The position numbers were made by a program, and so were the translations under genes. A stretch of DNA of 64,000 nt, from positions 16,697-80,696 of the forward strand of contig JASMLK010000080.1 in NCBI GenBank assembly GCA_030748735.1, in the 5' to 3' direction. Source of the DNA: Myxococcota bacterium. Its GTDB lineage: Bacteria > Myxococcota_A > UBA9160 > UBA4427. Below are positions 1-64,000 of this stretch, piece after piece. How positions within the stretch are numbered: the first letter of the stretch is position 1; each line of letters opens with the position of its first letter. A model generated the notes under the pieces. That model did not search any database. It was not told where the DNA came from and saw only the letters and a list, made by a program, of their open reading frames with translations.

Positions 1-1386
1 GAAGGTCTCGCGCAAGCGGTTCTGGTGCTCGAGGTCGTCGGCGCTGAAGAGTTCTTCCATGAAGCCCTGCTTTTCGACGCCGATCCCGTGTTCGCCCGAC
101 AGCACCCCGCCCGCGGCGAGGCTCGCGCGCACGATCTCGTCGCCCGCGCGATGAACACGATCGATCTCGCCGGGAACGCGTGCATCGAAGATCAGCAGTG
201 GGTGCAGGTTGCCGTCACCCGCGTGGAAGACGTTCATCACCACGAGGTCGTGTCGTTCGGCGATGGCGTAGATCTCTTCGAGCACCGCGGCGAGCGAGGA
301 GCGCGGCACCACGGTGTCATGGAGGTAGTAGTCGGGTTTGATCTGGGCCACCGCGCCGAAGGCCGTCTTGCGTCCCTTCCACAGAAGCGCGCGCTCTTCT
401 TCGGTTTCGGCGCGGCGCACCGAAGTCGCGTGGTTGCGCTGGCCGATCTCTTCGATTCGTCGCGCATCGATGGCGATGCCGCCTTCGAGCCCCTCGACTT
501 CAGCGAGCAGGATCGCGGCCGCATCGCGGGGATAGCCAGCACCGACGAAGTTCTCGGCCGCGTTGGTGATCTTCTGGTCCATCACCTCCATCGCTGCGGG
601 GACCATCCCGGCGGCGACGATGTCGCTCACGGTTTGAGCGGCGTCGCGCATCGCGGAAAACGCCAGCAACAAGGTTCGCACGGCGGGTGGGTTCTTCGTG
701 AGACGCACGGCGACCTTCGTCGCAATGCCGAGTGTCCCTTCGCTGCCGACGAACGCACCGCGAAGATCCAGACCCGTTTCGTCGGGACCGATCTCGCCAA
801 AGACCGCGACCTCTCCCGAAGGAAGCACCACCTCGAGGGCCGCGATGTGCGCGTCCGTCACGCCGTAGGCCAGGCAATGGGGCCCCCCCGAGTTGTTGGC
901 GACGTTTCCGCCGATCGTACACACCTGTTGGCTCGAAGGATCGGGAGCGAAGTGGTAGCCGAGTGGGCGGAGTTGGTTCGAAAGATCGAGATTCACGACA
1001 CCCGGTTCGACCCAGGCAACGCGGTTGTCCCCGTCGATCTCGAGGATGCGATTCATCTTCATGAGCGAAACGACGATCGGCGCACCCAACGGTATCGCCC
1101 CACCTGCGAGCCCGGTTCCCGCGCCTCGCGGTACGATCGCCCGCCCGTGATCGATCGCGACACGCGTCAGCGCCTGCACCTCGGCCGTCGAAACCGGAAA
1201 GCAGATCGGACCACTCACGCCCCCCTCATCGAACGAAGCGTCGTGGGCGAACAAGGCGCGCTCGGCGGCATCGAAACGCACGCGGTCGTGAGCGAGGGCA
1301 CGGCGCAGATCCCGCAAGAGCGCCCGATCTGCTGGCGGAACCTTCCGCTCTGCGATTCGCACACGAACCGATTCGACGAAACCCAT
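1..1386 (-). CDS. FAD-linked oxidase, GlcD/glycolate-oxidase-like (partial; C-terminus lies beyond the window edge)
   Basis: Minus-strand frame is open from ATG at 1386 to position 1. It is absent from the ORF track because no stop lies in the window. My translation MGFVESVRV..VPRGAGTGLAGGAIP..VGSEGTLGIATK..FHAGDGNLHP..SGEHGIGVEKQ carries FAD_binding_4/GlcD hallmarks. The + ORF 25..1509 is its antisense shadow. Confidence 0.85.
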   Translation of the reverse strand, partial: MGFVESVRVRIAERKVPPADRALLRDLRRALAHDRVRFDAAERALFAHDASFDEGGVSGPICFPVSTAEVQALTRVAIDHGRAIVPRGAGTGLAGGAIPLGAPIVVSLMKMNRILEIDGDNRVAWVEPGVVNLDLSNQLRPLGYHFAPDPSSQQVCTIGGNVANNSGGPHCLAYGVTDAHIAALEVVLPSGEVAVFGEIGPDETGLDLRGAFVGSEGTLGIATKVAVRLTKNPPAVRTLLLAFSAMRDAAQTVSDIVAAGMVPAAMEVMDQKITNAAENFVGAGYPRDAAAILLAEVEGLEGGIAIDARRIEEIGQRNHATSVRRAETEEERALLWKGRKTAFGAVAQIKPDYYLHDTVVPRSSLAAVLEEIYAIAERHDLVVMNVFHAGDGNLHPLLIFDARVPGEIDRVHRAGDEIVRASLAAGGVLSGEHGIGVEKQGFMEELFSADDLEHQNRLRETF

Positions 1387-1433
1387 GGTACGCAACGTTC
1401 GCGCGAAGCCATGTGCTGCGTCAAGCGCGGCGA

Positions 1434-2450
1434 TCACGAATCGGAGCGAATCTCGACCATCACCTTGCCGAAGACTTCGCGATCGATCAGCGCCTGCATG
1501 CCTTCGTGAAGCCCTTCCATGGGGAGGACCCGATCGATCACGGGTTCGAACCCACCTTTGGCCACGAGATCGAGTAGTGCGATCTGCTCGTCCGGCATCC
1601 AGCCATTCGACCCGATGATGCGCTGCTCGTAGGTCCAGATGTAGCGGATGTCGGTCGGGGGATTGAAGCCGATGGTGGCGCCACAGGTGAGCATGCGCCC
1701 GTCGGCGCGAAGGCAACGAAGACTCTGCGCCCAGGTCTCGCCACCGATGTAGTTGATCGCGACATCGACGCCGCCCCCGACCCCCATGCGTGGCTTGCCC
1801 GAGATCGCATGGACCTGCGCGACCCAGTCCTCGGCTCGGCTATCGATCACGTGGTCCGCACCGAGTTCGCGCAAGCGGTCGAGCTTTTCGGGAGAACTCC
1901 CTGTCGCGATCACCGTGGCACCGACGCTCTTGGCGAGCTGAACACAGCCCGTGCCGACGCCACCGCTCGCACCGAGGACGAGAACCGTCTCGCCCGCTTC
2001 GACTCTGCCGCGCGTGCGCATCATGCGATACGCGGTGCCGTAGGCGATGGGCAGACTCGCGGCCTGAACGTCGCTCACCGCATCGGGAACGGCGATCAGG
2101 TTGGCCACCGGAATGCGCACCTGTTCACACGCGGCGCCGGTGCGCGTTTCTCCCGTCATCCCCTCGCCGAAGACGAAGGGGTGGGGGCAGACGCGGTCAC
2201 CGATCTTCCAGGCCCCCGGGTCGGTGTCGGGTCCGAAGCCCGCGATGCGGCCCGCGTAGTCGCCGCACGGGATCATCGGCATCGGGGTCTTCAAACCCGT
2301 CGAGCCGGCGAGCATCATCGGGTCGAAGCCGTTCATCGACGTGGCGCCCACGTCGATGAGCGCGTCCCCTTCACGCAACTCGGGGGGTGCGATGTCTTCG
2401 ACCACGAGGTCCGCGGGCGAACCGTGTTGGTGGTAGACGACTGCCTTCAT
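1434..2450 (-). CDS. MDR-family zinc-type alcohol dehydrogenase / NAD(P)H:quinone oxidoreductase-like
   Basis: 338-aa ORF. MKAVVYHQHG N-terminus, GDRV, and the Rossmann motif VLVLGASGGVGTGCVQLAK are typical of the MDR superfamily. Confidence 0.9.
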   Translation of the reverse strand: MKAVVYHQHGSPADLVVEDIAPPELREGDALIDVGATSMNGFDPMMLAGSTGLKTPMPMIPCGDYAGRIAGFGPDTDPGAWKIGDRVCPHPFVFGEGMTGETRTGAACEQVRIPVANLIAVPDAVSDVQAASLPIAYGTAYRMMRTRGRVEAGETVLVLGASGGVGTGCVQLAKSVGATVIATGSSPEKLDRLRELGADHVIDSRAEDWVAQVHAISGKPRMGVGGGVDVAINYIGGETWAQSLRCLRADGRMLTCGATIGFNPPTDIRYIWTYEQRIIGSNGWMPDEQIALLDLVAKGGFEPVIDRVLPMEGLHEGMQALIDREVFGKVMVEIRSDS

Positions 2451-2524
2451 GGTCGAGCCTCCACGCGACGCAGCAACCGAACGGGCGCTGCAACGCGCAG
2501 AAGACTACCGGACGCAGTCGGCCG

Positions 2525-3082
2525 TCAGAAGACGCTCTGCCCAAACGCCGCACCACACGGTGTGACCTCTTCCAGGGTCACGGCCGAAACGTCACAGCCC
2601 ACGAGCGCATTCACCCGGCTTCCGTCGCTCGCGGGTTTCACGAAGCCCCAGAACTGGCTCACGCCGTTCCCATCGATGTCGGCACCGGCATCGGCGGTGT
2701 AGCCGGAATCGCCGAGTCCCGCCGCGGTCGTGATTCCATAGGAGAAGAACACCCGACCGTCCGGTACGAACCCGAGGGTGATGAAGCCCGTGCTTGCCGT
2801 GGTGAATTCGGCCTGTGTCGTACCCGGGATCGCAGCTGGCTCGGCCGCGGCCGCGACGTAGCGACCGAATTCGCCGAAGTACGCTTCCTCGGCAGTGCGG
2901 ATGGCCGCCAGGTTCACCTTGGCTTCACTCGACTTCGTCTTCAACTGGAAGCGCAGGTAGGTGGGAATCGCCGTCGAGGCCAGCAAGCCGATGATCGCGA
3001 CCACGATCATCAATTCGATCAGGGTGAAGCCGCGTCGTGCCCCGGCCCGCCGGGTAGCTTGAATGACCGTCTGGGCTCGCAT
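2525..3082 (-). CDS. Type IV pilin-like protein (prepilin N-terminal cleavage/methylation domain)
   Basis: G|FTLIELMIVVAIIGLLA prepilin motif. Start moved to the internal Met (MRAQTVIQ) with GAGGAG upstream. Paralog of 38612..39154. Confidence 0.85.
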   Translation of the reverse strand: MRAQTVIQATRRAGARRGFTLIELMIVVAIIGLLASTAIPTYLRFQLKTKSSEAKVNLAAIRTAEEAYFGEFGRYVAAAAEPAAIPGTTQAEFTTASTGFITLGFVPDGRVFFSYGITTAAGLGDSGYTADAGADIDGNGVSQFWGFVKPASDGSRVNALVGCDVSAVTLEEVTPCGAAFGQSVF

Positions 3083-3282
3083 TGGGGGCACACTCCTCGA
3101 TTCGGCTCTCCTTTGGTACATCGGTCACGAAAGCGCGATCCATAGCTCCACTTTCCGCTGGGCACCAGATATGCAGTATCAACGCAGCCAGCGCGCACCA
3201 CGCGCGTAGCTCGCGGTACCTGGACATCGCCACACGACTGAAGCGGTAGCGGAAGGACACCCCCCTGCCCTCCGGAAGGCCG

Positions 3283-5460
3283 CTAGAAGCGGAAGGTCCA
3301 GCCGAGCTTCGCGCGGGGTTCGGTCTCGCCGCGTTCCCAGTCCCCGTCGTCGATCACGACACCCTGGTTCAGGACCAGGAAGAACTCGCGACCAGGCTCG
3401 ATGATCCAGCGCAGTCGCGTGTTCACGCCGATCGAGTCGCTGTCCGAGTCGTACTGGGCAAAGGTATTCCACGACACTTCGGGGTTGAACTGGATGTCGA
3501 CGCGGAAGCTCGCGATGTGGACGACGAAGTCGCCGAAATCCAGGTCCACGTCCCTTCGGTCGTAGGCCGCCGTGAAGACCAGATGCTTCGAGGGGCGCCA
3601 CGCCACGCTCGGCTCGACATCGAATCGATCGCCCTCGTAGAAGCCGCTGGCGCTCACGATCAGCCCTACCGACACGGGGCGACCATCGCTCGATGCCATC
3701 TCGACAGACCAGCGATTCCACGAATAGCGGCCGGGTTCGATCGCGACATCGCTGCGCAACGCGAAGGGATCGTCGTGGTCCTCGAAGACCCGGGCGTACG
3801 TCACCTTGAAGGTGTCCCCGGCTGCATTGGCGAGGTCGACGGGGTCGAAGGTGATTTCGGCCGACTCGAAGTCGTCGTGGCTATCGGTGACCAGCGAAGT
3901 CGTCACGCGATGGTCGAGGGTACGCACGAAGCGTTCGGGCCGGTGCCGAAAGCGATAGCTCGTGTAGTAGTTCCGCGTGCCTCCGTTGCGGCTCCTGAAG
4001 CCGAGCGCCGGATTGAAGTTTTCCTGGATGCCTTCGGCAATCACGTACCAGTAGACCCGATCGTTCGGGTAGACGAGCCGTGTCCCCCATGCCCAATCGT
4101 CGGAATCGACACCGCTGGTGTGGCTGTGCTGGGCCCACAGGCGGCCCACCACCGTGCGATTCCCGAGGAAGTCGCTCTTGCGGTAGTTCGCATCGGCTCC
4201 GAGGACCCAGTTTTCGTCGTCGCTGTTGGGGTCGCCGTGGGTGAAGATCAGCCCCGCTGTCGATTCCTCCAACACGTTCACCGACGCCCGGGCGACCGCG
4301 AGGTTCTTCACGCCGATCTTTTCGCGGCGACCGTCCGCGTCCGGCAGGCGTTGGTACTTGTCCGTCACGACGTCGACGAAGCCGACGTTGAGAGGCCCCA
4401 CGCGTCCGGTGACCTTCGTTCCGACCAGGATCGGGATCTCTTCGCCTTGGTTGCTCAGGCCGATGCGCCGAGAGAAGTACGGCAGTGGGTTTCGTTGCAG
4501 TCCGCCGAAGTCGAAGATGCCCGCGTCCTGCAGGAAGAACTGCCGCTTTTCGGGGAAGAACAGCGATGAACGCGTGAGATTGATCTGGCGTTCGTCGACT
4601 TCCGCTTCGCCGAAGTCGGTATTGACCGTGAGTGCGCCCGTAAGCGAGGGCGTGATGCGGTAGAAAGCATCGACACCGGGATCGAAGTCGGTGTCCTTCT
4701 TACCGGTCTGCCCGTCGTCGGTGTGACGCAGCGCGAGTTTGGGCACGACGTCGAGGCCGATCCCCTGTCGGATCCCCACGAGCCCCTCGAGGTGCCCGTT
4801 GCCGTTCATGTTGAAGGCTTCGATCTCGGGGGTGGGACTGGCCCAGCGATCCTCTTCGCCGTTGCGCTTGGTGTAGCGGACGATCTGCATGCCCCAGGTC
4901 GTGCGATCGTCTGCGACCGACAATGTCTGGAACGGGATCGCGACCTCCACGGCCCAACCCTGTGCATCGACACGCGCGTCGGCATACCAGATGCCGTCCC
5001 ACTCGTAGGATTCGTCGCTGTTCTCGATCAGGCCGTCGCGCTTGTTGCCGAGGGGGTTGATCTCGAACTGGTAGCCATTGCGGCGGTCGAGGAAGGTGTC
5101 GAGGCTGATCGTGATGCGATCGTCGCTCGCCATGTCGCCGTCGCGCACCATCTTGCTCGCGATGATGTCGCGCGGATCGCTTTCGTGGGCACGCACCGCG
5201 ATGTAGAGGAAGTCGGCGTCGTAGAGGACCCACACTTCGGTGCGCTGCGACGCTTCGCCGTAGGCCACCGGGATCTTCTGGCGCAGCCCTTCGATTCGCC
5301 CCGCCTGCTGCCACGCGTCTTCGACGATGCGTCCGTCGATCTCGGGAGGGTTTTCCGTGCGAACGGCACGCACGTGAACCGACTCTTCCTGGAACCCGAA
5401 GGCCACGTGGGGGAGCAACCCGCACAGCCCCAGCGCGATCGAAAGACCGCGCATCCACAT
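3283..5460 (-). CDS. Outer-membrane protein, CBM9-like N-domain plus DUF5916-type beta-barrel
   Basis: Signal peptide MWMRGLSIALGLCGLLPHVAFG. DGRIVEDAW..YIAVRAHE resembles a CBM9-like domain. Long alternating beta-strand region ends in ..GWTFRF (C-terminal Phe). Start chosen at the MWMRG Met. Confidence 0.8.
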   Translation of the reverse strand: MWMRGLSIALGLCGLLPHVAFGFQEESVHVRAVRTENPPEIDGRIVEDAWQQAGRIEGLRQKIPVAYGEASQRTEVWVLYDADFLYIAVRAHESDPRDIIASKMVRDGDMASDDRITISLDTFLDRRNGYQFEINPLGNKRDGLIENSDESYEWDGIWYADARVDAQGWAVEVAIPFQTLSVADDRTTWGMQIVRYTKRNGEEDRWASPTPEIEAFNMNGNGHLEGLVGIRQGIGLDVVPKLALRHTDDGQTGKKDTDFDPGVDAFYRITPSLTGALTVNTDFGEAEVDERQINLTRSSLFFPEKRQFFLQDAGIFDFGGLQRNPLPYFSRRIGLSNQGEEIPILVGTKVTGRVGPLNVGFVDVVTDKYQRLPDADGRREKIGVKNLAVARASVNVLEESTAGLIFTHGDPNSDDENWVLGADANYRKSDFLGNRTVVGRLWAQHSHTSGVDSDDWAWGTRLVYPNDRVYWYVIAEGIQENFNPALGFRSRNGGTRNYYTSYRFRHRPERFVRTLDHRVTTSLVTDSHDDFESAEITFDPVDLANAAGDTFKVTYARVFEDHDDPFALRSDVAIEPGRYSWNRWSVEMASSDGRPVSVGLIVSASGFYEGDRFDVEPSVAWRPSKHLVFTAAYDRRDVDLDFGDFVVHIASFRVDIQFNPEVSWNTFAQYDSDSDSIGVNTRLRWIIEPGREFFLVLNQGVVIDDGDWERGETEPRAKLGWTFRF

Positions 5461-5555
5461 CGAGACACGTGCGATGCGCTCGCCGCATCGCGGACCGGAG
5501 GTTGTTCGTCCTGACTGCACCGCGAGCGACGTTAGCAGCCCGTCCTTCGACCGTT

Positions 5556-6791
5556 CTACGCGTCGGATTCACCCGCGCGCCGCCGGCGACGGGCTGCGAG
5601 TTCGAGCTTCATCGACTTCAAGATCAAGCGCGGCAACCCCAGTGGATGCTGGCGCAGCTTGCGAAGCACCAGACGCAGCATATGGCGACGGCCATCGAAG
5701 TTCGCTTCGCGTTGCCCGTGCCCCATGTGCATGCCGAGGGCCGGAACGTCGATCACGTCGAGTGGGAGTTCGAAGCGAAACGTCTCGGTTCGCGGTGGCA
5801 GGCAGATGTCGTCGTTGCAGGCCTGGTAGCGCACGCGGACTTCGACTTCGGCGCTCGTCATGTCGAGGGGGCGCGTCTCGCTCGCAAGAACTCCCGTGGG
5901 ATAGACGGGGACCACAACGTCGAAGTCGCCACTGAAGACCGGTAGCTCCATGCCCATGCTCTCGAGGCGGAGGATTTCTGGCTCTGGCATCTGCGGCGGC
6001 TCGACGGCGAGCCCCGGAGGCCCAGCCACGTCGACCTGCAGCGGGATCATGCCTTCGGGCACCGGTTCGCCGTAGACGTGCATGCCCGCTGAGAGTTCGC
6101 AGCGAACGACGATCTGACGAATGACGCCCTGGCGAAGCGTCGCGCTGCCGCCGTGGACGAAAGCCGTCACGCGAACTTCGTCATCACCACCGCTGGCGCG
6201 CGGGGCGTCGTCTGCGATCACAGCGCGACCGAAGGCAGCGTCGATCAGCACTTCGGGGCTATCGCGCTTCTTGTAGGTGTCGTGAAAGAACTTCGCGACC
6301 ACGACACCCGCTTCGTCGGTCACGTAGACGCCGGGGTACGCAATGCCGTGGAGGAAGGCGTCGTCCTTGCCGACCTGGTCGTTCAGGATGCCGTATCGGC
6401 GGATGACTTCGGAGTCGATGTCGGAGAGCAGCCGAAACGGGATGTCCTGCTTGGCCGCAAACTCGCGGAGCACGGGCTGGTCGTCGTACGAGATTGCGTA
6501 GAGCTCGATCCCCGCGTCTTCGAACTTCGCAAAGGCGTCGCGCAGCTCACCGAGCTGCGTCCAGCACGGGGGTCACCAGACCGCGGAGCGATAGAAGACC
6601 ACCACCGCCTTCGCGTTGCCACGCGTCTTGTGGAAGTCGACGGGAACGCCGTCCTTGTCGGGCAACACGAAATCCGGGAGACGTTCGCCCACCTCGGGGC
6701 CAGTCGGGTGCGCGTTGGGCAGCCCGGAGCGAGCGGGGTGCCCGAGCGGCGCCGGGGCATCGAAACCGTGATGGTCGCGTTCGATCGTCAT
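5556..6791 (-). CDS. Predicted selenoprotein: PRX_like (AhpC/TSA redoxin) domain with W-U-P-P-C active site, fused to a DsbD-alpha-like domain; in-frame TGA at 6573..6575
   Basis: ORFs 6573..6791 and 5556..6473 are in the same frame, separated only by TGA (99 nt = 33 codons to the next listed Met). Read-through gives ..AVVVFYRSAVW-U-PPCWTQLGELRDAFAKFEDAGIELYAISYDD... The C-terminal half carries YQACNDDICLPP, a DsbD-alpha-type motif. GAGGAAGG RBS lies before the ATG at 6791. Confidence 0.75.
6541..6559 (-). promoter_or_regulatory. bSECIS-like hairpin downstream of the UGA at 6573..6575
   Basis: RNA reads UGA + 13 nt + CGCAGCUC-GGU-GAGCUGCG. Perfect 8-bp stem with a G-containing apical loop. 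Confidence 0.6.
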
Positions 6792-6856
6792 CGCCCTTCC
6801 TCGCTGTACACAGGTCGAGCCAGGCGCAACATCGCCCGGGCCTCGTTCCTCAGCGA

Positions 6857-7465
6857 TTACTGCATCGTAATCGCGGTCTGGAACGCCGGACGCTTTTCGA
6901 TGCGTCCGATGTACGCCTTCAGGTTCTTCAACTCGTCCGACACCTGTCCGAGGCGGTTCGCCATGAAGAGCGAATGCCCGAGCATGATGTCGGCGGCCGT
7001 GAAGTCACCCACGAGGTACTCACGCCCTTCGAGGGCTTCGTCGACGGGTGCAACCGCACGGCTCAACAGTCGCTGTGCCTGTCCCAACGCTTCTTCGTTG
7101 CGCCGTTCCGGTGGCAGCAACACCGTGTTGACCATGATGGTGTTGATCGGCGGCATCACCATGCCTTCGCAGTAATGGAACCACTGGAGGTATTCGGGGA
7201 ACTCGGGCGAGTCGATCGCCGGCTTGAGGCCACCATCGCCGTAGCGCGCCATCACATACTCGACGATCGCGCCAGATTCCCAGATACGCACGTCACCGTC
7301 GTCGAGCACGGGAATGCGACCGAGCGGATGCCGCGCGCGATGTTCGTCGGACTTCAGCTCCTTGGGATGGAAGGCCATCTTGTTGATCTCGTAGTCGAGA
7401 CCGAGTTCTTCGAACAGCCAGACGATGCGGCCCGCGCGCGAGTTGGGGGCGAAGTGGAGTTTCAT
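6857..7465 (-). CDS. Glutathione S-transferase
   Basis: MKLHFAPNSRAGRIVWLFEELGL..HPLGRIPVL..ESGAIVEY is a thioredoxin-like GST N-domain, followed by a helical C-domain. Start set at the Met preceded by AAGGA. Confidence 0.85.
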   Translation of the reverse strand: MKLHFAPNSRAGRIVWLFEELGLDYEINKMAFHPKELKSDEHRARHPLGRIPVLDDGDVRIWESGAIVEYVMARYGDGGLKPAIDSPEFPEYLQWFHYCEGMVMPPINTIMVNTVLLPPERRNEEALGQAQRLLSRAVAPVDEALEGREYLVGDFTAADIMLGHSLFMANRLGQVSDELKNLKAYIGRIEKRPAFQTAITMQ

Positions 7466-7498
7466 GAAGAGGGGTCCTTTGTAATGGCGCTCGTGTTG

Positions 7499-7514
7499 TG
7501 GCACTTAGAATGCC
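7499..7514 (+). promoter_or_regulatory. Sigma-54-type -24/-12 promoter candidate upstream of the MFS gene
   Basis: TGGCAC-TTAGA-ATGCC matches TGGCAC-N5-TTGC with correct GG..GC spacing. It lies on the same strand as, and upstream of, the transporter gene. Confidence 0.35.
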
Positions 7515-7637
7515 AATAGACGCATGGGCATGTCAAGCGGCCTCGCGTGCCGATGGGATGGCGCAGCACGGCTCGCGTTGTCGAAAAACGGGAGCGACGG
7601 GCGGGAGTGCAACCATCGGCGCGGTAGGCTCCACGAG

Positions 7638-8921
7638 GTGAGCGATGAGCCCGCAGCGCTGGAAACCTCCCCGCCCCTCGTCGGGGCCGAACCGTTCTTC
7701 GGTTGGCGTGTGCTCATCGCGACCTTCATGGCGCAGTTCATCTCGGCCAGCGTGACCTTCGCACCTTTCGGGGTGTTCGTCGTTCCACTGGTCAGCGACT
7801 TCGACACGACGCGCGGCAAGCTCTCGAATGCGCTGTCGATCGGCTTCCTCCTGATGGGGCTGCTGGGGCCGTGGGTGGGCACGCTGCTCGATCGCGGGCA
7901 CGCGCGACGCGCCATGACCGCCGGGCTCGTCGTCTGCGGCGGCGGCCTGATCGCCATGTCGTTCGCCCAGGAACTCTGGCTCCTCGGCGCCATCTACTGT
8001 GGCTGCGTTTGCGCGGGGACCGCGTTCTACGGAATGAACCCCTCGATGTGGATGGCGACCCAATGGTTCGATCACAAGCGGGGGCTCGCCCTCGGCATCA
8101 CGGTCGCGGGTGCGACCTTCGGGTCGATGATCACGCCGCCGCTGGCCGCCTGGCTGATCGAAACCTCGGGTTGGCGAGATGCCCTGTGGATACTCGGCGC
8201 AGGCGCCCTGGTGCTCGGGATTCCCGCCTTCGCCATCTATGCGATCGCCCACCCGGACGAAGTCGGCCAACGCCCGCTCACCGAGCCGGCTGCTGAAGAC
8301 GCCCCAAGCTCGTCCGGCACTGCGCCCGCTGCATTCGAAATGGAGCCGGTCGAAACGGGCACCCTGCTTCGCGACGTACGCCTCTGGTTGATCGCTGTCG
8401 GCTTTGCCTTCGTGTTCACGTCCCCGATCGTGATGATGGCCTGGCTCGTTCCCTTTGCAGAGGATCTGGGCATCACGCTTCAGGACGCTGCGTACTTCTT
8501 CTCGGCGTCCGCGCCGTTTTCGATCCTCAGCAAGATCGTCTTCGGTTGGCTCTCGGATCGGATGCCGCCCCGCATCGCGATCTGGACCGTCGCTGGAGTC
8601 AATGGCGCGTGCTGGGCGTTGCTCCTGATCGATCCGGGCTACACCGCGTTTCTGATGATCGGTGCGCTCTACGGCATCGGAATCGGCGCCGCGGGTCCGC
8701 TCCACGCCGTAACGATCGCCCGCTGCTTCGGACCGATGGCGTTTGGGCGGGCCGCCGGCCTCGGCGGGCTCGCGGGGCTACCGCTGATCGCCGCGACCCC
8801 GGCCATCGCGGGCTATCTGTTCGACCAGACCGCCAGCTATCACACCGTCTTCCAGCTCGAAGTGGCGCTGATGGTGGTCGGTGGGCTGCTGCTCTCGATT
8901 CCGCGTATTCCGAAGGCCTAG
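7638..8921 (+). CDS. MFS transporter
   Basis: About 12 hydrophobic segments, and a typical MFS loop LGPWVGTLLDRGHARR. The longest ORF starts at 7524, but its first ~38 residues are R/G/C-rich and not protein-like. I prefer GTG at 7638; the start remains uncertain. Confidence 0.8.
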   Translation: MSDEPAALETSPPLVGAEPFFGWRVLIATFMAQFISASVTFAPFGVFVVPLVSDFDTTRGKLSNALSIGFLLMGLLGPWVGTLLDRGHARRAMTAGLVVCGGGLIAMSFAQELWLLGAIYCGCVCAGTAFYGMNPSMWMATQWFDHKRGLALGITVAGATFGSMITPPLAAWLIETSGWRDALWILGAGALVLGIPAFAIYAIAHPDEVGQRPLTEPAAEDAPSSSGTAPAAFEMEPVETGTLLRDVRLWLIAVGFAFVFTSPIVMMAWLVPFAEDLGITLQDAAYFFSASAPFSILSKIVFGWLSDRMPPRIAIWTVAGVNGACWALLLIDPGYTAFLMIGALYGIGIGAAGPLHAVTIARCFGPMAFGRAAGLGGLAGLPLIAATPAIAGYLFDQTASYHTVFQLEVALMVVGGLLLSIPRIPKA

Positions 8922-8934
8922 CCCGGCGACTGGC

Positions 8935-9903
8935 TCAAGCTGCGTTGTCGTAGATCGAAGGCCGCGTGCCTACAGGGACGGGCTCCGGATACGCAGCGCT
9001 GAGTGCACGCAGATGGTCGAGATCGTCGAGGCGCTCGAGGTCGAGGCGGGTGGCTTCGCCGCGTTGCTCGAGATCGCGATTGAAGATCCTCGCTACCTCT
9101 TCGAGCGAAAGCGTGTCCTTTGCCAATTCTCGTCGTTCGGCTGCGTCCTGGTAGACATCGGCCTTCCACAGCACGCTGACGCGGTAGTCGGAAAGCGGTG
9201 CGCGCAGGGCTTCCCGTCCCTTGTCGAGGATGACCCAATCTCCGCTGCCGTCGTCGGCGGGCGCGAGCTTCGCACTCGCCGTCACCAACCGCGTTCCCTC
9301 ACCGAGGGGCCCCACCGGCTCGACCTGATGGAACATGTGGTGGTTGTCGCCGATGATCGCGGTATTGGCCATCTCGCCGATGTGACGACGCGGTGGTTTG
9401 TTCGGCCCGTCCGCCCAATAGGCCAGACCGCCGCCTTCTGCGACGTCGTCGAGCCACCAGATGGCAGTCGCCTGACGGATCTCCCAGCGCGTGAACAGCT
9501 CCGACCAGAGCATCGTTCGCAACAAGAACATCGGCGTATTCTGGCGCTCGCGGCCGCGGAACTTCGGGTTGTCGGTGTGAACAGGACCGCACTCACACAG
9601 GCCATACATGATGTTCGTGTAGATGCTCTGGGGAACGATCTCCTCTGCACCCCAGAACTCGCGCGCCGTGTCGATGTACTTCTGGTTCTGGAAGAAGAGG
9701 TCCGAGCCTTCGAGCTTGAAGTCCGCGTGGACCCAATCGTTCTGGAACCACATCGGGCTGTTCTCGACGTCCGGATCCAGACCGGGGCGCATCCAGCCCC
9801 CGAGAGGTGTGTAGGGTGCACTGCGCTCGACGAGTCGAATGACCTCATCGAGGTCGTCGTAGACGTCGCGCAGCAAGATCGGCGGATCGGCGTCGTGCAC
9901 CAT
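8935..9903 (-). CDS. Hypothetical protein (no family recognised; contains H-T-D and a later His cluster)
   Basis: High GC3 coding frame. Start set at MVHDADPPILL, because upstream of it the 410-aa ORF is R/S-rich junk. Contains GPVHTDNP and GDNHHMFHQV. Confidence 0.6.
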   Translation of the reverse strand: MVHDADPPILLRDVYDDLDEVIRLVERSAPYTPLGGWMRPGLDPDVENSPMWFQNDWVHADFKLEGSDLFFQNQKYIDTAREFWGAEEIVPQSIYTNIMYGLCECGPVHTDNPKFRGRERQNTPMFLLRTMLWSELFTRWEIRQATAIWWLDDVAEGGGLAYWADGPNKPPRRHIGEMANTAIIGDNHHMFHQVEPVGPLGEGTRLVTASAKLAPADDGSGDWVILDKGREALRAPLSDYRVSVLWKADVYQDAAERRELAKDTLSLEEVARIFNRDLEQRGEATRLDLERLDDLDHLRALSAAYPEPVPVGTRPSIYDNAA

Positions 9904-9959
9904 GGGGGCGTCCTCCTCGGCCCGCGTCCAGCTGCCGCGGGATGATGACGCCTCGCAAA

Positions 9960-10534
9960 TTGCGTCAACTCGAAGCGGCCGGCAATACGAATCTCGCATA
10001 CGCGAGCCCCGAGACTCGCGTAGCGGATGAGCAGCGACGAATCCGTGACGAGCAGATAGGCGGCATAGAGAAGACTCGCCGCGAACCACGCGGTGATGGT
10101 CGCCCGGTGGCGCGCCAACCCGAGCCCCATTGCAACGCAGAAGAAGAATTCGATGTGCAGCGACCACGCCGGTGGCACCAGCGCCCGGTCAGCGCTGAGT
10201 TGCCCCACGATCGCGAAGATCGAAAGCCATTCCAACGCCGACCCATGCCACTGCAGTCTCGGGTTGACGCTCGCCGCCGCGGCGGGCCACACCACGAGCA
10301 GGCCCAGTGAAAGCAGACACGCGACGAGACAGGCGGGATAGAGACGAAGCGCGCGGTTGCTGAAGAGCGAGTGAGGCCAATTCCGGAATACGGGTAGGTG
10401 CGGTCGAGCACCAACGACATCAAGTAGCCGCTGACGACGAAGAAGCCCCAGCCCCCCCACGCCACCTGGGCGCCCGGCCCGAGATGGGTCACGACCACCA
10501 TGGCGGCAAGGATGTAGCGGAAGCTGCCGAACAT
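9960..10534 (-). pseudogene. Acyltransferase-3 (OafA-like) family gene, frameshifted and truncated
   Basis: N-terminus MFGSFRYILAAMVVVTHLG..GWGFFVVSGYLMS is in frame A (ORF 9965..10534). The family-typical FSNRALRLYPACL.. and further TM helices continue in frame B (part of ORF 9282..10619). The frame switch is near 10380. Total is only ~190 aa, against the ~350+ aa usual for the family. Confidence 0.5.
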
Positions 10535-10775
10535 CGCGCTCGACTCCCCGTGCCCGCGTTCGAAGCCGATCGCACGGGCGCGCAGCCGATGTCGTCATCG
10601 CCGAAGCGGGATGCTCCATTTCCCGGGTGAATCACGCAAATGGATCCGAGGCGCGCCCGCGCGACGTGTGGCAGAGTCGTTCCGAGCCACGAAGCCGCGA
10701 CCAAAATCCTGGCCTCGCCGGTTCGCCTTCCACCCTTCCCCATTTCGTCAGCGCCTCGTCAGGGAGAACGACACC

Positions 10776-11198
10776 ATGGCCTCACGCATTCGAGCGACCG
10801 ACGCAATCGGCTCGCGCTTCGCCCTTCTCGCGTTCGCGACCCTCGTGGTTGCCAGCGGCCTCGCCTGCGCGGGTGATGCACCCAAGGAAGTGATCGAACC
10901 CGTCGAGTTGGTTGCCCGCCTCGGGAATGGGACCGCACCGCTCATCCTCGACGTGCGCACGGAAAAGGAATACGCGGCCGGTCACATCCCGGGCGCGGTA
11001 AACATCTCCCACGACGAACTCGCGCAGCGCATCGGCGAACTTCCCGAAGACAAGAGAACCGAAATCGTCGTTCATTGCCAGAGCGGGCGACGCGCGGGAA
11101 TCGCCGAAAGCCTGCTTCGCGAGAACGGCTTCACGCGTGTGCGCGATCTCGCGGGCCATTGGAAGGCATGGAGTAGCAACGAACGCCCGATGGAATAG
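10776..11198 (+). CDS. Rhodanese-domain sulfurtransferase with signal/lipobox-like N-terminus
   Basis: LILDVRTEKEYAAGHIPGAVNI..VVHCQSGRRA is a Cys active-site loop. AGGGAGA RBS precedes the ATG at 10776. The N-terminal hydrophobic leader ends in LACAG. Confidence 0.85.
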   Translation: MASRIRATDAIGSRFALLAFATLVVASGLACAGDAPKEVIEPVELVARLGNGTAPLILDVRTEKEYAAGHIPGAVNISHDELAQRIGELPEDKRTEIVVHCQSGRRAGIAESLLRENGFTRVRDLAGHWKAWSSNERPME

Positions 11199-11225
11199 CG
11201 AGCGAGCGGCACGCCTGCGGGCGAC

Positions 11226-11969
11226 TCACATGAGCGCGCGCACGACCCCGAGACCCGCGAGCAGCATCAGCAGCCCGATCGCGACACCGCGAAAGCTCCG
11301 CCCACTGCTGCGAGCAAAGCGCCGATTGCCCAACCAGACGCCGAGCGCGAGGGGCAGCAAGCTCCATACGAAGTGCTCGATCACACTGCCCGTCACGAGC
11401 CCGCGCCCTCCCGCAACGGCGAGGGCATAGCTGTCACTCGCGATGAAGTACACGGCGAGGGTCGCGCGCAGGGCGCGCGCGCTCGTTCGGTTCCAGAGGA
11501 AGAGCGCGACGAGCGGAAGTCCGCCGATCCCCGCGGCACCGTTGGCTGCCCCCGAGACCAGGCCCGCCCCGAAGACCTGGGCGGCACCCTGCCCGCCCCG
11601 CAACGTTCCACCAGTCGCAATGGCCAGCGCCGCAGCGAGGATCGCGAGGGAGATCACCAGCCTCATCGTGTCCGCGGGCAGGCGATGGAGGAGTTCTACG
11701 CCAAAGGGGGTGGCGATCAGCGCACCCGCGAGGATCCAGCCCAGCTGCCGCCAGTCGACATCGCGCCAGACGCTCGGGAGCAGGTGGATGCCCGCCGCGA
11801 TCTCGAGCATCAAGACGAGGGGCACCACCTGCGCCGGGGGCCAGGCGAGCGAGAGGCTTCCCACCACGAAGGCCGAAAAGCCGAAACCCGCATAGCCCCG
11901 CACGACAGCGGCGAAGAAGACCGCCGCCAGCGCGAGCCCCAGCGGCAACATGCCGGTCTCTCCGGACAT
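11226..11969 (-). CDS. TSUP (TauE/SafE) family anion permease
   Basis: 247 aa, with ~8 hydrophobic helices. The G-rich motifs VRGYAGFGFS and GAANGAAGIGG are typical of TauE/SafE. Confidence 0.85.
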   Translation of the reverse strand: MSGETGMLPLGLALAAVFFAAVVRGYAGFGFSAFVVGSLSLAWPPAQVVPLVLMLEIAAGIHLLPSVWRDVDWRQLGWILAGALIATPFGVELLHRLPADTMRLVISLAILAAALAIATGGTLRGGQGAAQVFGAGLVSGAANGAAGIGGLPLVALFLWNRTSARALRATLAVYFIASDSYALAVAGGRGLVTGSVIEHFVWSLLPLALGVWLGNRRFARSSGRSFRGVAIGLLMLLAGLGVVRALM

Positions 11970-12066
11970 CTAAGGAAGCCATTCCCCGCACACAGACATT
12001 CGGTCTAAGCTACCCGAAGCACGGTGCTTCCTCCGCCGTTCAGCGCACCCGGCTCGGGAGTCCAGC

Positions 12067-12540
12067 ATGATTCGCTCGATCGCCTTGATGGCCACTGTCG
12101 CGCTCTGCGCTGCGGCCGTGGCTTGTGGTCCGATCGGCCCCCTGCCTGGCGGCCGGCTTCACGGCGAAATCGGTGCGGCGAACCAGGCCGACTGGTCCTT
12201 CGCCGCCGAAATCGAGAACGCACAGCTCGAAACGCGACCCGACAAGCCACATTCGGTCAACACCTGGTTCGTCGCGCTCGGCGCCGCGCTCTACGTCCCG
12301 ACGTCGATGATCCTCGGTCCCAAGGACCCGACGAACCGAGGTTGGGTGGCCAACGTCGACACCGACCCGCGGGTTCGCATCCGGCTCGGCGATCCCGTCT
12401 TCGCTCGCACCGCAGTGCGCGTCGAGGACACGAGCGAATACGAGCGGGCTCGTCTGGCGCTCGAGGCCAAGTACGGGATCGCGGTCGAAGACCGGGACCC
12501 CGAGCGCGTGATCTGGATCTACCGCCTCGACCCGCGCTGA
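12067..12540 (+). CDS. Putative lipoprotein, PPOX/DDN-like split-barrel C-terminal region
   Basis: Lipobox LCAAAVAC|G. WVANVDTDPRVRIRLGD..ARTAVRVEDTSEYERARLALEAKYG resembles the W..N....P.V.V motif of deazaflavin-dependent nitroreductase-like proteins. Confidence 0.6.
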   Translation: MIRSIALMATVALCAAAVACGPIGPLPGGRLHGEIGAANQADWSFAAEIENAQLETRPDKPHSVNTWFVALGAALYVPTSMILGPKDPTNRGWVANVDTDPRVRIRLGDPVFARTAVRVEDTSEYERARLALEAKYGIAVEDRDPERVIWIYRLDPR

Positions 12541-12748
12541 GACCTCGAGTCGCGCGCGGCTGCACACGCGCAAGTCGTGCGCAAGCTCGACTGTCCCCCC
12601 GTGCACTTTTGCGCACGCCCCGGTTGCCACGTCGTTTTCAGGCAACCACAATGCATGAACGTTGCGGTTACCGGCACGAAAGCCCCGCGAGAGTCTGCCC
12701 CCCGCTTTCAGAATCCGTTAGCCCGATGCGCGAGGAGAAACGAAGACG

Positions 12749-13192
12749 ATGAAGGTCGAAAACCAGGTTCTTCCAGACGGGGAAAGGATCAAGGGGTTCC
12801 TCGAACCGGGGCCCGACGGGCCGATCTATATGGTCAACCTGCTCCGCTTCAAAGAGAAAGCAGAATACGAAGACGGCCGAGAGACCGATCTGACCGGTAA
12901 GCAGGCCTATGCGACCTATGGCGAAGGCGTGCAGAAGTTGCTCGCGAAGGTCGGCGGTGGCGGCATGTTCCACGCCGATGTCACCTGGCTCATGCTCGGC
13001 GAAGTCGAAGACCTGTGGGACACGGTCGCGATCGCGATGTACCCCTCGCGCGCCAAGATGTTCGAGATGATGCGCCTACCCGAAATGGCGGAGATCGGAG
13101 CGCATCGATCAGCCGGGTTGGCGGGACAACTCAATATCGAAACGGCGGGTGCGAGCGGGCAGTGGCTCGGCGACGAGGGCTTCGGGACGTAG
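12749..13192 (+). CDS. DUF1330 domain protein
   Basis: PIYMVNLLRFKEKAEY.. and ..DTVAIAMYPSRAKMFEM match the DUF1330 pattern. GAGGAGA RBS present. A second DUF1330 gene lies at 48928..49350. Confidence 0.8.
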   Translation: MKVENQVLPDGERIKGFLEPGPDGPIYMVNLLRFKEKAEYEDGRETDLTGKQAYATYGEGVQKLLAKVGGGGMFHADVTWLMLGEVEDLWDTVAIAMYPSRAKMFEMMRLPEMAEIGAHRSAGLAGQLNIETAGASGQWLGDEGFGT

Positions 13193-13573
13193 CCAGCGCC
13201 GATGCAACCGAAACGATCAAGTGGCGCCTGCGGAACGACAACACCATCCGTGAAGCGATCTACGAGACGGACTTCGACGAAACCAATCGTTTCTTCCTGA
13301 ACCTGCTCCTCGACCCCTTCCGCTTCCGTGAACTGGTGATCGAAGGCAACGGAGAAGTCAACGACGAGTTCCCGATTCGGCGCCGTTCCCGATCGAATAA
13401 CCAAAGCAAAGACGTGACGCGGCCCGTGCCGCGCCGTGGGACCCGGATGCTTCGACCGAAGCGTCCGGGCCCTTTGTCTTCTTGCTGGCAGGCGATGGCG
13501 AGCTGCGGAGTTCTGGCAGGCTCCATACCATCGGGCTGGCAGATCCGAACCCGCACCAGGGAGTCTGCGTACC

Positions 13574-14671
13574 ATGAAGGCTTTGATGATCGGAGGCACG
13601 GGACCCTCGGGCGTCCCGATCGTGCAGGGGTTGGTCGAACGCGGATACGCGGTCGAAATGCTGCACAGTGGGCGCAACGAAGTGCCCGAAACGCCGGGCG
13701 AAGTCGTGCACATCCACGCCGACGTCTACGACCCCGATGCATTGACCGAGGTCCTGGGCGGACGCGAATGGGACCTCGTCATCGCCGCCTATGGTCGCCT
13801 GCGCAAGGTCGCCGAGCTGCTCGAAGGGCGTGCGGGGCGTTTCGTTTCGATGGGTGGGCTTCCGGCGCTCAAGGGCTACATGAACCCGTACGCGTTCCAG
13901 CCCGCCGGCATGCCCGTCCCCACGCCCGTCGACGGTCCGCTGGTACGTGACGAGGCGCTCGACACCAAGGGGCATCGCATCGTACTGACCGAGGAAGCGG
14001 TGCTTCGGCACCAGCCGCGAGCCACGCACTTCCGCTACGCGTTCGTCTACGGCGCGCGTCAGCCGGTTCCCCGCGAATGGCTGATCGTGCGGCGCATTCT
14101 CGACGGGCGCCCGCACATCATCGTGCCCGATGGCGGCCAGACCCTCCATCATTTCGGCTACAACGAAAACCTCGCACACGCGATCCTGCTCTCGATCGAC
14201 AACCCCGACAACACCTACGGACAGATCTACAACGCAGCCGACAGCGAAGTGCTGACCCTGCGCGCGGTGGTCGAGCTCATCGCGACCGGCCTCGACCACG
14301 ACCTCGAGATCATCAACATGCCGTGGGAACTCGCGATCCCCGCACGGCCGTTGATCACGCAGCCCGAAACCACCCACCGCGTCGTCGACACGACGAAGAT
14401 GCAGCGCGACTTCGGTTACCGCGATCTCGTGCCGCCACGCGAGGCCGTGGTGCGCACCGCGAAGTGGTTGGCCGAAAACCCGCCCTCCGCCGAGCAGGAA
14501 AACATCCTCGAAGACCCCTTCGACTACGCCGCGGAAGACGCCTTGATCGAACAATGGAAGAAGGCACTGGCCACGATGCAACCCGTCGAATGGAAGACAC
14601 TGCCGGGCTATGGGATGGCGTACAGCGGTCCGGGCGGTCGCGCGCGGACGAAGGCGACGTTCGAGGAATGA
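13574..14671 (+). CDS. NAD-dependent epimerase/dehydratase family (extended SDR)
   Basis: MKALMIGGTGPSGVPIVQGL is a Rossmann N-terminus. AGGGAG precedes the ATG at 13574. Upstream of it, ORF 13436..14671 is not protein-like. Confidence 0.85.
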   Translation: MKALMIGGTGPSGVPIVQGLVERGYAVEMLHSGRNEVPETPGEVVHIHADVYDPDALTEVLGGREWDLVIAAYGRLRKVAELLEGRAGRFVSMGGLPALKGYMNPYAFQPAGMPVPTPVDGPLVRDEALDTKGHRIVLTEEAVLRHQPRATHFRYAFVYGARQPVPREWLIVRRILDGRPHIIVPDGGQTLHHFGYNENLAHAILLSIDNPDNTYGQIYNAADSEVLTLRAVVELIATGLDHDLEIINMPWELAIPARPLITQPETTHRVVDTTKMQRDFGYRDLVPPREAVVRTAKWLAENPPSAEQENILEDPFDYAAEDALIEQWKKALATMQPVEWKTLPGYGMAYSGPGGRARTKATFEE

Positions 14672-14699
14672 CGTCGGCGCTGTCTGGGTGATGCTGGGA

Positions 14700-15932
14700 T
14701 CAGAGCGCGTCGAGCCAGTCCGCGAACCCGAGGCGGTCGATCGACGCCACGCTGCGCCGCAGGATCGCACGCACGGTGTCTTCGCGTTCGGTGAGTGAGC
14801 CCAGTCCCAGCGATACGGCGGCCACCATCAGGGTCTGGAACGCGTAGGCGCGGTACTGCGCGTCGGTCGCCTCGCGAGAGATGTCGACTCCGAAGCTGCG
14901 CAGGGCATCGAGGTAGCCATCGATCAACTCGCCCTCGGCTTCGGCCAGCACCTCGGGTTCGAGGGAGTTGGACAGGTGGTACTGAACGTCGCGCAGCGGA
15001 CCGCACCACTGCAACCCCTGGAAGTCGATCAAGCCCACGCGGCGCCCCTGTTCGCCGTCATATTCGAAGCAGTTCGCAAGGTGGCTATCGCCGTGGATCA
15101 AGGTCAGCGGCCCACCGTACCAGGCCTCCATCAGGGCGTCCCATTTCGCGATCGCGCGTCGACACAGCGCGGCGTGCTGCTCGCCGAAGAGGTCGGGAGC
15201 ACGACGCTGCGTGGGGGCGATCGCCGCGGCGTTCAATGCGCGGCTACGCGCGCTTCCGCCGGAAGCCAGATAGGTATGGAGGCGCATGGGGAAGATGCGC
15301 TCGCGCTCCTCGACCGACAGGTCGTAGAAGGACGCATGCAGCTCCGCGAACGTGCGCAAGCAACGCGCTGAGCGATCGACGCTGGTGCCCGCCGCCATGT
15401 CGCGGTTGATGAACATCCGCACGGTCGGATCTTCGGTCAGGTTTTCGAGAAGCAGCACGAAGCGACTGCCCCGCTGCACTGCGGCATGGACGCGGGGCAC
15501 TCGTACGGGAATGCGATGCGCGACCTGCGAACAGAAGACGACTTCCGTTTCCCAGAAACCCACCGCGTTCGCGAAGGCACGGGTCGCGAGTTCCGGGCAT
15601 GGAAGTTTCGCGTAGAGGGTTGGTGGGTGCGGAGCTTCAGTGCCGTCCAACCCGTCTTCGAACTCGACATCGACCAGGAAGTTGGTGCAATTGCTGCTTT
15701 CGAACGTGTGACCGGAATAGCGAGCGCCAACCAGCGTGGGGAGTGTGCGTCCAGAAGCGGGGGCTGCGTCTCGCAGAAGCGCTTCCACGACATCGGCCCG
15801 CGCGAGTTGCTCGGCGGTTCGTGGCAGTGACGCGCCGAAGGACTCGCCAACACGATCAGCACCGAGGCGCAGCAACGAACCCAGCCCCCGACCGATGAGC
15901 CCCGCTGTGCCGCCCACTTCGCTTCGATTCAT
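14700..15932 (-). CDS. Phosphotransferase (APH/choline-kinase-like) family kinase
   Basis: LIHGDSHLANCF..VGLIDFQ provides the Brenner HxDxxxxN motif and the DFQ catalytic motif. Confidence 0.8.
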   Translation of the reverse strand: MNRSEVGGTAGLIGRGLGSLLRLGADRVGESFGASLPRTAEQLARADVVEALLRDAAPASGRTLPTLVGARYSGHTFESSNCTNFLVDVEFEDGLDGTEAPHPPTLYAKLPCPELATRAFANAVGFWETEVVFCSQVAHRIPVRVPRVHAAVQRGSRFVLLLENLTEDPTVRMFINRDMAAGTSVDRSARCLRTFAELHASFYDLSVEERERIFPMRLHTYLASGGSARSRALNAAAIAPTQRRAPDLFGEQHAALCRRAIAKWDALMEAWYGGPLTLIHGDSHLANCFEYDGEQGRRVGLIDFQGLQWCGPLRDVQYHLSNSLEPEVLAEAEGELIDGYLDALRSFGVDISREATDAQYRAYAFQTLMVAAVSLGLGSLTEREDTVRAILRRSVASIDRLGFADWLDAL

Positions 15933-15940
15933 CGTTGAAC

Positions 15941-16594
15941 TCAGCCCTCGCTGGGGACGCCGAAGTATTCCATGTAGCGACTCAGTGCGGCTCGCTCGCG
16001 GTCCGCGGTGCCGTCTCCACCGCCGCCCGTCTTGTAGTCGTGCTTGCCGAAGACGCCCCTGGGTTTGTTGTCGAGATACGCCTTGCCCTTGGCGGCTTCA
16101 CTGTCGTTCATCGTCGAGCCGATCTCCCGATAGGCAGCCGTGATCGCCTCCATCGGATCCTGGCAGAAGTCCTGATAGATGACGTTGGCGAACTGCCCTT
16201 TCGGGATCGTGCCATCCTCCATCCAGCCGGTGCTCCGATCCCACATCTTGACGCGCCCCTCCACCATCATGACCTCGTCGAGCATGCTGCCGCTCCAGGG
16301 GGCGTCCGTACGCCACCCGTAGATGGTGCCCTGAACGCTGACGACGGAATCGGTCGTCGTGACCTGGTCTCGATGCATGAAGATCAGCTTGGCGTCCGGG
16401 TAGGTCTCGAGCAACTGCGGCAGCACCGGCATGTGGGTGGGGCCCTCGAGAAGCCAGTGAGGCTTCTTGTACTTCCACTGCAGCAGCTTCAAGATCCGCT
16501 GATGCCACTCGAAGGTCTCGCATCGGATAGAAACCGAGCGCCGCCCAGGGGTTGCGTGCGGGGGTGGCCACTCCATCTTCGGAGGCCCCCGCAT
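15941..16594 (-). pseudogene. Sulfotransferase-family C-terminal fragment (5'-truncated paralog of 16695..17942)
   Basis: FEWHQRILKLLQWKYKKPHWLLEGPTHMP..FMHRDQ aligns with FKWHRRFLQVLQWKAPGKRWALKSPQHLW..QTHRDP of the upstream gene. About 270 N-terminal residues, including the PAPS P-loop, have no room between 16594 and 16695. Confidence 0.45.
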
Positions 16595-16694
16595 CGGCAC
16601 CCACCGCAACGAGTACGACGCGGCCGAGCACGAGACGAACCCAAGATGGGACGCGACGTTTCGAATTCGTGGGACTGATGCATCGCGCTGTTTC

Positions 16695-17942
16695 CTATAC
16701 CGATTCGCGTTCGATATCGAAGTAGCGCCGATAGCCTTCGAAGCGCTCGCGCACTTCGCCCTCATTGAGCCCGGTGTCTGCGAAGCGGTAGAAGTGCTTG
16801 CCGTGTTTGTCGGCCGGGTTGTCGTCGAGGAATTGCCGCATGGCCGCGGCGGCCTCGTCGGAAAGCTCGAGGCCGAAGTGCTCGTACGCGCGGCGCACGG
16901 TTCCGACCTGATCCTGAATGAAGTCGCGAAAATGAAGATCGACCACCTGCTCCCGCGGCAGCGCGCCCGACTCGCGGTACGCCACCGTGTTGTCGTACGC
17001 CTGGGCGAGCGCCTTCGCGTAGTACCGCGCCGCCTCGGGCAGTGACACCGCGTCGCTCGAAAGACGCCGCAGGGTCGCGGCCAGACTGCTGATCGAAACC
17101 AGCACCCGCGCGGGGTCGCGATGCGTCTGCACGAAGAGCGCGTCCGGGTACTCGCGATGAACATGCTGCAGGTGCCAGAGGTGCTGCGGCGACTTCAGCG
17201 CCCAACGCTTGCCGGGCGCCTTCCACTGCAACACCTGCAGAAAGCGACGGTGCCATTTGAAAGCGCTCTTCATGTCGCTGGCTGCAACCCACTGGTCGTA
17301 GGTCGAAACGTCGAACTGCACCTGATAGATCATCGATGCGAAGTCGTGGGACAACATGGCGACGCATTCCTGCGCACGCTCCGCCCCCATCGGGTGCATC
17401 TTCTTGAATTCGGGAACCAGCTGATCGACGCGATCGAGATCGGCCTGCACCTGCGCGATGCGGGGATCGCTGCGAAAGGTCGCGGTCTCCGGCGGTGGGA
17501 GCGGGTAACTCACCTCCCAGGTGAGTGGCACGCGGTTGTCCGGGTCCATCTCGAGCAAATCGTGGAAGATGGTCGTCCCCGACCGCGGTGGCCCGACGAC
17601 GATGATCGGCCGTTCGATGCGTTGCTCGGCGACTTCGGGGTGCTGCTTGAAGAAGTCGACGAGCTTCAGTCGGTTCTCCAGCGTTCGAAGCAGGTCAGCG
17701 CGCGCGACCATGCGCCCCATCAGGGTGAGGCGGGCTTCGGCCTCGAGTCCCTCGAGGAGCAACGCGAGGGGCTCGCGAAAACCCTCACCACCGAAGTCAT
17801 CGAGCCCGCTGTTTTCTCGCGCCTTCGCGAGCAGGCTCTGCAAATCGAGTTTCACGGGCGTGAAGCCGAGCCCCTGGGCCGCGCGGCCGGCGGCATTCAT
17901 CATGCGGACGGGAAGGGGAAGCCGGCTCGTGTGTTCGCTCAT
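16695..17942 (-). CDS. Sulfotransferase family protein
   Basis: VVGPPRSGTTIFHDLL is a PAPS 5'-phosphosulfate-binding loop; KSPQHL..THRDP also present. Start set at MSEHTSRL (ATG 17942). The longer ORF to 18224 overlaps the next gene. Confidence 0.8.
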   Translation of the reverse strand: MSEHTSRLPLPVRMMNAAGRAAQGLGFTPVKLDLQSLLAKARENSGLDDFGGEGFREPLALLLEGLEAEARLTLMGRMVARADLLRTLENRLKLVDFFKQHPEVAEQRIERPIIVVGPPRSGTTIFHDLLEMDPDNRVPLTWEVSYPLPPPETATFRSDPRIAQVQADLDRVDQLVPEFKKMHPMGAERAQECVAMLSHDFASMIYQVQFDVSTYDQWVAASDMKSAFKWHRRFLQVLQWKAPGKRWALKSPQHLWHLQHVHREYPDALFVQTHRDPARVLVSISSLAATLRRLSSDAVSLPEAARYYAKALAQAYDNTVAYRESGALPREQVVDLHFRDFIQDQVGTVRRAYEHFGLELSDEAAAAMRQFLDDNPADKHGKHFYRFADTGLNEGEVRERFEGYRRYFDIERESV

Positions 17943-18073
17943 CAAGAGATCCTCGAAAGAAGCGGACGTTACGCAATCGATCGAACGCCACCAGTCTGGA
18001 AGATGTGTAAGACTGCGGCTCATGGTCGGCGGCCTGCGTTGACGCGGCGGCGCGGCGGCGCGGCGGCGCGGCG

Positions 18074-18889
18074 CTACTTCGCGACGGGCTTCTTCTTCAC
18101 CTTTCGCAGCAGTCCTTCCTGCACGATGGTGGCCACGTGGGTGCCGTCTCTTTGAAAGACGAGCCCCGTCGCGAGCCCGCGACTTCCGATCATGCCGTGC
18201 CCCCGCATGTCGAGCAGCAGCCACTCGTCACTGCGCACCGGCCGCTGGAACCAGATCGAATGATCGAGGCTCGCCCCGATGGTGCTCCCCTCTTCGCGCG
18301 TGTCCCCGGGAAACGATTCATGGACGGCGCTCATCGCGTTCATGTCCGAAAGATAGGCGAGACCGCAGGCATGGAGGGCGGGATCGTCTCCGAGGGGCTC
18401 CGGATAGCGCCCCCAGCATGTCGAGCGCGGAGGATCGTCGGGCGTTTCGATGTCGCAGCGTTCGGCACCCGCGTCCCACTCCTGCTCGAGGTCCTCGGGT
18501 TTCGGAATGTCGCGAGGGAAAGTGGTCGACTGCGTGTTGGGGCCTTCCTCGTCGACCTGGAACGAACACTCGAGGGTGAGGATCGCGCCCGCGCTCTGGC
18601 GCGCGACCACGCGCCGCGTGGTAAACGAGCGCCCATTGCGCACCCGGTCGACTTCGTAGCGGACGGGTTCACGGAGATCGCCGCCGAGGATGAAGTACGC
18701 GTGCAACGAGTGGACACCGTAGTCGGGGTTCACCGTCTTCGTTGCGGCCAACAAGGCCTGGGCGACCACGAGGCCACCATAGATGCGCCCCCACGAATAG
18801 TCGGGGCTCTCCCCGACGTAGGTATCGGGGCCGTGGGGTTCGAGATCGAACACGCCACGCAAGTCGAGTTGCTGATTGTCGAAGGTCAT
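18074..18889 (-). CDS. tesB: Acyl-CoA thioesterase II
   Basis: Double hotdog fold. GRIYGGLVVAQAL, SLHAYFILGGD and RNGRSFTTRRV are TesB signatures. Confidence 0.9.
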   Translation of the reverse strand: MTFDNQQLDLRGVFDLEPHGPDTYVGESPDYSWGRIYGGLVVAQALLAATKTVNPDYGVHSLHAYFILGGDLREPVRYEVDRVRNGRSFTTRRVVARQSAGAILTLECSFQVDEEGPNTQSTTFPRDIPKPEDLEQEWDAGAERCDIETPDDPPRSTCWGRYPEPLGDDPALHACGLAYLSDMNAMSAVHESFPGDTREEGSTIGASLDHSIWFQRPVRSDEWLLLDMRGHGMIGSRGLATGLVFQRDGTHVATIVQEGLLRKVKKKPVAK

Positions 18890-18988
18890 GGGGGGCGGAG
18901 GCTAGCAGCTCGCCGAAGAAGCCTGACCGAACCAGAAGCGGTGGTTCGACCCGGGGTCAAGGCGTGGATCAGGGCTAGCTTCCCAACC

Positions 18989-20239
18989 ATGATGCGAAGT
19001 CGAAGCGGCCCCACGACAACCTGCCTCGTCGTCCTGATCGCGACTTCGCTCACCGCGTGCTTCGCAGGCCCTCGCGCCTCTGACCACCTGGCGGAACGAG
19101 ACGCGACCCCGTGTCGCAGCCCCCGCTTTCCATACCAGGACGGTTGGCTCGGCGCCGATTCCGCCTATTCGGTTTCGCTACCGGGCAAACGGACGCTCTG
19201 GTTGTTCGGGGACACCTTCGTGGGGTCGCCCGATCAACCGGATCGAAACGGGTCGTCACTCGTCCACAACTCGATCGGTATCTCGCGGTGCGACGCTGAT
19301 CGGCGATTCGAAGTGGCGTACTTCTGGAACCGAAGTTCCGGGGATGGTGCCTCGCGCGGTTTCATTCCCGGCGATGACAGCAAGCACTTCTACTGGCTGT
19401 TCGACGGCTTCGTCTTCGAGGGCGAGCTCTTCCTCGGTCTGCTCGAAGTGTCGGCCGCCGAGCCACGCGGCCCCCTCAACCTGCCCTTCCGCTTCAGCGG
19501 AATGAAACTCGCACGAATCGATCACCCCGAAGACGATCCGCGCACGTGGCAACCGGAACTTTCTCGCCTTACCGGGCGAAGCGATGCGTTCAGCGGCGCG
19601 ATGGTGATCCACGAAGACCACCTCTACCTCTTCGCCTTCATCGATCGTGACGCCGCACAGCACCCGCGTTTTCTCGCGCGCCTACCCGCCGCGGCCCTTC
19701 GCGACCCCGCGCCTTCGTTGGCGGACGACATCGAAACCCTGCAACGCGATGGATCCTGGCAGCCAGGCTTCGATCCCGACCGGGCGAAGATCCTGATGGA
19801 CGACAACGCAACCGAGATGAGCGTGCACTTCGACGCCGCCCGATCGAAGTGGGTCGCCTTGTACAGCCACCCCAACGCGAGCGGTGGCTTCCCGGCCGAC
19901 CCCTTCGCGGACGCGATCCTGTCACGCACTGCAGATCGCCTCGAAGGCCCCTGGTCGGCTCCTCGCGTCGTGCATCGCGTCGCAGAACTCGCGGTCGCGC
20001 GTGGTGCACGGCACGACCGCGCAACCATCTGCTACGGCGCCAAAGCGCACGTGCAATACGCTTCCGACCGCGGCGCCCCCGTCACCTACACGTGCAACCT
20101 CTACACGCCCGATGGAGCAGACCCCTACCGGGTCCTCGCGCGACTGCTCGGCCGCATGGACCTCTATCGGCCGCAATCCGTCACGCTGCCCCTCCGCTAC
20201 GAAAGCGAACGGCAGCCGGCGAATCGCCCGGCTCAGTAG
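18989..20239 (+). CDS. DUF4185-type lipoprotein (beta-propeller, glycoside-hydrolase-like)
   Basis: Lipobox SLTAC|F. RTLWLFGDTF..NSIGIS pattern is typical of DUF4185. The upstream part of the 700-aa ORF is antisense to tesB. Confidence 0.75.
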   Translation: MMRSRSGPTTTCLVVLIATSLTACFAGPRASDHLAERDATPCRSPRFPYQDGWLGADSAYSVSLPGKRTLWLFGDTFVGSPDQPDRNGSSLVHNSIGISRCDADRRFEVAYFWNRSSGDGASRGFIPGDDSKHFYWLFDGFVFEGELFLGLLEVSAAEPRGPLNLPFRFSGMKLARIDHPEDDPRTWQPELSRLTGRSDAFSGAMVIHEDHLYLFAFIDRDAAQHPRFLARLPAAALRDPAPSLADDIETLQRDGSWQPGFDPDRAKILMDDNATEMSVHFDAARSKWVALYSHPNASGGFPADPFADAILSRTADRLEGPWSAPRVVHRVAELAVARGARHDRATICYGAKAHVQYASDRGAPVTYTCNLYTPDGADPYRVLARLLGRMDLYRPQSVTLPLRYESERQPANRPAQ

Positions 20240-22674
20240 ACGCTCTGTTCCTCTTCGAGGCGTGCGATTTCATCGTTCGACAGGCCGAGGATCTCGCCAA
20301 GGACATAGTCATTGTGCTGGCCGAGTAACGGCGCCGGCTCGTCGATGCTGGCGCCTCGCAAGCGCCACGGCGGTCGCACGCTCCGCAGGGTTCCGAGGTG
20401 CGGGTGGGTGATGGGCACGTAGGCGCCCCGCGCTGCGAGGTGCGGATCGTCCGCCAGGCTCGCTCCCGACTGAACCAGGGCCGCGGCAACGCCGGCCTTC
20501 TGTAGTTCGTCGACCACCGCTTCTGCTGTCCTGTCCTGCGTCCAGGCTTCGAGGCGGCCATCGAGCGCGTGTTCGTTTTCCTTACGCGCAGCCGCCGTCG
20601 CGAAGTCGTCACCCTCGAGTGCCGCGTCACCCACGACACCACAAAGAGCCCGCCACTGCGCGTCGTTCGCCACGGCGATCGTCACCCAACTCGCGACGTC
20701 GCCGTCCGAAACACATCGATAACAACCATGGGGTGCCATGAACTCGTCGCGGTTGCCCATGCGCTCGGGCACGACGCCACTGAGCTGATAGTCGAGAAAG
20801 GTGTGCCCCATCATGGCGCTCATCGTTTCGGTGCTCGAAAGATCGATGTCCTGCCCTTCACCGGTTCGCTTGCGGTGATGAAGTGCAGCGAGCACGGCGA
20901 ACGCCGACATCGTGCCAACGCGCAGATCCACCGAACCGCTCAATGCGATCGGGGGCTCGTCCGCATGGCCCGAAATGCTCGTGATCCCCGAAAGGCACGC
21001 AAAGGTCGGCGCGTAGCCTGCGTAGCGTCCCTCAGGTCCGGTCGCGCCCACCGCGGACGAAGAGAGCATGATGATGTCAGGGCGGACCTCACTCAAGTCG
21101 TCGTAGCCGAGACCGAGCTTGTCGAGCACACCCGGTCGCATGTTCTGCAAGACGACGTCCGACCTGGAGACGAGTTGCTTGACGATCTCGCGTCCCCCTT
21201 CGCTTCGCAGGTTCAAGGTCACGGAACGCTTGCCGAGGTTCAGGTCGTTGAAGACCGGCGACTCGTCGATCCCTCCCTGCATCGACCCCGCGGTCAACGA
21301 GTGCACCCGTGCATGGTCGAGACGCGCGCGACTTTCGACCTTGATCACTTCTGCACCCAACATGCCGAGCAGGAGTGCGCCCTGCGGCCCGGCCCAGGCC
21401 CAGGTGAAGTCGACGATGCGAATGCCTTCGAGGGGGCGGCGCGCACCGAGGGGTGCCGCGCTACCGGACGCCGCAGCCGCCGGGCGTGGTGACCGACTGG
21501 CCTTGCGCGCTTCTTCGAGGACTTCCTCGGTGTGCTCGCCCAACATGGGCGCGCGCCGACCGACCCAGGGCGTCTTCGAAAACTTGAACGCCGCAGTCGG
21601 CACCTGCAGTGTTCCCGCGCGAGGGTGGTCGATGTCGGCAAAGAAGCCGCGCGCTCGCGGTTGTCGCCATTCGAGTACTTCGGCGACGCTGCGTACCGGC
21701 GCCGCCGGCGTGCCTTCCGCCTGGGCAGCGTGGTAGATCTCTTCGCGCATCAGCGTTTCGCCCCAGGCGTTCTTGCGCTTTTCGACTTCGTCGAAGCGCT
21801 CCATGCGCCCTTGCGGTGTGGCGCACCAATCGGCCTGGGCCCATTCGGGGTTCCCCATCGCGCGCACGAGGCCTTCCCACTGGTGCTTCTCGAGGGTCGT
21901 GAGCATGACCCAGCCGTCCTTCGCCTTGCTCAGACCGCCGGGTCCGCGGCTGGCACCGAAGGGATCGTCTTCGTTCGCGAAGCGCCCGATCGTGACACGT
22001 TCGAGACACATCATCGCTTCCTGCTTCGAGCAATCGACGTGCTCACCGCGACCCGTTTCGAGGCGACCGTAGACCGCACCAAGCGTGCCCAGCGCCGCGG
22101 TCAAGCCCGCGTCGTACTCACCGAGGTAGCCACCGGCCCGTGCGGCTGCACGATCGCCAGCCCCCATCAAGGTGAAGGGCGACGCGTGCCCACCCGCATG
22201 AAAGAGATTCAGGTGTTCGCTCACGTGCTGTGCGTTCGGCCCTGTTTGTCCGAACGGCGTGATCGACGTGAGGATCAAGCCGGGGTTGCGCGTGGCGAGC
22301 ACTTCGTAGCCGAGTCCGAGACGGCCGAGCTCGCCGGGGTTGCGGTCCTCGATCACGACGTCCGCAAGGCTGGCGAGGGCCGCGAACGCTTCGCGCCCTT
22401 CCTCGGCCACCAGGTCGATGCACGCCGAGCGCTTGCTGGTGTTGAGATAGAGGAAGCTACCGCTGCGCTCCGGGTCGAGTTCACCATCGATCACCGGACC
22501 GCGAAAGCGCGTGGGGTCTCCGCCGTTCGGATCTTCGAGTTTGATGACGTCTGCGCCGAGGTCGGCGAGCAACTTGGCGCAGTAGGGGGCTGCGACACCG
22601 GCGCCCAGCTCGAGGACGCGCAGCCCGGCGAGCGGGCCCGTGCCCGCCGCGGAAGAGGGTTCTTTCGTTTCCAT
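20233..22674 (-). CDS. Tandem (two-domain) family III CoA-transferase (CaiB/BaiF type)
   Basis: There are two copies of the N-terminal signature: LAGLRVLELGAGVAAPYCAKLLADLGADVIKLE and LEGIRIVDFTWAWAGPQGALLLGMLGAEVIKVE. 813 aa is about twice the usual ~400 aa. Confidence 0.85.
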   Translation of the reverse strand: METKEPSSAAGTGPLAGLRVLELGAGVAAPYCAKLLADLGADVIKLEDPNGGDPTRFRGPVIDGELDPERSGSFLYLNTSKRSACIDLVAEEGREAFAALASLADVVIEDRNPGELGRLGLGYEVLATRNPGLILTSITPFGQTGPNAQHVSEHLNLFHAGGHASPFTLMGAGDRAAARAGGYLGEYDAGLTAALGTLGAVYGRLETGRGEHVDCSKQEAMMCLERVTIGRFANEDDPFGASRGPGGLSKAKDGWVMLTTLEKHQWEGLVRAMGNPEWAQADWCATPQGRMERFDEVEKRKNAWGETLMREEIYHAAQAEGTPAAPVRSVAEVLEWRQPRARGFFADIDHPRAGTLQVPTAAFKFSKTPWVGRRAPMLGEHTEEVLEEARKASRSPRPAAAASGSAAPLGARRPLEGIRIVDFTWAWAGPQGALLLGMLGAEVIKVESRARLDHARVHSLTAGSMQGGIDESPVFNDLNLGKRSVTLNLRSEGGREIVKQLVSRSDVVLQNMRPGVLDKLGLGYDDLSEVRPDIIMLSSSAVGATGPEGRYAGYAPTFACLSGITSISGHADEPPIALSGSVDLRVGTMSAFAVLAALHHRKRTGEGQDIDLSSTETMSAMMGHTFLDYQLSGVVPERMGNRDEFMAPHGCYRCVSDGDVASWVTIAVANDAQWRALCGVVGDAALEGDDFATAAARKENEHALDGRLEAWTQDRTAEAVVDELQKAGVAAALVQSGASLADDPHLAARGAYVPITHPHLGTLRSVRPPWRLRGASIDEPAPLLGQHNDYVLGEILGLSNDEIARLEEEQSVY

Positions 22675-22733
22675 CGCCCCAGGATCGCGCAGCTCCCTCC
22701 GGGCGTCGATCGTATGCGAGCGGGAATCGCTGG

Positions 22734-23807
22734 CTAGGCAGACTGGAGACGAGCGACGGCGGCGGCCACGGCGCTGTCTTCGGCGGGATCGTCGGGAAGC
22801 GAGAGGTAGATCCCGCGCGCAACATCACCGAACTCTTCGAGCAGGACATCAGCAATTTCTTCGTGGTGCCCGCTGGGCACGAAGACGTCGAGCATCTCGT
22901 CGCTCAGCTGCTTTGGCATGTCGTCCCAGCGCCCTTCGCGCACCAGGGCGTTCAAGCGCTCGCCGACGTCGTGCCAGCCGAACAGGTCGAGGCTCGGCCA
23001 GTAGTTCGGCGTCGAAAAGATGTTGGCAAGCGTGCGGCGATGGGCTTCGCGCTGCGCCGCGATCGCTTCGCGGCTGGAGCCGATCGCCGAAAGCGGGTTG
23101 GCGATCACCTCCAGGCTTTCGATTGCACGACCTACCCGGGCGGCTCCCCTTCGCGCGTTTTCGAGCATGATCTCGCGGATGTAACGCCCCGAAGAGTTGG
23201 TCGGGTGCGGCACGACGGCGTCGGCAAGCTCACCAGCCAGCGCCGTCATGTGCGGACCGATGGCGGCGAGGTGGATGGGAATGTCGGGGTGCTCGAGACG
23301 CCCCGGCTTCGAATATTCCTGCTGCAACGTCAGGCGATAGTGCTCTCCGCGGTAATCGAGAGGCGCATCGTTCTGCCAACAGTCGAAGATGGCCCGCAAG
23401 CCCTGCACGTACTCGCGCATTCGCGGCGCTGGGGGCGACCACGGCGTGCTGTACTTGCCCACGATGATGGGCGCGATCAACGGCCCGAGCCCGAGGCGAA
23501 AGCGACCGTTCGAAAGCGCCTGGAGATCCCAGGCCGCAACCGCCGTGGTCATCGGACTGCGCGGAAAGCAGGCGAGTGCGCTGGTTGCGATTTCGATGCG
23601 CTCGGTCGCCTGCGCGGCGAGGGCCGCGCCGATCAAGCCGTCGTGCACCGAGTCGACGACCGCAAAGCAGTCCATTCCCATCGCTTCTGCGCGCACGGCT
23701 TCGCGGGCGATCTGCGCCGGCCCCGAAAAGAAGCCCGATGATGTCCAGACCTGAAACACGTCGGCTCGATCTACGCGGTCACGAACGTTGGACGGCGATC
23801 GAACCAC
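22734..23807 (-). CDS. LLM-class (luciferase-like) flavin/F420-dependent oxidoreductase
   Basis: TIM-barrel LLM pattern (IEIATSALACFPRSP.., GRFRLGLG). The start is uncertain, because 23807 overlaps the amidase 3' end by 37 nt. Confidence 0.8.
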   Translation of the reverse strand: MVRSPSNVRDRVDRADVFQVWTSSGFFSGPAQIAREAVRAEAMGMDCFAVVDSVHDGLIGAALAAQATERIEIATSALACFPRSPMTTAVAAWDLQALSNGRFRLGLGPLIAPIIVGKYSTPWSPPAPRMREYVQGLRAIFDCWQNDAPLDYRGEHYRLTLQQEYSKPGRLEHPDIPIHLAAIGPHMTALAGELADAVVPHPTNSSGRYIREIMLENARRGAARVGRAIESLEVIANPLSAIGSSREAIAAQREAHRRTLANIFSTPNYWPSLDLFGWHDVGERLNALVREGRWDDMPKQLSDEMLDVFVPSGHHEEIADVLLEEFGDVARGIYLSLPDDPAEDSAVAAAVARLQSA

Positions 23808-25210
23808 GGTCGCGCCGTTTCGAGTTGTGACGAGAGGCGGAAGAGTGTCGACTCGTCACCGAACCGGCCGATGAGCTGGGTCCCGATCGGAAGCCCCGCA
23901 TCGCTCCAATAGAGCGGAACGGAAGTCGCGGGATGCCCCGACGCGTTGAGGAGCTGCGTGAACCCCACGGCGGTGGCGATGTCGCGACCGTAGGCGCCAA
24001 GGTCCGCATTCGACAGCGACAGGCGCCCCAACGGAAGGGGCGGCGACGTCATGGTCGTCGTCAGGATCACGTCGAAGCGTTCGAACTGCGCGTCGACCAT
24101 GCGGGTGGCCTTGTGGATGCGACGGACACCCCGCGCGTAGTCTTCGGCCGAGCGCTTCACCACCGATTCGTAGATCAGGCGTGTCGTGGGTTCGAGGTCG
24201 TCGTCGCGCAGCTCGCGCCCGAGTTCTGCAAGCCGGTCGTCGATGTTCGCGCGAACGTTCGCGGCCATGAGCACGCTGGTGGCCTGGCCGAGCGTCTCGT
24301 AGTCGACGTCGAAGTCGCCCTCTTCCACGTCATGACCGAGTTCGCGGACCAACTGCACCGCGTCTTCGATGGCATCCGCGCAGTCGGGGTGGAGCGGCGC
24401 ACCGTTCCACGGCGTGCGCACGACTCCGATACGCAACCGCCCCGGATCCGCACCGATCTCTTCCAGATAGGGCCGCGTGGGTTCGGGCGAGCGGTAGGGC
24501 ATCCCGGGCTCGGGACCATGGGTCACGTCGAGCAGCACTGCACTGTCGCGCACCGAACGCGTCACCGCGTGTCCGCAACTCATGCCACTCCAGCCTTCAC
24601 CCTGGTCGGGACCGAAAGGCGTGCGACCGCGCGTCGGCTTCAAGCCGAAGAGTCCGCAACACGAAGCCGGGATGCGGATCGACCCGCCGCCGTCGGTCGC
24701 ATGGGCGGCGGGCAGGATCCCCGCGCAGACCGCGGCACTCGCACCCCCCGAAGAACCGCCCGGCGTGTGATCGAGCGCCCAGGGGTTGTGGGTGTCGCCG
24801 TGAAGCGCCGATTCGGTCGTAGCAGTGAGACCGAACTCGGGTGAAGCCGTTCGACCGAAGATCACGAGCCCCGCTTGCTTGTAGCGGCGAACGAATTCGC
24901 TGTCGTGGTCGGGCACCAGATCAGCATAGAGCCGACTGCCGTTCGTGATCGGCACCCCCTCGAGCAGCATGTAGAGATCCTTCAGCAGGTAGGGCACGCC
25001 GCGAAGCGGACCTTCGGGCAGACCTGCTTCGATCGCCGCACGCGCTTCCTTTTCGAGGTCGATCACCACCGCGTTCAGCGTCGGATTGCGTTCGGCGCAG
25101 CGCGCGACGGCGGCGTCGAGGAGTTCGTCGGGCGTGACCTCACCCTCACGCACGAGGCCGGCGAGGCCAACGGCGTCGTACTGTTCATATTCGGGAAACG
25201 GCAGGGACAT
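23771..25210 (-). CDS. Amidase (amidase-signature family)
   Basis: [11 protein letters not shown] is the amidase-signature motif, with a Ser-cisSer-Lys context. Start set at [17 protein letters not shown] (ATG 25210). Confidence 0.85.
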
Positions 25211-25376
25211 GCTTCGTCCTTTGCTTGCATGCGAAGCTCGCGTGATCGCCCGCAACGCGCCGCCAACCCGGTCGTCCACCGACGCGCTGACGGAAGATGG
25301 AGCAGCCGTCGATTCGCGTCTAGGCTGTGGTGATCCGTAGAACGAATCCTGCCGACCACGGTGGTGGCACTTCGGG

Positions 25377-25442
25377 TCAGATGCGCTCTGCGAAGAACTC
25401 ACCATCCCAGTCGATCACGATCAATCGGTTGAGCTTGCCCAT
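25377..25442 (-). CDS. Possible 21-aa small ORF/leader peptide MGKLNRLIVIDWDGEFFAERI
   Basis: Canonical AAGGAGAA lies 3 nt before the ATG, in a locally AT-richer stretch upstream of the amidase. No homology recognised. Confidence 0.25.
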   Translation of the reverse strand: MGKLNRLIVIDWDGEFFAERI

Positions 25443-25603
25443 TCTTCTCCTTGCCTTTGTTGGAGTTGAGCCGTTTCGCCGGGTCGTTCATGTCGGCTGG
25501 CGCCGCGCTGGGGGCTTGAATTGCTTCCCCCGCCTTTGATTGGGAAAGCGACCGGGCGGCGGAGGCGGGGCAGCGCAAAGAGCAGAGCCCGGCCAGGCAG
25601 GCG

Positions 25604-25637
25604 GAAACGGCCCTGAGGGCGAACTCAGGGCCGTTTC
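25604..25637. other. Perfect 14-bp-stem hairpin in a divergent intergenic region
   Basis: GAAACGGCCCTGAG-GGCGAA-CTCAGGGCCGTTTC. No U-tract on either strand, so not a classical terminator. Confidence 0.5.
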
Positions 25638-25650
25638 AGTCGGCGGGGCG

Positions 25651-25666
25651 TGTGAAGCGCTTCACA
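25651..25666. promoter_or_regulatory. Perfect CRP/FNR-type palindrome TGTGA-N6-TCACA
   Basis: TGTGAAGCGCTTCACA, extending to gTGTGAAGCGCTTCACAc. It lies ~100 nt upstream of the DDN-like gene start (25763). Confidence 0.4.
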
Positions 25667-25762
25667 CAGGTGAGGTCTCGACCGAAGCCGCAGGCCGTTG
25701 TGCGCTTCACCGTGAAATGGACCGGGAGACCCGCCCACCGAATCCCATATCCTGTTCCCATC

Positions 25763-26236
25763 GTGAATGAACGCTTCGTCCTCTGGGCTTCGACCAACGC
25801 CTTTACGACCTGGGTGATCCGCCACGTCGCCACCCGCCTCGACCCGTGGCTATTCAAAGCGAGCAACGGACGCTTCACGTCGATGGGAAAGCCTTCGATG
25901 CCGATGGTCACCCTGATGACAGCGGGTGCGAAGACGGGCAAGCCGCGCCCCGTGCATCTCGCCTGCATCGAACACGAGGGGCAGCGCCTCGTGGTCGCGA
26001 GTGCGATGGGGCAACAGCGACATCCCGCCTGGCGATACAACCTCGAGGCGCATCCAGAAATCGGGGTGCAGGCCCCGGGTGAGCGTTACCGCGCGCGAGC
26101 CGAACTTCTCGACGATCGCGAAAAGGACGCCGTCTGGCCTCTCATCAAAGAGACGATCCCCCAGATGGTGGTCTACGAGCAGCGCACCGATCGCAACATT
26201 GGCGTCTTTCGACTCGTCCCACTCACAGACTCATGA
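25763..26236 (+). CDS. Nitroreductase-family deazaflavin-dependent oxidoreductase (DDN/DUF385-like)
   Basis: MVTLMTAGAKTGKPRPVHLACIEHEGQRLVVASAMGQQRHPAWRYNLEAHPEIGVQ matches the DDN core (..G.ksG..R...l......g...vvaS..G....P.W..NL.a.P). GTG start at 25763 is preferred. Confidence 0.75.
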   Translation: MNERFVLWASTNAFTTWVIRHVATRLDPWLFKASNGRFTSMGKPSMPMVTLMTAGAKTGKPRPVHLACIEHEGQRLVVASAMGQQRHPAWRYNLEAHPEIGVQAPGERYRARAELLDDREKDAVWPLIKETIPQMVVYEQRTDRNIGVFRLVPLTDS

Positions 26237-26336
26237 TCCGCACCTCGTACGCGAGCACCTCGTCGTCTTGACGTGGGGGCGTCGTGTCGCAGCATCAGGG
26301 CTTCGCTTTCCAACGAAACCGCAATGGGGGAACAAC

Positions 26337-27260
26337 GTGCGCATTGGCATCCTGTTCGGCGGATCGCGGAGCGAGATCGTCCTCGACGAACTCGTGCGCG
26401 ATACGCGGGACGTCGAACAGCGCGGCTTTTCGACGGTCTGGGTACCAAACGTCTTCGGCCACGACGCCATCACCAGCGCGGCGATCCTCGGTCGAGAAAC
26501 CCGAGAGATCGAGATCGGCACTGCGGTCGTTCCCACGCAACCGCGCCATCCCGTCGCGATGGCCCAGCAGGCGCTCACCGCCGGCGCCGCTTGCGACGGA
26601 CGCTTCACCCTGGGCATCGGGCTTTCGCATCCCGCCGTGATCGAATTCATGTTCGGTCTTTCCTACGCGCGCAAGGCGAAGCACATGCGTGAGTACCTCG
26701 CGGTGCTCGGGCCGCTGCTGCGGGGTGAAGCAGTCGACTTCGAAGGCGAGGAATTCCGCGTGCGCTGTGCCCTCGGTGTTCCGGGTGCAGGCCAGGTGCC
26801 CCTCGTCATCGCCGCACTCGGCAGCCAGATGCTCGGGCTCGCGGGCCACGAGACCGACGGCACGATTCTGTGGATGGCCGGTGTTCGAACGATCGAATCC
26901 CACATCGTGCCGCGCGTGCGCGCTGCGGCACGCGAGGCCGGGCGGCCCGCACCGCGCGTGATCGCCGGCATGCACATCTGCCTCACCTCGAAACCCGACG
27001 AGGTAAAGGCACGCCTCGCAAAGGCGCTTTCGATGTACGGGCAGATGCCGAGCTACCGCGCGATGCTCGACATCGAGGGCACCGAGCAGCCCGAGAACCT
27101 CGCGCTCATCGGAGACGAAGCTGCACTCGACGAAGCCATGGCGCGCCTGCGTGACATTGGCGTCACGGACTTCGAAGCGTCGATCTTCGCGCGCGACGCA
27201 GAAGACGAAGCGCGCACACTCGACTACCTCGAGGGCGTGGCGAAACGCGCGGCTGCTTGA
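26337..27260 (+). CDS. LLM-class F420-dependent oxidoreductase
   Basis: VRIGILFGG..GFSTVWVPNVFGHDA..GRFTLGIGLSH.. GTG at 26337 follows GGGGGA. The upstream part of ORF 25926..27260 overlaps the DDN gene. Confidence 0.85.
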   Translation: MRIGILFGGSRSEIVLDELVRDTRDVEQRGFSTVWVPNVFGHDAITSAAILGRETREIEIGTAVVPTQPRHPVAMAQQALTAGAACDGRFTLGIGLSHPAVIEFMFGLSYARKAKHMREYLAVLGPLLRGEAVDFEGEEFRVRCALGVPGAGQVPLVIAALGSQMLGLAGHETDGTILWMAGVRTIESHIVPRVRAAAREAGRPAPRVIAGMHICLTSKPDEVKARLAKALSMYGQMPSYRAMLDIEGTEQPENLALIGDEAALDEAMARLRDIGVTDFEASIFARDAEDEARTLDYLEGVAKRAAA

Positions 27261-27279
27261 GCGCACGGCGTGTGGACGA

Positions 27280-27756
27280 TCAGCTCGGACGCTTCAGCAT
27301 CAAGGCGTCGCGCACCGCTCGGCACACCAACTCGCCATTCTGGTTGAAGCCGCGATGCTCGAAGGTCACGATGCCCTGCGTCGGCCGCGACTTCGATTCG
27401 CGCGCCGCCACGACTTCGCTTTCGACCCGGAGTGTGTCGCCGTGGAACATCGGCCTGGGGAAGGTGACTTCCTTGAAGCCGAGGTTCGCCACCGTGGTAC
27501 CGAGGGTCGTCTCGTGCACACTGATGCCGATCACGACTGCCACGGTCAGCATCGAATTCACCAGCGGCTTGCCGAATTCGGTTTCGCGTTCGGCGTAGTC
27601 GAAGTCGAGATGTAGCCACGCCGGGTTCATCGTCATCGAGCTGAACATCACGTTGTCGCTTTCGGTCAGCGTGCGGCGAATGGCATGCTGAACGACACGA
27701 CCGGACTCGAGTTCCTCGAACCAGAGCCCGGTGACCGGGCGCGGGGCTTCACTCAT
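27280..27756 (-). CDS. MaoC-like (R)-specific enoyl-CoA hydratase/dehydratase
   Basis: 158-aa hotdog fold. ..[18 protein letters not shown].. and [11 protein letters not shown] are typical MaoC dehydratase motifs. Confidence 0.85.
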
Positions 27757-27783
27757 GGGTGGTGCTCCTCGTTGGCTCTCGAT

Positions 27784-28656
27784 TCAGGCTTCGTTCGAAG
27801 TGCCCGCAGCGGCTGCGGCCAGGATCTGTCGCGCCCGGCTCGCCAGGGGTTCGTCCACCATCTGCCCTTCGAAATCGATCGCGGCAATCCCCTTCGCAGT
27901 TGCCGCTTCGTAGGCGTCGAGCAGCCGCCGCGCGAAGTCGACTTCTTCTTCGCTCGGCAGGAAACCTTCGTTCGCAAGGGTGACCTGCCCGGGGTGGATG
28001 CAGAGCTTGCCGCGATATCCCAGCTCGCGGGCTTCGCGGGTTTCTCGCGCGAAGGCTTCGGCATTGCGGAAGTCGGTTACCACCTGATCGAGAACGGGCA
28101 CGCCTGCGAGCCGGCCCGCCAGGGCAACGCGCGAACGCGCGTAGTGGACTTCGTGATTGCTTTCGGTGCGAACCCCACCCATGTCGGCGATGAAGTCTTC
28201 TGCACCGAAGTAGGCCGCATGCACGCGGGGATGGTCGAGCAGTGCGCAGGCGTCCGCGACGCCGAGCGCAGTTTCGAGGCCTGCGAGGATCGTCAGGTCT
28301 GAATGACCCGCCGCGTCGAGAGCCGCAGCGGCATGATCGACATGTTCGATGCGATCGAGCTTGGGCACCACGATCCCTGCGAGCGCGCCGCACAGCCCTT
28401 CGCGCACATCGTCGTCGAACCAGCTCGAAGCCACCGCGTTCACACGCACGAAGACATGGGCGCCCTGCCCTGCGATCTGCGGTGCGATCTCCTTTGCGTT
28501 CGAACGCCCCTCCGCCTTCGCGTTGGCGGGCGTCGCGTCTTCACAATCGATCACGACACCGTCTGCCCCGCTCTCCGGCAGCTTCACGAGGAAGTCGGGG
28601 CACACCGCGGGTGCGAAGAGAAGAGATCGCAGCCTGTCGATCGCGGTCGAGGTCAT
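27784..28656 (-). CDS. CitE/HpcH-family beta-hydroxyacyl-CoA lyase (citrate lyase beta-like)
   Basis: RSLLFAP.., DGVVIDCEDA, VVPKL, AYFGAEDF and LCIHPGQV are CitE-like signatures. The 4-nt overlap with the upstream carboxylase gene suggests an operon. Confidence 0.85.
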   Translation of the reverse strand: MTSTAIDRLRSLLFAPAVCPDFLVKLPESGADGVVIDCEDATPANAKAEGRSNAKEIAPQIAGQGAHVFVRVNAVASSWFDDDVREGLCGALAGIVVPKLDRIEHVDHAAAALDAAGHSDLTILAGLETALGVADACALLDHPRVHAAYFGAEDFIADMGGVRTESNHEVHYARSRVALAGRLAGVPVLDQVVTDFRNAEAFARETREARELGYRGKLCIHPGQVTLANEGFLPSEEEVDFARRLLDAYEAATAKGIAAIDFEGQMVDEPLASRARQILAAAAAGTSNEA

Positions 28657-30596
28657 TCGTCGTCGTCTTGTCGGTACGTCACGAGTACCTGGCCCGACTC
28701 GACCGAGTCACCCGCCACGGCACGCACTTCGTCCACCACGCCCGGGCCACTCGCTTCGAGGGAATGCAGCATCTTCATCGCTTCGATCACGATCACGACG
28801 TCACCGGCGCCGACTTCGTCGCCCGGTGCGACCGGGGTTTCGGTCACGATCGCCGGGAACGGGGCCACGGTTGCACCGGCACCACCGTGCCCTTCTGCGG
28901 CTGCAGGCGCCCAGTGTTCACTGCGGGGGACGCTGCGGAAGCTGTGGGTAACACCTTCGAGATTGATCGCGATGCGACGCGCGGCGCGATCGACATCGGT
29001 AGCAATTTGCGTCGCGACTCCATCGCCTTCGACCTCGAGGTGGGGGCCGACCTGCTCTGCGCCTCGATCTCCTGCAACGACGACTTCGTGCACGGCACCG
29101 CGACGATCTTCGAGACGGACCTCGAGCGCCGGGCGGTGGGGCGTGGCGCGAAAACTCCCGAGTGCGTGCCACGGGCCGGCGCTTTGCCGTCGCGGTCTCG
29201 AAGCGATCCAGGCGCGCGCGGCCAGGGTTCGGGCCGCTTGCGCCGACGCTTCGGCTTCCTGCGCGCCGGGCGGTGTGGATTCGTCGAGGAACCGCGTCGT
29301 CACGCGTCCTTCCACCACCGGTGGTTGCTCGATCAGCCACCGCTGGAAGCCCGTGTTGGTCACGAGCCCCCCGATCAGGAGTTCGTCGAGGGCGGCGGCG
29401 AGTTTCCGCCGAGCCGTTTCGCGGTCGGGCCCCTCGGCGATCAACTTCGCCACCATGGCGTCGTAGTGGGGCGTGATCGAAGAGCCGGCCTCGATGCCCG
29501 TGTCGAAGCGAACGCCCGACGGAACCCGCAGGCAATCCACGCGGCCGATCTGCGGAGCAAAGTCCGCCGCGGCGTCTTCCGCGTTGATTCGCACCTCGAT
29601 CGCGTGCCCTTCGAAGTGAACCTCTTGCTGTTCGATCGACAAGGGCTCACCCGCCGCGCTTTCGAACTGCATGGCGACGAGGTCGAGCCCCGTGATGGCT
29701 TCGGTCACGGGATGCTCGACCTGCAAGCGTGTGTTCATTTCGAGGAAATAGAAGTCGCCGGTCGCATCGTCGACCACGAACTCGACCGTGCCGGTCGAGT
29801 CGTAGTGCATCGCGGCGGTGAGTTTGCGCGCGGCATCACGCACGCCGTCGATCGTCTCTGGCGCGAGGTTCGGGGCCGGGGCCTCTTCGAGGAGTTTCTG
29901 ATAGCGGCGCTGCACGGAGCATTCGCGCGTGCCCAGATCGACGACGTTGCCATGCTTGTCGCCCACGACCTGCACTTCGACGTGGCGCGCGCGTTCGACG
30001 AAGCGTTCGACGATGACCGCAGCATTGCCGAACGACCGCGCGGCTTCTTCGGCGGCTTCTGCGAGCGCCGTCGAGAAGCCGGCCTTGCCATGAACGATGC
30101 GGATGCCCTTGCCGCCCCCTCCGGCCGCGGCCTTCACGAGCACCGGATAACCGATCTCGTCCGCAGCCCGCTCGAGGTCGGCGGGGTCCTGCGAGGCTTC
30201 GTAGCCGGGGATGGTCGGCACGCTGGCCGCTTCGGCGATCCGCCGCGCTTCGATCTTCGAACCCATCTTCTCGATGGCTTCCGCGTGCGGACCGATCCAG
30301 ACGAGCCCCGCGGCAACGACGCGCCCCGCGAACGCAGCGCTTTCGGAAAGGAAGCCATAACCCGGATGCACAGCAGTGGCCCCGGTCTTCGCCGCCGCGT
30401 CGAGCAGCCGATCGACGTCGAGGTACGACTCTGCGAGTGCAGCGGGCCCGATACGAACCGCAACGGTGGCTTCGCGAACGAACGGCGCTTCGGCATCGGG
30501 GTCGGCGAAGACCGCGACGGTTTCGTGGCCGAGTGCGTGGGCCGTACGGATGATGCGGCGCGCAATCTCGCCGCGATTTGCGATCAGGATACGCAT
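28653..30596 (-). CDS. Acyl-CoA carboxylase alpha subunit (biotin carboxylase + BCCP), MCC/AccA1-like
   Basis: MRILIANRGEIARRIIRTA N-terminus, ATP-grasp GGGGKGIRIV, and the C-terminal biotinylation motif EAMKM. Start at ATG 30596. Confidence 0.9.
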   Translation of the reverse strand: MRILIANRGEIARRIIRTAHALGHETVAVFADPDAEAPFVREATVAVRIGPAALAESYLDVDRLLDAAAKTGATAVHPGYGFLSESAAFAGRVVAAGLVWIGPHAEAIEKMGSKIEARRIAEAASVPTIPGYEASQDPADLERAADEIGYPVLVKAAAGGGGKGIRIVHGKAGFSTALAEAAEEAARSFGNAAVIVERFVERARHVEVQVVGDKHGNVVDLGTRECSVQRRYQKLLEEAPAPNLAPETIDGVRDAARKLTAAMHYDSTGTVEFVVDDATGDFYFLEMNTRLQVEHPVTEAITGLDLVAMQFESAAGEPLSIEQQEVHFEGHAIEVRINAEDAAADFAPQIGRVDCLRVPSGVRFDTGIEAGSSITPHYDAMVAKLIAEGPDRETARRKLAAALDELLIGGLVTNTGFQRWLIEQPPVVEGRVTTRFLDESTPPGAQEAEASAQAARTLAARAWIASRPRRQSAGPWHALGSFRATPHRPALEVRLEDRRGAVHEVVVAGDRGAEQVGPHLEVEGDGVATQIATDVDRAARRIAINLEGVTHSFRSVPRSEHWAPAAAEGHGGAGATVAPFPAIVTETPVAPGDEVGAGDVVIVIEAMKMLHSLEASGPGVVDEVRAVAGDSVESGQVLVTYRQDDDE

Positions 30597-30598
30597 CG

Positions 30599-32221
30599 TC
30601 ACATCCGGTAGACGAGCCCGGGCCCGCGGGACGGTTCGTCCTGCCGCGCCGCGAGCGAAAGGCACAGGCCCAGCGCGTCGCGCGTATGAACGGGGTCGAT
30701 CAAGCCGTCGTCCCACAGCCGCGACGTCGCGTAGTAGGGATCGGAATGGGTTTCGTACTGATCGGCGACTTCGCGGCGCAGCGCTTCGACCTGTTCTTCA
30801 GTCGTCTCGGCGCCCTTCATCCCCGCGAGTCGAATGTCGACGAGCACGGTCTGCGCCGTCTCCGCCGACATCGTTGCAATGCGCGAGTTCGGCCAGGCGA
30901 AGAGGAAGCGCGGATTGAAACCGCGCCCACACATGCCGTAGTTGCCCGCGCCGTACGATCCGCCAATGTGCACCGTGTACTTCGGCACCGTGGCGTTCGC
31001 GACGGCGGCCACCATCTTGGCGCCGTGCTTCGCGATCCCCGCCGCTTCGGAGTCACGGCCCACCATGTAGCCCGAGGTATTCTGCAGGAAGAGCAGCGGC
31101 ACGCGGCGCTGTTCGCAGAGTTCGATGAAGTGCGTCGCCTTCAAGGCCGAGTCACTGAAGATGATGCCGTTGTTCGCGATGACGCCAACGAGATGGCCCC
31201 AGATGCGCGCGTAGCCACAGACGATCGACTCCCCCCATTCGGGCTTGAAGGCCGAGAAGTTCGACCCGTCGACCACGCGGGCGATGATCTCGCGCGCGTC
31301 GAAGGGAATGCGGTCGTCGGCGCTCACGATGCCGTAGAGCTCAGCCGGGTCGAAGGCCGGCGGTTCGGGCTTCGCGCAGTCGAGCCAACCGGGTGCGTCG
31401 CTCATGCGTCGCTGGTTGGTCGCGAGGCACAGCTCGCGCAGGCGGCCGTAGGCTTCGCGTTCGGTCGATGCGATGTAGTCACTCACGCCCGAGGTCCGCG
31501 TATGCAGCACGGCCCCGCCGAGATCGTCGGGCTCGACGATTTCGCCAAGCGCCGCCTTCACGATCGGCGGCCCCCCCAGATAGATCCGCCCGATCCCATC
31601 GACCATGATCACTTCGTCGGAAAGCGCAGGCACGTAGGCACCGCCGGCCGTACATCCACCCAACACGACCGACAGCTGCGGCAACCCCATCGCGCTCATC
31701 CGCGCCTGGCGATAGAACGAGCCTCCGAAGTGGTCCTTGTCGGGGAAGATCTCGTCTTGCAGCGGGAGAAAGGCACCACCCGAATCCACCAGATAGATCG
31801 TGCCCAGGCCATTGTGTTCCGCGATCTCCTGGGCGCGCACGTGCTTCTTGATCGACATCGGAAGCAGCGAGCCGCCCTTCACCGTCGCGTCGTTGGCGAT
31901 GAACATGTAGGGCACGTCGTGCACGAGACCGACGCCCGTCACGATGCCCGCACCGGGCGGGACGCCGTCGTACTGCTCGAAGCCGGCAAGAGAAGACAGC
32001 TCGAGGAAGGGCGTGCCTTCGTCGATCACACAGTCGATGCGGTCGCGCACCATGATCTTGCCACGCGAATGGTGGCGCTCGATCGAACGCGCGCGCCCCG
32101 GGCCGCCGTGGATGCCTTCCTGCTCGCGAGCGCGCAGGGTTTCGACGAGCGCCTGGTACGCATCGCGATTGGTCGCGAATGCACTCGAACCGGGATCGAT
32201 CCGCGATTCGATTGGCCTCAT
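30599..32221 (-). CDS. Acyl-CoA carboxylase beta subunit (carboxyltransferase), MCC-beta/AccD1-like
   Basis: GKIMVRDRIDCVIDEGTPFLELS.., GGAFLPLQDE, GGCTAGGAYVPA and GGSYGAGNYGMCGR are carboxyl-transferase signatures. Confidence 0.9.
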   Translation of the reverse strand: MRPIESRIDPGSSAFATNRDAYQALVETLRAREQEGIHGGPGRARSIERHHSRGKIMVRDRIDCVIDEGTPFLELSSLAGFEQYDGVPPGAGIVTGVGLVHDVPYMFIANDATVKGGSLLPMSIKKHVRAQEIAEHNGLGTIYLVDSGGAFLPLQDEIFPDKDHFGGSFYRQARMSAMGLPQLSVVLGGCTAGGAYVPALSDEVIMVDGIGRIYLGGPPIVKAALGEIVEPDDLGGAVLHTRTSGVSDYIASTEREAYGRLRELCLATNQRRMSDAPGWLDCAKPEPPAFDPAELYGIVSADDRIPFDAREIIARVVDGSNFSAFKPEWGESIVCGYARIWGHLVGVIANNGIIFSDSALKATHFIELCEQRRVPLLFLQNTSGYMVGRDSEAAGIAKHGAKMVAAVANATVPKYTVHIGGSYGAGNYGMCGRGFNPRFLFAWPNSRIATMSAETAQTVLVDIRLAGMKGAETTEEQVEALRREVADQYETHSDPYYATSRLWDDGLIDPVHTRDALGLCLSLAARQDEPSRGPGLVYRM

Positions 32222-32318
32222 GTCCCCGCGCGCTCCTTCCCTGGTGTCGCGCTTGCCCGCGGGCGAGCAGCAGGCTCGGCCGCGGCAAGACGGACGCACA
32301 GGGTGCGACAGGCGCGCG

Positions 32319-34787
32319 CTACGTCAACGCCCCCGCGGCAGCAAGATCGGCGACCCGCTCGTCGTCGTAGCCGAGCAGTTCGGTGAGCACCTCGAAGGTC
32401 TGCTCGCCGATCGTCGGCCCCGCATGGCGCGGAATGCAGGGCGTACCGCTGAACTTCGTGACCGGACCATCCAACTTGACACTGCCAAGAGCCGAATGCT
32501 CGAGTTCGACGAAGTACTCGCGGGCCGCGAGCTGGGGATCTTCGAGCAGATCCGACGAGCGCATCACCACGTTGGCCGGCACCCCGTCTCGGCGCAGTCC
32601 CTCGGCCAGAGCGAAGGGCTCCTGGGTCGCGCACCACGCGTCGACCTTTGCTTCGAGTTCGGCTTTGTGGGCGATCCGGGTCGCGAGCGAATCGAACTCG
32701 CTGCCGCCGAAAGCGTCGAGACCAGGCACGCGTTCACGCAAAGCGTGCCACTGCGCGGTCGTCTCCGCCGCGATCGCGACGAAGCGCTGGTTGCCCTCGG
32801 CGCGGAACACGGCGTGCGGGCAGGCGCGCTCCGAGTCGTGACCGCGCAGCGAAACGATCTTGCCGTTGACCGTGTACTCCAGCACGGCGGGTGAAATGAA
32901 CTGCATCGCCGTTTCGATCTGGGACTGGTCGATGTACTGCCCTTCCCCCGTGCGGTCGCGGTGACGCAGCGCGGCGGCGAGGGCTGCGAGCGAAAAGCGC
33001 GGCGAGATGAAGTCCGTATACGCGCCCCACGGCCCCGACGGCAGACGGTCGGGCCAGCCCGTGAGCCCCACGATCCCGGCGAGCCCTGCACCCTGCAAAC
33101 CGAACCCGGTGTACGACGCTTCGGGTCCCGTCTGACCGCGCATGCAGGAAGACACCATGATGAGTTCCGGTTTGCGCTTGCGCAGGGTCTCGTAGTCGAG
33201 CCCGAGGCGCGCGGCTGAACCCGCGGTGAACGATTCGGTGACGACATCCGCCCAGTCGACCAGATCGAGTGCGACCTTGCGCGCCTCTTCGAGTGAGAGG
33301 TCGAGGGCGAGACACAACTTGCTCTGGTTGTAGTCCGCGGCCGTCCAACCGTTGCTCACGTTGGGCACCATGTCCTTCCACGGCGGCAACATCCGCAGCG
33401 GATCGACGAACTTCTCGGATTCGACCTTCACCACCGTGGCGCCGAGGTTCGCGAGGTCTTTCGACGTCAGCGGCAAGGCGGCCACCCACGCGAAGTCCGC
33501 CACCTTGAGTCCTTCGAAGATGTTCGTGCGCGGCGTCGCCGAAGCCGTCTCCGGGACATCTGGCTTGCGGGCTTCGCTCGCGAGACCTTCCACGATGGCC
33601 TGGTGTTCGCCCAGCCGTGCTGCGGGTTTCAACGTGATGGGCGTCTTCGACATCCGGATGAAGGGACCGGGGTGCGTGTCGCCCCCGACGTCGGTGAAGT
33701 AGTCACGCGCAATCAGCTGCGGGTCGCCCAGCAGGTCGGCGGTGCTCCACACCGGACCGAGCAGCCACTTGCCTTCGAGGGCGCGCTGCTGGATTTCGAC
33801 CTTGGTCTTGGTGCCGAGGAACGCGACGAACTGGTCATAGGCGCGCTGGATGTCGGGGGGCGAGATCTTCCCACCCATCAACAGATCGAACATGTTCGTC
33901 CAATCGTGCTGCGCGAGGTCTTCGTCGATGGCGCCGTCCTCGCTCGCCCAGCGCATCATCGAACCCCAGCTCTTGGCACCGACGTCGCCGAGCACGAGGG
34001 TCATGACGACGAAGCCGTCCTTGCAGTGCGCGCGGTCGGGCACGACGACACCGGGGAGGAGTTCCTGTTTCTCGGCGCGCTTCTCGCCGGAGCCGGGCTG
34101 GTCTTCGTCGGCCAGGATCGGGTAGCCGGTGGCGAAGAGCAGCGTCCACATCACTGCGGCCTGACACGAAACGTCGAGGTGTTGCCCCTGGCCGTCGCGG
34201 TTGCGCGAGTAGAGCGCCGAGCAGACATCTGCGGCGGCCTGCACGGCGCCGTGGTGTGAAGCGTCGGGATAGCCGACGGGTACGGGCGGCCTGTCCTTGT
34301 CGCCCTGCAAGTTCATCAACCCGCCGGCGGCCGACAGCGTGAGATCGGTCGCCGGGGCCTTCGCGTCGGGACCGCTCTGCCCGAACGGAGTCACGGAGAC
34401 ATAGAGCAGTGTCGGGTTTTCGGCTTTCAGGGTTTCGTAGTCGAGGCCGCGCGCCTGCATCTCACCGGGAGTCGATGATTCGACCAGGATGTCGGCACCG
34501 CGCACGAGTTCGACGAGCTTCGCGCGGTCACCGGCGTCGTCGATGTCGAGCACGACACTCTTCTTCCCCACCCCGTACGCGCGCCAGAACAGGGAGCCTT
34601 CGGCGTCGCCCTCTCGCCCGTTTTCGAACGGCGCGGTGAAGCGAGCCTCACACCCGCCCGGAGGCTCGACCTTGATGACTTCGGCGCCGAGGTCGGCGAG
34701 CACACGGCCGGTCGCTTCGGCCAGGGGGGTCGACAGGTCGAGAACACGAATGCCTTCGAGGGCGCCGGGGCGCGTGGTGTCGGACAA
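32319..34787 (-). CDS. Tandem (two-domain) family III CoA-transferase, paralog of 20233..22674
   Basis: LEGIRVLDLSTPLAEATGRVLADLGAEVIKVE and a second copy FEGLKVADFAWVAALPLTSKDLANLGATVVKVE. 822 aa. Confidence 0.85.
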   Translation of the reverse strand: MSDTTRPGALEGIRVLDLSTPLAEATGRVLADLGAEVIKVEPPGGCEARFTAPFENGREGDAEGSLFWRAYGVGKKSVVLDIDDAGDRAKLVELVRGADILVESSTPGEMQARGLDYETLKAENPTLLYVSVTPFGQSGPDAKAPATDLTLSAAGGLMNLQGDKDRPPVPVGYPDASHHGAVQAAADVCSALYSRNRDGQGQHLDVSCQAAVMWTLLFATGYPILADEDQPGSGEKRAEKQELLPGVVVPDRAHCKDGFVVMTLVLGDVGAKSWGSMMRWASEDGAIDEDLAQHDWTNMFDLLMGGKISPPDIQRAYDQFVAFLGTKTKVEIQQRALEGKWLLGPVWSTADLLGDPQLIARDYFTDVGGDTHPGPFIRMSKTPITLKPAARLGEHQAIVEGLASEARKPDVPETASATPRTNIFEGLKVADFAWVAALPLTSKDLANLGATVVKVESEKFVDPLRMLPPWKDMVPNVSNGWTAADYNQSKLCLALDLSLEEARKVALDLVDWADVVTESFTAGSAARLGLDYETLRKRKPELIMVSSCMRGQTGPEASYTGFGLQGAGLAGIVGLTGWPDRLPSGPWGAYTDFISPRFSLAALAAALRHRDRTGEGQYIDQSQIETAMQFISPAVLEYTVNGKIVSLRGHDSERACPHAVFRAEGNQRFVAIAAETTAQWHALRERVPGLDAFGGSEFDSLATRIAHKAELEAKVDAWCATQEPFALAEGLRRDGVPANVVMRSSDLLEDPQLAAREYFVELEHSALGSVKLDGPVTKFSGTPCIPRHAGPTIGEQTFEVLTELLGYDDERVADLAAAGALT

Positions 34788-34936
34788 GGAACTTCCTCCT
34801 GATGAAGCTCGCCATTATACGCACCAGAAACCCGTGTGGATTCCCTGGCTTCGCGCGGGTGGTGCTTCGTGCGAGCTGCCGCCCACTTGCCGCCCCGCAA
34901 CCCGGAAAGCTCGCGTTTCGAGTGCTCGCTTTTCAC

Positions 34937-34976
34937 TTGACAGTGTGAACTGAATCGACATCATTCACAGTGTGAA
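34937..34976. promoter_or_regulatory. Two copies of an ACAGTGTGAA-containing palindrome (TTGACAgTGTGAA / TTCACAgTGTGAA); candidate MarR operator over the promoter
   Basis: Copies at 34937..34949 and 34964..34976 lie 27 nt apart. The first contains a TTGACA -35-like hexamer. The second overlaps the GTG start of the MarR gene. Confidence 0.4.
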
Positions 34977-35436
34977 GCAACAAGACCACTACCGACAGAT
35001 CCTCCGCCTGGTGAACGGAATCGGGCGACTCACCAACCCCCAGCACCTGCCCGCGCTGCGGGAGCGACGCATTTCGCTGGCGCAGTTCCTGGCCCTCGAC
35101 GCACTCGGGAACACGTCGAAGCCCATGCGCATGCGCGAGCTTGCCGAAAGCGCCGGTCTCGCGACGACCGAACTCACGCGCGTGGTGACGAGCCTCGAAG
35201 AGAAGGGCTGGACCGAGCGGCGCGTCGACCCGAACGACAGCCGTGCGCGGCAGGTCGTACTGACCCGCAGCGGAAAGACGCTCATCAAACGCGTGCAGCG
35301 CGAAGCGAACGCCGACCTGCGCGATGTGTGGAGCGACCTCACCCACGACGAATGGCATCGCTTCATCGATCTCATGCAGCGCTTCGAATCGGGGCTGCGA
35401 CGCGTGCGCGCTGGCGCGCGCGACAAGGCTTCTTGA
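34972..35436 (+). CDS. MarR-family transcriptional regulator
   Basis: ISLAQFLALDAL..MRMRELAESAGLATTELTRVVTSLEEKGWTERRVDPNDSRARQVVLT is a winged helix-turn-helix with the MarR pattern. Confidence 0.85.
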   Translation: MKQQDHYRQILRLVNGIGRLTNPQHLPALRERRISLAQFLALDALGNTSKPMRMRELAESAGLATTELTRVVTSLEEKGWTERRVDPNDSRARQVVLTRSGKTLIKRVQREANADLRDVWSDLTHDEWHRFIDLMQRFESGLRRVRAGARDKAS

Positions 35437-35551
35437 GTACCCAGGTCCCGCGCTCCCCAACGAGGTACAGGATGCACGAACACGCAAAGCGTCGTGCATT
35501 CGGTGTTTCGCCCGAGCGTCTTTCACTGCCTTCGCGCGGACGTTCCCTCGC

Positions 35552-36622
35552 GTGACTGAAACGCGTACATCCATCGGCCCGATCGGGTGGTGTTTGGTTT
35601 CGGCGCTGCTCTTTGGTGCGTCCACGCCCGCCGCGAAGCCGCTGGTGGACGACATGGGGCCGGTTTTTCTTTCGGGTGTGCTCTACTGGGGTGCGGCGCT
35701 CGGCGTCGCACCATGGGCACTTCGTGATTGGCGCGGGCAGCGTGGGCGACGCGCGGCCACGGCGCGCGCACGTGGGCATCTGTTGGGAGCTGCGTTCTTC
35801 GGCGGTGTCGTAGGGCCGGTACTCCTGCTCTGGGGGCTCTCTCTCGCCCCCGCCGGCTCGGTGTCGCTCTGGCTCGTGCTGGAAACCGTGGCCACCGCTG
35901 TGCTCGCGCGCTTGTTCTTTCGCGAGCACCTTGGGGCATACGGTTGGTTCGCCACGGCGTTGGTCGTGGTGGCCAGCGCGCTGCTGACGGAACCCGGGCC
36001 CGCAGGCATCCAGGCCGTCACGCTCGTTGCCCTCGCCTGCGTGGCCTGGGGACTCGACAACAACTTCACGGCGCTGATCGACGGCTATTCGACGACCGAG
36101 ATCACGGCCTTCAAGGGTGTCACGGCCGGGCTCGTGAACGTGCCGATCGGGCTGTGGTTGGGCGGTGTCGTCGAAGGGCCGAGCCTGTTGGCGGGGCTGG
36201 TGATCGGCGCGTTGGGTTATGGCGCGTCGCTCGTGCTCTACACCGCCGGTGCACAGCAACTCGGTGCGACGCGTTCGCAGCTGTGCTTTTCCACGTCGCC
36301 GCTCTTCGGCCTCGCCACAGCCGCGCTCGTCCTGGGAGAATCGCTTGGCGCCGCTCACCTGGTTTCGATCAGCTTGATGGCACTCGCGATCTGGTTGCTG
36401 GAACGCGAGTCCCACGAACACGTGCATGCGCACGAAGCGACCGAGCACACCCATTGGCACCGCCACGACGACGGACACCACGATCATGCTCACGACGACG
36501 CGGCCGCCGGGACCCTGTGGCATCAGCATCGCCACCGTCACGCAGCGCAGACCCACCGTCACCCGCACCGGCCGGACCTGCACCACCGCCACTCACATGC
36601 AGACGAAGACGATCAAACCTGA
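35552..36622 (+). CDS. DMT/EamA-family transporter with a ~70-aa His-rich C-terminal tail
   Basis: About 10 TM helices with the two-EamA-repeat pattern. The tail is HEHVHAHEATEHTHWHRHDDGHHDHAHDD..HQHRHRHAAQTHRHPHRPDLHHRHSHADEDDQT. GTG at 35552 is the preferred start. Confidence 0.8.
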   Translation: MTETRTSIGPIGWCLVSALLFGASTPAAKPLVDDMGPVFLSGVLYWGAALGVAPWALRDWRGQRGRRAATARARGHLLGAAFFGGVVGPVLLLWGLSLAPAGSVSLWLVLETVATAVLARLFFREHLGAYGWFATALVVVASALLTEPGPAGIQAVTLVALACVAWGLDNNFTALIDGYSTTEITAFKGVTAGLVNVPIGLWLGGVVEGPSLLAGLVIGALGYGASLVLYTAGAQQLGATRSQLCFSTSPLFGLATAALVLGESLGAAHLVSISLMALAIWLLERESHEHVHAHEATEHTHWHRHDDGHHDHAHDDAAAGTLWHQHRHRHAAQTHRHPHRPDLHHRHSHADEDDQT

Positions 36623-36780
36623 CGCAAGAACTCCGACAGGCCGTAGCCCGTGTGTTCGCCGAAGGTCCACTGCGTCAGGCCTTCGCCGATGTGGGTCGTG
36701 AGACCTTCGCGGCGGTTGCGCAGCGGAATGAAGCCCTTCACCGCGCCGGGGATCTCGTGGGTGTCACCGTCTTCGGTCAT
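36613..36780 (-). CDS. 55-aa ORF MTEDGDTHEIPGAVKGFIPLRNRREGLTTHIGEGLTQWTFGEHTGYGLSEFLRQV (possible gene remnant)
   Basis: Strong GC3 bias indicates coding sequence. It is below the ORF-track size cutoff. It abuts an SDR fragment on the other strand. No family recognised. Confidence 0.25.
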   Translation of the reverse strand: MTEDGDTHEIPGAVKGFIPLRNRREGLTTHIGEGLTQWTFGEHTGYGLSEFLRQV

Positions 36781-36985
36781 CGTAGGGCTTCCCGGGCAAT
36801 CCTCCTACTGCACCACCAAGGCGGCGGTCCAGGGGCTCAGCGAATCTCTCTGGGCCGAACTCGCCCTCGAGGGTGTGGGCGTCACTTCCGTTCACCCGGG
36901 CGCGATTCGCACGGACATGATCCAGGCGACACTCGAAGAGTCGGACGACGTAGGGGCCGCGCAACGCAACAGCGAAGCGTTCCAG
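36770..36985 (+). pseudogene. Short-chain dehydrogenase (SDR) internal fragment
   Basis: VGLPGQSSYCTTKAAVQGLSESLWAELALEGVGVTSVHPGAIRTDM holds the catalytic YxxxK and PG motifs. There is no Rossmann N-terminus, no start codon and no credible C-terminus. Confidence 0.45.
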
Positions 36986-37130
36986 CCGGACGTCGTTTAC
37001 GTTCTCGACCCGGACGGAGTGAGGGGCGAGCTGATCCAGCGATCGGGCGACCGACGAAGCCCCTCGGCAAGTCCATCGCTTGAACCGCACATCACAAGCA
37101 CACCCCGCCCCACCTCGCAGGAGAAGCACG

Positions 37131-38444
37131 ATGACGAACTTCGAACGCATCCCGCGATCGGCCCAGGAGCAGGAGCTGCTCGACCGCGCAGCGCACATCC
37201 TGCCCGCGAGTGCGCGAACGCCAACCATGTCCCTCGACTCGGCCATCATCGTCAAGGAGGGTCGCGGCTCGAAGCTTCGAGACCTTTCCGGCAACGAATA
37301 CATCGACTACCTGCTCGGCTCGGGGCCAATGTTCGTCGGGCACTGCCACCCCGCGGTGGTCGCCGCGGCCCACGAGGCGATCGACCACGGCTCTTCGTAT
37401 CTCCTTCCCAACGAAGCCGCGGTGCTGCTCGCCGACGCGATCGTCAAGGAAACGCCCTGCGCGGAACGCGTTGCATACGGGAGCACGGGGAGTGATGCAG
37501 CCTTCTTCGCACTCCGACTCGCGCGTGCCTATCGCAAGCGCGACAAGATCTTGAAGTTCGAAGGCGGCTATCACGGCCAGACCGACCACGCGATGATGAG
37601 CAACCAGTGGACGAAGCAGCCGGCCGACTACCCCACCCCGGTGCCAAACAGCGAGGGGATCCCCGCCGCGACCGCGGGCGACGTCCTGGTCGCTCCCTAC
37701 AACGACATCGACCGTGCCGCCTCGCTCATCGAAGCCAACGCCGACGACCTCGGCGCCGTGATCGTCGAACCCATGCAGCGCACGGTGACCCCGCGCGAAG
37801 GCTTCCTCGAGGGCCTGCGCGAAGTGACGCGCCGTCTCGACATCCCCCTCGTCTTCGATGAGGTCGTGACCGGCTTCCGTTTCGGCCTGGGAAGCGCGCA
37901 AGGTTACTACGGCGTCACCCCCGACCTCACCGCGATGGGAAAGAGCCTTTCCGCCGGACACCCCCTCTCGGTCGTCTGCGGCAACGACGAACTCATGCAG
38001 TATGGGGCGGGTGTGCGGCGGCTCACGGGCGACTACGTCGCGATGACCGGGACCTTCAGCGGCAACGCGGTTTCCTGTGCGGTCGGGCTCGCGGTCATCA
38101 AGGAGCTACAGAAGGAAGGCGTCTATGAAGCGCTCTTCGCGCGGGGGCGGCGACTGAGTGAAGCCGTTGCGAGTGCATGCGAAAAGAACGACATCCCCTG
38201 TCAGATCGCGGGCGAGCCTCCAGCCTTCGAGCCCTGGTTCACCGACCAGCCGGTCGTCGACTACCGGTCGAGCATGACCGCCGACCCGAAGCTCACCTAC
38301 GGCTTCGCGCAAGCGCTGTTCAACCGGGGCATCCTCAAGGCACACGAGAAGTTCTTCATTTCGATCGTCCACAGCGACGAGGACATCGACGTGACGATCG
38401 ATGCCATGGGCGAAGCTGCCGAGGAGATCGCGGCGAACCGCTGA
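37131..38444 (+). CDS. Class-III aminotransferase (glutamate-1-semialdehyde aminomutase-like)
   Basis: YIDYLLGSGPMFVGHCHPAV.., GSTGSDAAFFALRLARAY and DEVVTGFR..MGKSLSAG (PLP Lys). AGGAGA RBS precedes the ATG at 37131. Confidence 0.9.
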   Translation: MTNFERIPRSAQEQELLDRAAHILPASARTPTMSLDSAIIVKEGRGSKLRDLSGNEYIDYLLGSGPMFVGHCHPAVVAAAHEAIDHGSSYLLPNEAAVLLADAIVKETPCAERVAYGSTGSDAAFFALRLARAYRKRDKILKFEGGYHGQTDHAMMSNQWTKQPADYPTPVPNSEGIPAATAGDVLVAPYNDIDRAASLIEANADDLGAVIVEPMQRTVTPREGFLEGLREVTRRLDIPLVFDEVVTGFRFGLGSAQGYYGVTPDLTAMGKSLSAGHPLSVVCGNDELMQYGAGVRRLTGDYVAMTGTFSGNAVSCAVGLAVIKELQKEGVYEALFARGRRLSEAVASACEKNDIPCQIAGEPPAFEPWFTDQPVVDYRSSMTADPKLTYGFAQALFNRGILKAHEKFFISIVHSDEDIDVTIDAMGEAAEEIAANR

Positions 38445-38611
38445 CCGCACTTTCGCCCGACGCGAAGCGGTGCAAGGCACGGTGCTCGCTGCGGGCGAGT
38501 TGCAGCTCTGCTGCCGGAGCACGGCCGCTCTGCCGCGCCCTCTTGCATTTCATCCCGCGGCACCACGACAAACGGGTCAAGCTGCCTCGTGGAGACTCCG
38601 ATTGTCTGCCC

Positions 38612-39154
38612 ATGAGAAACCAGTCTGAAATTCGAGAGAACACCCGACGACGTGGCTTCAGCATCATCGAGATCATGATCGCGATGGCGATCATCGGCGT
38701 GTTGTCCACCATCGCGATCCCGAAGTACATGGTCTACCAGCTCAAGACCAAGAGCGCCGAGGCCAAGACGAACCTCGGTGGCATCCGCACTTCGCAGGAA
38801 GCCTACTTCTCGGAGTACGGCGTCTTTCTCGCCGCGAACCCCGAACCCGCCCTGATCCCGGGCTCGAGCCGCACCGACTTCGACCGCGTCGGCAGCGACT
38901 TCCAGGGACTCGGCTGGCAGCCCGAAGGCAATGTCTACTTCTCTTATGGCGTCGGCGTGGACGCCGACGCGACCGCCTACACCGCGGATGCCGGTGCGGA
39001 CATCGACGCCGACGGTGTCGTGCAGTTCTGGGCCTACGCCAAGCCCGAAGGCGGAGGCGCCCTGGTGCCGGCCGCCGTCGGCTGCAACGTCGGTGCGATC
39101 ACCGGAAACGACGTCGTCCCCTGTGACCCTGCGGCTGGCCAATCGATCTTCTAG
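38612..39154 (+). CDS. Type IV pilin-like protein (paralog of 2525..3082)
   Basis: MRNQSEIRENTRRRG|FSIIEIMIAMAIIGVLS. Colinear with pilin 1 through AKTNLGGIRTSQEAYF.., ..YTADAGADIDADGVVQFW.. and the C-terminal ..GQSIF. Confidence 0.85.
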   Translation: MRNQSEIRENTRRRGFSIIEIMIAMAIIGVLSTIAIPKYMVYQLKTKSAEAKTNLGGIRTSQEAYFSEYGVFLAANPEPALIPGSSRTDFDRVGSDFQGLGWQPEGNVYFSYGVGVDADATAYTADAGADIDADGVVQFWAYAKPEGGGALVPAAVGCNVGAITGNDVVPCDPAAGQSIF

Positions 39155-39169
39155 CCCGAGCGAACCCGT

Positions 39170-40945
39170 ATGAACGAAGCCGAGCGCTCCGAAGCCGAAG
39201 TTCCTGCCGGAGGGGCTCGCATCGTTCGCCAGGACTTCGCGTTGCGGAGCCGCTTCAACCGGCAGCGCACGCTGACTTCGTCGTGGAGCGTGCTGACCAT
39301 GTTGGGGCTCGTTGGCAGCGATCACCACCTCGTTTCCACGGCGACCGCGATCGATACAGAGCTCGCAGCACTGGCCAAGATCCCACGCGACCAGCGGGAC
39401 GATTCGAGGCTCGAAAAGATCGACGCTGCACACGATGCGATCGAATCGGAGATGCGTGAGTTCGCGGGCGACGTCTCGAAGGAATCGCTGCACCGTACGC
39501 TCCCCGATCTGGTCAAGAACGACCGGGCGCGGGCCGTCGACTTTCTCGACCTCATGCTCACGATGGAAGGAGACGGCCGGGACCACACCGCCACCCGCGC
39601 CGGCACCACCGGCTTCGTGATCTCACTGCTGTGCATGGATCGCCATCCCGGCTCGGAGACCCTGGACCCGATCTCGCTGTCGCCGCGCTTGTTCTATCTA
39701 TGCGAGCAGGCTGCCGGGACCGCCGATCCGCAAGTGAGCGAGATCGCGGGTGCACTCCTCGCAGAGCGCGACCAGCTCGACCTTGCGACTTCCGAAGAGC
39801 GAGCCCCCGACCTCGTCCACCAGTACCGCCACGAGATCGGCGAGCACTTCTTCGTACCGGAACTTCTCCGCGCCTTCGTGGCCTACCGCGGCACCCAACT
39901 CATGCGGGCATTTCCCTATCACGCGTCGTCCTCAGCCAGCACGGCCAGCGAAGATGCGGCGCCGTCTGGTGACGTATTCGCCTCGCCGTTCGAAACCAAG
40001 GTCATCCCCGCCTTCGCGGCTGCGTTGCAGCGCCGGATCGTTGGCGAACAACCGCGGCTTTCGGCGATCGATCGCGTCGCCTGGTGCGTGGACCTCGACT
40101 TCCCGAACGATGCGGAACGCAAGGCACTTGCCTCGCCAGGCATCGGTACGCGCGAAAACGTTCCCGGTACGACCATCCTGGTGGGGCTCCTCTGTCGTTC
40201 CGCCGAGATCATCGCCGACGAACTCGAGCCGATCGGCATTTCGCTCGAACGCCTCACCGAGGACTGGGTCAGAGAACTCAACAACGCGATGAAGAAGCAC
40301 AGTGATCAGCTTCTCGTCGAAGACTACAAGCGGGCCTGCGCACTTTCGGAGCTGCGCACCAGGTACCTGCTCACCGCCCTTTCGGACGCGAGCCGCGAAC
40401 AGCGCGTTCGCGAACCCCACAAGCCGAAGCCGGCTTCGACGAACGAAGACGACGGCCGCGAATTCCGCAAGAAAGCCCGTGATCTCGCGAGCAAGGCCGC
40501 GTCGTCCCCCGACAAGGCCGTCGCCACCACTGCAGAAACGCAAGAAGGCAGTGGTCTCGGCCGGCTCTGGCGGGGCTTTCCGCGGGAGATGCGCGTCAAG
40601 CTCGGGGTTGCTGCGGTGACCTTTGCGCTCTTCGTGGGTTTGCTCGCCCATACGCTGTGGCCATCTGGCGAAATGCAACGCATCGACTCCGCGTGGCTCG
40701 CGTCGGTGACGCCGCACCTCGTCGCCGGCTCGCGCAATGGCGCGGGTACTGGCACGGCCTTCGTGGGAAAGGTCGACGCGGGTTGGCGTGCATTGCCCGC
40801 GGCGGACCAGGAAGTCGTCGCACTCACGATCGTCGAGTCGCTGCAAGACGATGGCCTGGCCAACGTCATGATCTACGACGACACGGGCGTTCTGCGTATC
40901 CAGGCGCTCGGCGACGGCAGTGCACGCGTCGTCCTTGGGAACTAG
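39170..40945 (+). CDS. Hypothetical 591-aa protein, single C-proximal TM helix; starts 16 nt after the pilin gene
   Basis: Uninterrupted high-GC3 ORF with an acidic/helical N-terminal ~470 aa, a TM helix VKLGVAAVTFALFVGLLAHTLW, and a ~100-aa C-terminal domain. No family recognised. Confidence 0.7.
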   Translation: MNEAERSEAEVPAGGARIVRQDFALRSRFNRQRTLTSSWSVLTMLGLVGSDHHLVSTATAIDTELAALAKIPRDQRDDSRLEKIDAAHDAIESEMREFAGDVSKESLHRTLPDLVKNDRARAVDFLDLMLTMEGDGRDHTATRAGTTGFVISLLCMDRHPGSETLDPISLSPRLFYLCEQAAGTADPQVSEIAGALLAERDQLDLATSEERAPDLVHQYRHEIGEHFFVPELLRAFVAYRGTQLMRAFPYHASSSASTASEDAAPSGDVFASPFETKVIPAFAAALQRRIVGEQPRLSAIDRVAWCVDLDFPNDAERKALASPGIGTRENVPGTTILVGLLCRSAEIIADELEPIGISLERLTEDWVRELNNAMKKHSDQLLVEDYKRACALSELRTRYLLTALSDASREQRVREPHKPKPASTNEDDGREFRKKARDLASKAASSPDKAVATTAETQEGSGLGRLWRGFPREMRVKLGVAAVTFALFVGLLAHTLWPSGEMQRIDSAWLASVTPHLVAGSRNGAGTGTAFVGKVDAGWRALPAADQEVVALTIVESLQDDGLANVMIYDDTGVLRIQALGDGSARVVLGN

Positions 40946-40948
40946 AAA

Positions 40949-40977
40949 GCGGGAAACCGGCAAAGCCGATTCCCCGC
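40949..40977. terminator. Imperfect hairpin between convergent genes (possible bidirectional terminator)
   Basis: GCGGGAAACCGGC-AAA-GCCGATTCCCCGC, ~11 bp with 2 mismatches. No clear U-tract. Confidence 0.3.
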
Positions 40978-41020
40978 TCCCAGACCTCCAGACTGGATCG
41001 CCAGCGTCGCTCGATGAGCG

Positions 41021-42226
41021 TTACGCCGAGTTGCTCTCCAGGATGTGGATGCCGCAGGCCGAAGCCAGGCCGATCACGTGGGCCAGACCCACCTTCGCGC
41101 CTTCGATCTGCCGCGGCCCCGCCTCACCGCGCAGGTGATGACAGACTTCCCAGATGTTCGCGATACCCGTGGCCGCGATGGGATGGCCCTTCGACTGCAG
41201 CCCGCCCGACACGTTGACCGGCTTGCTGCCGTCACGGAAGGGAGCGCCCGACTTGAAGAAGTCGACCGCGCCGCCCTCTTCGCAGAGCATCAGGTTGTCG
41301 TAGTGCACGAGCTCGGCCGTGGCGAAGCAGTCGTGTAATTCGACGAGGTTGAGATCTTCCGGCCCCACACCCGCCTGCTCGTAAGCCTGCTTGGCCGCGT
41401 TGCGCGTGAGCGTATTCACGTTCGGCAACACCTGGCAGGCTTCTTCGTAGGGGTCGCTCGTCAGGACCGAAGCCGCGATGCGGATCGCGCGTCGCTGCTG
41501 TTCCTGTGAGAGGGTCTTGAGCTTGCTGCCGCTCACGACCACTGCGGCGGCGGCGCCGTCGCAGTTCGCCGAACACATGGGGCGCGTGTTCGGGTAGGCG
41601 ATCATGATGTCGCCCATGATCTGCTCGAGGGTCATGGCCTTGGTGTAGGCCGCGAGCGGGTTCAAGGTCGAGTGCATGTGGTTCTTCTCGGAGATCTGCG
41701 CGAACAACTCGAAGTTCGCGCCGCCGTAGCGATGGGCGTACTCCATCCCCACCTGGGCGAAGGTGCCGGGCATGTTCTCCGTGCCGATGCGGCCGTCCAC
41801 GGAGCCGACTGCACCGAAGCGTCCGCTGCGCTCGAACTCGTCGCCCTTCTTGCGACCGCCGCCCGTACCGAGCAGGCCCGCGCCTGCGAGCTTTTCGACA
41901 CCGACCGCGAGGCCGAAGTCCGATTCGCCCGCCTTCACGCTCATGCACGCGACGCGAAGTGCGGTCGCGCCCGTCGCGCAGGCGTTCGAAACGTTGTACG
42001 CGGGAATGCCCGTCTGGCCGCACTGCTTCTGGATGATCTGGGCAATTGGGGCCGCACCACCCATCAGGTTGCCCGCGGCAATGATGCCCATGTCCTTCAT
42101 CGTGACACCGGCGTCCTTGAGAGCGGCCAGCGTGGCTTCACTCGCGAGGTCGACGGTGTCGAGATCGGGGTGCTTGCCGAACTTGGTCATGTTGATGCCG
42201 AGGATATAAACGTCTTCTGAACCCAT
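41021..42226 (-). CDS. Thiolase-like protein (SCP-x / lipid-transfer type)
   Basis: VYILGINMTKFGK.., NVSNACATGATAL (active-site Cys) and C-terminal GHPIAATG. Paired with a DUF35 gene, as is usual for this subfamily. Confidence 0.9.
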   Translation of the reverse strand: MGSEDVYILGINMTKFGKHPDLDTVDLASEATLAALKDAGVTMKDMGIIAAGNLMGGAAPIAQIIQKQCGQTGIPAYNVSNACATGATALRVACMSVKAGESDFGLAVGVEKLAGAGLLGTGGGRKKGDEFERSGRFGAVGSVDGRIGTENMPGTFAQVGMEYAHRYGGANFELFAQISEKNHMHSTLNPLAAYTKAMTLEQIMGDIMIAYPNTRPMCSANCDGAAAAVVVSGSKLKTLSQEQQRRAIRIAASVLTSDPYEEACQVLPNVNTLTRNAAKQAYEQAGVGPEDLNLVELHDCFATAELVHYDNLMLCEEGGAVDFFKSGAPFRDGSKPVNVSGGLQSKGHPIAATGIANIWEVCHHLRGEAGPRQIEGAKVGLAHVIGLASACGIHILESNSA

Positions 42227-42320
42227 GGCGTTCTCCTTCGTCGGTTCTATTCGTTGAATCGATTGACTGGAATCGATCGGTGATCGATTCGAAAAGTGGT
42301 TGGGGAAAGAAACCGACGAC

Positions 42321-42716
42321 CTAGGCCGCGGGTTCGAAGCCGAAACTGACGGCCTCGGTTCCCTTCTCGTCGGTCGCGGCGACGAAGGTCGTCAGCTTGA
42401 CCGGCATGCCGAGCTTCACGTGTTCGGGCGAGGCCTCGACGTTGACGATGTTGGTGCGGACGCTCGTGCCGTCGCAGTCGACGATGGCCGATACGAAGGG
42501 CACGTCGACGCCGGGCGGGGCGAAGGACACGATGGTGAAGGTCTTGACGGTGCCCTGGGTCGCGACGTCGGCCTTCTTGAACTCGGTACCCGAGCAGCCG
42601 CCGCACGCGTTGCGGCGATCGAAGAAGCGAGCACCACAACCGGTGCATTCGTTGGCGACGAGGTGCGGGTCGTCCCCGAGCACCAGGTAGTCGACATAGG
42701 GGATCTGGTTGGCCAC
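42321..42716 (-). CDS. DUF35 OB-fold / Zn-ribbon protein (thiolase partner)
   Basis: CTGCGARFFDRRNACGGCS is a Zn ribbon, followed by an OB fold. GTG at 42716 follows GAGGAGA. The longer ORF to 42974 is not protein-like. Confidence 0.8.
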   Translation of the reverse strand: MANQIPYVDYLVLGDDPHLVANECTGCGARFFDRRNACGGCSGTEFKKADVATQGTVKTFTIVSFAPPGVDVPFVSAIVDCDGTSVRTNIVNVEASPEHVKLGMPVKLTTFVAATDEKGTEAVSFGFEPAA

Positions 42717-42861
42717 GGAATCTCCTCGGTGATTCAGACGTTCTTGGTCGGTGAATCTTGGTTGGGGGCGCTGCCAACGAAGGCGGCAGCAACGCTGTGG
42801 ATAGCATATTCGGCGACCCCCAAGTCGAATCGCGAGTGTTGCGAGTTGCCGCAGAGGGCCC

Positions 42862-43015
42862 TCAGGCGCCGGCAGGAGGGCGCGGGTCGAGGATCGGCGT
42901 GCGGTCGCAATACGCGATGTAACTCGGGTCGCTTCCCCACTTCTTCTTGCCGCGGTTCTCGAGCAGGGGAACACCGCTCACTCAGCCCGAACACGCGCTG
43001 GTATTCGACGGGCAA
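42862..43015 (-). pseudogene. Remnant of a DUF1295/steroid-reductase-like gene C-terminus (frameshifted)
   Basis: The frame ending at 42862 reads VSGVPLLENRGKKKWGSDPSYIAYCDRTPILDPRPP*, which resembles the DUF1295 C-terminus. It is preceded by an in-frame stop, and the upstream PVEYQRVFGL is in another frame. Confidence 0.3.
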
Positions 43016-43017
43016 GT

Positions 43018-43278
43018 GGTGTCACGTTCGACAGCCAGGGTCATGCATACGTCACTGGTGAAACCCGCTCGACGGGCTTCTCCGGTGACACGGTGCTGAA
43101 CGGGAGCCCCCTCCAGGCTTCGTGCTCGAGCAACATCGACGCCTGGGTGCTGAAGCACCAGCGCGACAGCCCGGTCTTCGTCCCGGCGCTCAAGTGGGGG
43201 ATCGTTCCCGTCGTCTTGCTACTCGGCTGGTACGGGAGTCAGTCGGTACGCAGTGAAGGGACCGCGAAGAGCAGCTGA
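43018..43278 (+). pseudogene. Isolated SBBP-type beta-propeller repeat fragment with a hydrophobic tail
   Basis: GVTFDSQGHAYVTGETRSTGFSGDTVLNGSPLQ..IDAWVLKH resembles one SBBP repeat. No upstream coding partner. The ORF-track entry 43093..43278 covers only part of it. Confidence 0.3.
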
Positions 43279-43299
43279 GCCGGCTCCTTCGCACTAGCC

Positions 43300-44094
43300 C
43301 TACTTGCGGAATTGCTTGAAGTCCGGCTTTCGCTTCTGCATGAAGGCCGTGACCGCTTCGATGTTTTCCGGTGAGCCGGCGAGCTTCATCATCAATTCGT
43401 CTTCGATCTCGCGTGCGGCCTGGATCGCGTCCTTGTGGGGCGCTTGCAGGGTCTGCTTGATGGCGCGCAGCGAAGGCACCGACCACTGTGCGATCTCGCG
43501 CGCTTTCGCGAGGGTCGAGTCGTGCAGCTCATCGTCGGGCAGGACTCGCGCGCACAGGCCCAGCTCGAGGGCGCGCGCCGCGTCGATCCACTCGGCGGTG
43601 AACATCAACTCGTTTGCGCGTTGTCGGCCGACGGTGGTCTGCAGCGTGTAACTGCTGGCGATCTCGGGCACGAGTCCGAGGTTGGCGAAGGGCAACCGCA
43701 TGCGAAGGCTTTCGCCGGCGTAGACGATGTCCGAGGCGACCGCGATCGTGCAGCCACCGCCGATCGCAACACCCTGCACACTCGAAAGCAGCGGCTTGTC
43801 GAATTCGAAGAGCGCGTCGACGCATGCGAAGAAGCCGCTCTTCTTCCCGTCCTTGCGCGGCGGTGGCGGTTCGCCGCTGAACGAACCGAGGTCGACGCCC
43901 GAGGAAAAGTTGCCGTCCGCCCCTGCCAGTACCACGACGGCCACGCGCGGATCGTCGCGTGCTTCGTAGAGGCAATCGGTGAGCGCGTCCCACTGTGCTT
44001 CGTGGAAGGCGTTCTTCTTTTCAGGACGATTGAGGGTGGCGAACAGCACGCCCTCGTCGTCGAGGTCGCGCAATACGAATTCGGATTCCGGCAC
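43300..44094 (-). CDS. Enoyl-CoA hydratase/isomerase (crotonase family)
   Basis: ATLNRPEKKNAF.., VVVLAGADGNFSSGVDL and GVAIGGGCTIAVASD are crotonase signatures. Confidence 0.9.
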   Translation of the reverse strand: MPESEFVLRDLDDEGVLFATLNRPEKKNAFHEAQWDALTDCLYEARDDPRVAVVVLAGADGNFSSGVDLGSFSGEPPPPRKDGKKSGFFACVDALFEFDKPLLSSVQGVAIGGGCTIAVASDIVYAGESLRMRLPFANLGLVPEIASSYTLQTTVGRQRANELMFTAEWIDAARALELGLCARVLPDDELHDSTLAKAREIAQWSVPSLRAIKQTLQAPHKDAIQAAREIEDELMMKLAGSPENIEAVTAFMQKRKPDFKQFRK

Positions 44095-44143
44095 CGGCAG
44101 CTCCTGGTATGAATGACACCGCCTCAGCAGCGGGCCGGAACCT

Positions 44144-44325
44144 TAGCCCGGATTATTCATGAACATCCGTAGCGAGACGGTGCAGATTCGTGCTCTGGCA
44201 AGAGAAATCGGCGTTCCGCCGCGCAGACGTGGTTCACCCCACGTCGAGCAGCGGGACGCCGATTTCTCTTGCCAGAGTGCGGAGATGTGCCGTCGCAGTA
44301 GGATGTTCATGAATAATGCGGGCTA
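44144..44325. repeat. Long imperfect inverted repeat (~75-nt arms, ~31-nt spacer with its own hairpin); MITE-like element or structured 5' leader
   Basis: Left arm 44144..44219 and right arm 44251..44325. Outer 25 nt TAGCCCGGATTATTCATGAACATCC / GGATGTTCATGAATAATGCGGGCTA differ by 1 mismatch. An inner 21 bp, CTCTGGCAAGAGAAATCGGCG, is perfect. The central hairpin is GACGTGG-TTCACC-CCACGTC (44226..44245). Confidence 0.7.
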
Positions 44326-44391
44326 GCAGCCCCGTGTTGCCCGCTGGGCTAGCTTGCCGCGCGCCCACCGCGCCCGGAGGTTCGATCCAGC

Positions 44392-45582
44392 ATGACGAGC
44401 TTCGACTACGCCGCTAGCCCCGACCCCATCCGCAACGACCTGGCCGATGCCCATCGCCGGCAGTGGCAACGCATCGCCAACACAGGCACCTGGCTCACCG
44501 GCGCCCAGCGGGTCGCCGTGGCGGAGGAAACGCGATGGGCGCGCGACTGCGCGCTCTGCCGCGAGCGCAAACGGGCGCTCTCGCCCTTCGCAGTCGACGG
44601 CGAACACGATCATGCGGGCGTTCTTCCGGCACCGATGGTCGACGAAATCCACCGTGTCACGACCGACGCGGCGCGCCTTTCGCAGAAGTGGTTCGAGTCG
44701 TTGCTCGAGCAGGGCCTCAGCGCCGACGCATACGTCGAGGCTCTCGGCGTCGCGGTCTGCACGATCAGCATCGACGGCTTTCATCACGCGATGGGACTGC
44801 CCGTCGAACCCCTTCCCGAACCGAACGACGGCGAGCCGACACGCGAGCGCCCCGACGATCTCGTCGAAGGTGAAGCCTGGGTGCCGATGCGCGCACCGAA
44901 GGGCCTCAGTGCAGAACTCGGCCTTCCGGCCGGACAGGCGCCCTACGTGATTCGCGCGCTCTCACTCGTCCCCGCCGAAGTCCACGCCTGGGATGACCTC
45001 AGCGCCGCCCAGTACCTGAACAAGCAACAGATGATGCGCTTCGAAAAGGTCCGCGCGATCGACCGCTCACAGATCGAACTCGTGGCCGGCCGCGTCAGCG
45101 CACTCAACGAGTGTTTCTACTGAACGACTTCCCACGCGGTGATGCTCCGTGCGAGCATCGAGTATTCGGGAAGTGGCGGGCAGCTCGGTGGCATCACAGA
45201 GGGTTCCAAGGCGGGTGACGCGGGCATCGAGCATGGCGAACGACTTACGGCCTTCGCGGACGCAGCGGTTTCGGGTGACCCGGCAGCGCTGGCTACTGCG
45301 CGGGACGCCCTGCGCGAAGCGGCCGGGTCCGCGGTCGTCGTCGACGCCGCCGGCGTGATCGGCAACTTCCAGCGCATGGTGCGCATTGCAGACGGCTCGG
45401 GGATCCCCCTCGACACCATGGTCGACACGATGTCGTCCGACATCCGCGAAGACCTCGGCCTCGAGGGCTTCGAGAGCCGCAGGCTCGCCGAGCAGGGTGC
45501 GCTCGCGAAACTGTTTGCGCCGGTTGCGCGCGGGGCTGCAATGCTGGGACTGCGTATCGCGGGCCGGCGCGGACGTCGCTAG
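44392..45582 (+). CDS. Predicted selenoprotein: AhpD/carboxymuconolactone-decarboxylase (CMD)-core protein, in-frame TGA at 45121..45123 (C-x-x-U-x-x-x-H)
   Basis: ORFs 44392..45123 and 45139..45582 share a frame (747 nt offset). Read-through gives ..VSALNECFY-U-TTSHAVMLRASIEY.., which matches the AhpD C-x-x-C-x-x-x-H spacing with the His located after the TGA. GGAGG RBS present. Confidence 0.75.
45141..45159 (+). promoter_or_regulatory. bSECIS-like hairpin downstream of the UGA at 45121
   Basis: UGA + 17 nt + GAUGCUC-CGUGC-GAGCAUC. 7-bp stem with a 5-nt loop whose second base is G. Confidence 0.6.
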
Positions 45583-45606
45583 CGGATAGAGAGGAGAAGC
45601 AACAAC

Positions 45607-46377
45607 GTGGATCGCTTCAGCGTCGCAGGCAAACACATCGCCATCACCGGTGCGTCGTCGGGCTTCGGGCACCACTTCGCTGGTGTGCTCGCGCGCGAAG
45701 GCGCCCGGGTAAGCCTCGGGGCGCGGCGCACGGAAAAGATCGAAGCGCGTGTCGACGGGCTGCGCGGCGAGGGTCACGCGGCTTTCGGTGCGGCCCTCGA
45801 CGTCTGCGACCGCGCGAGCATGGAAGCCTTCTTCACGACCATCGAAGCCGAGTTCGGCCCGGTCGACGTCTTGATCAACAATGCCGGGATCGAAGCCGGC
45901 GCCAAGACCTATACGATGATCGACGAAGACGACTGGGACGCGGTCATCGACACGAACCTCAAGAGCGCATGGCTCATGAGCAAGCTCTACACCGAGCGCG
46001 TCGTCGCCAACGAGCAGCGCGAAGGCAATATCGTGATGATCTCGTCGATCACCGACACGCGGACCATCAAGGGACAGTTCCCGTATGCGATCTCGAAAGG
46101 CGGCGTGACCCGCATGACCGAAGTCCTCGCCCTCGAAGCCCCGCGCTATGGCATTCGCGTGAACGCCATTGCGCCGGGCTACATCCTCACCGACGTGAGC
46201 CGCCTGGTCGTCGAGGGTGACAACGCCCCCGACTTCGTGAAAGGCATCCCGATGCGCCGCTTCGGAAAGTTCGAAGACCTCGACGGGCCGCTCCTGCTGC
46301 TCGCTTCGGACGCGTCGCGCTGGATGAACGGGTCGATCGTGGTGGTCGACGGCGGGCACGTCTGCGCTTCTCTCTAG
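45607..46377 (+). CDS. Short-chain dehydrogenase/reductase (SDR)
   Basis: ITGASSGFGHHFA (TGxxxGxG), NNAG, and S..YAISK catalytic residues. GAGGAGA RBS precedes the GTG start. Confidence 0.9.
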   Translation: MDRFSVAGKHIAITGASSGFGHHFAGVLAREGARVSLGARRTEKIEARVDGLRGEGHAAFGAALDVCDRASMEAFFTTIEAEFGPVDVLINNAGIEAGAKTYTMIDEDDWDAVIDTNLKSAWLMSKLYTERVVANEQREGNIVMISSITDTRTIKGQFPYAISKGGVTRMTEVLALEAPRYGIRVNAIAPGYILTDVSRLVVEGDNAPDFVKGIPMRRFGKFEDLDGPLLLLASDASRWMNGSIVVVDGGHVCASL

Positions 46378-46379
46378 CG

Positions 46380-46401
46380 GGCGAGCGCCGCGGTGCTCGC
46401 C
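46380..46401. terminator. Hairpin between the convergent SDR and AhpD-like genes
   Basis: GGCGAGC-GCCGCGGT-GCTCGCC, a 7-bp perfect stem. No U-tract. Confidence 0.35.
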
Positions 46402-46415
46402 ACACCATCGTGCCG

Positions 46416-47519
46416 CTATCCGACGCCCAGAACGCGCGCGGGGGCCTTTGCGGGGTCGCCGCGTTCGATCTCGGTGTTGGCTGCTCCGCCGAACGCATTG
46501 AGCCCCAGGCGTTCGCGAAAGTCGGCCGAGCCGTGGAGCGTGCCCTCGTCGAGCGGGATCCCGCTCGAGTCGGCGGTGCGAACGAGCCCGTTGAAGATGC
46601 CCACGATGCCGCAGGCTTCCACGAAGCCCGCTTCACCCAGCGTCTTTCGCACGGCCTCACGTGCGGGGTCCATGTCGTCGTTGCCTCGCGTGACGGCTTC
46701 GGCGAAACGCACGAGGGCTTCGCCGTGTTCGATGTCGGAGGCACCCTCCCCGCCCACGGTGGCGTCGAGATTCACTTCCTGGCCAAGCTTGTCGCTGCTC
46801 GCACGGAGCAGACCCACATGGGAGGTCGTTCAGTAGAAGCATTCGTTGACGGCGCTGACCCGGGCCGCGATGAGTTCGGCTTGCGGGCGATCGAGCGGCC
46901 CTCCCCACTCCATGTCGTAGAAGCCGCCCGAGCCGTTGCTGTACATCGCCATCACGTTGGCGAAGAACAGTTGGTTCGCCGACGGTACGAGCGATAGCGC
47001 TCGCGCAACGTTGGGCCCCGTGAAGGGATCGATCATGGGCACGTGGGCGCCTGCGTCGGTTGCTTCGGCGAGTCGGCCGCCGTCGGGTTCACCGGGCTGC
47101 GGGTCCGGCAGCGGTTCGTGCGCGCGCCCCAGGGCTTCGCTGTACGCATCGATCGCACTCATGCAGGCCACGATCGAGATCAGTTCGACGTACGCGCCGT
47201 CACCCAGGGCTGCGATCTTCTTCGCCGCCCACTCGGAATCGATCTTGTGCGCATCGGCCGCGATCGTGCGTGCGGCGTCGACCGCGACTTCGGAGAGACG
47301 GCCTTCGGCGTCCGGAAGACCTTCGCGCAACCACGACGGGTCACCCCGCTTCGCCCGCGTGGCCCGCGCCTGGCGCGCGATCTCGAGGCGTTGTTCGCCC
47401 GTGAAGTACGAACCCGCATTCGCGATCTGCTGCCAACTGGTGCGGTGGACCTGCTGGATCGTGTCGCGTACCGCGAACCCGTCACGGTCGTAGGCGAAGG
47501 TCGAATCGAAGGACGTCAT
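46416..47519 (-). CDS. Predicted selenoprotein: second AhpD/CMD-core protein, in-frame TGA at 46830..46832
   Basis: ORFs 46830..47519 and 46416..46817 are in frame (12 nt apart). Read-through gives ..VSAVNECFY-U-TTSHVGLLRASSDKL... Paralog of 44392..45582, with the same MTSFD N-terminus and NECFYUTTSH core. GGAGG RBS present. Confidence 0.75.
46795..46811 (-). promoter_or_regulatory. bSECIS-like hairpin downstream of the UGA at 46830..46832
   Basis: UGA + 18 nt + CUGCUC-CGUGC-GAGCAG. The loop is identical to the paralog's. One stem pair differs by a compensatory A-U to C-G change. Confidence 0.6.
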
Positions 47520-47581
47520 GCAGTGCCTCCAGGCGCGTCAGGCGAAAACGTAGCGCGCGGTCCGGCACTCGATCGATGGAA

Positions 47582-48229
47582 TCAGATCGGGCCGCGGCCC
47601 TTCCGCCCGCCGAGGATCCAACGAATCATTTCGAGGTGTTGGCCACCCCAGAAGAGTTCGTCGTCGATCCAATAGACGGGCGCCCCTACCGCCATCCCGC
47701 GATCGAAGAGTTCTTCTCCGAGTGCGGCCAAAGTCGCGGGGCCGCGATCTCGCTGCCACGCTTCGAAACCGTCGGCTTCGAGGCCGAGTGCTGCGACCTT
47801 TTTCGCAACGGCCTCCTCGTCCGAGGGATCCAATTCCAGCGCCCAGTACGCACGGAAGATCTCGGCGAGATAATCTGCGACGCACCCGGGGGCGTGTTCG
47901 CGCACCCAGAGCCAACCCACGTTGGCCGCTGCTGGATCGGGGTCACGATAGTAGTCGCGCAACACCAACCCCTGAGCGGACGCGTAGGTTTCGATTTCTC
48001 GCGCGATCTCGCTCGCACGAGAGCGGCGGTGGCGAACGCCGCGATCATCGTCCGCACCCGGCTGCGAAGGCGCCTTCAAGGATGGAACGCTTACGGGCAA
48101 CCAGTTGATGTCGATCCCCGCTTCTCGCCCGAGCTCGATCGTCGGGTGCAATGCGAGATACGTCAGTGGTTGACGCAGGTCGAGGAGTACCGTGAGGCGC
48201 GCTTCGTCGATCGCAGAAGAAAAGCTCAT
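47582..48229 (-). CDS. DsbA-like thioredoxin-fold protein, 2-hydroxychromene-2-carboxylate isomerase / GST-kappa family
   Basis: ..LLDLRQPLTYLAL.. N-terminal motif, with Gln where the family usually has the catalytic Ser. C-terminal GAPVYWIDDELFWGGQHL. Start overlaps the upstream stop (ATGA). Confidence 0.8.
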   Translation of the reverse strand: MSFSSAIDEARLTVLLDLRQPLTYLALHPTIELGREAGIDINWLPVSVPSLKAPSQPGADDDRGVRHRRSRASEIAREIETYASAQGLVLRDYYRDPDPAAANVGWLWVREHAPGCVADYLAEIFRAYWALELDPSDEEAVAKKVAALGLEADGFEAWQRDRGPATLAALGEELFDRGMAVGAPVYWIDDELFWGGQHLEMIRWILGGRKGRGPI

Positions 48230-48918
48230 GCCGCGAACGACCGATTCATCATCAGCGGAGCCGGGCCCTCCTTCCCGCTCAACAGCCAGGCGATGCGGGG
48301 GAGATGCTCGCGACCAAACCAGGCTTCGTCCTCGACGAGAAAGGTCGGCACACCGAACACGCCGCCATCGAAGGCGCGCGTGTTGACTTCGTCATGCAAC
48401 GCCCGCCCTTCGCCTGATGCGTAACTTTCGAAGCCAATCGTTTCGAGCCCGGCCTTCTTCAACACGCTTTCGAACACCGCGACGTCCTCGATGTCGAGTT
48501 CGCGGTTCCAGAACGGCGGATACACGGTGTCGAGAAAGCGATCGTACGCCTCAGGTCCCTGCGCCTTCGCCCACAGCATCGCAATACCGGCGAGACTCGA
48601 ATCCCAGATCTTGATCGTCCCCCGCACGGTCTTCCCGGTGAGATTCGCGTAGCGACGGGCGTCCATGTACGCGTACTTCACGCCCTTCCATTGCTGCGGT
48701 GAGCGCTTGCTCTTTGCGACCTTCCCCTTCTTGTCGAGCTTTGCGCTCCCGAGATAGCTCGGGATGTCGAGTGTGAAGGGGCGCCAGTCGACCTCGACGC
48801 CGAGCGCACGCGCCATGTCGCGCGTCGGCTCGATCGCGAGGTAGGCGTACGGGCTCTTGAGGTCGATGTAGACCGCGAGGGCGTGATCGCCGCGCAGCTC
48901 ACTGAATGCGTTCGACAT
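48226..48918 (-). CDS. DsbA-like thioredoxin-fold protein, 2-hydroxychromene-2-carboxylate isomerase / GST-kappa family
   Basis: VYIDLKSPYAYLA (the SPY motif carrying the Ser) and GVFGVPTFLVEDEAWFGREHL are family signatures. Confidence 0.85.
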   Translation of the reverse strand: MSNAFSELRGDHALAVYIDLKSPYAYLAIEPTRDMARALGVEVDWRPFTLDIPSYLGSAKLDKKGKVAKSKRSPQQWKGVKYAYMDARRYANLTGKTVRGTIKIWDSSLAGIAMLWAKAQGPEAYDRFLDTVYPPFWNRELDIEDVAVFESVLKKAGLETIGFESYASGEGRALHDEVNTRAFDGGVFGVPTFLVEDEAWFGREHLPRIAWLLSGKEGPAPLMMNRSFAA

Positions 48919-48927
48919 GGTCGTGCT

Positions 48928-49350
48928 TCAGCCCTCCCGCGGAGGCAAGGTCTGTTGCGTGGCGATGAGTCGCGAATCGTCGAGAGCCGCTGTTCGATGA
49001 ACCGCGATGGTCAGGTATTCCTCACTCGTCGTCATGTCGATGAAATGCTGGAGCGAGGGATATTCCACGATGACCGCGTCGTCCCAGGCTTCGGCCTCCG
49101 GCGCAATCGGAGCGGAGAGCACGCTACCGGCCCAAATCGGGCGACCGCCCTGCTTGGCGACCAACGGCAGCACCCCATGTCCATAGCGGTCGTAGGCCTC
49201 GCGCCCCGAGCACGGTTCGTGCCCCGAGCCTGCCTCGTACGCGGCTTCGTCGCGGTAGCGCAGCAGATTGATCATCACGAGCGGCCGCGCATCTTTCGCG
49301 TTGGCGAGCAGTTCATCCATCTGGTCCTGGCGGGGTTCGACGGCGCCCAT
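48928..49350 (-). CDS. DUF1330 domain protein
   Basis: PLVMINLLRYRDEAAY.. and DDAVIVEYPSLQHFIDM parallel the DUF1330 gene at 12749..13192. Confidence 0.8.
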   Translation of the reverse strand: MGAVEPRQDQMDELLANAKDARPLVMINLLRYRDEAAYEAGSGHEPCSGREAYDRYGHGVLPLVAKQGGRPIWAGSVLSAPIAPEAEAWDDAVIVEYPSLQHFIDMTTSEEYLTIAVHRTAALDDSRLIATQQTLPPREG

Positions 49351-49436
49351 ATTCGCTTTCTCCCTGGTTTCTTCAGCGGCGATTCAGGGTAACAATCCGC
49401 GGGCGCAAGGCCCGCAAACCCGGAGAGATCACGCGC

Positions 49437-49719
49437 ATGGTTCGAATCGTCCTGATCGTCGTTGGCGTGCTGCTCCTTGTCGTGCTCGGCTATGCCTACT
49501 ACACCAACGCGGTCGCGAACCCGCGGGCGTTGCAGGACATCCGCGACGCCCCGAACGGGGGTCGCGCGGATCGCGTGATGGGCCTGACGCTCCCCGACGG
49601 CCGCACGATCCCCGTGCACGAAGGACGTCTTCTCGCGCCTGCGCCCGAATGCCGTGCCGGGCTTCGGCACGCTCGTCGAGATTCGCTTCGACGCCGGGCC
49701 CGGGACGCTGGCGCCCTGA
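49437..49719 (+). CDS. Small N-terminally membrane-anchored protein, apparently frameshifted near 49615
   Basis: MVRIVLIVVGVLLLVVLGYAYY.. looks like a TM anchor. After ..GRTIPV the protein-like reading (DVFSRLRPNAVPGFGTLVEIRFDAGPGTLAP*) continues in the +1 frame to TGA 49717..49719. The frame-0 continuation is junk that overlaps the next gene. Confidence 0.3.
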
Positions 49720-49740
49720 GGAACGCTCGGGGAGCGTTCC
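49720..49740 (+). terminator. Perfect 9-bp hairpin immediately after the small ORF
   Basis: GGAACGCTC-GGG-GAGCGTTCC. It is followed by GAAAAGG, with no U-tract. Confidence 0.35.
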
Positions 49741-49816
49741 GAAAAGGGGTGGCTACAGTCCGTCCCGTTCTTCGATCTCGCGCCCGGGGTAGCGAAGACA
49801 AGAAAGGGGACCACCC

Positions 49817-50380
49817 ATGGCTTCCACGGACGACGTCATCGAACGACTCGCCACCATCGAACTCGAAGACACCGACGGCAAGATCAACCGCCTCGAATCC
49901 TATTGGCGCGACCAGACGATCGTTCTCGCCTTCGTGCGGCACTTCGGCTGACTCTTCTGCCGCGAGCAAGTCGCGCAGTTGCGCGACCACATGGATGAGA
50001 TTCGTGACCTCGGCGCCGACGTCGTCGTCGTGGGCAACGGTAACCTCGACTTCGCGCAGGCCTTCCGCGAGGACCTCGACTTCGACGGCCCCCTGTTGAT
50101 CGACCCCGAACTCGAAGCCTATCGCGCGGCATCACTTCGGCGCGGACACAAGGAGATCCTGTCGCCTCGCATGCCGCTCAACGCACTGCGATCGATGCGC
50201 AAGGGCTTTCGCCAGACCTCGGTGCAGGGCGACGCGTTCCAGCTCGGCGGCGTCTTCGTGATCCAGACCGGCGGGGAACTCGCCTATCGTTACGCGAGTC
50301 GCGAAGCCGGCGATCATCCGCCGATCGAAGACGTTCTCGACGCGATCGTGGCCGACCCCGCGGAGTTCGAAGTCGGCTAG
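49817..50380 (+). CDS. Predicted selenoprotein: AhpC/TSA_2 (PRXL2/peroxiredoxin-like 2) family, in-frame TGA at 49949..49951 (U-x-x-C)
   Basis: ATG at 49817 follows AAAGGGGA. 44 codons later TGA occurs, and ORF 49979..50380 is in the same frame. Read-through gives ..IVLAFVRHFG-U-LFCREQVAQLRDHMDEI.., matching the family motif F.RH.GC..CRE. Confidence 0.75.
49970..49987 (+). promoter_or_regulatory. bSECIS-like hairpin downstream of the UGA at 49949
   Basis: UGA + 18 nt + GUCGCGC-AGUU-GCGCGAC. 7-bp perfect stem with G in the loop. Confidence 0.6.
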
Positions 50381-51447
50381 AACGCGCGCGTTTCCCCGAT
50401 GTCGAGAATCCACACGTTTTCGTCCGACAACCCCTGCGCACGTCCCGCAGCACGCATCCGCACGGGCGGCTCATCGAGCGGCTCGTCCGCCAGGTCGAAC
50501 GTGCCGAAGTGCATGCCGAGCAAGCGCTTGCCCGCGACATCGACCCCGACAGCCACTGCCTCCTCGGGGTTCACGTGGGCGTCACGCATCATCTCGCGCG
50601 GTTCATAGGCGCCGATGGGAACGGCTGCGAGATCGAAGGGGCCGAGCCGCGCACCGATCGCCTTGAAGCCGTCGTAGTAACCCGTGTCTCCCGCGAAGTA
50701 GAAGCGCCGCTCTTCCCCCGTCACCGCCCACGACGACCACAGCGCCTTGCGTTCGTCGAACACGCCGCGCCGACTCCAATGCTGCGCGGGCAAGCAGTGC
50801 ACCACGACGCCTTCGACGCCCGCGGTGTCGCCCCAGTCGAGTTCCTGCACGTTCGCGATGCCGGCGTCGCGGAGCAATTCTCCGTTGGCTAGCGGCACGA
50901 AGAAGCGCGTGTCCGTGTTGCGTTCCGCGAGCGCCCGCAACGTGGGCAGGTCGAGATGGTCGTAGTGGTTGTGCGAAACCAGCACGAAGTCGATCGGCGG
51001 GAGATCTTCGAGCGCCACGCCGGGCGGCACCAGACGCGGCGGCCCGGCAAACGAGACCGGGCTCGTGATGTCCGACCAGTTCGGGTCGGTCAGGAAGGTC
51101 ACGTGATCCATCTGCACGAGCAGGGTCGCGTGGCCGATCCAGGTCACGGTCGGCGTGCTGTGTTTCGCGTTTTCGCGCAGGAACGCGCCGTCGTTCGCCA
51201 CGCGCGGCGCCTGGCCCGGCCGCGGGGAGAAAGAAGCCCTCGCGCGGCGCATGAAGAAGGGAAAGCGGGTTCCGACCGTGCCATGCCCGACGGGGCCAGC
51301 GACATTGGCGAAGCGCCCGTCTTCGTCTCGCGGGGCGGACGAAACGTCCGGCTCCGCGCGAGCGGGCAGCGCGCTCGCGAAGAGCAGCGACACCGCGATC
51401 GCGGTCATACTGAAAGCAATAGATACCTTCGACGAAGTCGTACGCAC
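50377..51447 (-). CDS. Secreted MBL-fold metallo-hydrolase (NAPE-PLD-like)
   Basis: Signal peptide ..LLFASALPARA|E. VSHNHYDHLD is the HxHxDH zinc motif. Confidence 0.85.
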   Translation of the reverse strand: MRTTSSKVSIAFSMTAIAVSLLFASALPARAEPDVSSAPRDEDGRFANVAGPVGHGTVGTRFPFFMRRARASFSPRPGQAPRVANDGAFLRENAKHSTPTVTWIGHATLLVQMDHVTFLTDPNWSDITSPVSFAGPPRLVPPGVALEDLPPIDFVLVSHNHYDHLDLPTLRALAERNTDTRFFVPLANGELLRDAGIANVQELDWGDTAGVEGVVVHCLPAQHWSRRGVFDERKALWSSWAVTGEERRFYFAGDTGYYDGFKAIGARLGPFDLAAVPIGAYEPREMMRDAHVNPEEAVAVGVDVAGKRLLGMHFGTFDLADEPLDEPPVRMRAAGRAQGLSDENVWILDIGETRAF

Positions 51448-51454
51448 GCGTCTC

Positions 51455-53164
51455 TCAACCTTCCTGGGGACGCAACATGCCCTGCAATTGTAGCCACATC
51501 TGCGCAGGGCTTTCGCATTGGGTCAGGGCGCGCATTTCCGGACGGCTCGCACCCCTGGCGACAGTACCGAGGATTTCGAGCTGGGTGTCGGCGTCGTCGA
51601 TCGGCGTCAGGATCAGGAAGACCAGATGAGCGGGTTGGTCGTCGACGGCGTTCCAGTCGATGCCCTCCTTCGAGACACCCAGCAGCACGAAGGGACGCTC
51701 CAGCAGGTCGAGTCGCGCGTGCGGCACCGCGATCCCGCCACCGATCCCCGTTCCCATGGTCTCTTCCCGCATGCGCGCCGCTTGCTGCAGCGCGGGCTCG
51801 GGAAGTCCCGGCTCGACCTCACAGGCACGGCGTACGAGTTCTTCGATGGCGCCAAAGCGATCGCGCGCCTCGAGGTTGGGGATGAGCCCCTTCTTGGGAA
51901 ACATGCCGAGGATGTTGAACACTTCGCGCCGGCGCAGCGACCAGCTGAAGAGCGGCCCCACCACGAGGGACGAAGCGATCGAGGCGAACACGATCGCCAC
52001 GAAGAGCGGCTCGTCGATCACGCCGGCCCGGCGCCCGACCACCGCGAGCAGCACACCCATCGAGCCACCCGGCATGTGCGCGATCGCCGTCGGCAGGCGA
52101 TCGAAGGCCGGCATGCGCACACCGAGCGTCCCCACCCAGGCGCCGAAGAACTTTCCGAAGATCGAGAGTGCGGTCACGATCACGACCTGCCCGAAGTCGA
52201 AGCGGGCCGCGAAGTCGACGTGCAGACAGATCCCCGCGAAGAAGAGCGGCACGAAGATCGACTCGACCATCTGTGCGATCACCGACCGACTGTGTTCGGA
52301 CAGCGCCCGGTGATCGCCCGCCATCACCCCGGCGATCAGGAAGCCGAAGATCGGATGGACCCCGATCGCGTGCATCCCGACACCGCAGAAGAGACCGAGA
52401 CAGACGACGAAGGAAAGAGGCGTCGAGGGGTTCGGGAGGCCGCGCGCGTCGAACCACTGAAGCGTGCGCGTGGTGAGGGTGCGTCCGAAGGTGGTTGCGA
52501 CGCCGGCCGCCACGACGGTCCCTCCGACGATCGCCAGCAAGCCGAGCGCACCCGACCCGCCGTGGCCCGCGGCGCCCACCATCCCCAACACGATCGCGAG
52601 GACGAGCCATCCCAACAGCTCGTTGATCGCCATGGCGGAAAGCAACAGCAGCCCGAGATCGGACTTCACGATCTTGAGGTCGAACATCAGGCGCGCGACG
52701 ACGGTAATGGCCGTGATGGATATCGCCGCCCCCACGAAGAGTGAGAAGGCGAGCTTCGGCACGACGCCGTCGCTCCAGCCCTCGTAGGCGAACCAGGCAA
52801 CGCCCGTCCCGAGGGCGAGTGGGATCACGACACCACACACCGCGACCGACATCGACTGCTTCCGCAACCGCCAGGCCGACGCGACGTCGACCTCGAGGCC
52901 GATCACCAGCAGCAGGAATAGGATGCCGATCTGTGCCGTGACGTCGAAGAGGGCGAGCTGGGTCGGGTCGTCGGGGAAGAGCGCTGCGAACGCACCGGGG
53001 GCGAGCTGGCCGAAGAAGGTCTTGCCCAGCAGCAACCCAGCAAGGATCTCGCCCGCCAGGGGCGGCTGATCGAAGCTGCGGAAGACCTCCCCCAGTACGC
53101 GCGCAGCCGCGAGCACCACGAGCACCTGCGTGAGGAACAGCAAGAGCTGGCCTTCGTCCATCAC
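51455..53164 (-). CDS. CPA2 (Kef-type) cation:proton antiporter fused to a C-terminal PTS EIIA(Ntr/Fru)-type domain
   Basis: About 12 TM helices of the Na_H_Exchanger type. The C-terminal ..MGTGIGGGIAVPHARL.. is a PTS_EIIA_2 His motif, followed by AHLVFLILTP. Confidence 0.85.
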   Translation of the reverse strand: MMDEGQLLLFLTQVLVVLAAARVLGEVFRSFDQPPLAGEILAGLLLGKTFFGQLAPGAFAALFPDDPTQLALFDVTAQIGILFLLLVIGLEVDVASAWRLRKQSMSVAVCGVVIPLALGTGVAWFAYEGWSDGVVPKLAFSLFVGAAISITAITVVARLMFDLKIVKSDLGLLLLSAMAINELLGWLVLAIVLGMVGAAGHGGSGALGLLAIVGGTVVAAGVATTFGRTLTTRTLQWFDARGLPNPSTPLSFVVCLGLFCGVGMHAIGVHPIFGFLIAGVMAGDHRALSEHSRSVIAQMVESIFVPLFFAGICLHVDFAARFDFGQVVIVTALSIFGKFFGAWVGTLGVRMPAFDRLPTAIAHMPGGSMGVLLAVVGRRAGVIDEPLFVAIVFASIASSLVVGPLFSWSLRRREVFNILGMFPKKGLIPNLEARDRFGAIEELVRRACEVEPGLPEPALQQAARMREETMGTGIGGGIAVPHARLDLLERPFVLLGVSKEGIDWNAVDDQPAHLVFLILTPIDDADTQLEILGTVARGASRPEMRALTQCESPAQMWLQLQGMLRPQEG

Positions 53165-53203
53165 ACGTGAGTAGCGGATTCAGCTCGCGCCTGCGCGGGT
53201 GGG

Positions 53204-54172
53204 TCAGACCTCGCGCACATCTTTGCCGCAATGGGGGCATGCGGTCACGTCGTCGGGCATCGGGATCACCACGTCGCGCACGGCGATTTCGACGATCTGC
53301 TCCGCTTCCTCGGGATCGACACCCAGGGCCGTCGCATGTCGCAGGTACCGGTCGGCTTCCGTGTCGTCGAACACCCCATCTTCGAGTGCGCGATCGGCTT
53401 CCAGTTCCAGGGTGAGTCGTCGCCGACGGTGCTGCTCGGTGAACCCCGAAGCCAGGATACTCGTCGGCAAGGCGACCATGCCGATCCCCACGATCATGAT
53501 CGACGACGCCATCAACTTGCCGAGCGTCGTGATGGGGGTGACGTCGCCGTACCCAACGGTCGTGAGGGTCGCGACCGCCCACCACATCGCAGCGGGAATC
53601 GACGAAAACGCCTCGGGCTGTGCTTCATGCTCGACGACGTACATCGCGCTCGAAGCAAAGGTCATCATCAGCACGAGTACGGTGAAGGCGGAGAGGAAGG
53701 CACCTCGCTGGGCGCGCAGCACATCGCGGAAGACGCTGAGTGCCGGGGAGTAACGCGTCAACTTCATCACCCGAAGCAGGCGCAGGAAGCGCAAGAAGCG
53801 CAGGTCCAACGAGAAGAAGCTGGCAAGATAGAAGGGAGCGATCGCAAGCATGTCTGCGATCGCCATGGGGGACGCGAGGTACCGCAAGCGGCGTGACAAC
53901 ACGCTGCGGCCGTCGCCGGTCTCCTCTGCAGCCACCCAGACGCGAAGCACCAATTCCGCCGAGAAAACGGCAACCGACACCGCCTCGAAGGCCCCGAACA
54001 GGGGGGCGTAGGCATCCGCAAGCGATTCGACGGATTCGAGAATCACCGCGAGGATGTTCCCCGCAACGAGCACGATGACCGACACGTCGAACAGCCGACT
54101 CAGATCGTCGTCGGGCGACGCGACGTTCACCACTTCGTGCGTACGTCTTCGCATACGCGTCCACAAGCGCAT
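53204..54172 (-). CDS. Voltage-gated-type potassium channel (6TM, TVGYGD filter)
   Basis: The S4-like LRFLRFLRLLRVMKL and the selectivity filter ATLTTVGYGDV are both present. Start set at MRLWTRM (ATG 54172). Confidence 0.85.
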   Translation of the reverse strand: MRLWTRMRRRTHEVVNVASPDDDLSRLFDVSVIVLVAGNILAVILESVESLADAYAPLFGAFEAVSVAVFSAELVLRVWVAAEETGDGRSVLSRRLRYLASPMAIADMLAIAPFYLASFFSLDLRFLRFLRLLRVMKLTRYSPALSVFRDVLRAQRGAFLSAFTVLVLMMTFASSAMYVVEHEAQPEAFSSIPAAMWWAVATLTTVGYGDVTPITTLGKLMASSIMIVGIGMVALPTSILASGFTEQHRRRRLTLELEADRALEDGVFDDTEADRYLRHATALGVDPEEAEQIVEIAVRDVVIPMPDDVTACPHCGKDVREV

Positions 54173-54179
54173 GGCGCAT

Positions 54180-54755
54180 TCATCGGCGAATGCGCCGATC
54201 CTCCATAGTTCGAAGGGGTGTCGGCACGCGCCGCGCAACCATTCCCGAAACCGATCGCGCCATTCGGAGCGGCGCGTTCAGCCGGAACCGGGTTCCTGCG
54301 AGCGCGGGGTGTTGGGTTTGCGAACGATTGCGAGAAGGCTCTCTCCCAGCGGGAGGTCCCATCGCCGCAGCCAGGCGGCTTCGCTCGAGAAGGTCGCCTT
54401 GAGGAGCCCGTTCACCTGCGGCGTCGTCGAGCAGATGCTCGAGCACGTCGGTCGCGACGAGCCAATCGGCCGACTCGTTCGCCAGGGGAAGTCGCTCGAG
54501 ACTCCCCTGCAACACGCCGTCGTAACGCCCCTGGCACAAGTGGATCGCCTCGAGGCTCGGATCGACGGCGATCACCTTTCCGAACTGTCGCCAGACTTCC
54601 AGGTTCTGCCCCGAACCCGGACCGATGTCGTAGAAGCCCGAAGCCTCGGGATGCACCACGCCGTTGACGACCGCTCGCAAGATGCGTCGCCTTCCCTCGA
54701 ACCACCAATGCACGGCACCGAGTTCGGCTTCGATCGCGTATGCAGCTGCGTCCAT
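54180..54755 (-). CDS. Class I SAM-dependent methyltransferase, probable frameshift near 54420
   Basis: FYDIGPGSGQN is motif I, followed by ..LVATDVLEHLLDD. Beyond that, the listed frame turns R/P-rich. An alternative frame reads QVNGLLKATFSSEAAWLRRWDLPLGESLLAIVRKP.. and ends at 54278. Confidence 0.5.
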   Translation of the reverse strand: MDAAAYAIEAELGAVHWWFEGRRRILRAVVNGVVHPEASGFYDIGPGSGQNLEVWRQFGKVIAVDPSLEAIHLCQGRYDGVLQGSLERLPLANESADWLVATDVLEHLLDDAAGERAPQGDLLERSRLAAAMGPPAGREPSRNRSQTQHPALAGTRFRLNAPLRMARSVSGMVARRVPTPLRTMEDRRIRR

Positions 54756-54808
54756 GACCCCCTCGGCCTGGTTGGCTCTCGAGACTTCGCGGCTTCGAGG
54801 GGGGGCGT

Positions 54809-56017
54809 TCAGGCGAGAGACAGCAGACACCTTGCCAGGGTGTGGGCGTCGATGAGGGGCCAGCCGTTGTCTCGAACGAGGTCGAGGTCGAGGACTTCGA
54901 CTCCGACCTCCTTGGCCCGCGGGAGATCGAGCGGCGTTTCGTATGCACCGCCCCGTGAGTCGAGCGCGACGAGGTCGAGGATCCGCGCAACCGGCGTGTC
55001 TTCACCGGCGTCTCGTCGCACGGCCGCGATCAATGTCTCGATGCAATCACCCAGGGTCATCCCGACCTGCTCGGGGTCACACCCCATGTTGGGGATGAAG
55101 ACCTTGGAACACGGTGCTTCGGCGATCGCGCGCCCTACCCCGCGCACGAGGAGGTTGGCGAGCACGCTCGAATAGAAGCTCCCGGTCGGAAAACAGATGA
55201 GGTCCGCTTCGCGAATCAAGCGACACACCTTGTCGGCGGCGCGCACTTCGACCGGTGTGTCGTCCCGCATCGAGCGCACCAGATCGAGTTGGCGGATGCG
55301 GCTTTCGATCGGCGGTTCGTTCTTGCCGGTCAGTCGGTGCTGACCGACGACGCGGTCGCCGCTATCGAGGGTCGCGGCGATCTCCACATCTTCCGAGGTG
55401 ATCGGCAGCACCTGCCCCCGCACCTCGACGAGCTTCGAAAACAGGAAGAGCACCGCGTCGATGTCACCTTCGTTCGCGAGCAAGCCGCCCATGATGACGA
55501 GGTTGCCGATGCTCGCGCGACGCAGGTCGAAGTCCGAAGGCATGCGACTCTGGAACTCGCGCAGATGGGTACGCACGAGCCGCCGCAGGGGACCGGGCAC
55601 ACAGCGGACGAGTTCATGCTCGCCGGACACCAACGCATCCAACTCGACCCCGAGCGAGTTTGCCCCGCGATCTTCGGGCAGCCGATACGAGAACAGCCGG
55701 AAGATCTCTGGATTGCCGCGCGCGGTTTCGTCGGCCAGGGACATCATCCGCTGACGCAGATCGCCCACCGAGAGCACGCGAAACGCGCGGCGAATTTCTG
55801 CCGAGCTTCCACCGGAGTCGAAGGCCGTCATCAGGTGGATCGAGTTGTGGGTGTAGCGCTTGAGTTCGCGACTCGTCTTCGCGAGGGCCGAGCCGCCCGA
55901 AAAGAACAGGATCTTCGGCCCGAGTTCGGGGGCCCGCAGATAACGGTCGAGGCGCGCCGGGTCGGGGACGCGCGCCGCCCTTCGAATCTGTACTTCGATC
56001 GGCACTTTCACTCCCAT
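54809..56017 (-). CDS. CofD-like / YvcK (UPF0052) family protein
   Basis: KILFFSGGSALAKTSRELKRYTHNSIHLMTAFDSGGSSAEIRRAF matches the CofD-related fold signature. It lacks the context of a true F420 biosynthesis operon. Confidence 0.8.
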   Translation of the reverse strand: MGVKVPIEVQIRRAARVPDPARLDRYLRAPELGPKILFFSGGSALAKTSRELKRYTHNSIHLMTAFDSGGSSAEIRRAFRVLSVGDLRQRMMSLADETARGNPEIFRLFSYRLPEDRGANSLGVELDALVSGEHELVRCVPGPLRRLVRTHLREFQSRMPSDFDLRRASIGNLVIMGGLLANEGDIDAVLFLFSKLVEVRGQVLPITSEDVEIAATLDSGDRVVGQHRLTGKNEPPIESRIRQLDLVRSMRDDTPVEVRAADKVCRLIREADLICFPTGSFYSSVLANLLVRGVGRAIAEAPCSKVFIPNMGCDPEQVGMTLGDCIETLIAAVRRDAGEDTPVARILDLVALDSRGGAYETPLDLPRAKEVGVEVLDLDLVRDNGWPLIDAHTLARCLLSLA

Positions 56018-56114
56018 GCCGTCGTTGTCGTCACACGGGCAAGCGTACGACAGATTCGAAGCGCGGGGCGAACGAGTCGCGTGTCACACTCGTTGCGTGC
56101 GAAGTGCCGATCCT

Positions 56115-56762
56115 TCAGGCCTGCGGCGGGCGAACAGCGAGAAGTTCGATCGGGCGGTGTGATGCCCGATGCGCGCGAGCGGGTGGCACACCGAGCAGTC
56201 GAAGCTGGTGCTCGGCGATCTCGGCCCCGACTTTCGGGCCCGCACCTTCGCTCGTCCGCAGATAGACGCCCATCAGCCCGGTCGACATCATGAGGTCGAC
56301 GAGGAGATCGTCGACCTCGACGCGGAACACGCCGTCGCGCACCCCCCGATCGAGGTCGGCCCTTGCGAAGCTGGCTACTTCACGACGCAGAGCCGGTAGC
56401 GACCAGACCGCGCGCATGAGGGACTGTCCCCAGCTCGGCTCACTCGAAGCGAGTTCGATGAACTGACGGGTTCCGAAGCTCACGCGCTGCACTGCGTCGT
56501 CGATGTCCGCCATGGCGGCGTCGATGCGCTCGGCGAAGTCACGCGCGATACCGAATGCAACAGCGCCCACGAGTTCGTCTTTGTCGCGAAAATGGTTGTA
56601 GAACGTGCCGTTCGAGACATCGGCCGCGTGGGCAATCGCGTTGATCGACGCCGCCTCGATTCCGTGTTCCGCGAACTTCTCGGCGGCGGCGTCCATCAGG
56701 CGCGCCCGCGTCCGAACGCTCTTCCCCTCCCCCCGCACCCGCTCGGCAAACACCCCGGTCAC
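56115..56762 (-). CDS. TetR-family transcriptional regulator
   Basis: RTRARLMDAAAEKFAEHGIEAASINAIAHAADVSNGTFYNHFRDKDEL is a TetR helix-turn-helix. Confidence 0.85.
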   Translation of the reverse strand: MTGVFAERVRGEGKSVRTRARLMDAAAEKFAEHGIEAASINAIAHAADVSNGTFYNHFRDKDELVGAVAFGIARDFAERIDAAMADIDDAVQRVSFGTRQFIELASSEPSWGQSLMRAVWSLPALRREVASFARADLDRGVRDGVFRVEVDDLLVDLMMSTGLMGVYLRTSEGAGPKVGAEIAEHQLRLLGVPPARAHRASHRPIELLAVRPPQA

Positions 56763-56774
56763 GTGACATCCTTC

Positions 56775-56788
56775 GTCAAGAAATTGAC
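56775..56788. promoter_or_regulatory. Inverted repeat GTCAA-GAAA-TTGAC in the TetR/FAH divergent intergenic region (candidate operator)
   Basis: Seen at 56775..56788. TTGACAGAC and TTGGCAGAC direct repeats follow. Confidence 0.35.
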
Positions 56789-56819
56789 AGACCTCTCAAT
56801 TTTGGCAGACTTCCCAGAA

Positions 56820-58097
56820 ATGACAACTCGAATCACTCGACGATCCCTCCAACCTGTCTTCATTGCCCTGGTCGCCGGCCTGTTGGTCGCGGCCATGCCG
56901 CAGCCCGTCGCCGCCGGCGCCGGCCGCTGCCTCGACGCCGCCGGACTTCCGCGCGTTGCACGCGTCGTGGGTCCCGGTGGCGAAGCCGTCTATGTGAGCG
57001 TTGTCGAAGCGCGGGATGGTGCGCCGACGTCCGTGTCACCTCTCGCGCCGGCCGACACGCCGCTGGCCGAGGTGTTCGAACGCGCTTCCGGCCCAATCGG
57101 GCTCGACGCCGAGGTCTGGCGCATCGGCGAGGGCGAACGACGGGACCGTGTCTGCGCACCGGTCTCCGTCCCACAGAAAACCCTCCACGACGAAAGCGCA
57201 GTCATCGTCGCCGCGGGTCTCAACTACGCAGCACACGCCGACGAGGCCGGTGGTGGCGATGTCTTCCTGTTTCCGAAGCCCGTGGAACCGAGCGCGCCAT
57301 ACGGCTTCGTCGCGCCGCCCGATGGCGTCGTCTTGCTCGACTACGAAGTCGAACTCGCGTACGTGCTGCTCGAAGCCATCGATCTTTCGAACCGGCCCAG
57401 TCTCGACCACTTCCTCGCCAACGCCGCCTTCTTCGTTGCGAACGACATCACCGATCGCGAAGCCCTGCTGCGACGCATTGGCCTCGCGCCACCCGGCACG
57501 GGCTTCGTCGAAGCCAAGGGCCAACCCAACTTCCTGCCCGCCGGTCCCTGGATGGTACGCGGCAGCGAACTCTTCGAGGCACTCGAGCGCTGCGGCGAAA
57601 CGGGGCTGGGGATCCGCCTGGCAGTCGACGAGGGGGACGGTTTCGTCGAACGGCAAAGCGCGACGACGGCCGCCATGATCGTGAAACCCATCGACCTGCT
57701 CGAAAAGATCGCGACCCAGATCCAGAGCGAAGGCCTGCGTACCCACATGCCCTTCGAAACCCGGGATGAAACGCGCCACTACCCGTTCGCCGTGCAGTCG
57801 AGCCCACAATCCCCTCCAATGCTTCCCGCTGGGACCATCGTGGTCACGGGCACGCCCGAAGGGGTTGCGATGCAGGCCCCCGACATCCTCGGCGTGACGT
57901 GGCGCGGCCTGCTTCGCCTGCGAGGCCCGATCGATCAGTTCCGACTCGAACAGGTTGCCCGGGCAAAGAGCGCCGAACCCGGTGGCTATCTCGCACCGGG
58001 CGATCGCGTGCGCGCGTCGATCGACGGACTCGGCGCCCAGGAGTTCGACATTCACCCCCCAGGCACACCGATCCAGCAGGATCCGTGTGGCGAATAG
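56820..58097 (+). CDS. Fumarylacetoacetate hydrolase (FAH)-family protein with signal peptide
   Basis: Signal peptide ..LLVAAMPQPVAAGAG. GLNYAAHADE.., FLFPKP.., LDYEVELAYVL and GTPEGV are FAH-fold motifs. Confidence 0.8.
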   Translation: MTTRITRRSLQPVFIALVAGLLVAAMPQPVAAGAGRCLDAAGLPRVARVVGPGGEAVYVSVVEARDGAPTSVSPLAPADTPLAEVFERASGPIGLDAEVWRIGEGERRDRVCAPVSVPQKTLHDESAVIVAAGLNYAAHADEAGGGDVFLFPKPVEPSAPYGFVAPPDGVVLLDYEVELAYVLLEAIDLSNRPSLDHFLANAAFFVANDITDREALLRRIGLAPPGTGFVEAKGQPNFLPAGPWMVRGSELFEALERCGETGLGIRLAVDEGDGFVERQSATTAAMIVKPIDLLEKIATQIQSEGLRTHMPFETRDETRHYPFAVQSSPQSPPMLPAGTIVVTGTPEGVAMQAPDILGVTWRGLLRLRGPIDQFRLEQVARAKSAEPGGYLAPGDRVRASIDGLGAQEFDIHPPGTPIQQDPCGE

Positions 58098-58109
58098 GAA
58101 ATTCCTTCG

Positions 58110-58399
58110 GTGCCTTCGCCACGCACACAGTTGTGGACTCGAATCGCCCTCACGATCACGGCACTCGAGTTCTTCGGACCGGTGGTCCGCGACTACCATC
58201 CGAGCCACGCCTTCAACCCCGAATGGGTGAGGCACGCGCGCGTCCACCTGGTGTGGCTGCTCGGGTTGGCCGAAGTGCCTCCGGGCGTGCTCTTCTTTCT
58301 ATTGGATCCCGAAGCCAACAGCGGTGCACTCATCGTCCAGGATCTCGACCACGAAGCCGCCTTCATGTTGCCGTTCGATCCCGAAAGCGAAACCGTCGA
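58110..58399 (+). CDS. Hypothetical membrane-like N-terminal fragment
   Basis: WTRIALTITALEFFGPVVRDYHPSHAFNPEWVRHARVHLVWLLGLAEVPPGVLFFLL looks protein-like. Beyond ~58400 the listed ORF is the out-of-frame shadow of the DDN fragment. Confidence 0.3.
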
Positions 58400-58606
58400 C
58401 ATCCACTGTGGTTCCGCAACCTGCAGGCGGACCCGGAATGCGATGTACAGGTCGGGGCGAAGGCCGTGCATGCCTGCGCGCGGGTCGCCGAAGGGGCGGA
58501 ACGTGAGGAGATCTGGGACAGGATGTGCGAGATCTACCCTCCCTACGTCGACTACCAGAACAACACCGAACGCACGATCCCGGTCGTCGTACTCGACCCG
58601 GCCTGA
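58397..58606 (+). pseudogene. C-terminal fragment of a DDN-like deazaflavin-dependent nitroreductase
   Basis: RHPLWFRNLQADPECDVQVGAKAVHACARVAEGAEREEIWDRMCEIYPPYVDYQNNTERTIPVVVLDPA* matches the last ~40 percent of DDN proteins. It has no N-terminal half and no start codon in its frame. Confidence 0.45.
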
Positions 58607-58700
58607 GCGGCCCGAACCACAACTTGCTTCAATTAATAAGGTTTTTTGGACACCGGTCCGTGCTTGAGTTTTTCGTGAACTCTCTTTACTTTTCGCGGTC

Positions 58701-59480
58701 GTGGTTCACGAAGTCATCGACCTCCAACAGGCCCGGCACTCGCCGCGGGTCGCGCGCAAGCGACAGGCGCGCATCCGCGAGATCGTCTGCGCCGCGCTTG
58801 CAATGCTGCGCGACGAAGGAAACGACGCGCTGACCCTCGGACGCGTGGCGACACGCCTCGGTCTCACGACGGCTGCGCTCTATCGCTACTTCCCGTCGAA
58901 GGATGCTCTCGATGCCGAGTTGCAGCGTGCGGTGATCGCTGCGCTGGTGGCTTCGGTGCGCGAGCGCACCGAAGCAGCCGACGCATACGCGGTGCGCGAA
59001 GCGCTCTGCGAACGCGATCGCGCCCTGCTCGCGATCGTGGTGACCGCACTGGTCTTCGAGCGCTTCGCCGAAACCTCGCCGGCGGAATTCGGTTGCCTCA
59101 CGCGCAACCTCAGCACGCCCGATCACGTGTTGCCCGACCGCGAAGCCGCCCACGTATTCGAAGCTGCGTGGTCGGCGCTGGTCGACCTCGCCGTGCGCAT
59201 CGAAGTCGCGCAAGGCTGTGACGTGCTGAGCCAAGGCGACCCGAACGAGCGCGCGGTTGCGCTATGGGCCGCACTTCAAGGCGTCGTGCAAACGCGCAAG
59301 CTCGTGCGAAGCGCGCGCGGCCGCATCGAACCCGGACGCGTTGCACAGAGCCTGGTGCGTTCGCTGCTCGTGGGCTGGGGCGCCGCGCACGACGCAGCAC
59401 AAGACGTACTCGATCTCGCCGAACGCGAAGGCTTCGCGGACGAGCTGGCTTCGACGCTCGATTTCCTCCATACGAATTGA
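58701..59480 (+). CDS. TetR-family transcriptional regulator
   Basis: RIREIVCAALAMLRDEGNDALTLGRVATRLGLTTAALYRYFPSKDAL is a TetR helix-turn-helix. An unusually AT-rich intergenic region lies upstream (58607..58700). Confidence 0.85.
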   Translation: MVHEVIDLQQARHSPRVARKRQARIREIVCAALAMLRDEGNDALTLGRVATRLGLTTAALYRYFPSKDALDAELQRAVIAALVASVRERTEAADAYAVREALCERDRALLAIVVTALVFERFAETSPAEFGCLTRNLSTPDHVLPDREAAHVFEAAWSALVDLAVRIEVAQGCDVLSQGDPNERAVALWAALQGVVQTRKLVRSARGRIEPGRVAQSLVRSLLVGWGAAHDAAQDVLDLAEREGFADELASTLDFLHTN

Positions 59481-59493
59481 ACAGGAACAGCCC

Positions 59494-61251
59494 ATGAGCA
59501 AGCACGACCTCGTGATCCGTGGTGGAACCCTCGTCGACGGCACCGGCGGACAGGTCCGTCGGGCCGACATCGCGATCGACGGCGATCGCATTGCGGCCGT
59601 GGCAAGTCGCGTCGGCGAAGGCGCGCGCGAAATCGACGCCACGGGCCTGATCGTCACGCCCGGTTGGGTCGACATCCATGCCCACTACGACGCACAAGCA
59701 ACCTGGGACCCCTACCTGTCTCCGTCTTCCGAACACGGCGTCACCACCGTAGTCATCGGAAACTGCGGGGTCGGCTTCGCGCCGGTGAAAGAAGACCTGC
59801 GCAACGACCTGATCGACCTGATGGAAGCGGTCGAAGACATCCCCGGCTCCGCGATGCACGAAGGCATTCAATGGGAATGGGAGACCTTTCCCGAGTACAT
59901 GGATGCCCTCGACCGCCGCGAGCACGCGATCGACTACGGCCTGCAAGTGCCCCACTGCGCACTTCGCGCCTACGTGATGGGCGAGCGCGGCATCAACAAC
60001 GAACCCGCGACAGCCGACGACATCGCAAAGATGCAGAGCATCGTGCGCGAAGCCCTGCAACACGGTGCGCTCGGCTTTTCGACATCGCGCACCGAAATGC
60101 ACAACACCAAGGAGGGGGCCCCCGTCCCCGGCACATTCGCGGAACGCGACGAGCTGTTCGGCATCGGCGAAGCCCTCGGGGCCGAAGATGCCGGTGTCTT
60201 CCAGATGAGCCTGACCCATCGCGATGTGCCGAAAGAAATGGGCTGGATGACCGATCTCGCCGAAGAGACCGGACGCATGGTGACCTTCAACCTGCAACAG
60301 ATCGACGAGAACCCCGAACTCTACAAGGAAGGCTTGAAGGGCCTCGACGAAGCCCGCGCCAGGGGGATCACGAACCTGCGCGGCCAGTTTTCGGGGCGCC
60401 CCGTCGGTGTGCTGATGGGTTGGCAAACGAGTGTCCATCCCTTCTTCGGCCACCCTGAGTACCAGAAGTGGCGCAAGCTCCCGATCGACGAAATGCGCGC
60501 GAAACTGCGCGAACCCGAAGTGAAGGCGCGGCTGCTCGAAGGGGGAGAGCTCCTCACGAACGCCCTTCCGCCGAAGGCCGCCATCCCGCTACCCATGCTG
60601 AAGTTCCTGACGGGGTCGACGCAGAAGATGTATCCGATGGGCGGCGGCCACGACTACGAACCCGCACCCGAGCAGTCGGTGAAGGGCATCATGGAAGCGA
60701 CGGGCAAGAGCGCTGCCGAGGTCGTCTACGACGCGCTGATGGACCTCGACGGCAAGGGACTGATCTACTTCCCGCTCTTCGGTTACGCGACCGAACGCTT
60801 CGACGCGATCGAAGAAACCATGCGTCACCCGCAGACGGGCCTGAGCCTCGCCGACGGCGGCGCCCACTGCGGTGCCGTGTGCGACGGCAGCACACCGACC
60901 TTCATGCTGATGCACTGGGCCCGCGACCGGAAACGAGGCGAGCGCATGCCGCTGGAATTCATCGTGAAGCGACAGACGATGGACACCGCCCACCAATACG
61001 GCCTGTTCGATCGCGGCATCATCGAACCGGGCCTCAAGGCCGACGTCAACGTGATCGACTACGACCGCCTGGGCCTTACGGCGCCCGAGATGCGCTTCGA
61101 CTTCCCGGCTTCGGGACGTCGCTTGTATCAGGCCGCCACCGGCTACGTCGCCACGGTGTGTTCGGGCAAGGTGATCTACGAAGACGGCGAACGGACCGGC
61201 GAGCTGCCGGGCCGTCTGATCCGGGGAGAGCAGCCGGCTCCGCAGGGATAG
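59494..61251 (+). CDS. N-acyl-D-amino-acid deacylase (D-aminoacylase)-family amidohydrolase
   Basis: [44 protein letters not shown] is the family N-terminus with the HxH metal motif. Confidence 0.85.
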
Positions 61252-61297
61252 CTGGTATCGTGTCGACTTGCCCTGCGCCCATGCACCCGGAGTCGAC

Positions 61298-62200
61298 ATG
61301 GCAGACAGCTTCGACGAAATCGAACTCACGCGAGGCACGCTTCGCTTTCGCGCGCTCACGAGCGGCTTCACGAGCAACCCCGACGGCCCCGTCGTCTTGT
61401 GCCTGCACGGCTTCCCCGACGACGCGCGCAGCTTTCGCTTTCAGTTGCCCGCCTTCGACAAGGCGGGATACCGCGTCGTGGCGCCCTGGTTGCGCGGCTA
61501 CGAGCCCGGCTCGCAACCGGATGACGGCGACTATTCCCTCGAAGCGCTGGGGCACGACGTCGTTGCATGGATCGACGAACTCGGTGTCGATCGCGTCCAC
61601 CTCGTCGGTCACGACTGGGGTGCTGCGGTCACCTATGTTGCTGGCGCCATCGCGCCCGAGCGGTTCGAATCGCTGGCAACGATCGCAGTTCCCCACGCCG
61701 CAAGATTGACCGAGGGCATTCGCGCCGTACCCGTCCAGCTGCGCAAGTCGTGGTACATGACCTTCTTCCAGCTGCGCGGCGTGGCGGAGTGGGCGGTCGA
61801 ACGAAACGACTGGGCGCTCGTGAAACGGCTGTGGCGCGACTGGTCGCCCGACTTCACGTTGCCCGAAGCAGAATGGTCTTCGCTGCGCGAAACCTTCGAG
61901 GCTCGGGGCGTAAAGAAGGCGATGCTTGCGTACTACCGCCAGAACGCCTCACCCGCCGTCATGCTCGGCTGGAAGACCACCGCCGCGATGAAGCGCACGA
62001 CGGTCCCCGTTCCCACCCTCGCGATCACGGGCGAAGACGATGGCTGCATGGACACCCGCCTCTACGACCACGTCTTCCACGACGAAGACTTCCCGCGCAG
62101 CGTCGAGGTGAAGCGAATCTCGGGTGCGGGTCACTTCGCGCACCAGGAGAAGCCCGACGAACTCAACACCCTGCTTCTGGGCTGGTTCGCGGGCTGCTAA
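61298..62200 (+). CDS. Alpha/beta hydrolase (epoxide-hydrolase/haloalkane-dehalogenase-like)
   Basis: VVLCLHGFPDD.., the nucleophile elbow LVGHDWGAAV, and C-terminal GAGHFAHQEKPDE. Confidence 0.85.
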   Translation: MADSFDEIELTRGTLRFRALTSGFTSNPDGPVVLCLHGFPDDARSFRFQLPAFDKAGYRVVAPWLRGYEPGSQPDDGDYSLEALGHDVVAWIDELGVDRVHLVGHDWGAAVTYVAGAIAPERFESLATIAVPHAARLTEGIRAVPVQLRKSWYMTFFQLRGVAEWAVERNDWALVKRLWRDWSPDFTLPEAEWSSLRETFEARGVKKAMLAYYRQNASPAVMLGWKTTAAMKRTTVPVPTLAITGEDDGCMDTRLYDHVFHDEDFPRSVEVKRISGAGHFAHQEKPDELNTLLLGWFAGC

Positions 62201-63339
62201 CCGAGCAAGCGGCTCGGCAGATCACCGGGGCGTTCGCAGCAGAGTTGTTCGAGCACCTGCTGGAACTGCCGGGTCAGGATGTCGATCGTGTGGCGCCCGC
62301 CCTGGTTGCCGAGGGCGGCCACGCCGTACATGAAGGCGCGACCGAGAAAGGTGAATTCGGCACCCGCGGCCATGGCGCGTGCGATGTCGGGACCGGAGCG
62401 GATGCCGCTGTCCATCATGATGGTCGTGCGGTCTGCGAACGCTTCGGCGATCTCGCAGAGTGTGCGGATCGACGATGGCCCTGCATCGAGTTGCCGCCCC
62501 CCGTGGTTCGAAACGATCACGCCGTCGATCCCCATGCCGATCGCCTTTTCGGTGTCTTCGACGCTCGCCACCCCCTTCAGCACGAGCTTGCCCTTCCACT
62601 GGTCGCGGATCGGCGCGATGCGTTCGAAGTCGAGTCGGCCGTCGAAGGTTTCGTCCATGAAGGTGCCGAGTTGTTCGAGGTCGAGGCCTTCCGGCATGTA
62701 GGGCTCGAGGTTTGCGAACCCCGGCCTGCCAGCCGCGAGTGACTGCAGCGCCCAGGCGGGGCGACCGAACATCTGCACGACGTTGCGCGCGGTCATACGC
62801 GGCGGGAGTCCCAGGCCATTTCGGATGTCACGCGGGCGATAGCCGAAGGTGGGTACGTCACACAGGATCACCAACACCGGACAGCCAGCCTCTCGTGCAC
62901 GCATGATCAGCGCGTCGCGCAAGCGATCTTCCTTCGGCCGGTACAGCTGAAACCACGCACGCCCTTCGCTGATTTCGCTGATCGTTTCGATGCTGCTGGT
63001 CGAAACCGTGCTCAAGATGAACGGAAGATTGTTGTCGCGTGCCGCGCGAGCCAGGATCTCGGGCGAACGCGGCCAGACGAGTCCCTGCAAGCCGATGGGT
63101 GCCACGCCGAAGGGCGCGTCGTACGTGTGACCGAACAACTCGCTGCGCAAGTCGGCACCCTTGTAGGCGTCGAGGTAGTGCGGGCGAAGCTGCAGCTCCC
63201 GCAGCTCGCTGGTGTTGCGCGCGAGGTTCACGTCTTCGTTGCAGCCGCCGTCGAGATACTCGAAGGCAAAGCGAGGGATGCGCGCCCTTGCGCGTGCGCG
63301 CAGGTCGTCGACGCTGGGATATCGCGGGTCCGAAGTCAT
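62197..63339 (-). CDS. FMN-dependent alpha-hydroxy-acid dehydrogenase/oxidase (LldD/glycolate-oxidase family)
   Basis: FAFEYLDGG.., PFGVAPIG, VSNHGGRQLD and DSGIRSGPDIARA are family signatures. Start at ATG 63339 overlaps the upstream stop (ATGA). Confidence 0.9.
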   Translation of the reverse strand: MTSDPRYPSVDDLRARARARIPRFAFEYLDGGCNEDVNLARNTSELRELQLRPHYLDAYKGADLRSELFGHTYDAPFGVAPIGLQGLVWPRSPEILARAARDNNLPFILSTVSTSSIETISEISEGRAWFQLYRPKEDRLRDALIMRAREAGCPVLVILCDVPTFGYRPRDIRNGLGLPPRMTARNVVQMFGRPAWALQSLAAGRPGFANLEPYMPEGLDLEQLGTFMDETFDGRLDFERIAPIRDQWKGKLVLKGVASVEDTEKAIGMGIDGVIVSNHGGRQLDAGPSSIRTLCEIAEAFADRTTIMMDSGIRSGPDIARAMAAGAEFTFLGRAFMYGVAALGNQGGRHTIDILTRQFQQVLEQLCCERPGDLPSRLLG

Positions 63340-64000
63340 CCGATCCGGTCGACCATCACTTCGCCGCGACCGACCACGCAGTCGATCGCGCGCTGCGGGT
63401 CGTCGTAGTCGGCGAGTTTTTCGAGAGGGTTGATGGGACTCAAGACCAGGTCGGCCACCATGCCGGGTGCCACCCGGCCGATCTCGCCTTCGAGACGGCA
63501 GAGCTTCACGTTGGTCTGATAGATCGACCGGAGCACGTCTTCGGCCGGTTCGAGTTCGGCGCGAATGCGGAATTCCTGACTCTGCCAGGCTTGCGCTTCG
63601 CCGAGCAGGTCGGTCCCGAAACCCAATTCGACACCGGCGCGCTTCGCGATTTCGATCGACGCCCTGCCCTGCTCGAAGACGCCCGAGTTCTTGTCGACGT
63701 TGACCTGGGGCAGACCCACCTTGGCACCGATTTCCGCCATCGCCTTGTAGGTCACGAGGGTCGGCACCATGGTCACGCCCAGCTCGGCCATCTCGCTCGC
63801 GACGGCGTCGTCGATCAGGTTGCCGTGCTCGATGCACCGCACGCCGTTTTCGATGGCGAGACGGATCGCGTCGGGCTGGTACGCATGCGAAGTCGTGTAG
63901 GTGTTGCGGTGGTCGGTTTCGGTGGTCGCTGCCTTCACCTCTTCAGGCGTGTATTGGAGCGAGTCGAACGGGTCCGTGGGCGACGCGACGCCGCCCGACG
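63336..64000 (-). CDS. Metal-dependent amidohydrolase family protein (partial; N-terminus beyond the window end)
   Basis: The frame stays open upstream of the listed ORF to the window edge (..SGGVASPTDPFDSLQYTPEEVKAATTE..). HAY..IRLAIENGVRCIEHG.. and GFGTDL are amidohydrolase motifs. Confidence 0.8.
   Translation of the reverse strand, partial: SGGVASPTDPFDSLQYTPEEVKAATTETDHRNTYTTSHAYQPDAIRLAIENGVRCIEHGNLIDDAVASEMAELGVTMVPTLVTYKAMAEIGAKVGLPQVNVDKNSGVFEQGRASIEIAKRAGVELGFGTDLLGEAQAWQSQEFRIRAELEPAEDVLRSIYQTNVKLCRLEGEIGRVAPGMVADLVLSPINPLEKLADYDDPQRAIDCVVGRGEVMVDRIG

What the first reader, a model, noticed from the sequence alone, without database searches (positions are those of the whole stretch)
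5556..6791. Fusion selenoprotein: Prx-like redoxin (W-U-P-P-C) joined to a DsbD-alpha-like domain, with no signal peptide
ORF 6573..6791 ends ..VVVFYRSAVW at TGA, and the same frame continues PPCWTQLGELRDAFAKFEDAGIELYAISYDD.. into ORF 5556..6473. This rebuilds the FYR..W-C-P-x-C motif of PRX_like thioredoxin-fold proteins with Sec as the first residue. A perfect 8-bp hairpin CGCAGCUC-GGU-GAGCUGCG starts 13 nt after the UGA.

The C-terminal ~200 aa contain YQACNDDICLPP, which recalls the YQGCADAGFCYPP cysteine pair of E. coli DsbD-alpha. It ends in a basic amphipathic tail. A Sec redoxin covalently fused to a DsbD-alpha-type electron-acceptor domain, apparently cytoplasmic, is an unusual architecture. 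It lies 38 kb from the island, which indicates a Sec-rich genome.
Basis: partly seen in the sequence, partly recalled or inferred. Interest (0 to 1): 0.75.

Follow-up and report, generated by a model that had tools for sequence, protein, structure and literature searches.

The report
Selenocysteine redoxin fused to DsbD-alpha-like domain
This is a real 411-residue selenoprotein gene, read through one UGA codon, that joins a peroxiredoxin-like selenol/thiol redox domain to a DsbD-alpha-type cysteine-pair domain with no export signal. The selenoprotein family was already catalogued in ocean metagenomes in 2008, but I found no published description of its fused second domain.

Summary
On the minus strand, 6791..5556 is one reading frame with a single in-frame TGA (6575..6573, codon 73) inside W-U-P-P-C. 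Pfam AhpC-TSA (3e-30) spans the TGA, and DsbD_N (1e-11) covers residues 225-340.

In 75 to 77 of 80 related genome loci the same TGA sits at the same codon, 72 codons after the start. These come from marine Myxococcota, Halieaceae, Pseudomonadales and Alphaproteobacteria. None has Cys at that position, and none has a signal peptide.

The hairpin 13 nt after the UGA is conserved. Synonymous variation is suppressed in its stem, one pair shows compensatory changes, and the loop always contains GGU.

An AlphaFold model of the C-terminal half is a beta sandwich. Its best PDB matches are DsbD-alpha and ScsB-alpha, and the Cys pair aligns with the DsbD-alpha YQGC...C motif.

Sec occupies the Thr position of the peroxiredoxin PxxxTxxC motif, and the catalytic Pro, Thr and Arg are absent. 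It is therefore a CxxC-type redoxin, not a canonical peroxidase.

Reads from this clade are listed under "Prx-like 1" selenoproteins in Zhang and Gladyshev 2008. More distant Cys forms, some secreted, share the two-domain architecture.

Most likely it is a self-contained selenol/thiol relay. That mechanism is inferred, not shown.

The parts
5556..6791 (-). Complete selenoprotein gene: 411 codons plus TAG stop, with Sec at codon 73. Public gene calls truncate it to the 305-aa ORF 5556..6473.
   Evidence: P0001 is 100% identical and is called as 305 aa; the same layout occurs in 75 to 77 of 80 loci.
6573..6575 (-). In-frame TGA read as selenocysteine (U73) within W-U-P-P-C. C76 is at 6564..6566.
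   Evidence: TGA at this codon in every intact homologous locus. Cys at the aligned position in distant homologues (AAWCPFC, ADWCPYC); invariant in 68 full-length sequences.
6541..6559 (-). Bacterial SECIS-type hairpin inside the coding sequence. The 8-bp stem is 6559..6552 / 6548..6541, the loop GGU is 6551..6549, and it starts 13 nt after the UGA.
   Evidence: Third-position entropy in the stem is 0, 0.53, 0.92, 0 and 0.55 bits, against 1.3-1.96 at flanking four-fold sites. The ACG wobble is G in 75/75 and the GAG wobble is G in 75/75. Pair 20-30 is GC 49, GU 17, AU 7, AC 2. GGU lies in or next to the loop in all sequences.
6693..6791 (-). Conserved N-terminal extension (residues 1-33, MT[IV]ERDxxGFDAPAPLGHPGRxGLP). 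It is not hydrophobic and is not a signal peptide.
   Evidence: the start is 72 codons before the Sec in nearly all loci; the maximum Kyte-Doolittle 15-residue window in the first 70 aa is 0.93. E4, D6, G9, F10, A12, P13 and R21 are invariant.
6294..6692 (-). Peroxiredoxin-like thioredoxin-fold domain (AhpC-TSA, residues 34-166) with a UxxC motif. The peroxiredoxin catalytic Pro, Thr and Arg are replaced.
   Evidence: a Cys-form homologue model matches BCP and AhpE structures; in the alignment to A. pernix BCP 2cx3, Ser is at the Pro position, U at the Ser/Thr position, C76 at the peroxidatic Cys and Ser at the Arg position.
5760..6200 (-). DsbD-alpha-type immunoglobulin-like beta sandwich (residues 198-344). 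Its invariant Cys pair C325-x4-C330 lies in YQACNDDICLPP (5793..5828).
   Evidence: DsbD_N, 1.3e-11. AF2 pLDDT above 95 over the sandwich; top PDB matches are DsbD-alpha and ScsB-alpha. Cys-to-Cys alignment with YQGCADAgFCYPP; both Cys are invariant.
5706..5729 (-). Invariant His-containing motif H-x-G-H-G-Q-R-E (residues 355-362) in a low-confidence linker. Its function is unknown.
   Evidence: H355, G357, H358, G359 and Q360 are invariant in 68 sequences; pLDDT is about 52 here.
5562..5693 (-). Two predicted basic amphipathic helices (residues 367-381 and 385-410). They are specific to the roughly 410-aa Sec clade.
   Evidence: helices with pLDDT 87-95; charge and hydrophobic moment; absent from the shorter relatives.
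6857..7504 (-). Glutathione S-transferase gene 65 nt upstream on the same strand. It is a possible co-transcribed partner. This is context, not a proven part of the system.
   Evidence: GST_N and GST_C domains. GST-superfamily genes lie within 4 kb in 14 of 78 loci and are directly adjacent in about 9.

Best explanation
Shown: the gene encodes one 411-residue protein whose codon 73 (UGA) is decoded as selenocysteine. Decoding is directed by a conserved hairpin 13 nt downstream, inside the coding sequence. The protein has four parts:
- a conserved non-hydrophobic N-terminal extension;
- a peroxiredoxin-like thioredoxin-fold domain with W-U73-P-P-C76;
- a DsbD-alpha-type beta sandwich with the pair C325/C330;
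- an invariant HxGHGQRE motif followed by two basic amphipathic helices.
It has no signal peptide or transmembrane segment, so it should stay on the cytoplasmic side. The helices may hold it at the membrane surface.

Inferred: it works as a self-contained selenol/thiol-disulfide relay. Sec73 sits where the exposed N-terminal Cys of a CxxC redoxin sits, and it attacks an oxidised substrate (a disulfide, a sulfenic acid or possibly a hydroperoxide). Cys76 resolves the adduct into a U73-C76 selenenylsulfide. The fused DsbD-alpha-like dithiol C325/C330 then reduces that bond, in the way free DsbD-alpha or ScsB-alpha reduce CcmG-, TlpA- or PrxL-type redoxins in trans. A cytoplasmic thioredoxin-fold donor (thioredoxin or a glutathione/GST-linked system) finally re-reduces the beta-sandwich pair. 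The terminal substrate is unknown.
For: Identity and recoding:
- AhpC-TSA spans the TGA and DsbD_N follows it.
- The TGA sits at the same codon in 75 to 77 of 80 species-level genomes, with conserved protein sequence on both sides and a fixed start 72 codons upstream.
- Distant homologues have Cys at this position.
- The hairpin is conserved, with suppressed synonymous variation, 7 compensatory A-U pairs and a constant GGU loop.
- Two other selenoprotein genes lie in the same window.

Redoxin rather than peroxidase:
- U aligns with the Thr/Ser of PxxxTxxC, C76 aligns with the peroxidatic Cys, and the catalytic Pro and Arg are both replaced by Ser.
- ResA, DsbE and TlpA structures are also among the sequence hits.

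DsbD-alpha module:
- The fold matches DsbD-alpha and ScsB-alpha.
- The active-site Cys pair aligns with that of E. coli DsbD-alpha.
- All four redox residues are invariant, across 68 full-length sequences and across the wider family.

Precedent for the relay: ScsB, through its alpha domain, keeps the peroxiredoxin-like1 protein PrxL reduced. PrxL has no detectable peroxidase activity (PMC3322552).

Fixed two-domain packing: the Cys-form model has pTM 0.88 and pLDDT 92.

Cytoplasmic side: there is no hydrophobic N-terminus or transmembrane stretch in 76 proteins.

Possible glutathione link: three different types of GST gene lie next to the gene in different lineages.
Against: - No experiment bears on this protein. 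Neither Sec incorporation nor any activity has been shown.
- I could not read model coordinates, so the distance between U73/C76 and C325/C330 is unknown. The direction of electron flow cannot be derived from sequence.
- No conserved neighbour gene points to a donor or a substrate. GST adjacency occurs in only 14 of 78 loci.
- No selA, selB, selC or selD was seen in the window (no tRNA), so Sec machinery is inferred only from the other selenoprotein genes.
- The folding energy of the local RNA is not exceptional.
- Absence of a signal peptide does not exclude non-classical export.
- A selenol can reduce peroxides without the Prx Arg/Thr, so peroxidase activity is not excluded.
Confidence: 0.55

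Rival explanations
1. It is a selenium-dependent hydroperoxide reductase. Sec73 is the peroxide-attacking residue, as in GPx or Sec-Prx. Cys76 resolves the selenenic acid, and the DsbD-alpha-like domain is the built-in recycling module, comparable to Prx-Grx hybrids or AhpC with AhpF. The amphipathic tail would place it on the membrane to act on lipid hydroperoxides.
For: The best sequence and structure matches of the N-domain are the BCP/PrxQ and AhpE peroxiredoxins. The family is exclusively Sec in its main clade, as expected where a very fast, over-oxidation-resistant nucleophile is needed. The tail is basic and amphipathic.
Against: Three of the four peroxiredoxin catalytic residues are missing, and Sec sits at the Thr position rather than the peroxidatic Cys position. 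The related Prx-like1 protein PrxL had no detectable peroxidase activity (PMC3322552).
Confidence: 0.25
2. Electron flow runs the other way. The Sec redoxin plays the role of DsbD-gamma: it is reduced by a cytoplasmic system and in turn reduces the DsbD-alpha-like pair. The beta sandwich is then the substrate-facing module that reduces client thioredoxin-fold proteins.
For: In DsbD the alpha domain is the module that contacts many different clients, and it receives electrons from a thioredoxin-fold domain. The solved complexes 1vrs and 1jzd appear among the structural matches. The geometry of the alpha/CxxC exchange is the same in both directions (established DsbD biochemistry, from my own knowledge).
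Against: No client-type gene is conserved nearby. Sec at the exposed nucleophile position of UxxC is more typical of the substrate-attacking end of a pathway (my own knowledge, not tested here).
Confidence: 0.12
3. The beta sandwich is not redox-coupled to the redoxin. Its Cys pair forms a structural disulfide or a metal (for example copper) site together with the invariant His residues, and the domain serves for binding or oligomerisation.
For: H238, H355 and H358 are invariant, and the window protein has a Met/His-rich stretch MHMGHG. Scs and DsbD systems are linked to copper stress (PMC10907172, title and abstract only).
Against: A structural disulfide is unlikely in a cytoplasmic protein. 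The Cys pair aligns exactly with the catalytic pair of DsbD-alpha. It is invariant even in relatives that lack the His motif and the tail.
Confidence: 0.06
4. The TGA is a true stop. The locus would then be two genes, or a pseudogene, producing a 72-residue peptide and a separately initiated 305-residue protein.
For: Every public gene call treats it this way (120 of 120 top hits are N-terminally truncated). No Sec machinery gene was identified in the window.
Against: The thioredoxin fold would be split through its active site. The TGA codon and both flanks are conserved in 75 to 77 genomes from several phyla, with synonymous variation typical of coding sequence. Homologues have Cys at the site. 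The downstream hairpin is conserved. Other UGA-containing selenoprotein genes are present nearby.
Confidence: 0.02

Closest known systems
'Prx-like 1' / 'Prx-like thiol:disulfide oxidoreductase' selenoproteins (Zhang & Gladyshev 2008, PMC2398784; listed in the 2026 review PMC13188914)
   Same: Both have a PF00578 fold with a UxxC motif. Reads of this exact clade (..FYRSAVWUPPCWTQLGELRD..) are in that paper's Dataset S1 under '#Prx-like 1'.
   Different: That family is a broad bin (225 Sec and 2,740 Cys sequences in GOS) made up mostly of single-domain proteins. The DsbD-alpha-like domain, the HxGHGQRE motif and the helical tail are not among the fusions the paper lists. The short reads did not reach the Cys pair.
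DsbD-alpha / ScsB-alpha with their thioredoxin-fold partners (CcmG, TlpA, PrxL, DsbD-gamma)
   Same: Both have an immunoglobulin-like sandwich with a YQxC...CxPP redox pair. The partner is a TlpA- or Prx-like WCxxC redoxin. ScsB keeps PrxL reduced (PMC3322552).
   Different: Here the two partners are fused in one chain and lack an export signal. There is no DsbD-beta membrane domain. The loop is C-x4-C rather than C-x5-C, and the redoxin nucleophile is Sec.
BCP/PrxQ and AhpE peroxiredoxins
   Same: These are the closest solved folds and sequences for the N-domain: 2cx3 at E = 6.5e-18, and 3hjp and 1xxu at TM about 0.8.
   Different: The catalytic Pro, Thr and Arg are absent. Sec replaces the Thr, and the conserved Cys is retained as the second residue of a UxxC motif.
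Cys-containing AhpC-TSA + DsbD_N proteins of uncultured bacteria (for example Dehalococcoidia MAG 'redoxin domain-containing protein')
   Same: They share the two-domain order, the W-C-P-x-C and YQAC-x4-C motifs, and 30-39% identity.
   Different: They are 260-360 aa and lack the HxGHGQRE motif and the helical tail. Some carry signal peptides (P0199, P0242, P0246, P0256). They have Cys, or occasionally Ser or Trp, at the Sec position. Many of these shorter relatives also appear to be Sec forms, one of which was verified (L081).

Membership tests
Bacterial selenoprotein gene (UGA recoded as Sec) | In-frame UGA at a conserved position, with conserved coding sequence on both sides | tested here: met
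   the TGA sits at the same codon in 75 to 77 of 80 loci. Both flanks are conserved, with synonymous third-position variation.
Bacterial selenoprotein gene (UGA recoded as Sec) | Cys-containing homologues aligned at the Sec position | tested here: met
   P0145, P0157, P0168, P0199, P0242 and P0256 have W-C-P-x-C.
Bacterial selenoprotein gene (UGA recoded as Sec) | Stem-loop just downstream of the UGA with G in the apical loop (bSECIS) | tested here: met
   a conserved stem of 6-8 bp starts 13 nt after the UGA, with a loop containing GGU, suppressed synonymous change and 7 compensatory pairs. No Rfam model matched. SelB binding was not tested.
Bacterial selenoprotein gene (UGA recoded as Sec) | selA/selB/selC/selD present in the same genome | not testable with these tools
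   There is no tRNA in the window and the rest of the genome is not available. Indirect support comes from two further CFYUT selenoprotein genes in the window.
Prx-like 1 (UxxC) selenoprotein family | PF00578 domain with a UxxC motif at the start of the first helix | tested here: met
   AhpC-TSA scores 105 bits against a cutoff of 26; clade members are listed under this family.
Peroxiredoxin proper (PxxxTxxC plus Arg) | Conserved Pro, Thr/Ser, peroxidatic Cys and Arg | tested here: not met
   in the alignment to 2cx3, Pro is replaced by Ser, Thr/Ser by Sec and Arg by Ser. Only the Cys is retained. All NCBIfam peroxiredoxin equivalogs score far below their cutoffs.
DsbD_N (PF11412) / DsbD-alpha | Pfam score above the gathering threshold | tested here: met
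   45.0 bits against 25, covering profile positions 20-117 of 119.
DsbD_N (PF11412) / DsbD-alpha | Immunoglobulin-like beta-sandwich fold | tested here: met
   pLDDT 90.6; the top Foldseek hits are 3pfu, 1l6p, 6c29, 1jzd_C, 1vrs and 6dnv, with target-normalised TM of 0.56-0.64 for the DsbD-alpha hits and 0.37 for ScsB 6c29.
DsbD_N (PF11412) / DsbD-alpha | Redox Cys pair in the YQGC...C-x-P-P motif | tested here: met
   the pair is aligned Cys to Cys, with a loop one residue shorter. It is invariant. Its redox activity was not tested.
DsbD / ScsB / CcdA membrane electron transporter | Periplasmic location, with linkage to a DsbD-beta transmembrane domain | tested here: not met
   no signal peptide and no transmembrane segment; no DsbD transmembrane domain hit; no conserved neighbouring membrane partner.

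The most novel reading that the evidence does not exclude
The roughly 410-residue clade may be a distinct, obligately selenium-dependent cytoplasmic reductase system. In it, a DsbD-alpha-type adaptor domain, so far characterised only in the cell envelope, has been moved to the cytoplasmic side and fused to its redoxin partner. It may be docked on the inner face of the membrane by a basic helical hairpin and fed by a glutathione/GST-linked donor. This would be the first DsbD-alpha module working outside the envelope. It would also be a widespread marine redox enzyme with an as yet unknown substrate.
Probability: 0.3. Interest if true: 0.65.

Novelty: new variant of a known kind. Interest (0 to 1): 0.45.

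Why it matters
**Annotation.** Every public gene call I saw truncates this protein at the UGA: 120 of 120 top database hits, including entries named 'redoxin domain-containing protein'. No NCBIfam model reaches its cutoff. A conserved selenoprotein present in at least 150 species-level marine genomes is therefore systematically mis-annotated.

**Biology.** The protein fuses in one chain two modules that are known to exchange electrons in trans in the cell envelope. This gives a simple system for testing three things:
- how a DsbD-alpha fold recognises and reduces a redoxin;
- what selenium adds to that exchange;
- whether such relays also operate in the cytoplasm.

The main clade uses only Sec, across several phyla. 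This suggests that selenium is functionally required there, which bears on selenium demand in marine bacteria.

Tried and rejected
- **Rfam.** The gathering scan of the whole window found nothing. The permissive scan around the hairpin gave only two irrelevant weak hits. This does not count against a SECIS, since no match means only that no Rfam model reached threshold here.
- **Folding energy.** The 101-nt region around the UGA folds no better than shuffles (z = 0.07). I therefore relied on conservation rather than energy.
- **Conserved neighbours.** All-against-all clustering of ORFs within 4 kb in 78 loci found no conserved partner. The largest non-self cluster is a generic SDR present in 14 loci. 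Only a loose association with GST genes emerged.
- **Single-sequence PDB search.** A phmmer search with the C-domain alone found nothing relevant. A profile was needed.
- **Full-length protein with Sec replaced by Cys.** I used three substitutes: the post-UGA part of the protein, a Cys-form homologue and the window's own C-terminal half.
- **Model coordinates.** These are not exposed, so the distance between the redox centres could not be measured.
- **afdb50.** The library was unavailable.
- **Canonical Sec-peroxiredoxin (TxxU).** I rejected this reading because Sec is at the Thr position and the catalytic Arg and Pro are missing.
- **Envelope protein.** I rejected this because no homologue in the clade has a signal peptide.
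Full report
**1. The observation**

On the minus strand the frame that starts at ATG 6791 runs to TAG 5558..5556. It contains one internal stop, TGA at 6575..6573 (codon 73). The context is ..AVVVFYRSAVW-TGA-PPCWTQLGELRDAF... The ATG is preceded by GAGGAAGGG. It is the first possible start after the upstream stop in that frame.

The hairpin CGCAGCUC-GGU-GAGCUGCG occupies 6559..6541 and begins 13 nt after the UGA. In this GC-rich window a perfect 8-bp hairpin begins at about 1 position in 1,900. The chance of one starting within an 18-nt range after a given TGA is therefore about 0.01. The folding energy of the surrounding 101 nt is not exceptional (z = 0.07).

With Sec written as Cys, Pfam gives AhpC-TSA over residues 34-166 (3.1e-30), spanning the TGA. 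It gives DsbD_N over residues 225-340 (1.3e-11, 45 bits against a cutoff of 25).

**2. Recoding is conserved**

A database search with the full protein returned 586 relatives. All of the best 120 are 272-333 aa and cover only 64-80% of the query, so they were called from a start just after the TGA.

A scan of one genome per species found 150 relatives, and I fetched 80 loci. They come from these groups:
- marine Myxococcota;
- Halieaceae, Halioglobus and Luminiphilus;
- other Pseudomonadales;
- Rhodospirillaceae and other Alphaproteobacteria;
- the isolate HTCC2143.

Translating upstream in frame shows ..F[YF]RSAVW-TGA-PPC[WM]TQL.. in every locus where the region is intact. The exceptions are:
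- L061, which sits at a contig edge;
- L069, which is frameshifted;
- L019, whose 5' part is replaced;
- L016, which is frameshifted further upstream but keeps the TGA.

No locus has Cys at this position. In almost all loci the start codon lies exactly 72 codons before the TGA. The N-terminus MT[IV]ERDxxGFDAPAPLGHPGRxGLP is conserved, and total length is about 402-414 aa.

First and second codon positions upstream of the TGA are invariant, while third positions vary freely at 1.45-1.9 bits. This is the signature of translated sequence.

More distant homologues have Cys at the aligned site, for example AAWCPFCRTQ and ADWCPYCK.

The window also holds two AhpD-related selenoprotein genes with the motif NECFY-TGA-TTSH, at 44392..45501 (+) and 46440..47519 (-). 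The organism therefore decodes UGA as Sec. No Sec-machinery gene or tRNA was seen in the window itself.

**3. The hairpin behaves as a SECIS**

I compared 75 aligned sequences.
- The Thr codon in the 5' arm is ACG in 75 of 75, and the Glu codon in the 3' arm is GAG in 75 of 75.
- Third-position entropy in the stem is 0, 0.53, 0.92, 0 and 0.55 bits. At flanking four-fold sites it is 1.3-1.96 bits.
- Pair 20-30 is G-C 49, G-U 17, A-U 7 and A-C 2. Seven of the nine sequences with G-to-A at position 20 carry the matching C-to-U at position 30.
- 48 sequences keep all 8 pairs, 24 keep 7 and 3 keep 6.
- The apical loop always contains GGU, as GGU, AGGUG or GGUCG.

Spacing and a G-containing loop fit what is known of bacterial SECIS elements (my own knowledge of E. 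coli fdhF). Rfam has no matching model.

Part of the extreme conservation of the peptide TQLGELR is probably imposed by the RNA.

**4. What the domains are**

*N-terminal domain.* The closest solved sequences are BCP/PrxQ and AhpE peroxiredoxins, followed by ResA, DsbE and TlpA. A model of a Cys-form homologue (P0145; pLDDT 92.4, pTM 0.88) superposes on BCP and AhpE at TM about 0.8.

The residue-by-residue alignment to A. pernix BCP (2cx3) gives these correspondences:
- Ser69 at the peroxiredoxin Pro;
- Sec73 at the Thr/Ser of PxxxTxxC;
- Cys76 at the peroxidatic Cys;
- an invariant Ser at the catalytic Arg.

This is the CxxC-redoxin arrangement, with Sec as the exposed first residue. It is not a canonical peroxiredoxin. 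All NCBIfam peroxiredoxin and selenoprotein models score far below their cutoffs.

*C-terminal half.* An AlphaFold model of the window's own residues 192-411 (pLDDT 90.6) has three parts:
- a beta sandwich (residues 198-344, pLDDT above 95);
- a poorly defined linker containing HMGHGQRE;
- two helices (residues 367-381 and 385-410).

Its best PDB matches are the DsbD N-terminal domains of E. coli and Neisseria and the ScsB N-terminal domain. A profile of this domain finds only E. coli DsbD-alpha in the PDB. The alignment is vevrYQACdde.vCllP against ltvtYQGCADAgFCYPP, so C325 and C330 fall on the catalytic pair with a loop one residue shorter.

U73, C76, C325, C330, H238, H355 and H358 are invariant in 68 full-length sequences. 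The two sandwich cysteines are invariant across the wider family.

The tail is basic (mean net charge +10.5) and strongly amphipathic.

*Location.* No member has a hydrophobic N-terminus or a transmembrane stretch.

**5. Wider family and prior knowledge**

An exhaustive profile-free search found 1,805 relatives. The closest representatives (45-55% identity) keep the tail and again start right after the CxxC position. Further out (30-40% identity) the proteins are 250-360 aa and have no tail. They fall into three groups:
- Cys forms without a signal peptide (P0145, P0157 and P0168, the last from Dehalococcoidia MAGs);
- Cys forms with signal peptides (P0199, P0242, P0246, P0256);
- many N-terminally truncated calls. 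I checked one of these and it is a Sec form with a similar hairpin (L081).

The AhpC-TSA plus DsbD_N architecture is therefore widespread. It occurs on both sides of the membrane and with either Sec or Cys. The window's clade is the Sec-only branch that carries the tail.

On prior knowledge, the supplementary sequence file of Zhang and Gladyshev 2008 (PMC2398784) has 10 occurrences of the motif WUPPCW, and the reads shown in the passages returned carry ..RSAVWUPPCWTQLGELRD... They fall in the part of the file headed '#Prx-like 1'. The selenoprotein was therefore already catalogued.

Their list of domain fusions does not include this one, and the reads end before the Cys pair. The 2026 review lists Prx-like thiol:disulfide oxidoreductase as a predicted selenoprotein. 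Its only mention of DsbD concerns a different protein, TsoB. A full-text search for 'selenoprotein' together with 'DsbD' found no paper describing this fusion. JGI's automatic annotation does show both Pfam domains on the truncated calls.

**6. Mechanism**

*Shown.* The protein contains a Sec-containing CxxC-type redoxin, a DsbD-alpha-type domain with its catalytic Cys pair, no export signal and a basic amphipathic tail.

*Inferred.* The two modules exchange electrons. The precedent is the envelope system. There the alpha domain of DsbD or ScsB reduces TlpA-, CcmG- or PrxL-type redoxins and is itself reduced by a thioredoxin-fold domain. ScsB keeps the Prx-like1 protein PrxL reduced, and PrxL has no detectable peroxidase activity (PMC3322552).

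I therefore favour this sequence:
1. Sec73 attacks the oxidised substrate.
2. Cys76 resolves the adduct to a selenenylsulfide.
3. C325/C330 reduce that bond.
4. A cytoplasmic thioredoxin-fold donor recharges the sandwich.

The alternating fold order (thioredoxin fold, Ig fold, thioredoxin fold) mirrors DsbD.

The donor may be linked to glutathione. GST-superfamily genes of three different types lie within 4 kb in 14 of 78 loci and directly adjacent in about 9. These include the window's own upstream gene 6857..7504, and in L026 the reading frame runs on into a YghU-like GST. This is suggestive only. No other neighbour is conserved.

The direction of flow, the terminal substrate and the roles of the HxGHGQRE motif and the tail remain open. 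A selenol-based peroxidase activity is the main rival.

**7. Verdict**

It needs three corrections:
- Sec is at the Thr position of the peroxiredoxin motif;
- the selenoprotein family was already known;
- the two-domain architecture is shared with Cys and secreted relatives.

Three things appear not to have been described:
- the conserved full architecture of about 410 residues;
- its exclusive use of Sec across several marine phyla;
- the presence of a DsbD-alpha-type module on a protein without an export signal.

I rate it a new variant of a known kind, of moderate interest.

Noticed in passing
window 44392..45501 (+) and 46440..47519 (-): There are two paralogous AhpD-related selenoprotein genes (NCBIfam AhpD_rel_CFYUT). 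Each has an in-frame TGA in NECFY-U-TTSH, and each is split by ORF calling into a 243-aa or 229-aa N-terminal ORF plus a C-terminal remainder.
   Followed up: partly
L077:4951-5763 (-), and the equivalent position in 7 other Halieaceae loci: A second selenoprotein gene converges tail-to-tail on the homologue of this gene. It encodes a membrane-anchored Prx-like protein with a hydrophobic N-terminal region and FFRAHW-U-PYC. The same protein appears next to this family in the GOS Prx-like 1 sequence list.
   Followed up: partly
L026:3992-5920 (+) (Halieaceae MAG contig_2): Here the homologue has no stop after the basic tail. The frame runs on for about 30 codons into a YghU-like glutathione S-transferase, giving a 725-aa ORF. 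This is either a natural fusion or a lost stop or assembly error.
   Followed up: no
window 6857..7504 (-); also L001, L002, L003, L005, L006, L012, L017 and L055: GST-superfamily genes of three different types lie directly next to the gene, mostly co-directional, in several unrelated lineages. In all, 14 of 78 loci have one within 4 kb.
   Followed up: partly
L019 (Halioglobus chromosome OZ253569.1), upstream of position 4001: The 5' third of the gene, up to the SECIS region, is replaced by unrelated AT-rich sequence. This may be an insertion or deletion breakpoint at the hairpin.
   Followed up: no
protein P0137 (616 aa): This is a tandem duplication of the whole AhpC-TSA plus DsbD_N unit in one chain. 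The second unit has S-S-Y-C in place of C/U-x-x-C, and the first starts right after the motif, so it is probably another Sec form.
   Followed up: no
window 3283..5520 (-): The downstream neighbour is a 745-aa protein with a hydrophobic N-terminal stretch (LSIALGLCGLLPHVAFG) that looks like a signal peptide, and with CBM9-like and DUF5916 domains. It starts 35 nt after the stop of the selenoprotein gene, on the same strand. It is not conserved next to the homologues.
   Followed up: partly

What the first reader, a model, noticed from the sequence alone, without database searches (positions are those of the whole stretch)
44144..50380. Selenocysteine-dense thiol/peroxide redox island: three UGA-recoded oxidoreductases within 6 kb
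Gene order in the island:
- AhpD-like Sec gene (44392-45582, +)
- SDR (45607-46377, +)
- second AhpD-like Sec gene (46416-47519, -)
- two DsbA/GST-kappa-fold genes (47582-48229 and 48226-48918, -, overlapping by ATGA)
- DUF1330 (48928-49350, -)
- a small TM ORF
- PRXL2-type Sec gene (49817-50380, +)

Each Sec call rests on a TGA sitting on a catalytic Cys position, with the rest of the motif encoded after the stop, plus a downstream hairpin. Individual AhpD-like and Prx-like selenoprotein families have been predicted computationally before. I do not know of a described module that clusters three of them with thiol-transferase-fold partners. Ordinary annotation would split every one of these genes and hide the module.

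Hypothesis: a selenium-dependent hydroperoxide/electrophile detoxification relay. The PRXL2 Sec would act as the peroxidatic centre, the AhpD-like Sec proteins as reductants, the DsbA/GSTK-like proteins as thiol transferases, and the SDR as the NAD(P)H entry point.
Basis: partly seen in the sequence, partly recalled or inferred. Interest (0 to 1): 0.9.

Follow-up and report, generated by a model that had tools for sequence, protein, structure and literature searches.

The report
Three known-family selenoprotein genes side by side
Three genes in this 6-kb stretch of a marine Myxococcota genome do read a UGA stop codon as selenocysteine, but each belongs to an already catalogued selenoprotein family, and their side-by-side arrangement is seen only in the closest relatives, so it is not a conserved new pathway.

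Summary
Observation confirmed. In-frame TGAs lie at 45121-45123 (+), 46830-46832 (-) and 49949-49951 (+). The motifs are ECFY-U-TTSH (twice) and RHFG-U-LFC.

- **Conservation across the stop.** In 163 of 164 homologous sites the codon is TGA, and the downstream peptide stays conserved in frame.
- **Cys homologues.** Full-length homologues carry Cys at the same position (CFYC, FGCLFC).
- **SECIS hairpin.** A hairpin 17-21 nt after the UGA shows covariation. Its codons show extreme synonymous-codon constraint.

The families are already curated. Both AhpD-like genes match NCBIfam NF041238 [quoted passage not shown]. The third matches NF040769 "SelL-related redox protein". All trace back to the 2005-2008 marine selenoproteome surveys.

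The "module" reading is not supported.

- The gene order recurs only in an identical contig and two close relatives, where non-redox flanking genes are syntenic too. One of those relatives lacks the third Sec gene.
- In about 75 other genomes the neighbours of the AhpD-like gene are heterogeneous.
- Sec-type SelL-related orthologues sit elsewhere.
- One weak lead remains: the pair of HCCA-isomerase/GST-kappa-like genes also sits next to an AhpD2-type gene in one distant lineage, fused into a single ORF.

No Sec machinery lies in the window. A fourth Sec gene lies at 5556-6791 (-).

The parts
44392..45582 (+). AhpD-related selenoprotein gene 1 (NF041238, CFYUT type). Sec codon at 45121-45123. 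Carries an extra N-terminal CxxC (C53, C56).
   Evidence: Translation. NCBIfam NF041238 at 473.8 bits against a cutoff of 175, profile 1-357/357. TGA conserved in homologues. Cys homologues exist. C53 and C56 are invariant in alignment A1.
45140..45160 (+). SECIS-like apical hairpin of gene 1: UGAUGCUC-CGUGC-GAGCAUCG. It starts 17 nt after the UGA; a lower stem spans about 45127-45174.
   Evidence: Folds. Covariation on 150 sequences: 87.7% of cells paired against 25-49% in the slid controls; pair 22-38 is CG 75, AU 39, UG 6, GC 3, UA 2. Synonymous-codon constraint.
45607..46377 (+). Classical short-chain dehydrogenase/reductase, 24 nt downstream of gene 1; probably co-transcribed with it.
   Evidence: Pfam adh_short_C2, 7e-52. 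Below every NCBIfam equivalog cutoff. The pairing is kept only in L004 and L164.
46416..47519 (-). AhpD-related selenoprotein gene 2, an old paralogue (34% identity to gene 1) that lacks the N-terminal CxxC. Sec codon at 46830-46832.
   Evidence: Translation. NF041238 at 311.8 bits against 175. All 120 listed homologues stop at the same point. TGA conserved in metagenome loci.
46793..46813 (-). SECIS-like hairpin of gene 2: CUGCUC-CGUGC-GAGCAG, six pairs here. Relative to gene 1 the A-U pair is replaced by C-G.
47582..48229 (-). HCCA-isomerase/GST-kappa-like DSBA-fold protein 'a'. No CxxC, and the Ser motif is degenerate (DLRQPLTY).
   Evidence: Pfam DSBA, 6.9e-10. Closest solved structures 3fz5 and 2imd.
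48226..48918 (-). HCCA-isomerase/GST-kappa-like DSBA-fold protein 'b'. It keeps the D-x-x-S-P-Y motif (YIDLKSPYAY). It overlaps 'a' by ATGA.
   Evidence: Pfam DSBA, 1.5e-17. Alignment to 2imd and 3fz5. Orthologues of a and b are fused into one 525-aa ORF in L108 and L112.
48928..49350 (-). DUF1330 protein, first gene of the minus-strand unit DUF1330 - b - a - AhpD2.
   Evidence: Pfam DUF1330, 2.6e-8. Absent from L004 and fragmented in L164.
49437..49700 (+). Doubtful small membrane ORF.
   Evidence: Coding-like GC pattern, and residues 19-61 are conserved in L004. The ORF has no stop until 50099 and was not called by the gene callers.
49817..50380 (+). SelL-related (PRXL2/AhpC-TSA_2) selenoprotein gene with a UxxC motif. 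Sec codon at 49949-49951.
   Evidence: Translation. NF040769 at 138.3 bits against 120, and Pfam AhpC-TSA_2 at 1.4e-17. Cys homologues read FGCLFC.
49970..49987 (+). SECIS-like hairpin of the SelL-related gene: GUCGCGC-AGUU-GCGCGAC. It starts 18 nt after the UGA.
   Evidence: Conserved in L004, L167 and L168; a G-C to A-U compensatory change occurs in L169.
44144..44325 (.). 182-nt near-perfect palindrome between the enoyl-CoA hydratase gene and gene 1. Not part of the selenoprotein system; probably an inserted repeat element.
   Evidence: Inverted repeats I2 and I5. Free energy -142 kcal/mol, z = -19.4. Unique in the window. The same intergenic space is only 95-113 nt in L004 and L164.

Best explanation
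The region holds three independent, ordinary bacterial selenoprotein genes of already catalogued families, in a marine Myxococcota MAG: two paralogous AhpD-related 'CFYUT' proteins and one SelL-related Trx-fold protein.

**Recoding.** In each gene a UGA is read as selenocysteine. A stem-loop 17-21 nt downstream, inside the coding sequence, would recruit SelB and Sec-tRNA(Sec). That last step is inferred.

**Chemistry (inferred from the families).**
- In the AhpD-related proteins, Sec replaces the second Cys of the E-C-x-x-C-x-x-x-H AhpD motif. It would cycle through a selenenylsulfide with the Cys three residues upstream.
- In the SelL-related protein, Sec replaces the first Cys of a thioredoxin-like CxxC.

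**Organisation.** There are three transcription units:
- AhpD1-SDR (+)
- DUF1330 - GSTK-like b - GSTK-like a - AhpD2 (-)
- the SelL-related gene (+)

**Why they are adjacent.** The proximity is a lineage-specific juxtaposition of redox and detoxification genes in a Sec-rich genome. It is kept in close relatives by general synteny. It is not a conserved relay.
For: - **Motifs and frames:**
- **Family membership:** curated family hits above cutoff that span the TGA.
- **Conservation across the stop:** 163 of 164 homologous sites are TGA, with in-frame conservation after it.
- **Truncated database proteins:** database homologues of the AhpD-like genes are mostly truncated at exactly this codon (all 120 listed in each; most of the top 150).
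- **Cys forms:** Cys-containing full-length homologues exist.
- **Hairpin covariation:** for the AhpD type, for the SelL-related type.
- **Codon constraint:** hairpin codons are nearly fixed. Leu is CTC in 147 of 152, Ala is GCG in 104 of 104, and Ser is AGC/AGT in 140 of 140. Conserved residues upstream use 4-6 synonymous codons; Ser at -8 is TCN in 134 of 140.
- **Fold:** an AlphaFold model of a Cys homologue (pLDDT 89.6) matches AhpD-core structures 2prr, 3c1l and 6k40.
- **Fourth Sec gene in the same window:**
- **Against a conserved module:**
- **Prior description:** PMC1088965, PMC2398784, PMC13188914.
Against: - No selA, selB or selD gene (Pfam sweep) and no tRNA-Sec lies in the 64-kb window. 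The rest of the genome could not be read.
- No Rfam SECIS model matches.
- Single-sequence hairpin energies are unremarkable.
- Three Sec genes in 6 kb is denser than a random scatter of a few dozen selenoprotein genes would usually give.
- The GSTK-like pair recurs next to an AhpD2-type gene in one distant lineage (L108, L112). Some functional linkage inside the minus-strand unit therefore cannot be excluded.
Confidence: 0.8

Rival explanations
1. The whole island is one selenium-dependent hydroperoxide/electrophile detoxification relay: SDR (NAD(P)H entry), then the AhpD-like Sec proteins (reductants), then the PRXL2 Sec protein (peroxidatic centre), with the GSTK-like proteins acting as thiol transferases.
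For: - All components are redox or detoxification-type folds lying within 6 kb.
- AhpD1 and the SDR are 24 nt apart.
- Some relatives fuse the SelL-related domain to an SDR domain (P0400, P0404, P0412).
- The order is kept in L004 and largely in L164.
- Neighbours of AhpD-related genes elsewhere are mildly enriched in reductases and GSTs: aldo/keto reductase 5 of 75, GST 3 of 75, SDR 4 of about 150.
Against: - The order is not conserved beyond relatives that share overall synteny.
- L164 lacks the SelL-related gene.
- AhpD2 orthologues at 62-68% identity and Sec-type SelL-related orthologues lie in unrelated contexts.
- The island is three transcription units on two strands.
- The SDR fused to SelL-related proteins is only 26-36% identical to the island's SDR over 90-125 residues.
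- The SelL-related motif is UxxC (thioredoxin-like), not a peroxiredoxin peroxidatic site.
- The GSTK-like proteins lack CxxC.
Confidence: 0.08
2. A smaller real unit. Only the minus-strand operon (DUF1330 - GSTK-like b - GSTK-like a - AhpD2) is a functional unit. In it a glutathione-dependent kappa-class isomerase/transferase heterodimer works together with a Sec-containing AhpD-related redox protein.
For: - Tight spacing and an ATGA overlap on one strand.
- The pair plus AhpD2 is kept in L004 and L164.
- In L108 and L112 (59% GC, AhpD2-type at 49% identity) the two GSTK-like genes are fused into one 525-aa ORF. That ORF is divergently adjacent to the AhpD2-type Sec gene, with a DUF1330 gene 6 kb away.
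Against: - Only 2 of 29 AhpD2-type loci with at least 1.5 kb of flank show it, and those two are 92% identical to each other, so they count as one lineage.
- It is absent from L165 and L166.
- The orientation differs: co-directional here, divergent there.
Confidence: 0.12
3. The TGAs are genuine stops. On this view each 'gene' is two separate ORFs or a pseudogene, or the stops are assembly errors.
For: - Gene callers and the GenBank record split the genes.
- One homologue, in the cultured Geodermatophilus chilensis (L083), has TAG at this codon.
Against: - The same TGA occurs in more than 160 independent assemblies across phyla, with the frame and peptide conserved across it.
- Cys sits at the aligned position in full-length homologues.
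- The catalytic motif is split by the stop.
- The RNA hairpin covaries and its codons are constrained.
Confidence: 0.02

Closest known systems
NCBIfam NF041238 'AhpD_rel_CFYUT', alkylhydroperoxidase-related (seleno)protein. This is 'hypothetical protein 1' of the Sargasso Sea selenoproteome (Zhang et al. 2005, PMC1088965; equated in PMC13188914).
   Same: Both AhpD-like genes score far above the curated cutoff over the whole profile. Both carry the eponymous C-F-Y-U-T motif, and a hairpin follows the UGA.
   Different: Nothing essential; these are new members. The two paralogues differ from each other: gene 1 has an extra invariant N-terminal CxxC that gene 2 lacks.
Mycobacterium tuberculosis AhpD, the AhpC-AhpD-DlaT-Lpd peroxidase relay (named from my own knowledge of the literature).
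   Same: AhpD/CMD all-helical fold. The catalytic E-C-x-x-C-x-x-x-H constellation is present, with Sec at the second Cys position.
   Different: The protein here is about 390 aa, with a roughly 200-residue N-terminal extension that has no Pfam hit. There is no adjacent ahpC and no lipoamide partner genes. The partner and substrate are unknown. Other CMD-fold enzymes do unrelated chemistry, for example the debrominase Bmp8, which appears among the fold hits.
SelL / PRXL2 (AhpC-TSA_2) family; NCBIfam NF040769 'SelL-related redox protein'; 'Prx-like' UxxC selenoproteins of the GOS survey (PMC2398784).
   Same: Thioredoxin-fold Prx-like protein with Sec as the first residue of a CxxC-type motif. 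Close relatives are the Sec form; more distant ones are Cys (FGCLFC).
   Different: It has a single Sec (UxxC), not the UxxU reported for animal SelL (own knowledge). In this genome it stands alone, whereas some relatives fuse it to an SDR domain.
2-hydroxychromene-2-carboxylate isomerase (NahD) / kappa-class GST (PDB 2imd, 3fz5).
   Same: DSBA-like fold without CxxC. Protein b keeps the D-x-x-S-P-Y/F motif aligned with NahD.
   Different: Sequence similarity to the solved NahD-type structures is weak (E 1e-5 to 1e-11). Protein a has lost the Ser motif. There is no naphthalene-pathway context.
Described selenoprotein gene clusters: grdA-grdB, prdB-prdC, frhA-frhD-hdrA(-glpC), the SAO and Tso operons, and the neighbouring Prx-like/AhpD-like and Prx/SelW pairs seen on GOS reads (PMC13188914 section 'Selenoprotein operon'; PMC2398784).
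   Same: Several selenoprotein genes lie within a few kb, including a Prx-like plus AhpD-like combination.
   Different: Here the genes are on different strands and in different units, and the arrangement is not conserved outside one narrow clade. It does not meet the standard of a recurrent operon.

Membership tests
NF041238 AhpD_rel_CFYUT (seleno)protein | Whole-protein HMM score above the curated cutoff (175 bits), with full-length profile coverage. | tested here: met
   Gene 1 scores 473.8 bits over profile 1-357/357. Gene 2 scores 311.8 bits over profile 1-355/357.
NF041238 AhpD_rel_CFYUT (seleno)protein | C-F-Y-U-T motif, with U encoded by TGA and aligned to Cys in non-Sec members. | tested here: met
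   ECFY-U-TTSH in both genes. Cys homologues read CFYC or CYYC.
NF040769 SelL-related redox protein | HMM score above the cutoff (120 bits), spanning the redox motif. | tested here: met
   138.3 bits over residues 12-176, profile 4-172/173. The margin is modest.
NF040769 SelL-related redox protein | U/CxxC redox motif at the start of the first helix of a Trx fold. | tested here: met
   RHFG-U-LFC here against RHFG-C-LFC in P0398, P0419 and P0444. The position within the fold was not modelled.
Bacterial selenoprotein gene (generic) | In-frame UGA with conserved coding sequence on both sides, and a Sec/Cys pair in homologues. | tested here: met
Bacterial selenoprotein gene (generic) | SECIS stem-loop shortly downstream of the UGA, with G in the apical loop. 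| tested here: met
   The AhpD type has loop CGUGC, with covariation and codon constraint. The SelL-related type has loop AGUU and one compensatory change among 5 sequences. There is no Rfam match, and single-sequence z-scores are weak.
Bacterial selenoprotein gene (generic) | selA, selB, selC (tRNA-Sec) and selD present in the genome. | not testable with these tools
   None is in the 64-kb window. Presence is implied by four Sec candidate genes in the window.
Bacterial selenoprotein gene (generic) | Selenium actually incorporated into the protein. | not testable with these tools
   Needs 75Se labelling or mass spectrometry.
AhpC/AhpD-type peroxidase system | AhpD catalytic motif E...C-x-x-C-x-x-x-H on a CMD fold. 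| tested here: met
   E-C-F-Y-U-T-T-S-H. CMD and ahpD_dom hits. The fold matches 2prr and 6k40.
AhpC/AhpD-type peroxidase system | Genetic linkage to an ahpC-type peroxiredoxin partner. | tested here: not met
   No AhpC lies adjacent. Among about 150 neighbours of orthologues, AhpC-TSA appears in only 2. The SelL-related gene is in a separate unit and is not linked in other genomes.
Conserved multi-selenoprotein operon or module | Recurrence of the gene neighbourhood in independent lineages. | tested here: not met
   The full order is found only in L001 (identical) and L004. It is partial in L164, all within background synteny. It is absent from about 75 other genomes and from L165-L169.
HCCA isomerase / GST kappa | DSBA-like fold without CxxC, with an N-terminal Ser-Pro motif. 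| tested here: met
   Protein b has KSPYAY aligned with LSPFSY of 2imd. Protein a has RQPLTY, so the Ser is lost and the feature is not met for a. Glutathione dependence was not tested.

The most novel reading that the evidence does not exclude
The minus-strand unit (DUF1330, a heterodimeric or fused pair of kappa-class GST/HCCA-isomerase-like proteins, and an AhpD-related selenoprotein) is a real, undescribed glutathione- and selenium-dependent detoxification or isomerisation system. It recurs in at least two distant marine lineages. In this clade it has been brought next to a second AhpD-related selenoprotein-SDR pair.
Probability: 0.12. Interest if true: 0.5.

Novelty: new member of a known kind. 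Interest (0 to 1): 0.25.

Why it matters
**Practical value.** This is an annotation fix. In this MAG's public record at least one of these genes is a truncated 'hypothetical protein'. Four selenoprotein genes in the window should be joined across UGA.

**Clean evidence for a SECIS.** The comparative data give an unusually clear demonstration for the NF041238 family. A covarying SECIS is embedded in the codons for L-L-R-A-S, with near-total synonymous-codon fixation across phyla. The family is overwhelmingly the Sec form: 163 of 164 sites.

**Biology.** No member of this abundant marine family has a known substrate or partner. The neighbourhood survey here shows there is no constant partner. 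That argues against reading function from this one island. The only lead worth a wider test is the occasional linkage to a kappa-GST-like pair.

Tried and rejected
- **Rfam.** Searches at gathering and at permissive thresholds found no SECIS family. The only 'hit' was a plant miRNA model on the 182-nt palindrome, which is spurious.
- **tRNA scan.** No tRNA-Sec in the window.
- **Pfam sweep.** About 40 further window ORFs gave no SelA, SelB or SelD.
- **Promoter and terminator scan.** Nothing above the shuffled expectation.
- **Hairpin free energy against shuffles.** Not significant on its own. I therefore relied on covariation and codon usage.
- **Recent tandem duplication as an explanation for the two AhpD genes.** Rejected. 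The paralogues are only 34% identical, and both subtypes are widespread in separate lineages.
- **Reassigned genetic code.** Rejected, because many window genes end in TGA.
- **Haft & Tolstoy 2025 (PMC12013261).** Not held in the library.
- **Covariance model of the SECIS.** Not built. The element lies in conserved coding sequence, so matches would not be independent evidence.

Full report
**What is there.**
The window is 65% GC. Its closest matches are marine Myxococcota MAGs. The AhpD2 N-terminal ORF is 100% identical to a GenBank protein 'MAG: hypothetical protein QF570_11190 [Myxococcota bacterium]'. The nearest genome locus is Myxococcota PL23a_bin.25 (L004, 82% identity).

ORF listing and translation confirm every coordinate in the finding.

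- Gene 1 (44392-45582, +) reads ...RVSALNECFY-TGA-TTSHAVMLRAS...
- Gene 2 (46416-47519, -) reads ...RVSAVNECFY-TGA-TTSHVGLLRAS...
- Gene 3 (49817-50380, +) reads ...AFVRHFG-TGA-LFCREQVAQLRD...

With U replaced by C, Pfam gives these calls:

- CMD across the TGA in both AhpD-like genes (weak).
- A classical SDR.
- Two DSBA-fold proteins.
- DUF1330.
- AhpC-TSA_2 for gene 3.

**Are the TGAs selenocysteine codons?**
Four independent lines say yes.

1. **Truncated database proteins.**
   - All 120 listed database homologues of gene 1 are 234-265 aa. They cover 61% of the joined query, so they end at this codon.
   - All 120 listed for gene 2 likewise stop there.
   - An exhaustive HMMER search shows the same for most of the top 150.

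2. **Conservation across the stop.**
   - I collected 80 genome loci and 80 metagenome loci.
   - They span Myxococcota, Binatia, Alpha-, Beta- and Gammaproteobacteria and Actinomycetota.
   - Among them, 163 of 164 sites have TGA here. The next 10-12 residues (T-T-S/A-H-x-x-x-L-R-A/E-S) are conserved in frame.
   - The exception is TAG in Geodermatophilus chilensis.

3. **Cys homologues.**
   - Full-length homologues of 339-418 aa carry Cys at this position (NECFYC..., NDCYYC..., NQCFYC...).
   - For gene 3, close relatives are truncated. More distant full-length ones read RHFG-C-LFC, and one of these is annotated 'SelL-related redox protein'.

4. **The hairpin.**
   - It begins 17-21 nt after the UGA.
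   - On a gapless 150-sequence alignment of the AhpD-type site, the 8-bp stem is 87.7% paired, against 25-49% when the partner column is slid.
   - The covariation score is 0.275, against at most 0.144 in the slid controls and 0.176 in shuffles (0 of 500 shuffles reach it).
   - Pair 22-38 occurs as CG 75, AU 39, UG 6, GC 3 and UA 2.
   - Codon usage gives an internal control.
     - Conserved Leu, Arg, Ser and Ala residues upstream of the UGA use 4-6 synonymous codons. Ser at -8 is TCN in 134 of 140.
     - The hairpin codons are nearly fixed. Leu+8 is CTC in 147 of 152. Arg+9 is only CGT or CGG. Ala+10 is GCG in 104 of 104. Ser+11 is AGC/AGT in 140 of 140.
   - For gene 3, GUCGCGC-AGUU-GCGCGAC is kept in L004, L167 and L168. 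It becomes GUCACGC...GCGUGAC in L169.

Two caveats apply. The hairpins alone are not unusual for this GC content (z = -2.0, -0.5, -0.6). No Rfam SECIS model matches. Many other genes in the window end in TGA, so the code itself is standard.

**What the proteins are.**
NCBIfam places both AhpD-like proteins in NF041238 'AhpD_rel_CFYUT, alkylhydroperoxidase-related (seleno)protein', an equivalog model. They score 473.8 and 311.8 bits against a cutoff of 175. Gene 3 falls in NF040769 'SelL-related redox protein' at 138.3 bits against 120.

A 2026 review equates NF041238 with 'hypothetical protein 1' of the 2005 Sargasso Sea selenoproteome. The GOS survey lists AhpD-like (CxxU) and Prx-like (UxxC) families among the most abundant marine selenoproteins.

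An AlphaFold model of a Cys homologue (pLDDT 89.6, pTM 0.91) matches AhpD-core structures 2prr, 3c1l and 6k40 over about 195 residues, roughly half its length. I assume this is the C-terminal half. The N-terminal part is also helical and has no Pfam hit. In the gene 1 subtype it carries an invariant CxxC, which gene 2 lacks.

The motif E-C-x-x-U-x-x-x-H corresponds to the AhpD catalytic constellation, with Sec at the second Cys (from established knowledge of M. tuberculosis AhpD). The two DSBA-fold proteins are closest to 2-hydroxychromene-2-carboxylate isomerases (3fz5, 2imd). They have no CxxC. Protein b keeps the S-P-Y motif and protein a does not.

**Is the island a module?**
I tested recurrence from each Sec gene outward.

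- **From gene 1.**
  - Of 83 loci, only L001 (identical) and L004 contain the partners.
  - L004 is collinear with the window from the thiolase gene to the ion-channel gene, so the island's conservation there is just background synteny.
  - Immediate upstream and downstream neighbours in about 75 genomes fall into 63 and 74 Pfam families.
  - The commonest are Amidohydro_2 (3), aldo/keto reductase (5), GST (3) and SDR (2 + 2).

- **From gene 2.**
  - L164 (72% identity) keeps NaH-MBL...DSBA-DSBA-AhpD2-SDR-AhpD1-ECH. It has other genes in place of the SelL-related gene, and a broken DUF1330.
  - L165 (68%) and L166 (62%) have AhpD2 alone.
  - Of 29 AhpD2-type metagenome loci with usable flanks, only L108 and L112 carry the DSBA pair.
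  - Those two are 92% identical to each other, so they represent one lineage.
  - There the pair is fused into one 525-aa ORF and is divergent from the Sec gene.

- **From gene 3.** Three Sec-type orthologues (L167-L169) have unrelated neighbours.

The island is also three transcription units on two strands. The relay hypothesis therefore lacks comparative support. The only sub-unit with any independent recurrence is GSTK-like pair + AhpD2.

Literature already records adjacent Prx-like/AhpD-like selenoprotein genes and larger selenoprotein operons. Clustering as such is not new.

**Sec machinery.**
No tRNA lies in the window. A Pfam sweep of about 40 further ORFs found no SelA, SelB or SelD. 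This cannot be settled without the rest of the genome.

A fourth candidate Sec gene lies at 5556-6791 (-). It is an AhpC-TSA + DsbD_N fusion with the motif W-U-P-P-C. A possible CGCAGCUC-GGU-GAGCUGCG hairpin follows (read by eye; the computed fold prefers another structure). This gene supports the view that the organism decodes Sec.

**Verdict.**
The interpretation as a novel selenium-dependent relay module is not. These are new members of known, curated selenoprotein families. They sit in a lineage-specific arrangement in a Sec-rich marine Myxococcota genome.

Noticed in passing
window 5556-6791 (-), TGA at 6573-6575: A fourth candidate selenoprotein gene. It is a peroxiredoxin-like AhpC-TSA/Redoxin domain fused to a DsbD_N domain, with the motif FYRSAVW-U-PPCW. 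Read by eye, a possible CGCAGCUC-GGU-GAGCUGCG hairpin follows the UGA; the computed fold prefers another structure. A GST gene (6857-7504, -) lies immediately upstream.
   Followed up: partly
window 44144-44325: A 182-nt near-perfect palindrome (nested arms of 25 and 47 nt; free energy -142 kcal/mol, z = -19.4) between the enoyl-CoA hydratase gene and AhpD-like gene 1. It is unique in the window. It is absent from the 95-113-nt equivalent spacers of L004 and L164, so it is probably an inserted MITE/REP-like element.
   Followed up: partly
L169 about 3192-4781 (second TGA at about 4278-4280): In a metagenomic relative the SelL-related Sec protein is fused to an SDR domain. The SDR part contains a second in-frame TGA (...ARVV-TGA-VSSGGMY...) at about the Asn of the SDR N-x-S-S motif, and the reading frame continues for 161 more residues. 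This could be a second Sec, a read-through, or an error.
   Followed up: no
L108 6206-7783 (-) and L112 about 5404-6963 (-): The two HCCA-isomerase/GST-kappa-like genes of the island are fused into a single 525-aa ORF. It is divergently adjacent to an AhpD2-type Sec gene, with a DUF1330 gene about 6 kb away. This suggests the two proteins act as one unit.
   Followed up: partly
L083 10595-10597 (Geodermatophilus chilensis B12): This is the only homologous site of 164 with TAG instead of TGA at the Sec position (NNCFY-TAG-LIAH). It may be a decayed copy in a genome that does not use Sec.
   Followed up: no
L037 10001-10738 and 11122-11850; L034 747-1487 and 11030-11485 (-): Other genomes also carry two NF041238 Sec genes close together, in tandem in a Rhodospirillaceae MAG. 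Paired copies are therefore not unique to this island.
   Followed up: no
window 45056-45161 vs 46792-46897: The two AhpD-related paralogues are only 34% identical as proteins. Even so, they share a 106-nt stretch of 78% nucleotide identity centred on the Sec codon and hairpin (inverted repeat I1). This fits an RNA-level constraint, or possibly gene conversion.
   Followed up: no
window 49437-50099 (+): The 'small TM ORF' has a coding-like N-terminal stretch of about 60-90 codons, conserved in L004. It has no stop until 50099 and runs out of frame over the SelL-related gene. Gene callers did not call it.
   Followed up: partly
window 10611-11969: A rhodanese-domain gene (10611-11198, +) lies next to a TauE/SafE sulfite-exporter gene (11226-11969, -). 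This is a sulfur-handling pair in the same window as the selenoprotein genes.
   Followed up: no
family-wide (loci L004-L166): The NF041238 family is overwhelmingly the Sec form: 163 of 164 sampled sites. Only about 16 of the top 150 cluster representatives are full-length Cys forms, and one has lost both redox residues (SFYG).
   Followed up: partly

What the first reader, a model, noticed from the sequence alone, without database searches (positions are those of the whole stretch)
44144..44325. 180-nt imperfect inverted repeat directly upstream of the first Sec gene; mismatches are G-U compatible only on the + strand
Two arms of ~75 nt flank a 31-nt spacer that has its own hairpin. The element lies in the 297-nt gap between the crotonase gene and the AhpD-like Sec gene. 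The termini (ATTATTCATGAACATCC) are strikingly AT-rich for this genome.

In the divergent middle of the arms, all six transition differences I could align would be G-U wobbles if the + strand is transcribed. On the - strand they would be A-C mismatches. That hints at a structured RNA in the 5' leader of the + strand gene.

Alternatively, the perfect outer ends with flanking TA dinucleotides resemble a MITE of the TA-targeting kind. Each arm also carries the palindrome TTCATGAA, which could be a pair of protein-binding sites ~150 bp apart.
Basis: seen in the sequence. Interest (0 to 1): 0.55.

Follow-up and report, generated by a model that had tools for sequence, protein, structure and literature searches.

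The report
Miniature transposon inserted upstream of selenoprotein gene
The 180-nt inverted repeat is one copy of a previously undescribed, high-copy miniature transposon (MITE) that landed recently in this promoter region; it is not a regulator belonging to the selenoprotein gene, though its hairpin does fold better on one strand.

Summary
The inverted repeat is real. It folds at -142 kcal/mol on the + strand (z = -19) and -124 on the - strand. It is a MITE.

- **Absent from orthologues.** Three orthologous crotonase/selenoprotein loci lack it. They carry an intact CTAG at the exact insertion point.
- **Many dispersed copies.** At least 109 related copies lie at unrelated loci in MAGs labelled Acidobacteriota, Deltaproteobacteria/Myxococcales and Gammaproteobacteria, with up to 21 found in one MAG.
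- **Target duplication.** Copies are flanked by a 4-bp duplication of YTAR (CTAG or TTAA).
- **Parent element.** The 22-bp terminal repeat (CCCGGATTATTCATGAACATCC) also ends a 1.8-kb IS that encodes an IS1380-family transposase.

All seven G-U pairs of this copy recur in copies elsewhere. Of 76 complete copies, 73 fold better on the + strand. In the window's subfamily 95.8% of cells pair on + against 85.7% on -, and 21 pairs show changes on both sides.

The asymmetry is near-absent in the Acidobacteriota subfamily. Copies also show no orientation bias relative to neighbouring genes (19 co-directional, 12 anti). A strand-specific RNA or ssDNA constraint on the family therefore stays open, while a gene-specific leader RNA is refuted.

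Verdict: a new member of a known kind, of modest interest.

The parts
44143..44146 (.). Left copy of the 4-bp target-site duplication (TTAG). It differs at its first base from the right copy and from the empty-site CTAG.
   Evidence: The empty site in orthologue L003 reads AACC-CTAG-CAGCC. Among 76 insertions the flanks are CTAG/CTAG in 27, TTAA/TTAA in 15, and direct non-palindromic repeats TTAG/TTAG in 2 and CTAA/CTAA in 1.
44147..44322 (+). The MITE proper: 176 bp, CCCGG...GCGGG, with no protein-coding capacity beyond two mirror-image spurious 55-codon ORFs. The + orientation is defined by the left-arm motif ATTATTCATGAACATCCGTAGCGAG.
   Evidence: Absent from orthologous loci. It is 72-92% identical to copies at unrelated loci. 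At least 109 matches were found in genome contigs.
44147..44168 (+). Left terminal inverted repeat, CCCGGATTATTCATGAACATCC. It contains the TTCATGAA palindrome.
   Evidence: 21 of 22 positions are complementary to the right repeat. Together with the flanking TAG, it matches 25 of 25 positions at the right end of the IS1380-family IS in L007. The core is invariant across six ends of three element types.
44169..44225 (+). Left arm of the long stem. It holds the family-conserved box CGTAGCGAG and the 'divergent middle' where most of this copy's G-U pairs lie.
   Evidence: The per-pair table shows that all 7 G-U pairs of the window copy are shared with other copies. Helix 3 has 16 pairs with changes on both sides within the subfamily.
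44226..44245 (+). Apical hairpin: GACGTGG, loop TTCACC, CCACGTC. In most other copies it reads GGCGTAC...GTACGTC. The window copy differs by compensatory GG/CC in place of AC/GT.
   Evidence: The apex and its 3' flank CGAG are conserved in the consensus of all three subfamilies.
44246..44300 (+). Right arm of the long stem.
44301..44322 (+). Right terminal inverted repeat, GGATGTTCATGAATAATGCGGG.
   Evidence: The same terminus ends the elements in L006 and L007. The Logan contig L002 begins at window position 44302, inside this repeat.
44323..44326 (.). Right copy of the target-site duplication (CTAG).
43300..44094 (-). Flanking gene: enoyl-CoA hydratase (crotonase). Its start lies 49 nt from the left target duplication (52 nt from the element proper).
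   Evidence: PF00378, E = 2.1e-54.
44392..45582 (+). Flanking gene: AhpD-related selenoprotein with the CFY-U-T motif and TGA at 45121-45123. Its ATG lies 65 nt from the right target duplication (69 nt from the element proper).
   Evidence: NF041238 matches both halves. The translation reads ...NECFY*TTSH....

Best explanation
The repeat is a non-autonomous DNA transposon (a MITE) of 176 bp. It belongs to a large, undescribed family whose ~22-bp terminal inverted repeats (CCCGGATTATTCATGAA...) match the end of an IS that encodes an IS1380-family DDE transposase.

**Shown:**
- The element is an insertion relative to orthologous loci.
- It has many dispersed copies.
- Copies are bounded by terminal inverted repeats and a 4-bp duplication of a YTAR target.
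- An IS1380-family IS carries the same terminus.

**Inferred:**
- Such a transposase, supplied in trans, bound the two repeats and integrated the element at a CTAG in what was a ~115-bp divergent promoter region. This happened after this lineage split from that of L003. One later C-to-T change produced the left TTAG.
- The hairpin potential and the + strand G-U pattern came with the element. They are properties of its subfamily founder, not adaptations of this leader.
- Any local effect on the genes is a side effect and is untested. Possibilities are pushing the two promoters apart, or adding a very stable hairpin to a 5' UTR if transcription starts upstream of or inside the element.
For: **Empty site versus filled site.** L003, L004 and L005 have the same crotonase/selenoprotein gene pair with gaps of 119, 95 and 131 nt. 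Their alignments jump from ...AACC to CTAGCAG exactly where the window carries the element.

**Other copies found through the spurious ORFs.**
- Translating the element's spurious 55-aa ORFs retrieved homologues of about 50-85% identity.
- Their contigs place the element next to a HAD hydrolase gene, inside an OprB porin gene, after a polysaccharide-export gene and in other contexts.
- DNA identity to the window copy is 72-92% over the full length.

**Genome scan.** By my tally of the locus titles, 21 come from one Gammaproteobacteria MAG and 13-15 from each of three Acidobacteriota MAGs.

**Structure of the family.** There are 76 distinct complete insertions with a modal length of 182 nt. The 4-bp YTAR flanks include non-palindromic direct repeats.

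**Link to an autonomous IS.**
- L007 carries a 460-aa ORF that matches NF033539 (IS1380 family) at E = 5.6e-114 and PF13701 at E = 4.3e-135.
- That ORF is bounded by TAGCCCGGATAATGCACGAA... on the left and ...GGATGTTCATGAATAATCCGGGCTAG on the right.
- L006 carries a 687-bp non-autonomous element with the same ends and CTAG/CTAG flanks.

**Background from the literature.** Stable RNA-level hairpins (-98 to -130 kcal/mol) and compensatory changes are already described for bacterial MITEs (PMC3184786).
Against: - No transposase gene and no second copy lies in the 64-kb window. The source genome is not in the genome collection, so copy number and an autonomous partner in this organism are unknown.
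- The link to IS1380 rests on one IS (L007) from another metagenome. It shares only the terminal ~25 nt. Its left repeat is more diverged (20-nt arms, 85% complementary).
- The window's two flanking 4-mers differ at one base (TTAG versus CTAG), as do those of L007.
- Plain decay of a selfish palindrome does not by itself explain why transition mismatches fall almost only on the G-U side in two subfamilies.
Confidence: 0.9

Rival explanations
1. The family is a mobile structured-RNA (or single-stranded DNA) module. The long hairpin would be under selection in the + polarity. Wherever a copy is transcribed in that sense, as it would be in the selenoprotein gene's 5' region here, it would form an RNase III-type substrate or a roadblock that alters mRNA fate, in the manner of Correia/NEMIS or ERIC elements. 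This does not exclude the MITE explanation; it adds a function to it.
For: - 73 of 76 complete copies fold better on the + strand, by a mean of 15.4 kcal/mol.
- Subfamily means of the difference are -24, -30 and -7.6 kcal/mol.
- On the same 75 pairs in the window's subfamily, 95.8% of cells pair on + against 85.7% on -. One-sided changes that keep pairing occur at 13 pairs on + against 3 on -.
- 21 pairs show changes on both sides, against 2-6 in the slid controls and in 0 of 500 shuffles.
- Some substitution paths run through G-U intermediates, for example CG to UG to UA at columns 73/121.
- Fixed or shared one-sided transitions in subfamilies 1 and 2 favour G-U by 21 to 3.
- The apex, with a G-U pair, and the box CGUAGCGAG are conserved in all three subfamily consensus sequences.
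Against: - Orientation relative to same-strand neighbouring genes is not biased: 19 co-directional against 12 anti overall, and 4 against 6 in the most asymmetric subfamily (crude ORF calls).
- The Acidobacteriota subfamily shows essentially no asymmetry by alifold (-71.0 versus -69.9 kcal/mol). Its shared transitions lean the other way, 3-4 against 9-10.
- Private, probably post-insertion, transitions are only weakly biased: 29 against 16 when the three subfamilies are pooled, and not significant within any one (p = 0.18-0.63).
- Most fixed G-U pairs in the window's subfamily look like C-to-T changes on one strand. Strand-biased deamination in a master copy could therefore produce the pattern.
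- Both-arm changes in the terminal repeats are explained by matching a transposase.
- Arm-to-arm templated repair of quasi-palindromes could maintain pairing without selection.
- The scans found no promoter-like site, and only one weak terminator-like match inside the element on the - strand.
Confidence: 0.2
2. A gene-specific cis-regulatory leader RNA (riboswitch, attenuator or selenium-responsive element) of the AhpD-like selenoprotein gene.
For: - The element sits 65 nt upstream of the ATG.
- The better-folding strand is the coding strand of that gene.
Against: - It is absent from all three orthologous leaders examined.
- It is present at dozens of unrelated loci, including gene 3' ends and the inside of a porin gene.
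- No Rfam match was found.
- All of its G-U pairs are inherited from the family.
Confidence: 0.02
3. A pair of operator sites (the TTCATGAA palindromes, about 150 bp apart) for a host transcription factor that controls the divergent genes.
For: Each arm carries the exact palindrome TTCATGAA.
Against: - The palindrome is part of the terminal inverted repeat. It is kept in most copies of the family, whatever the neighbouring genes.
- Orthologous promoters lack it.
Confidence: 0.02
4. A REP/RAYT-type or IS200/IS605-type palindromic element that moves as single-stranded DNA. That would naturally explain a one-strand hairpin bias.
For: The hairpin is strand-asymmetric.
Against: - The element has 22-bp terminal inverted repeats.
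- It has a 4-bp target duplication, including non-palindromic direct repeats.
- Its terminus is shared with an IS encoding a DDE transposase of the IS1380 family.
- From general knowledge, IS200/IS605 elements and REPs lack terminal inverted repeats and make no duplication.
Confidence: 0.02

Closest known systems
Bacterial MITEs in general, for example Chunjie of Geobacter, Correia/NEMIS of Neisseria, ERIC and YPAL of enterobacteria, and bcr1 of Bacillus (review PMC3184786)
   Same: - Size of about 100-250 bp, with no transposase gene.
- Terminal inverted repeats and a short target duplication.
- Many dispersed, mostly intergenic copies.
- Whole-length hairpin potential of around -100 to -140 kcal/mol.
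- Compensatory changes between arms.
- Presence/absence differences between related genomes.
   Different: - The sequence is unrelated to any family found here: no Rfam match, no plasmid match, and no paper in the held library contains the terminal repeat.
- The target is a YTAR tetranucleotide duplicated as 4 bp. From general knowledge, Correia elements duplicate TA and Chunjie duplicates 9 bp.
- By their titles, the host MAGs span Acidobacteriota, Deltaproteobacteria/Myxococcales/Desulfarculales and Gammaproteobacteria.
IS1380-family insertion sequences (IS1380, IS1247, ISEcp1)
   Same: - The repeat equals the right end of an IS encoding an NF033539 transposase.
- The ends begin with CC. That this is typical of the family is from my recollection of ISfinder.
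- The 4-bp duplication is close to the 5 bp listed for IS1247 in PMC3281130. From my recollection of ISfinder, the family makes 4-5 bp duplications.
   Different: - The element has no transposase.
- Both of its ends resemble the IS's right end.
- The L007 transposase is at most 41% identical to annotated IS1380-family transposases on plasmids, so the parent is a distant branch.
- Strict YTAR targeting is not something I know for the classical members.
Eukaryotic piggyBac transposons
   Same: - IS1380 transposases are used as the prokaryotic outgroup of piggyBac (PMC10813416).
- From general knowledge, piggyBac inserts at TTAA with a 4-bp duplication and has CCC...GGG termini.
- In this family one subfamily is flanked by TTAA/TTAA, and the ends read CCCGG...CCGGG.
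   Different: - The host is bacterial.
- CTAG is used as often as TTAA.
- Precise excision was not examined.
- The resemblance is a lead and has not been tested as homology of mechanism.

Membership tests
Bacterial MITE | Small element (under about 500 bp) without a transposase gene | tested here: met
   The element is 176 bp. Its only ORFs are two mirror-image 55-codon ORFs created by the repeat. The surrounding region has no Rfam match.
Bacterial MITE | Terminal inverted repeats | tested here: met
   The repeats are 22 bp and 21 of 22 positions are complementary. They are conserved across 76 complete copies.
Bacterial MITE | Target-site duplication | tested here: met
   The family duplicates a 4-bp YTAR target: 27 CTAG/CTAG, 15 TTAA/TTAA, and 3 non-palindromic direct repeats. 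In the window the flanks are TTAG and CTAG (3 of 4 bases match), and the empty site in L003 is CTAG.
Bacterial MITE | Multiple dispersed copies at unrelated loci | tested here: met
Further copies occur in metagenome contigs. Copy number in the source genome could not be tested.
Bacterial MITE | Presence/absence polymorphism at an orthologous site | tested here: met
   L003, L004 and L005 lack the element at the same gene junction.
Bacterial MITE | A cognate autonomous IS with matching termini | tested here: met
   The IS in L007 (1792 bp, IS1380-family transposase) ends in a sequence that matches the window's left terminus at 25 of 25 positions. Whether such an IS occurs in the same genome was not testable.
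Bacterial MITE | Demonstrated mobilisation in trans | not testable with these tools
   This needs a transposition assay.
IS1380-family derivative | Duplication length and end sequence typical of the family (4-5 bp; ends starting CC) | tested here: met
   The duplication is 4 bp and the ends are CCCGG. IS1247 is listed with a 5-bp duplication in PMC3281130. The CC ends and the 4-5-bp range as family traits come from my recollection of ISfinder.
Known RNA family (Rfam 15) | Score at or above a family's gathering threshold | tested here: not met
   The best hits are VA RNA at 24.2 bits (threshold 62) and plant miRNA precursors. These are generic long-hairpin matches.
Gene-specific leader or riboswitch | Conserved at the same position upstream of orthologous genes | tested here: not met
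   It is absent from all three orthologous leaders.
RNA-active MITEs (Correia/ERIC type) | Co-transcription with neighbouring genes and orientation-dependent processing of the RNA hairpin | tested here: inconclusive
   The strand asymmetry of the fold is strong in two subfamilies. There is no orientation bias relative to neighbouring genes, at 19 against 12. No expression data are available.

The most novel reading that the evidence does not exclude
The family is more than selfish DNA. Its long hairpin would be kept in one polarity by selection, as shown by G-U tolerance, compensatory changes, and a conserved apex and CGUAGCGAG box. That would make it a horizontally spreading structured-RNA (or single-stranded-DNA) module carried by a bacterial relative of piggyBac. 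The copy here would then place a -140 kcal/mol sense hairpin in the 5' region of a selenoprotein gene and change that gene's expression.
Probability: 0.15. Interest if true: 0.55.

Novelty: new member of a known kind. Interest (0 to 1): 0.3.

Why it matters
**For this window.** The striking repeat should not be read as part of selenoprotein-gene regulation or of selenocysteine decoding. It is a recent insertion that happens to split a divergent promoter region.

**More broadly.**
- This is an undescribed, abundant MITE family in uncultured Acidobacteriota, Deltaproteobacteria/Myxococcales and Gammaproteobacteria.
- It is tied to a distant branch of the IS1380 family, whose transposases are treated as the prokaryotic relatives of piggyBac.
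- Its piggyBac-like target (TTAA or CTAG, duplicated as 4 bp) and CCC...GGG ends offer a bacterial system for studying how that target specificity arose.
- The one-strand bias of its hairpin gives a concrete, testable case for whether MITE hairpins are selected as RNA.
- On the practical side, such elements can break assemblies, and their mirror-image ORFs get called as genes. That is how further copies were found here.

Tried and rejected
- **Rfam scan with a permissive threshold over 43500-45500.** It returned only sub-threshold generic hairpin hits.
- **First genome scan, with the exact window repeat CCGSATTATTCATGAACATCC.** It gave 0 hits. The source genome is therefore not among the species representatives, and this repeat variant (CATCC/GGATG) is rare.
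- **The same pattern in metagenomes.** It gave only L006 and L007. These nevertheless supplied the link to an IS.
- **Viral contigs.** 0 hits.
- **Plasmids, blastn.** No match.
- **Literature search for the repeat string.** Only unrelated primer hits.
- **Sigma-70 promoter and intrinsic-terminator scans.** No promoter-like site was found. Only a weak terminator-like site lies inside the element on the - strand. No claim of an outward promoter is made.
- **Strand-symmetric self-alignment of every copy.** Counting all mismatches gave G-U 309 against A-C 258. Loops and bulges dominate this count, so I replaced it with subfamily alignments and shared pair sets.
- **One global alignment of all 61 full-length copies.** It was too poor in the mid-stem to use.
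- **Comparing arm-to-arm complementarity within subfamilies (0.63-0.71, strict Watson-Crick) with arm identity between subfamilies (0.59-0.69).** The result is not decisive for concerted evolution.
- **tblastn of the L007 transposase against all loci held.** No further copy was found.
- **A 2-bp TA or 3-bp TAG duplication.** I considered both after the first few copies. I dropped them in favour of 4-bp YTAR once non-palindromic TTAG/TTAG and CTAA/CTAA flanks were seen.

Full report
**1.
- The sequence at 44144-44325 is an imperfect inverted repeat. The outer arms are 25 nt and 96% complementary. The inner arms are 47 nt and 81% complementary. A small apical hairpin lies between them.
- Its AT-rich 19-mer occurs only at the two arm positions in the 64-kb window; none is expected by chance.
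- As RNA the + strand folds at -142.2 kcal/mol (z = -19.4). The - strand folds at -123.9 kcal/mol.
- In the common register the copy has 70 Watson-Crick pairs, 7 G-U pairs and no A-C pairs.
- The flanking genes are as described. An enoyl-CoA hydratase gene lies on the - strand. A CFY-U-T AhpD-related selenoprotein gene lies on the + strand, with TGA at 45121-45123.

**2. It is an insertion.**
- The window is identical to a JGI metagenome contig over this region.
- The N-terminal part of the selenoprotein has hundreds of homologues.
- I fetched the loci of the three closest, at 88%, 82% and 81% identity. All keep the divergent crotonase/selenoprotein pair, but the gap is 119, 95 and 131 nt instead of 297 nt.
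- In the alignment the orthologues run straight from ...GCAACC to CTAGCAG... at the point where the window has ...GGAACC-TTAG-[CCCGG...GCGGG]-CTAG-CAG....
- That is an empty site against a filled site, with the tetranucleotide duplicated. One substitution has since occurred in the left copy.

**3. It belongs to a large dispersed family.**
- Because the element is a near-palindrome, it creates two mirror-image 55-codon ORFs. I used their translations as probes.
- The searches returned small 'proteins' about 50-85% identical to the probes.
- Their contigs carry the same ~182-nt element, 72-92% identical over its full length and with a well-defined orientation.
- The contexts are unrelated to this one: upstream of a HAD hydrolase gene, inside an OprB porin gene, after a polysaccharide-export gene, between convergent genes, and others.
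- A left-arm consensus that fits all nine copies (ATTATTCATGARSRTYCGTAGCGAG) was then scanned over the species-representative genomes.
- By their titles, the hits lie in MAGs of Acidobacteriota, Deltaproteobacteria/Myxococcales/Desulfarculales and Gammaproteobacteria. By my tally, 21 are in one MAG and 13-15 are in each of three others.
- There were no hits in viral contigs or plasmids.

**4. Anatomy of the family.**
- 76 distinct complete insertions were delimited. The modal length is 182 nt when the TAG...CTA ends are included. Short forms of 66-157 nt and long forms of 203-276 nt also occur.
- The flanks show a 4-bp duplication of YTAR: CTAG/CTAG in 27, TTAA/TTAA in 15, and the non-palindromic direct repeats TTAG/TTAG (2) and CTAA/CTAA (1).
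- The element proper therefore begins CCCGG and ends CCGGG.
- About a quarter of the insertions sit exactly on the stop codon of a neighbouring ORF (my count from the distance columns). Presumably this is because TAG- and TAA-containing tetranucleotides are otherwise rare in these GC-rich genomes.

**5. The parent element.**
- The exact window repeat found two metagenome contigs.
- L007 holds a 1792-bp IS. Its 460-aa ORF matches the IS1380-family transposase model (NF033539, E = 5.6e-114; PF13701, E = 4.3e-135).
- The right end of that IS is ...GGATGTTCATGAATAATCCGGG-CTAG. Its left end is TTAG-CCCGGATAATGCACGAA....
- L006 holds a 687-bp element with the same ends and CTAG/CTAG flanks. It carries a 147-aa Lys/Ala-rich ORF of unknown family.
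- The core TAGCCCG.AT.AT.CA.G is invariant over these six ends.
- The window copy's inner repeat variant (CATCC/GGATG) equals that of L006 and L007. Other members of its subfamily have GGTCC/GGACC instead. This both-arm change is most simply read as matching a particular transposase.
- The L007 transposase is at most 41% identical to annotated IS1380-family transposases on plasmids.
- The literature lists a 5-bp duplication for IS1247, a member of this family. It also uses IS1380 transposases as the prokaryotic outgroup of piggyBac.

**6. The strand asymmetry.**
- *It is a family trait, not a local one.* All seven G-U pairs of the window copy recur in copies at unrelated loci.
- *It is widespread.* 73 of 76 complete copies fold better on the + strand.
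- *It differs between subfamilies.* The full-length copies form three subfamilies:

| Subfamily | Host MAGs (by title) | Mean difference, + minus - (kcal/mol) |
|---|---|---|
| 1 (window-like) | Deltaproteobacteria/Myxococcales | -24 |
| 2 | Gammaproteobacteria | -30 |
| 3 | Acidobacteriota | -7.6 |

- *Formal counts for subfamily 1.* I counted the same 75 pairs on both strands. On the + strand 95.8% of cells pair; on the - strand 85.7% do.
  - Thirteen pairs on + vary on one side while staying paired, against three on -.
  - 21 pairs have changes on both sides. The slid controls give 2-6, and 0 of 500 shuffles reach the observed value.

**7. Limits on what the asymmetry means.**
- Subfamily 3 shows almost no asymmetry in consensus folding (-71.0 against -69.9 kcal/mol). 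Its shared transitions lean the other way.
- Private transitions are only mildly G-U-biased: 29 against 16 when the three subfamilies are pooled, and not significant within any one. Fixed or shared transitions in subfamilies 1 and 2 are strongly biased, at 21 against 3. The bias therefore seems to arise mainly in the lineages of the source copies.
- With crude ORF calls, copies between same-strand genes are co-directional 19 times and opposite 12 times. There is no sign that copies are kept only where the + strand is transcribed.
- A constraint on a + polarity single strand (RNA or DNA) remains possible.
- Strand-biased C-to-T change in master copies also remains possible.
- So does templated correction between the arms.
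- I could not separate these three.

**8.
- A leader RNA specific to the selenoprotein gene is excluded by items 2 and 3. The MITE alternative is confirmed and made more precise.
- Long, very stable hairpins and compensatory changes are already described for bacterial MITEs (PMC3184786). This is therefore a new family of a known kind.
- Its local effect is untested. The element separates the two divergent genes' upstream regions by 180 bp. The scans show no sigma-70-like promoter in the region. The selenoprotein gene's GGAGG box and start codon lie outside the element.

**9. Confidence.**
- That the feature is a MITE insertion: about 0.9.
- That its mobilising enzyme is an IS1380-family transposase: about 0.8.
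- That it has a selected single-strand function: about 0.15-0.2.

Noticed in passing
L018-L126 and L008-L017 (family-wide); window 44143-44146 and 44323-44326: The family's target and ends resemble eukaryotic piggyBac. The target is a YTAR tetranucleotide, TTAA or CTAG, duplicated as 4 bp. The ends read CCC...GGG. From general knowledge, piggyBac inserts at TTAA and has CCC...GGG termini, and IS1380 transposases serve as piggyBac's prokaryotic outgroup. TTAA flanks dominate in the Acidobacteriota subfamily and CTAG in the other two.
   Followed up: partly
L018, L026, L040, L042, L052, L058, L060, L062 and about 12 further loci: About a quarter of the insertions lie exactly on the stop codon of a neighbouring ORF (distance -3 in the table). 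The duplicated TAG or TAA serves as the stop, and the duplication restores it.
   Followed up: partly
L006:2058-2752: A 687-bp non-autonomous element has the same terminal repeats and CTAG/CTAG flanks. It carries a 147-aa Lys/Ala-rich ORF (2214-2657) with no Pfam match, so it looks like a cargo-carrying relative of the MITE.
   Followed up: partly
L013:2986-3167 (- strand): This copy is flanked by CCAG...CTGG instead of CTAG...CTAG. The two flanks differ at mirror-image positions and are not a direct repeat. A 4-bp duplication does not predict this. Templated correction between the arms, running into the flanks, is one possible cause.
   Followed up: no
L052:4979-5045, L100:4977-5042, L107:1281-1347, L113:4155-4223: These mini-versions are only 66-69 nt long. 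They consist of the two terminal repeats plus about 20 nt, are flanked by CTAG, and occur in the same MAGs as full-length copies.
   Followed up: no
window 44324-44331 and 44344-44356: The insertion site is the 5' edge of a leader motif conserved in all four orthologous loci: TAGCAGCC, then a variable stretch of about 12 nt, then CTGGGCTAGCTTG. It may be a promoter or an operator of the selenoprotein gene. The element leaves it attached to the gene.
   Followed up: no
L002:1 (= window 44302): An independent Logan assembly of the same sequence ends inside the right terminal repeat. This is as expected for a repeated or palindromic element that breaks short-read assemblies.
   Followed up: no
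L009:2682-3776 (also L010): Here the element lies between two ORF fragments of 110 and 201 aa that both hit the OprB porin family. It probably interrupts a porin gene.
   Followed up: no
window 46416-47519 (- strand): A second gene of the same kind lies 0.8 kb downstream on the opposite strand. Its 229-aa N-terminal part ends ...NECFY before a stop and is followed by a 133-aa ORF. An SDR gene lies between the two. In orthologue L003 this second copy is missing.
   Followed up: no
window 44159-44326 (+) and 44143-44310 (-): The element creates two mirror-image 55-codon ORFs. Both start MNI... and end ...RMFMNN(A/P)G, and the stop codon is the target TAG. Gene callers have predicted such ORFs as proteins in several public assemblies (P0121-P0131). 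These are spurious protein families.
   Followed up: yes
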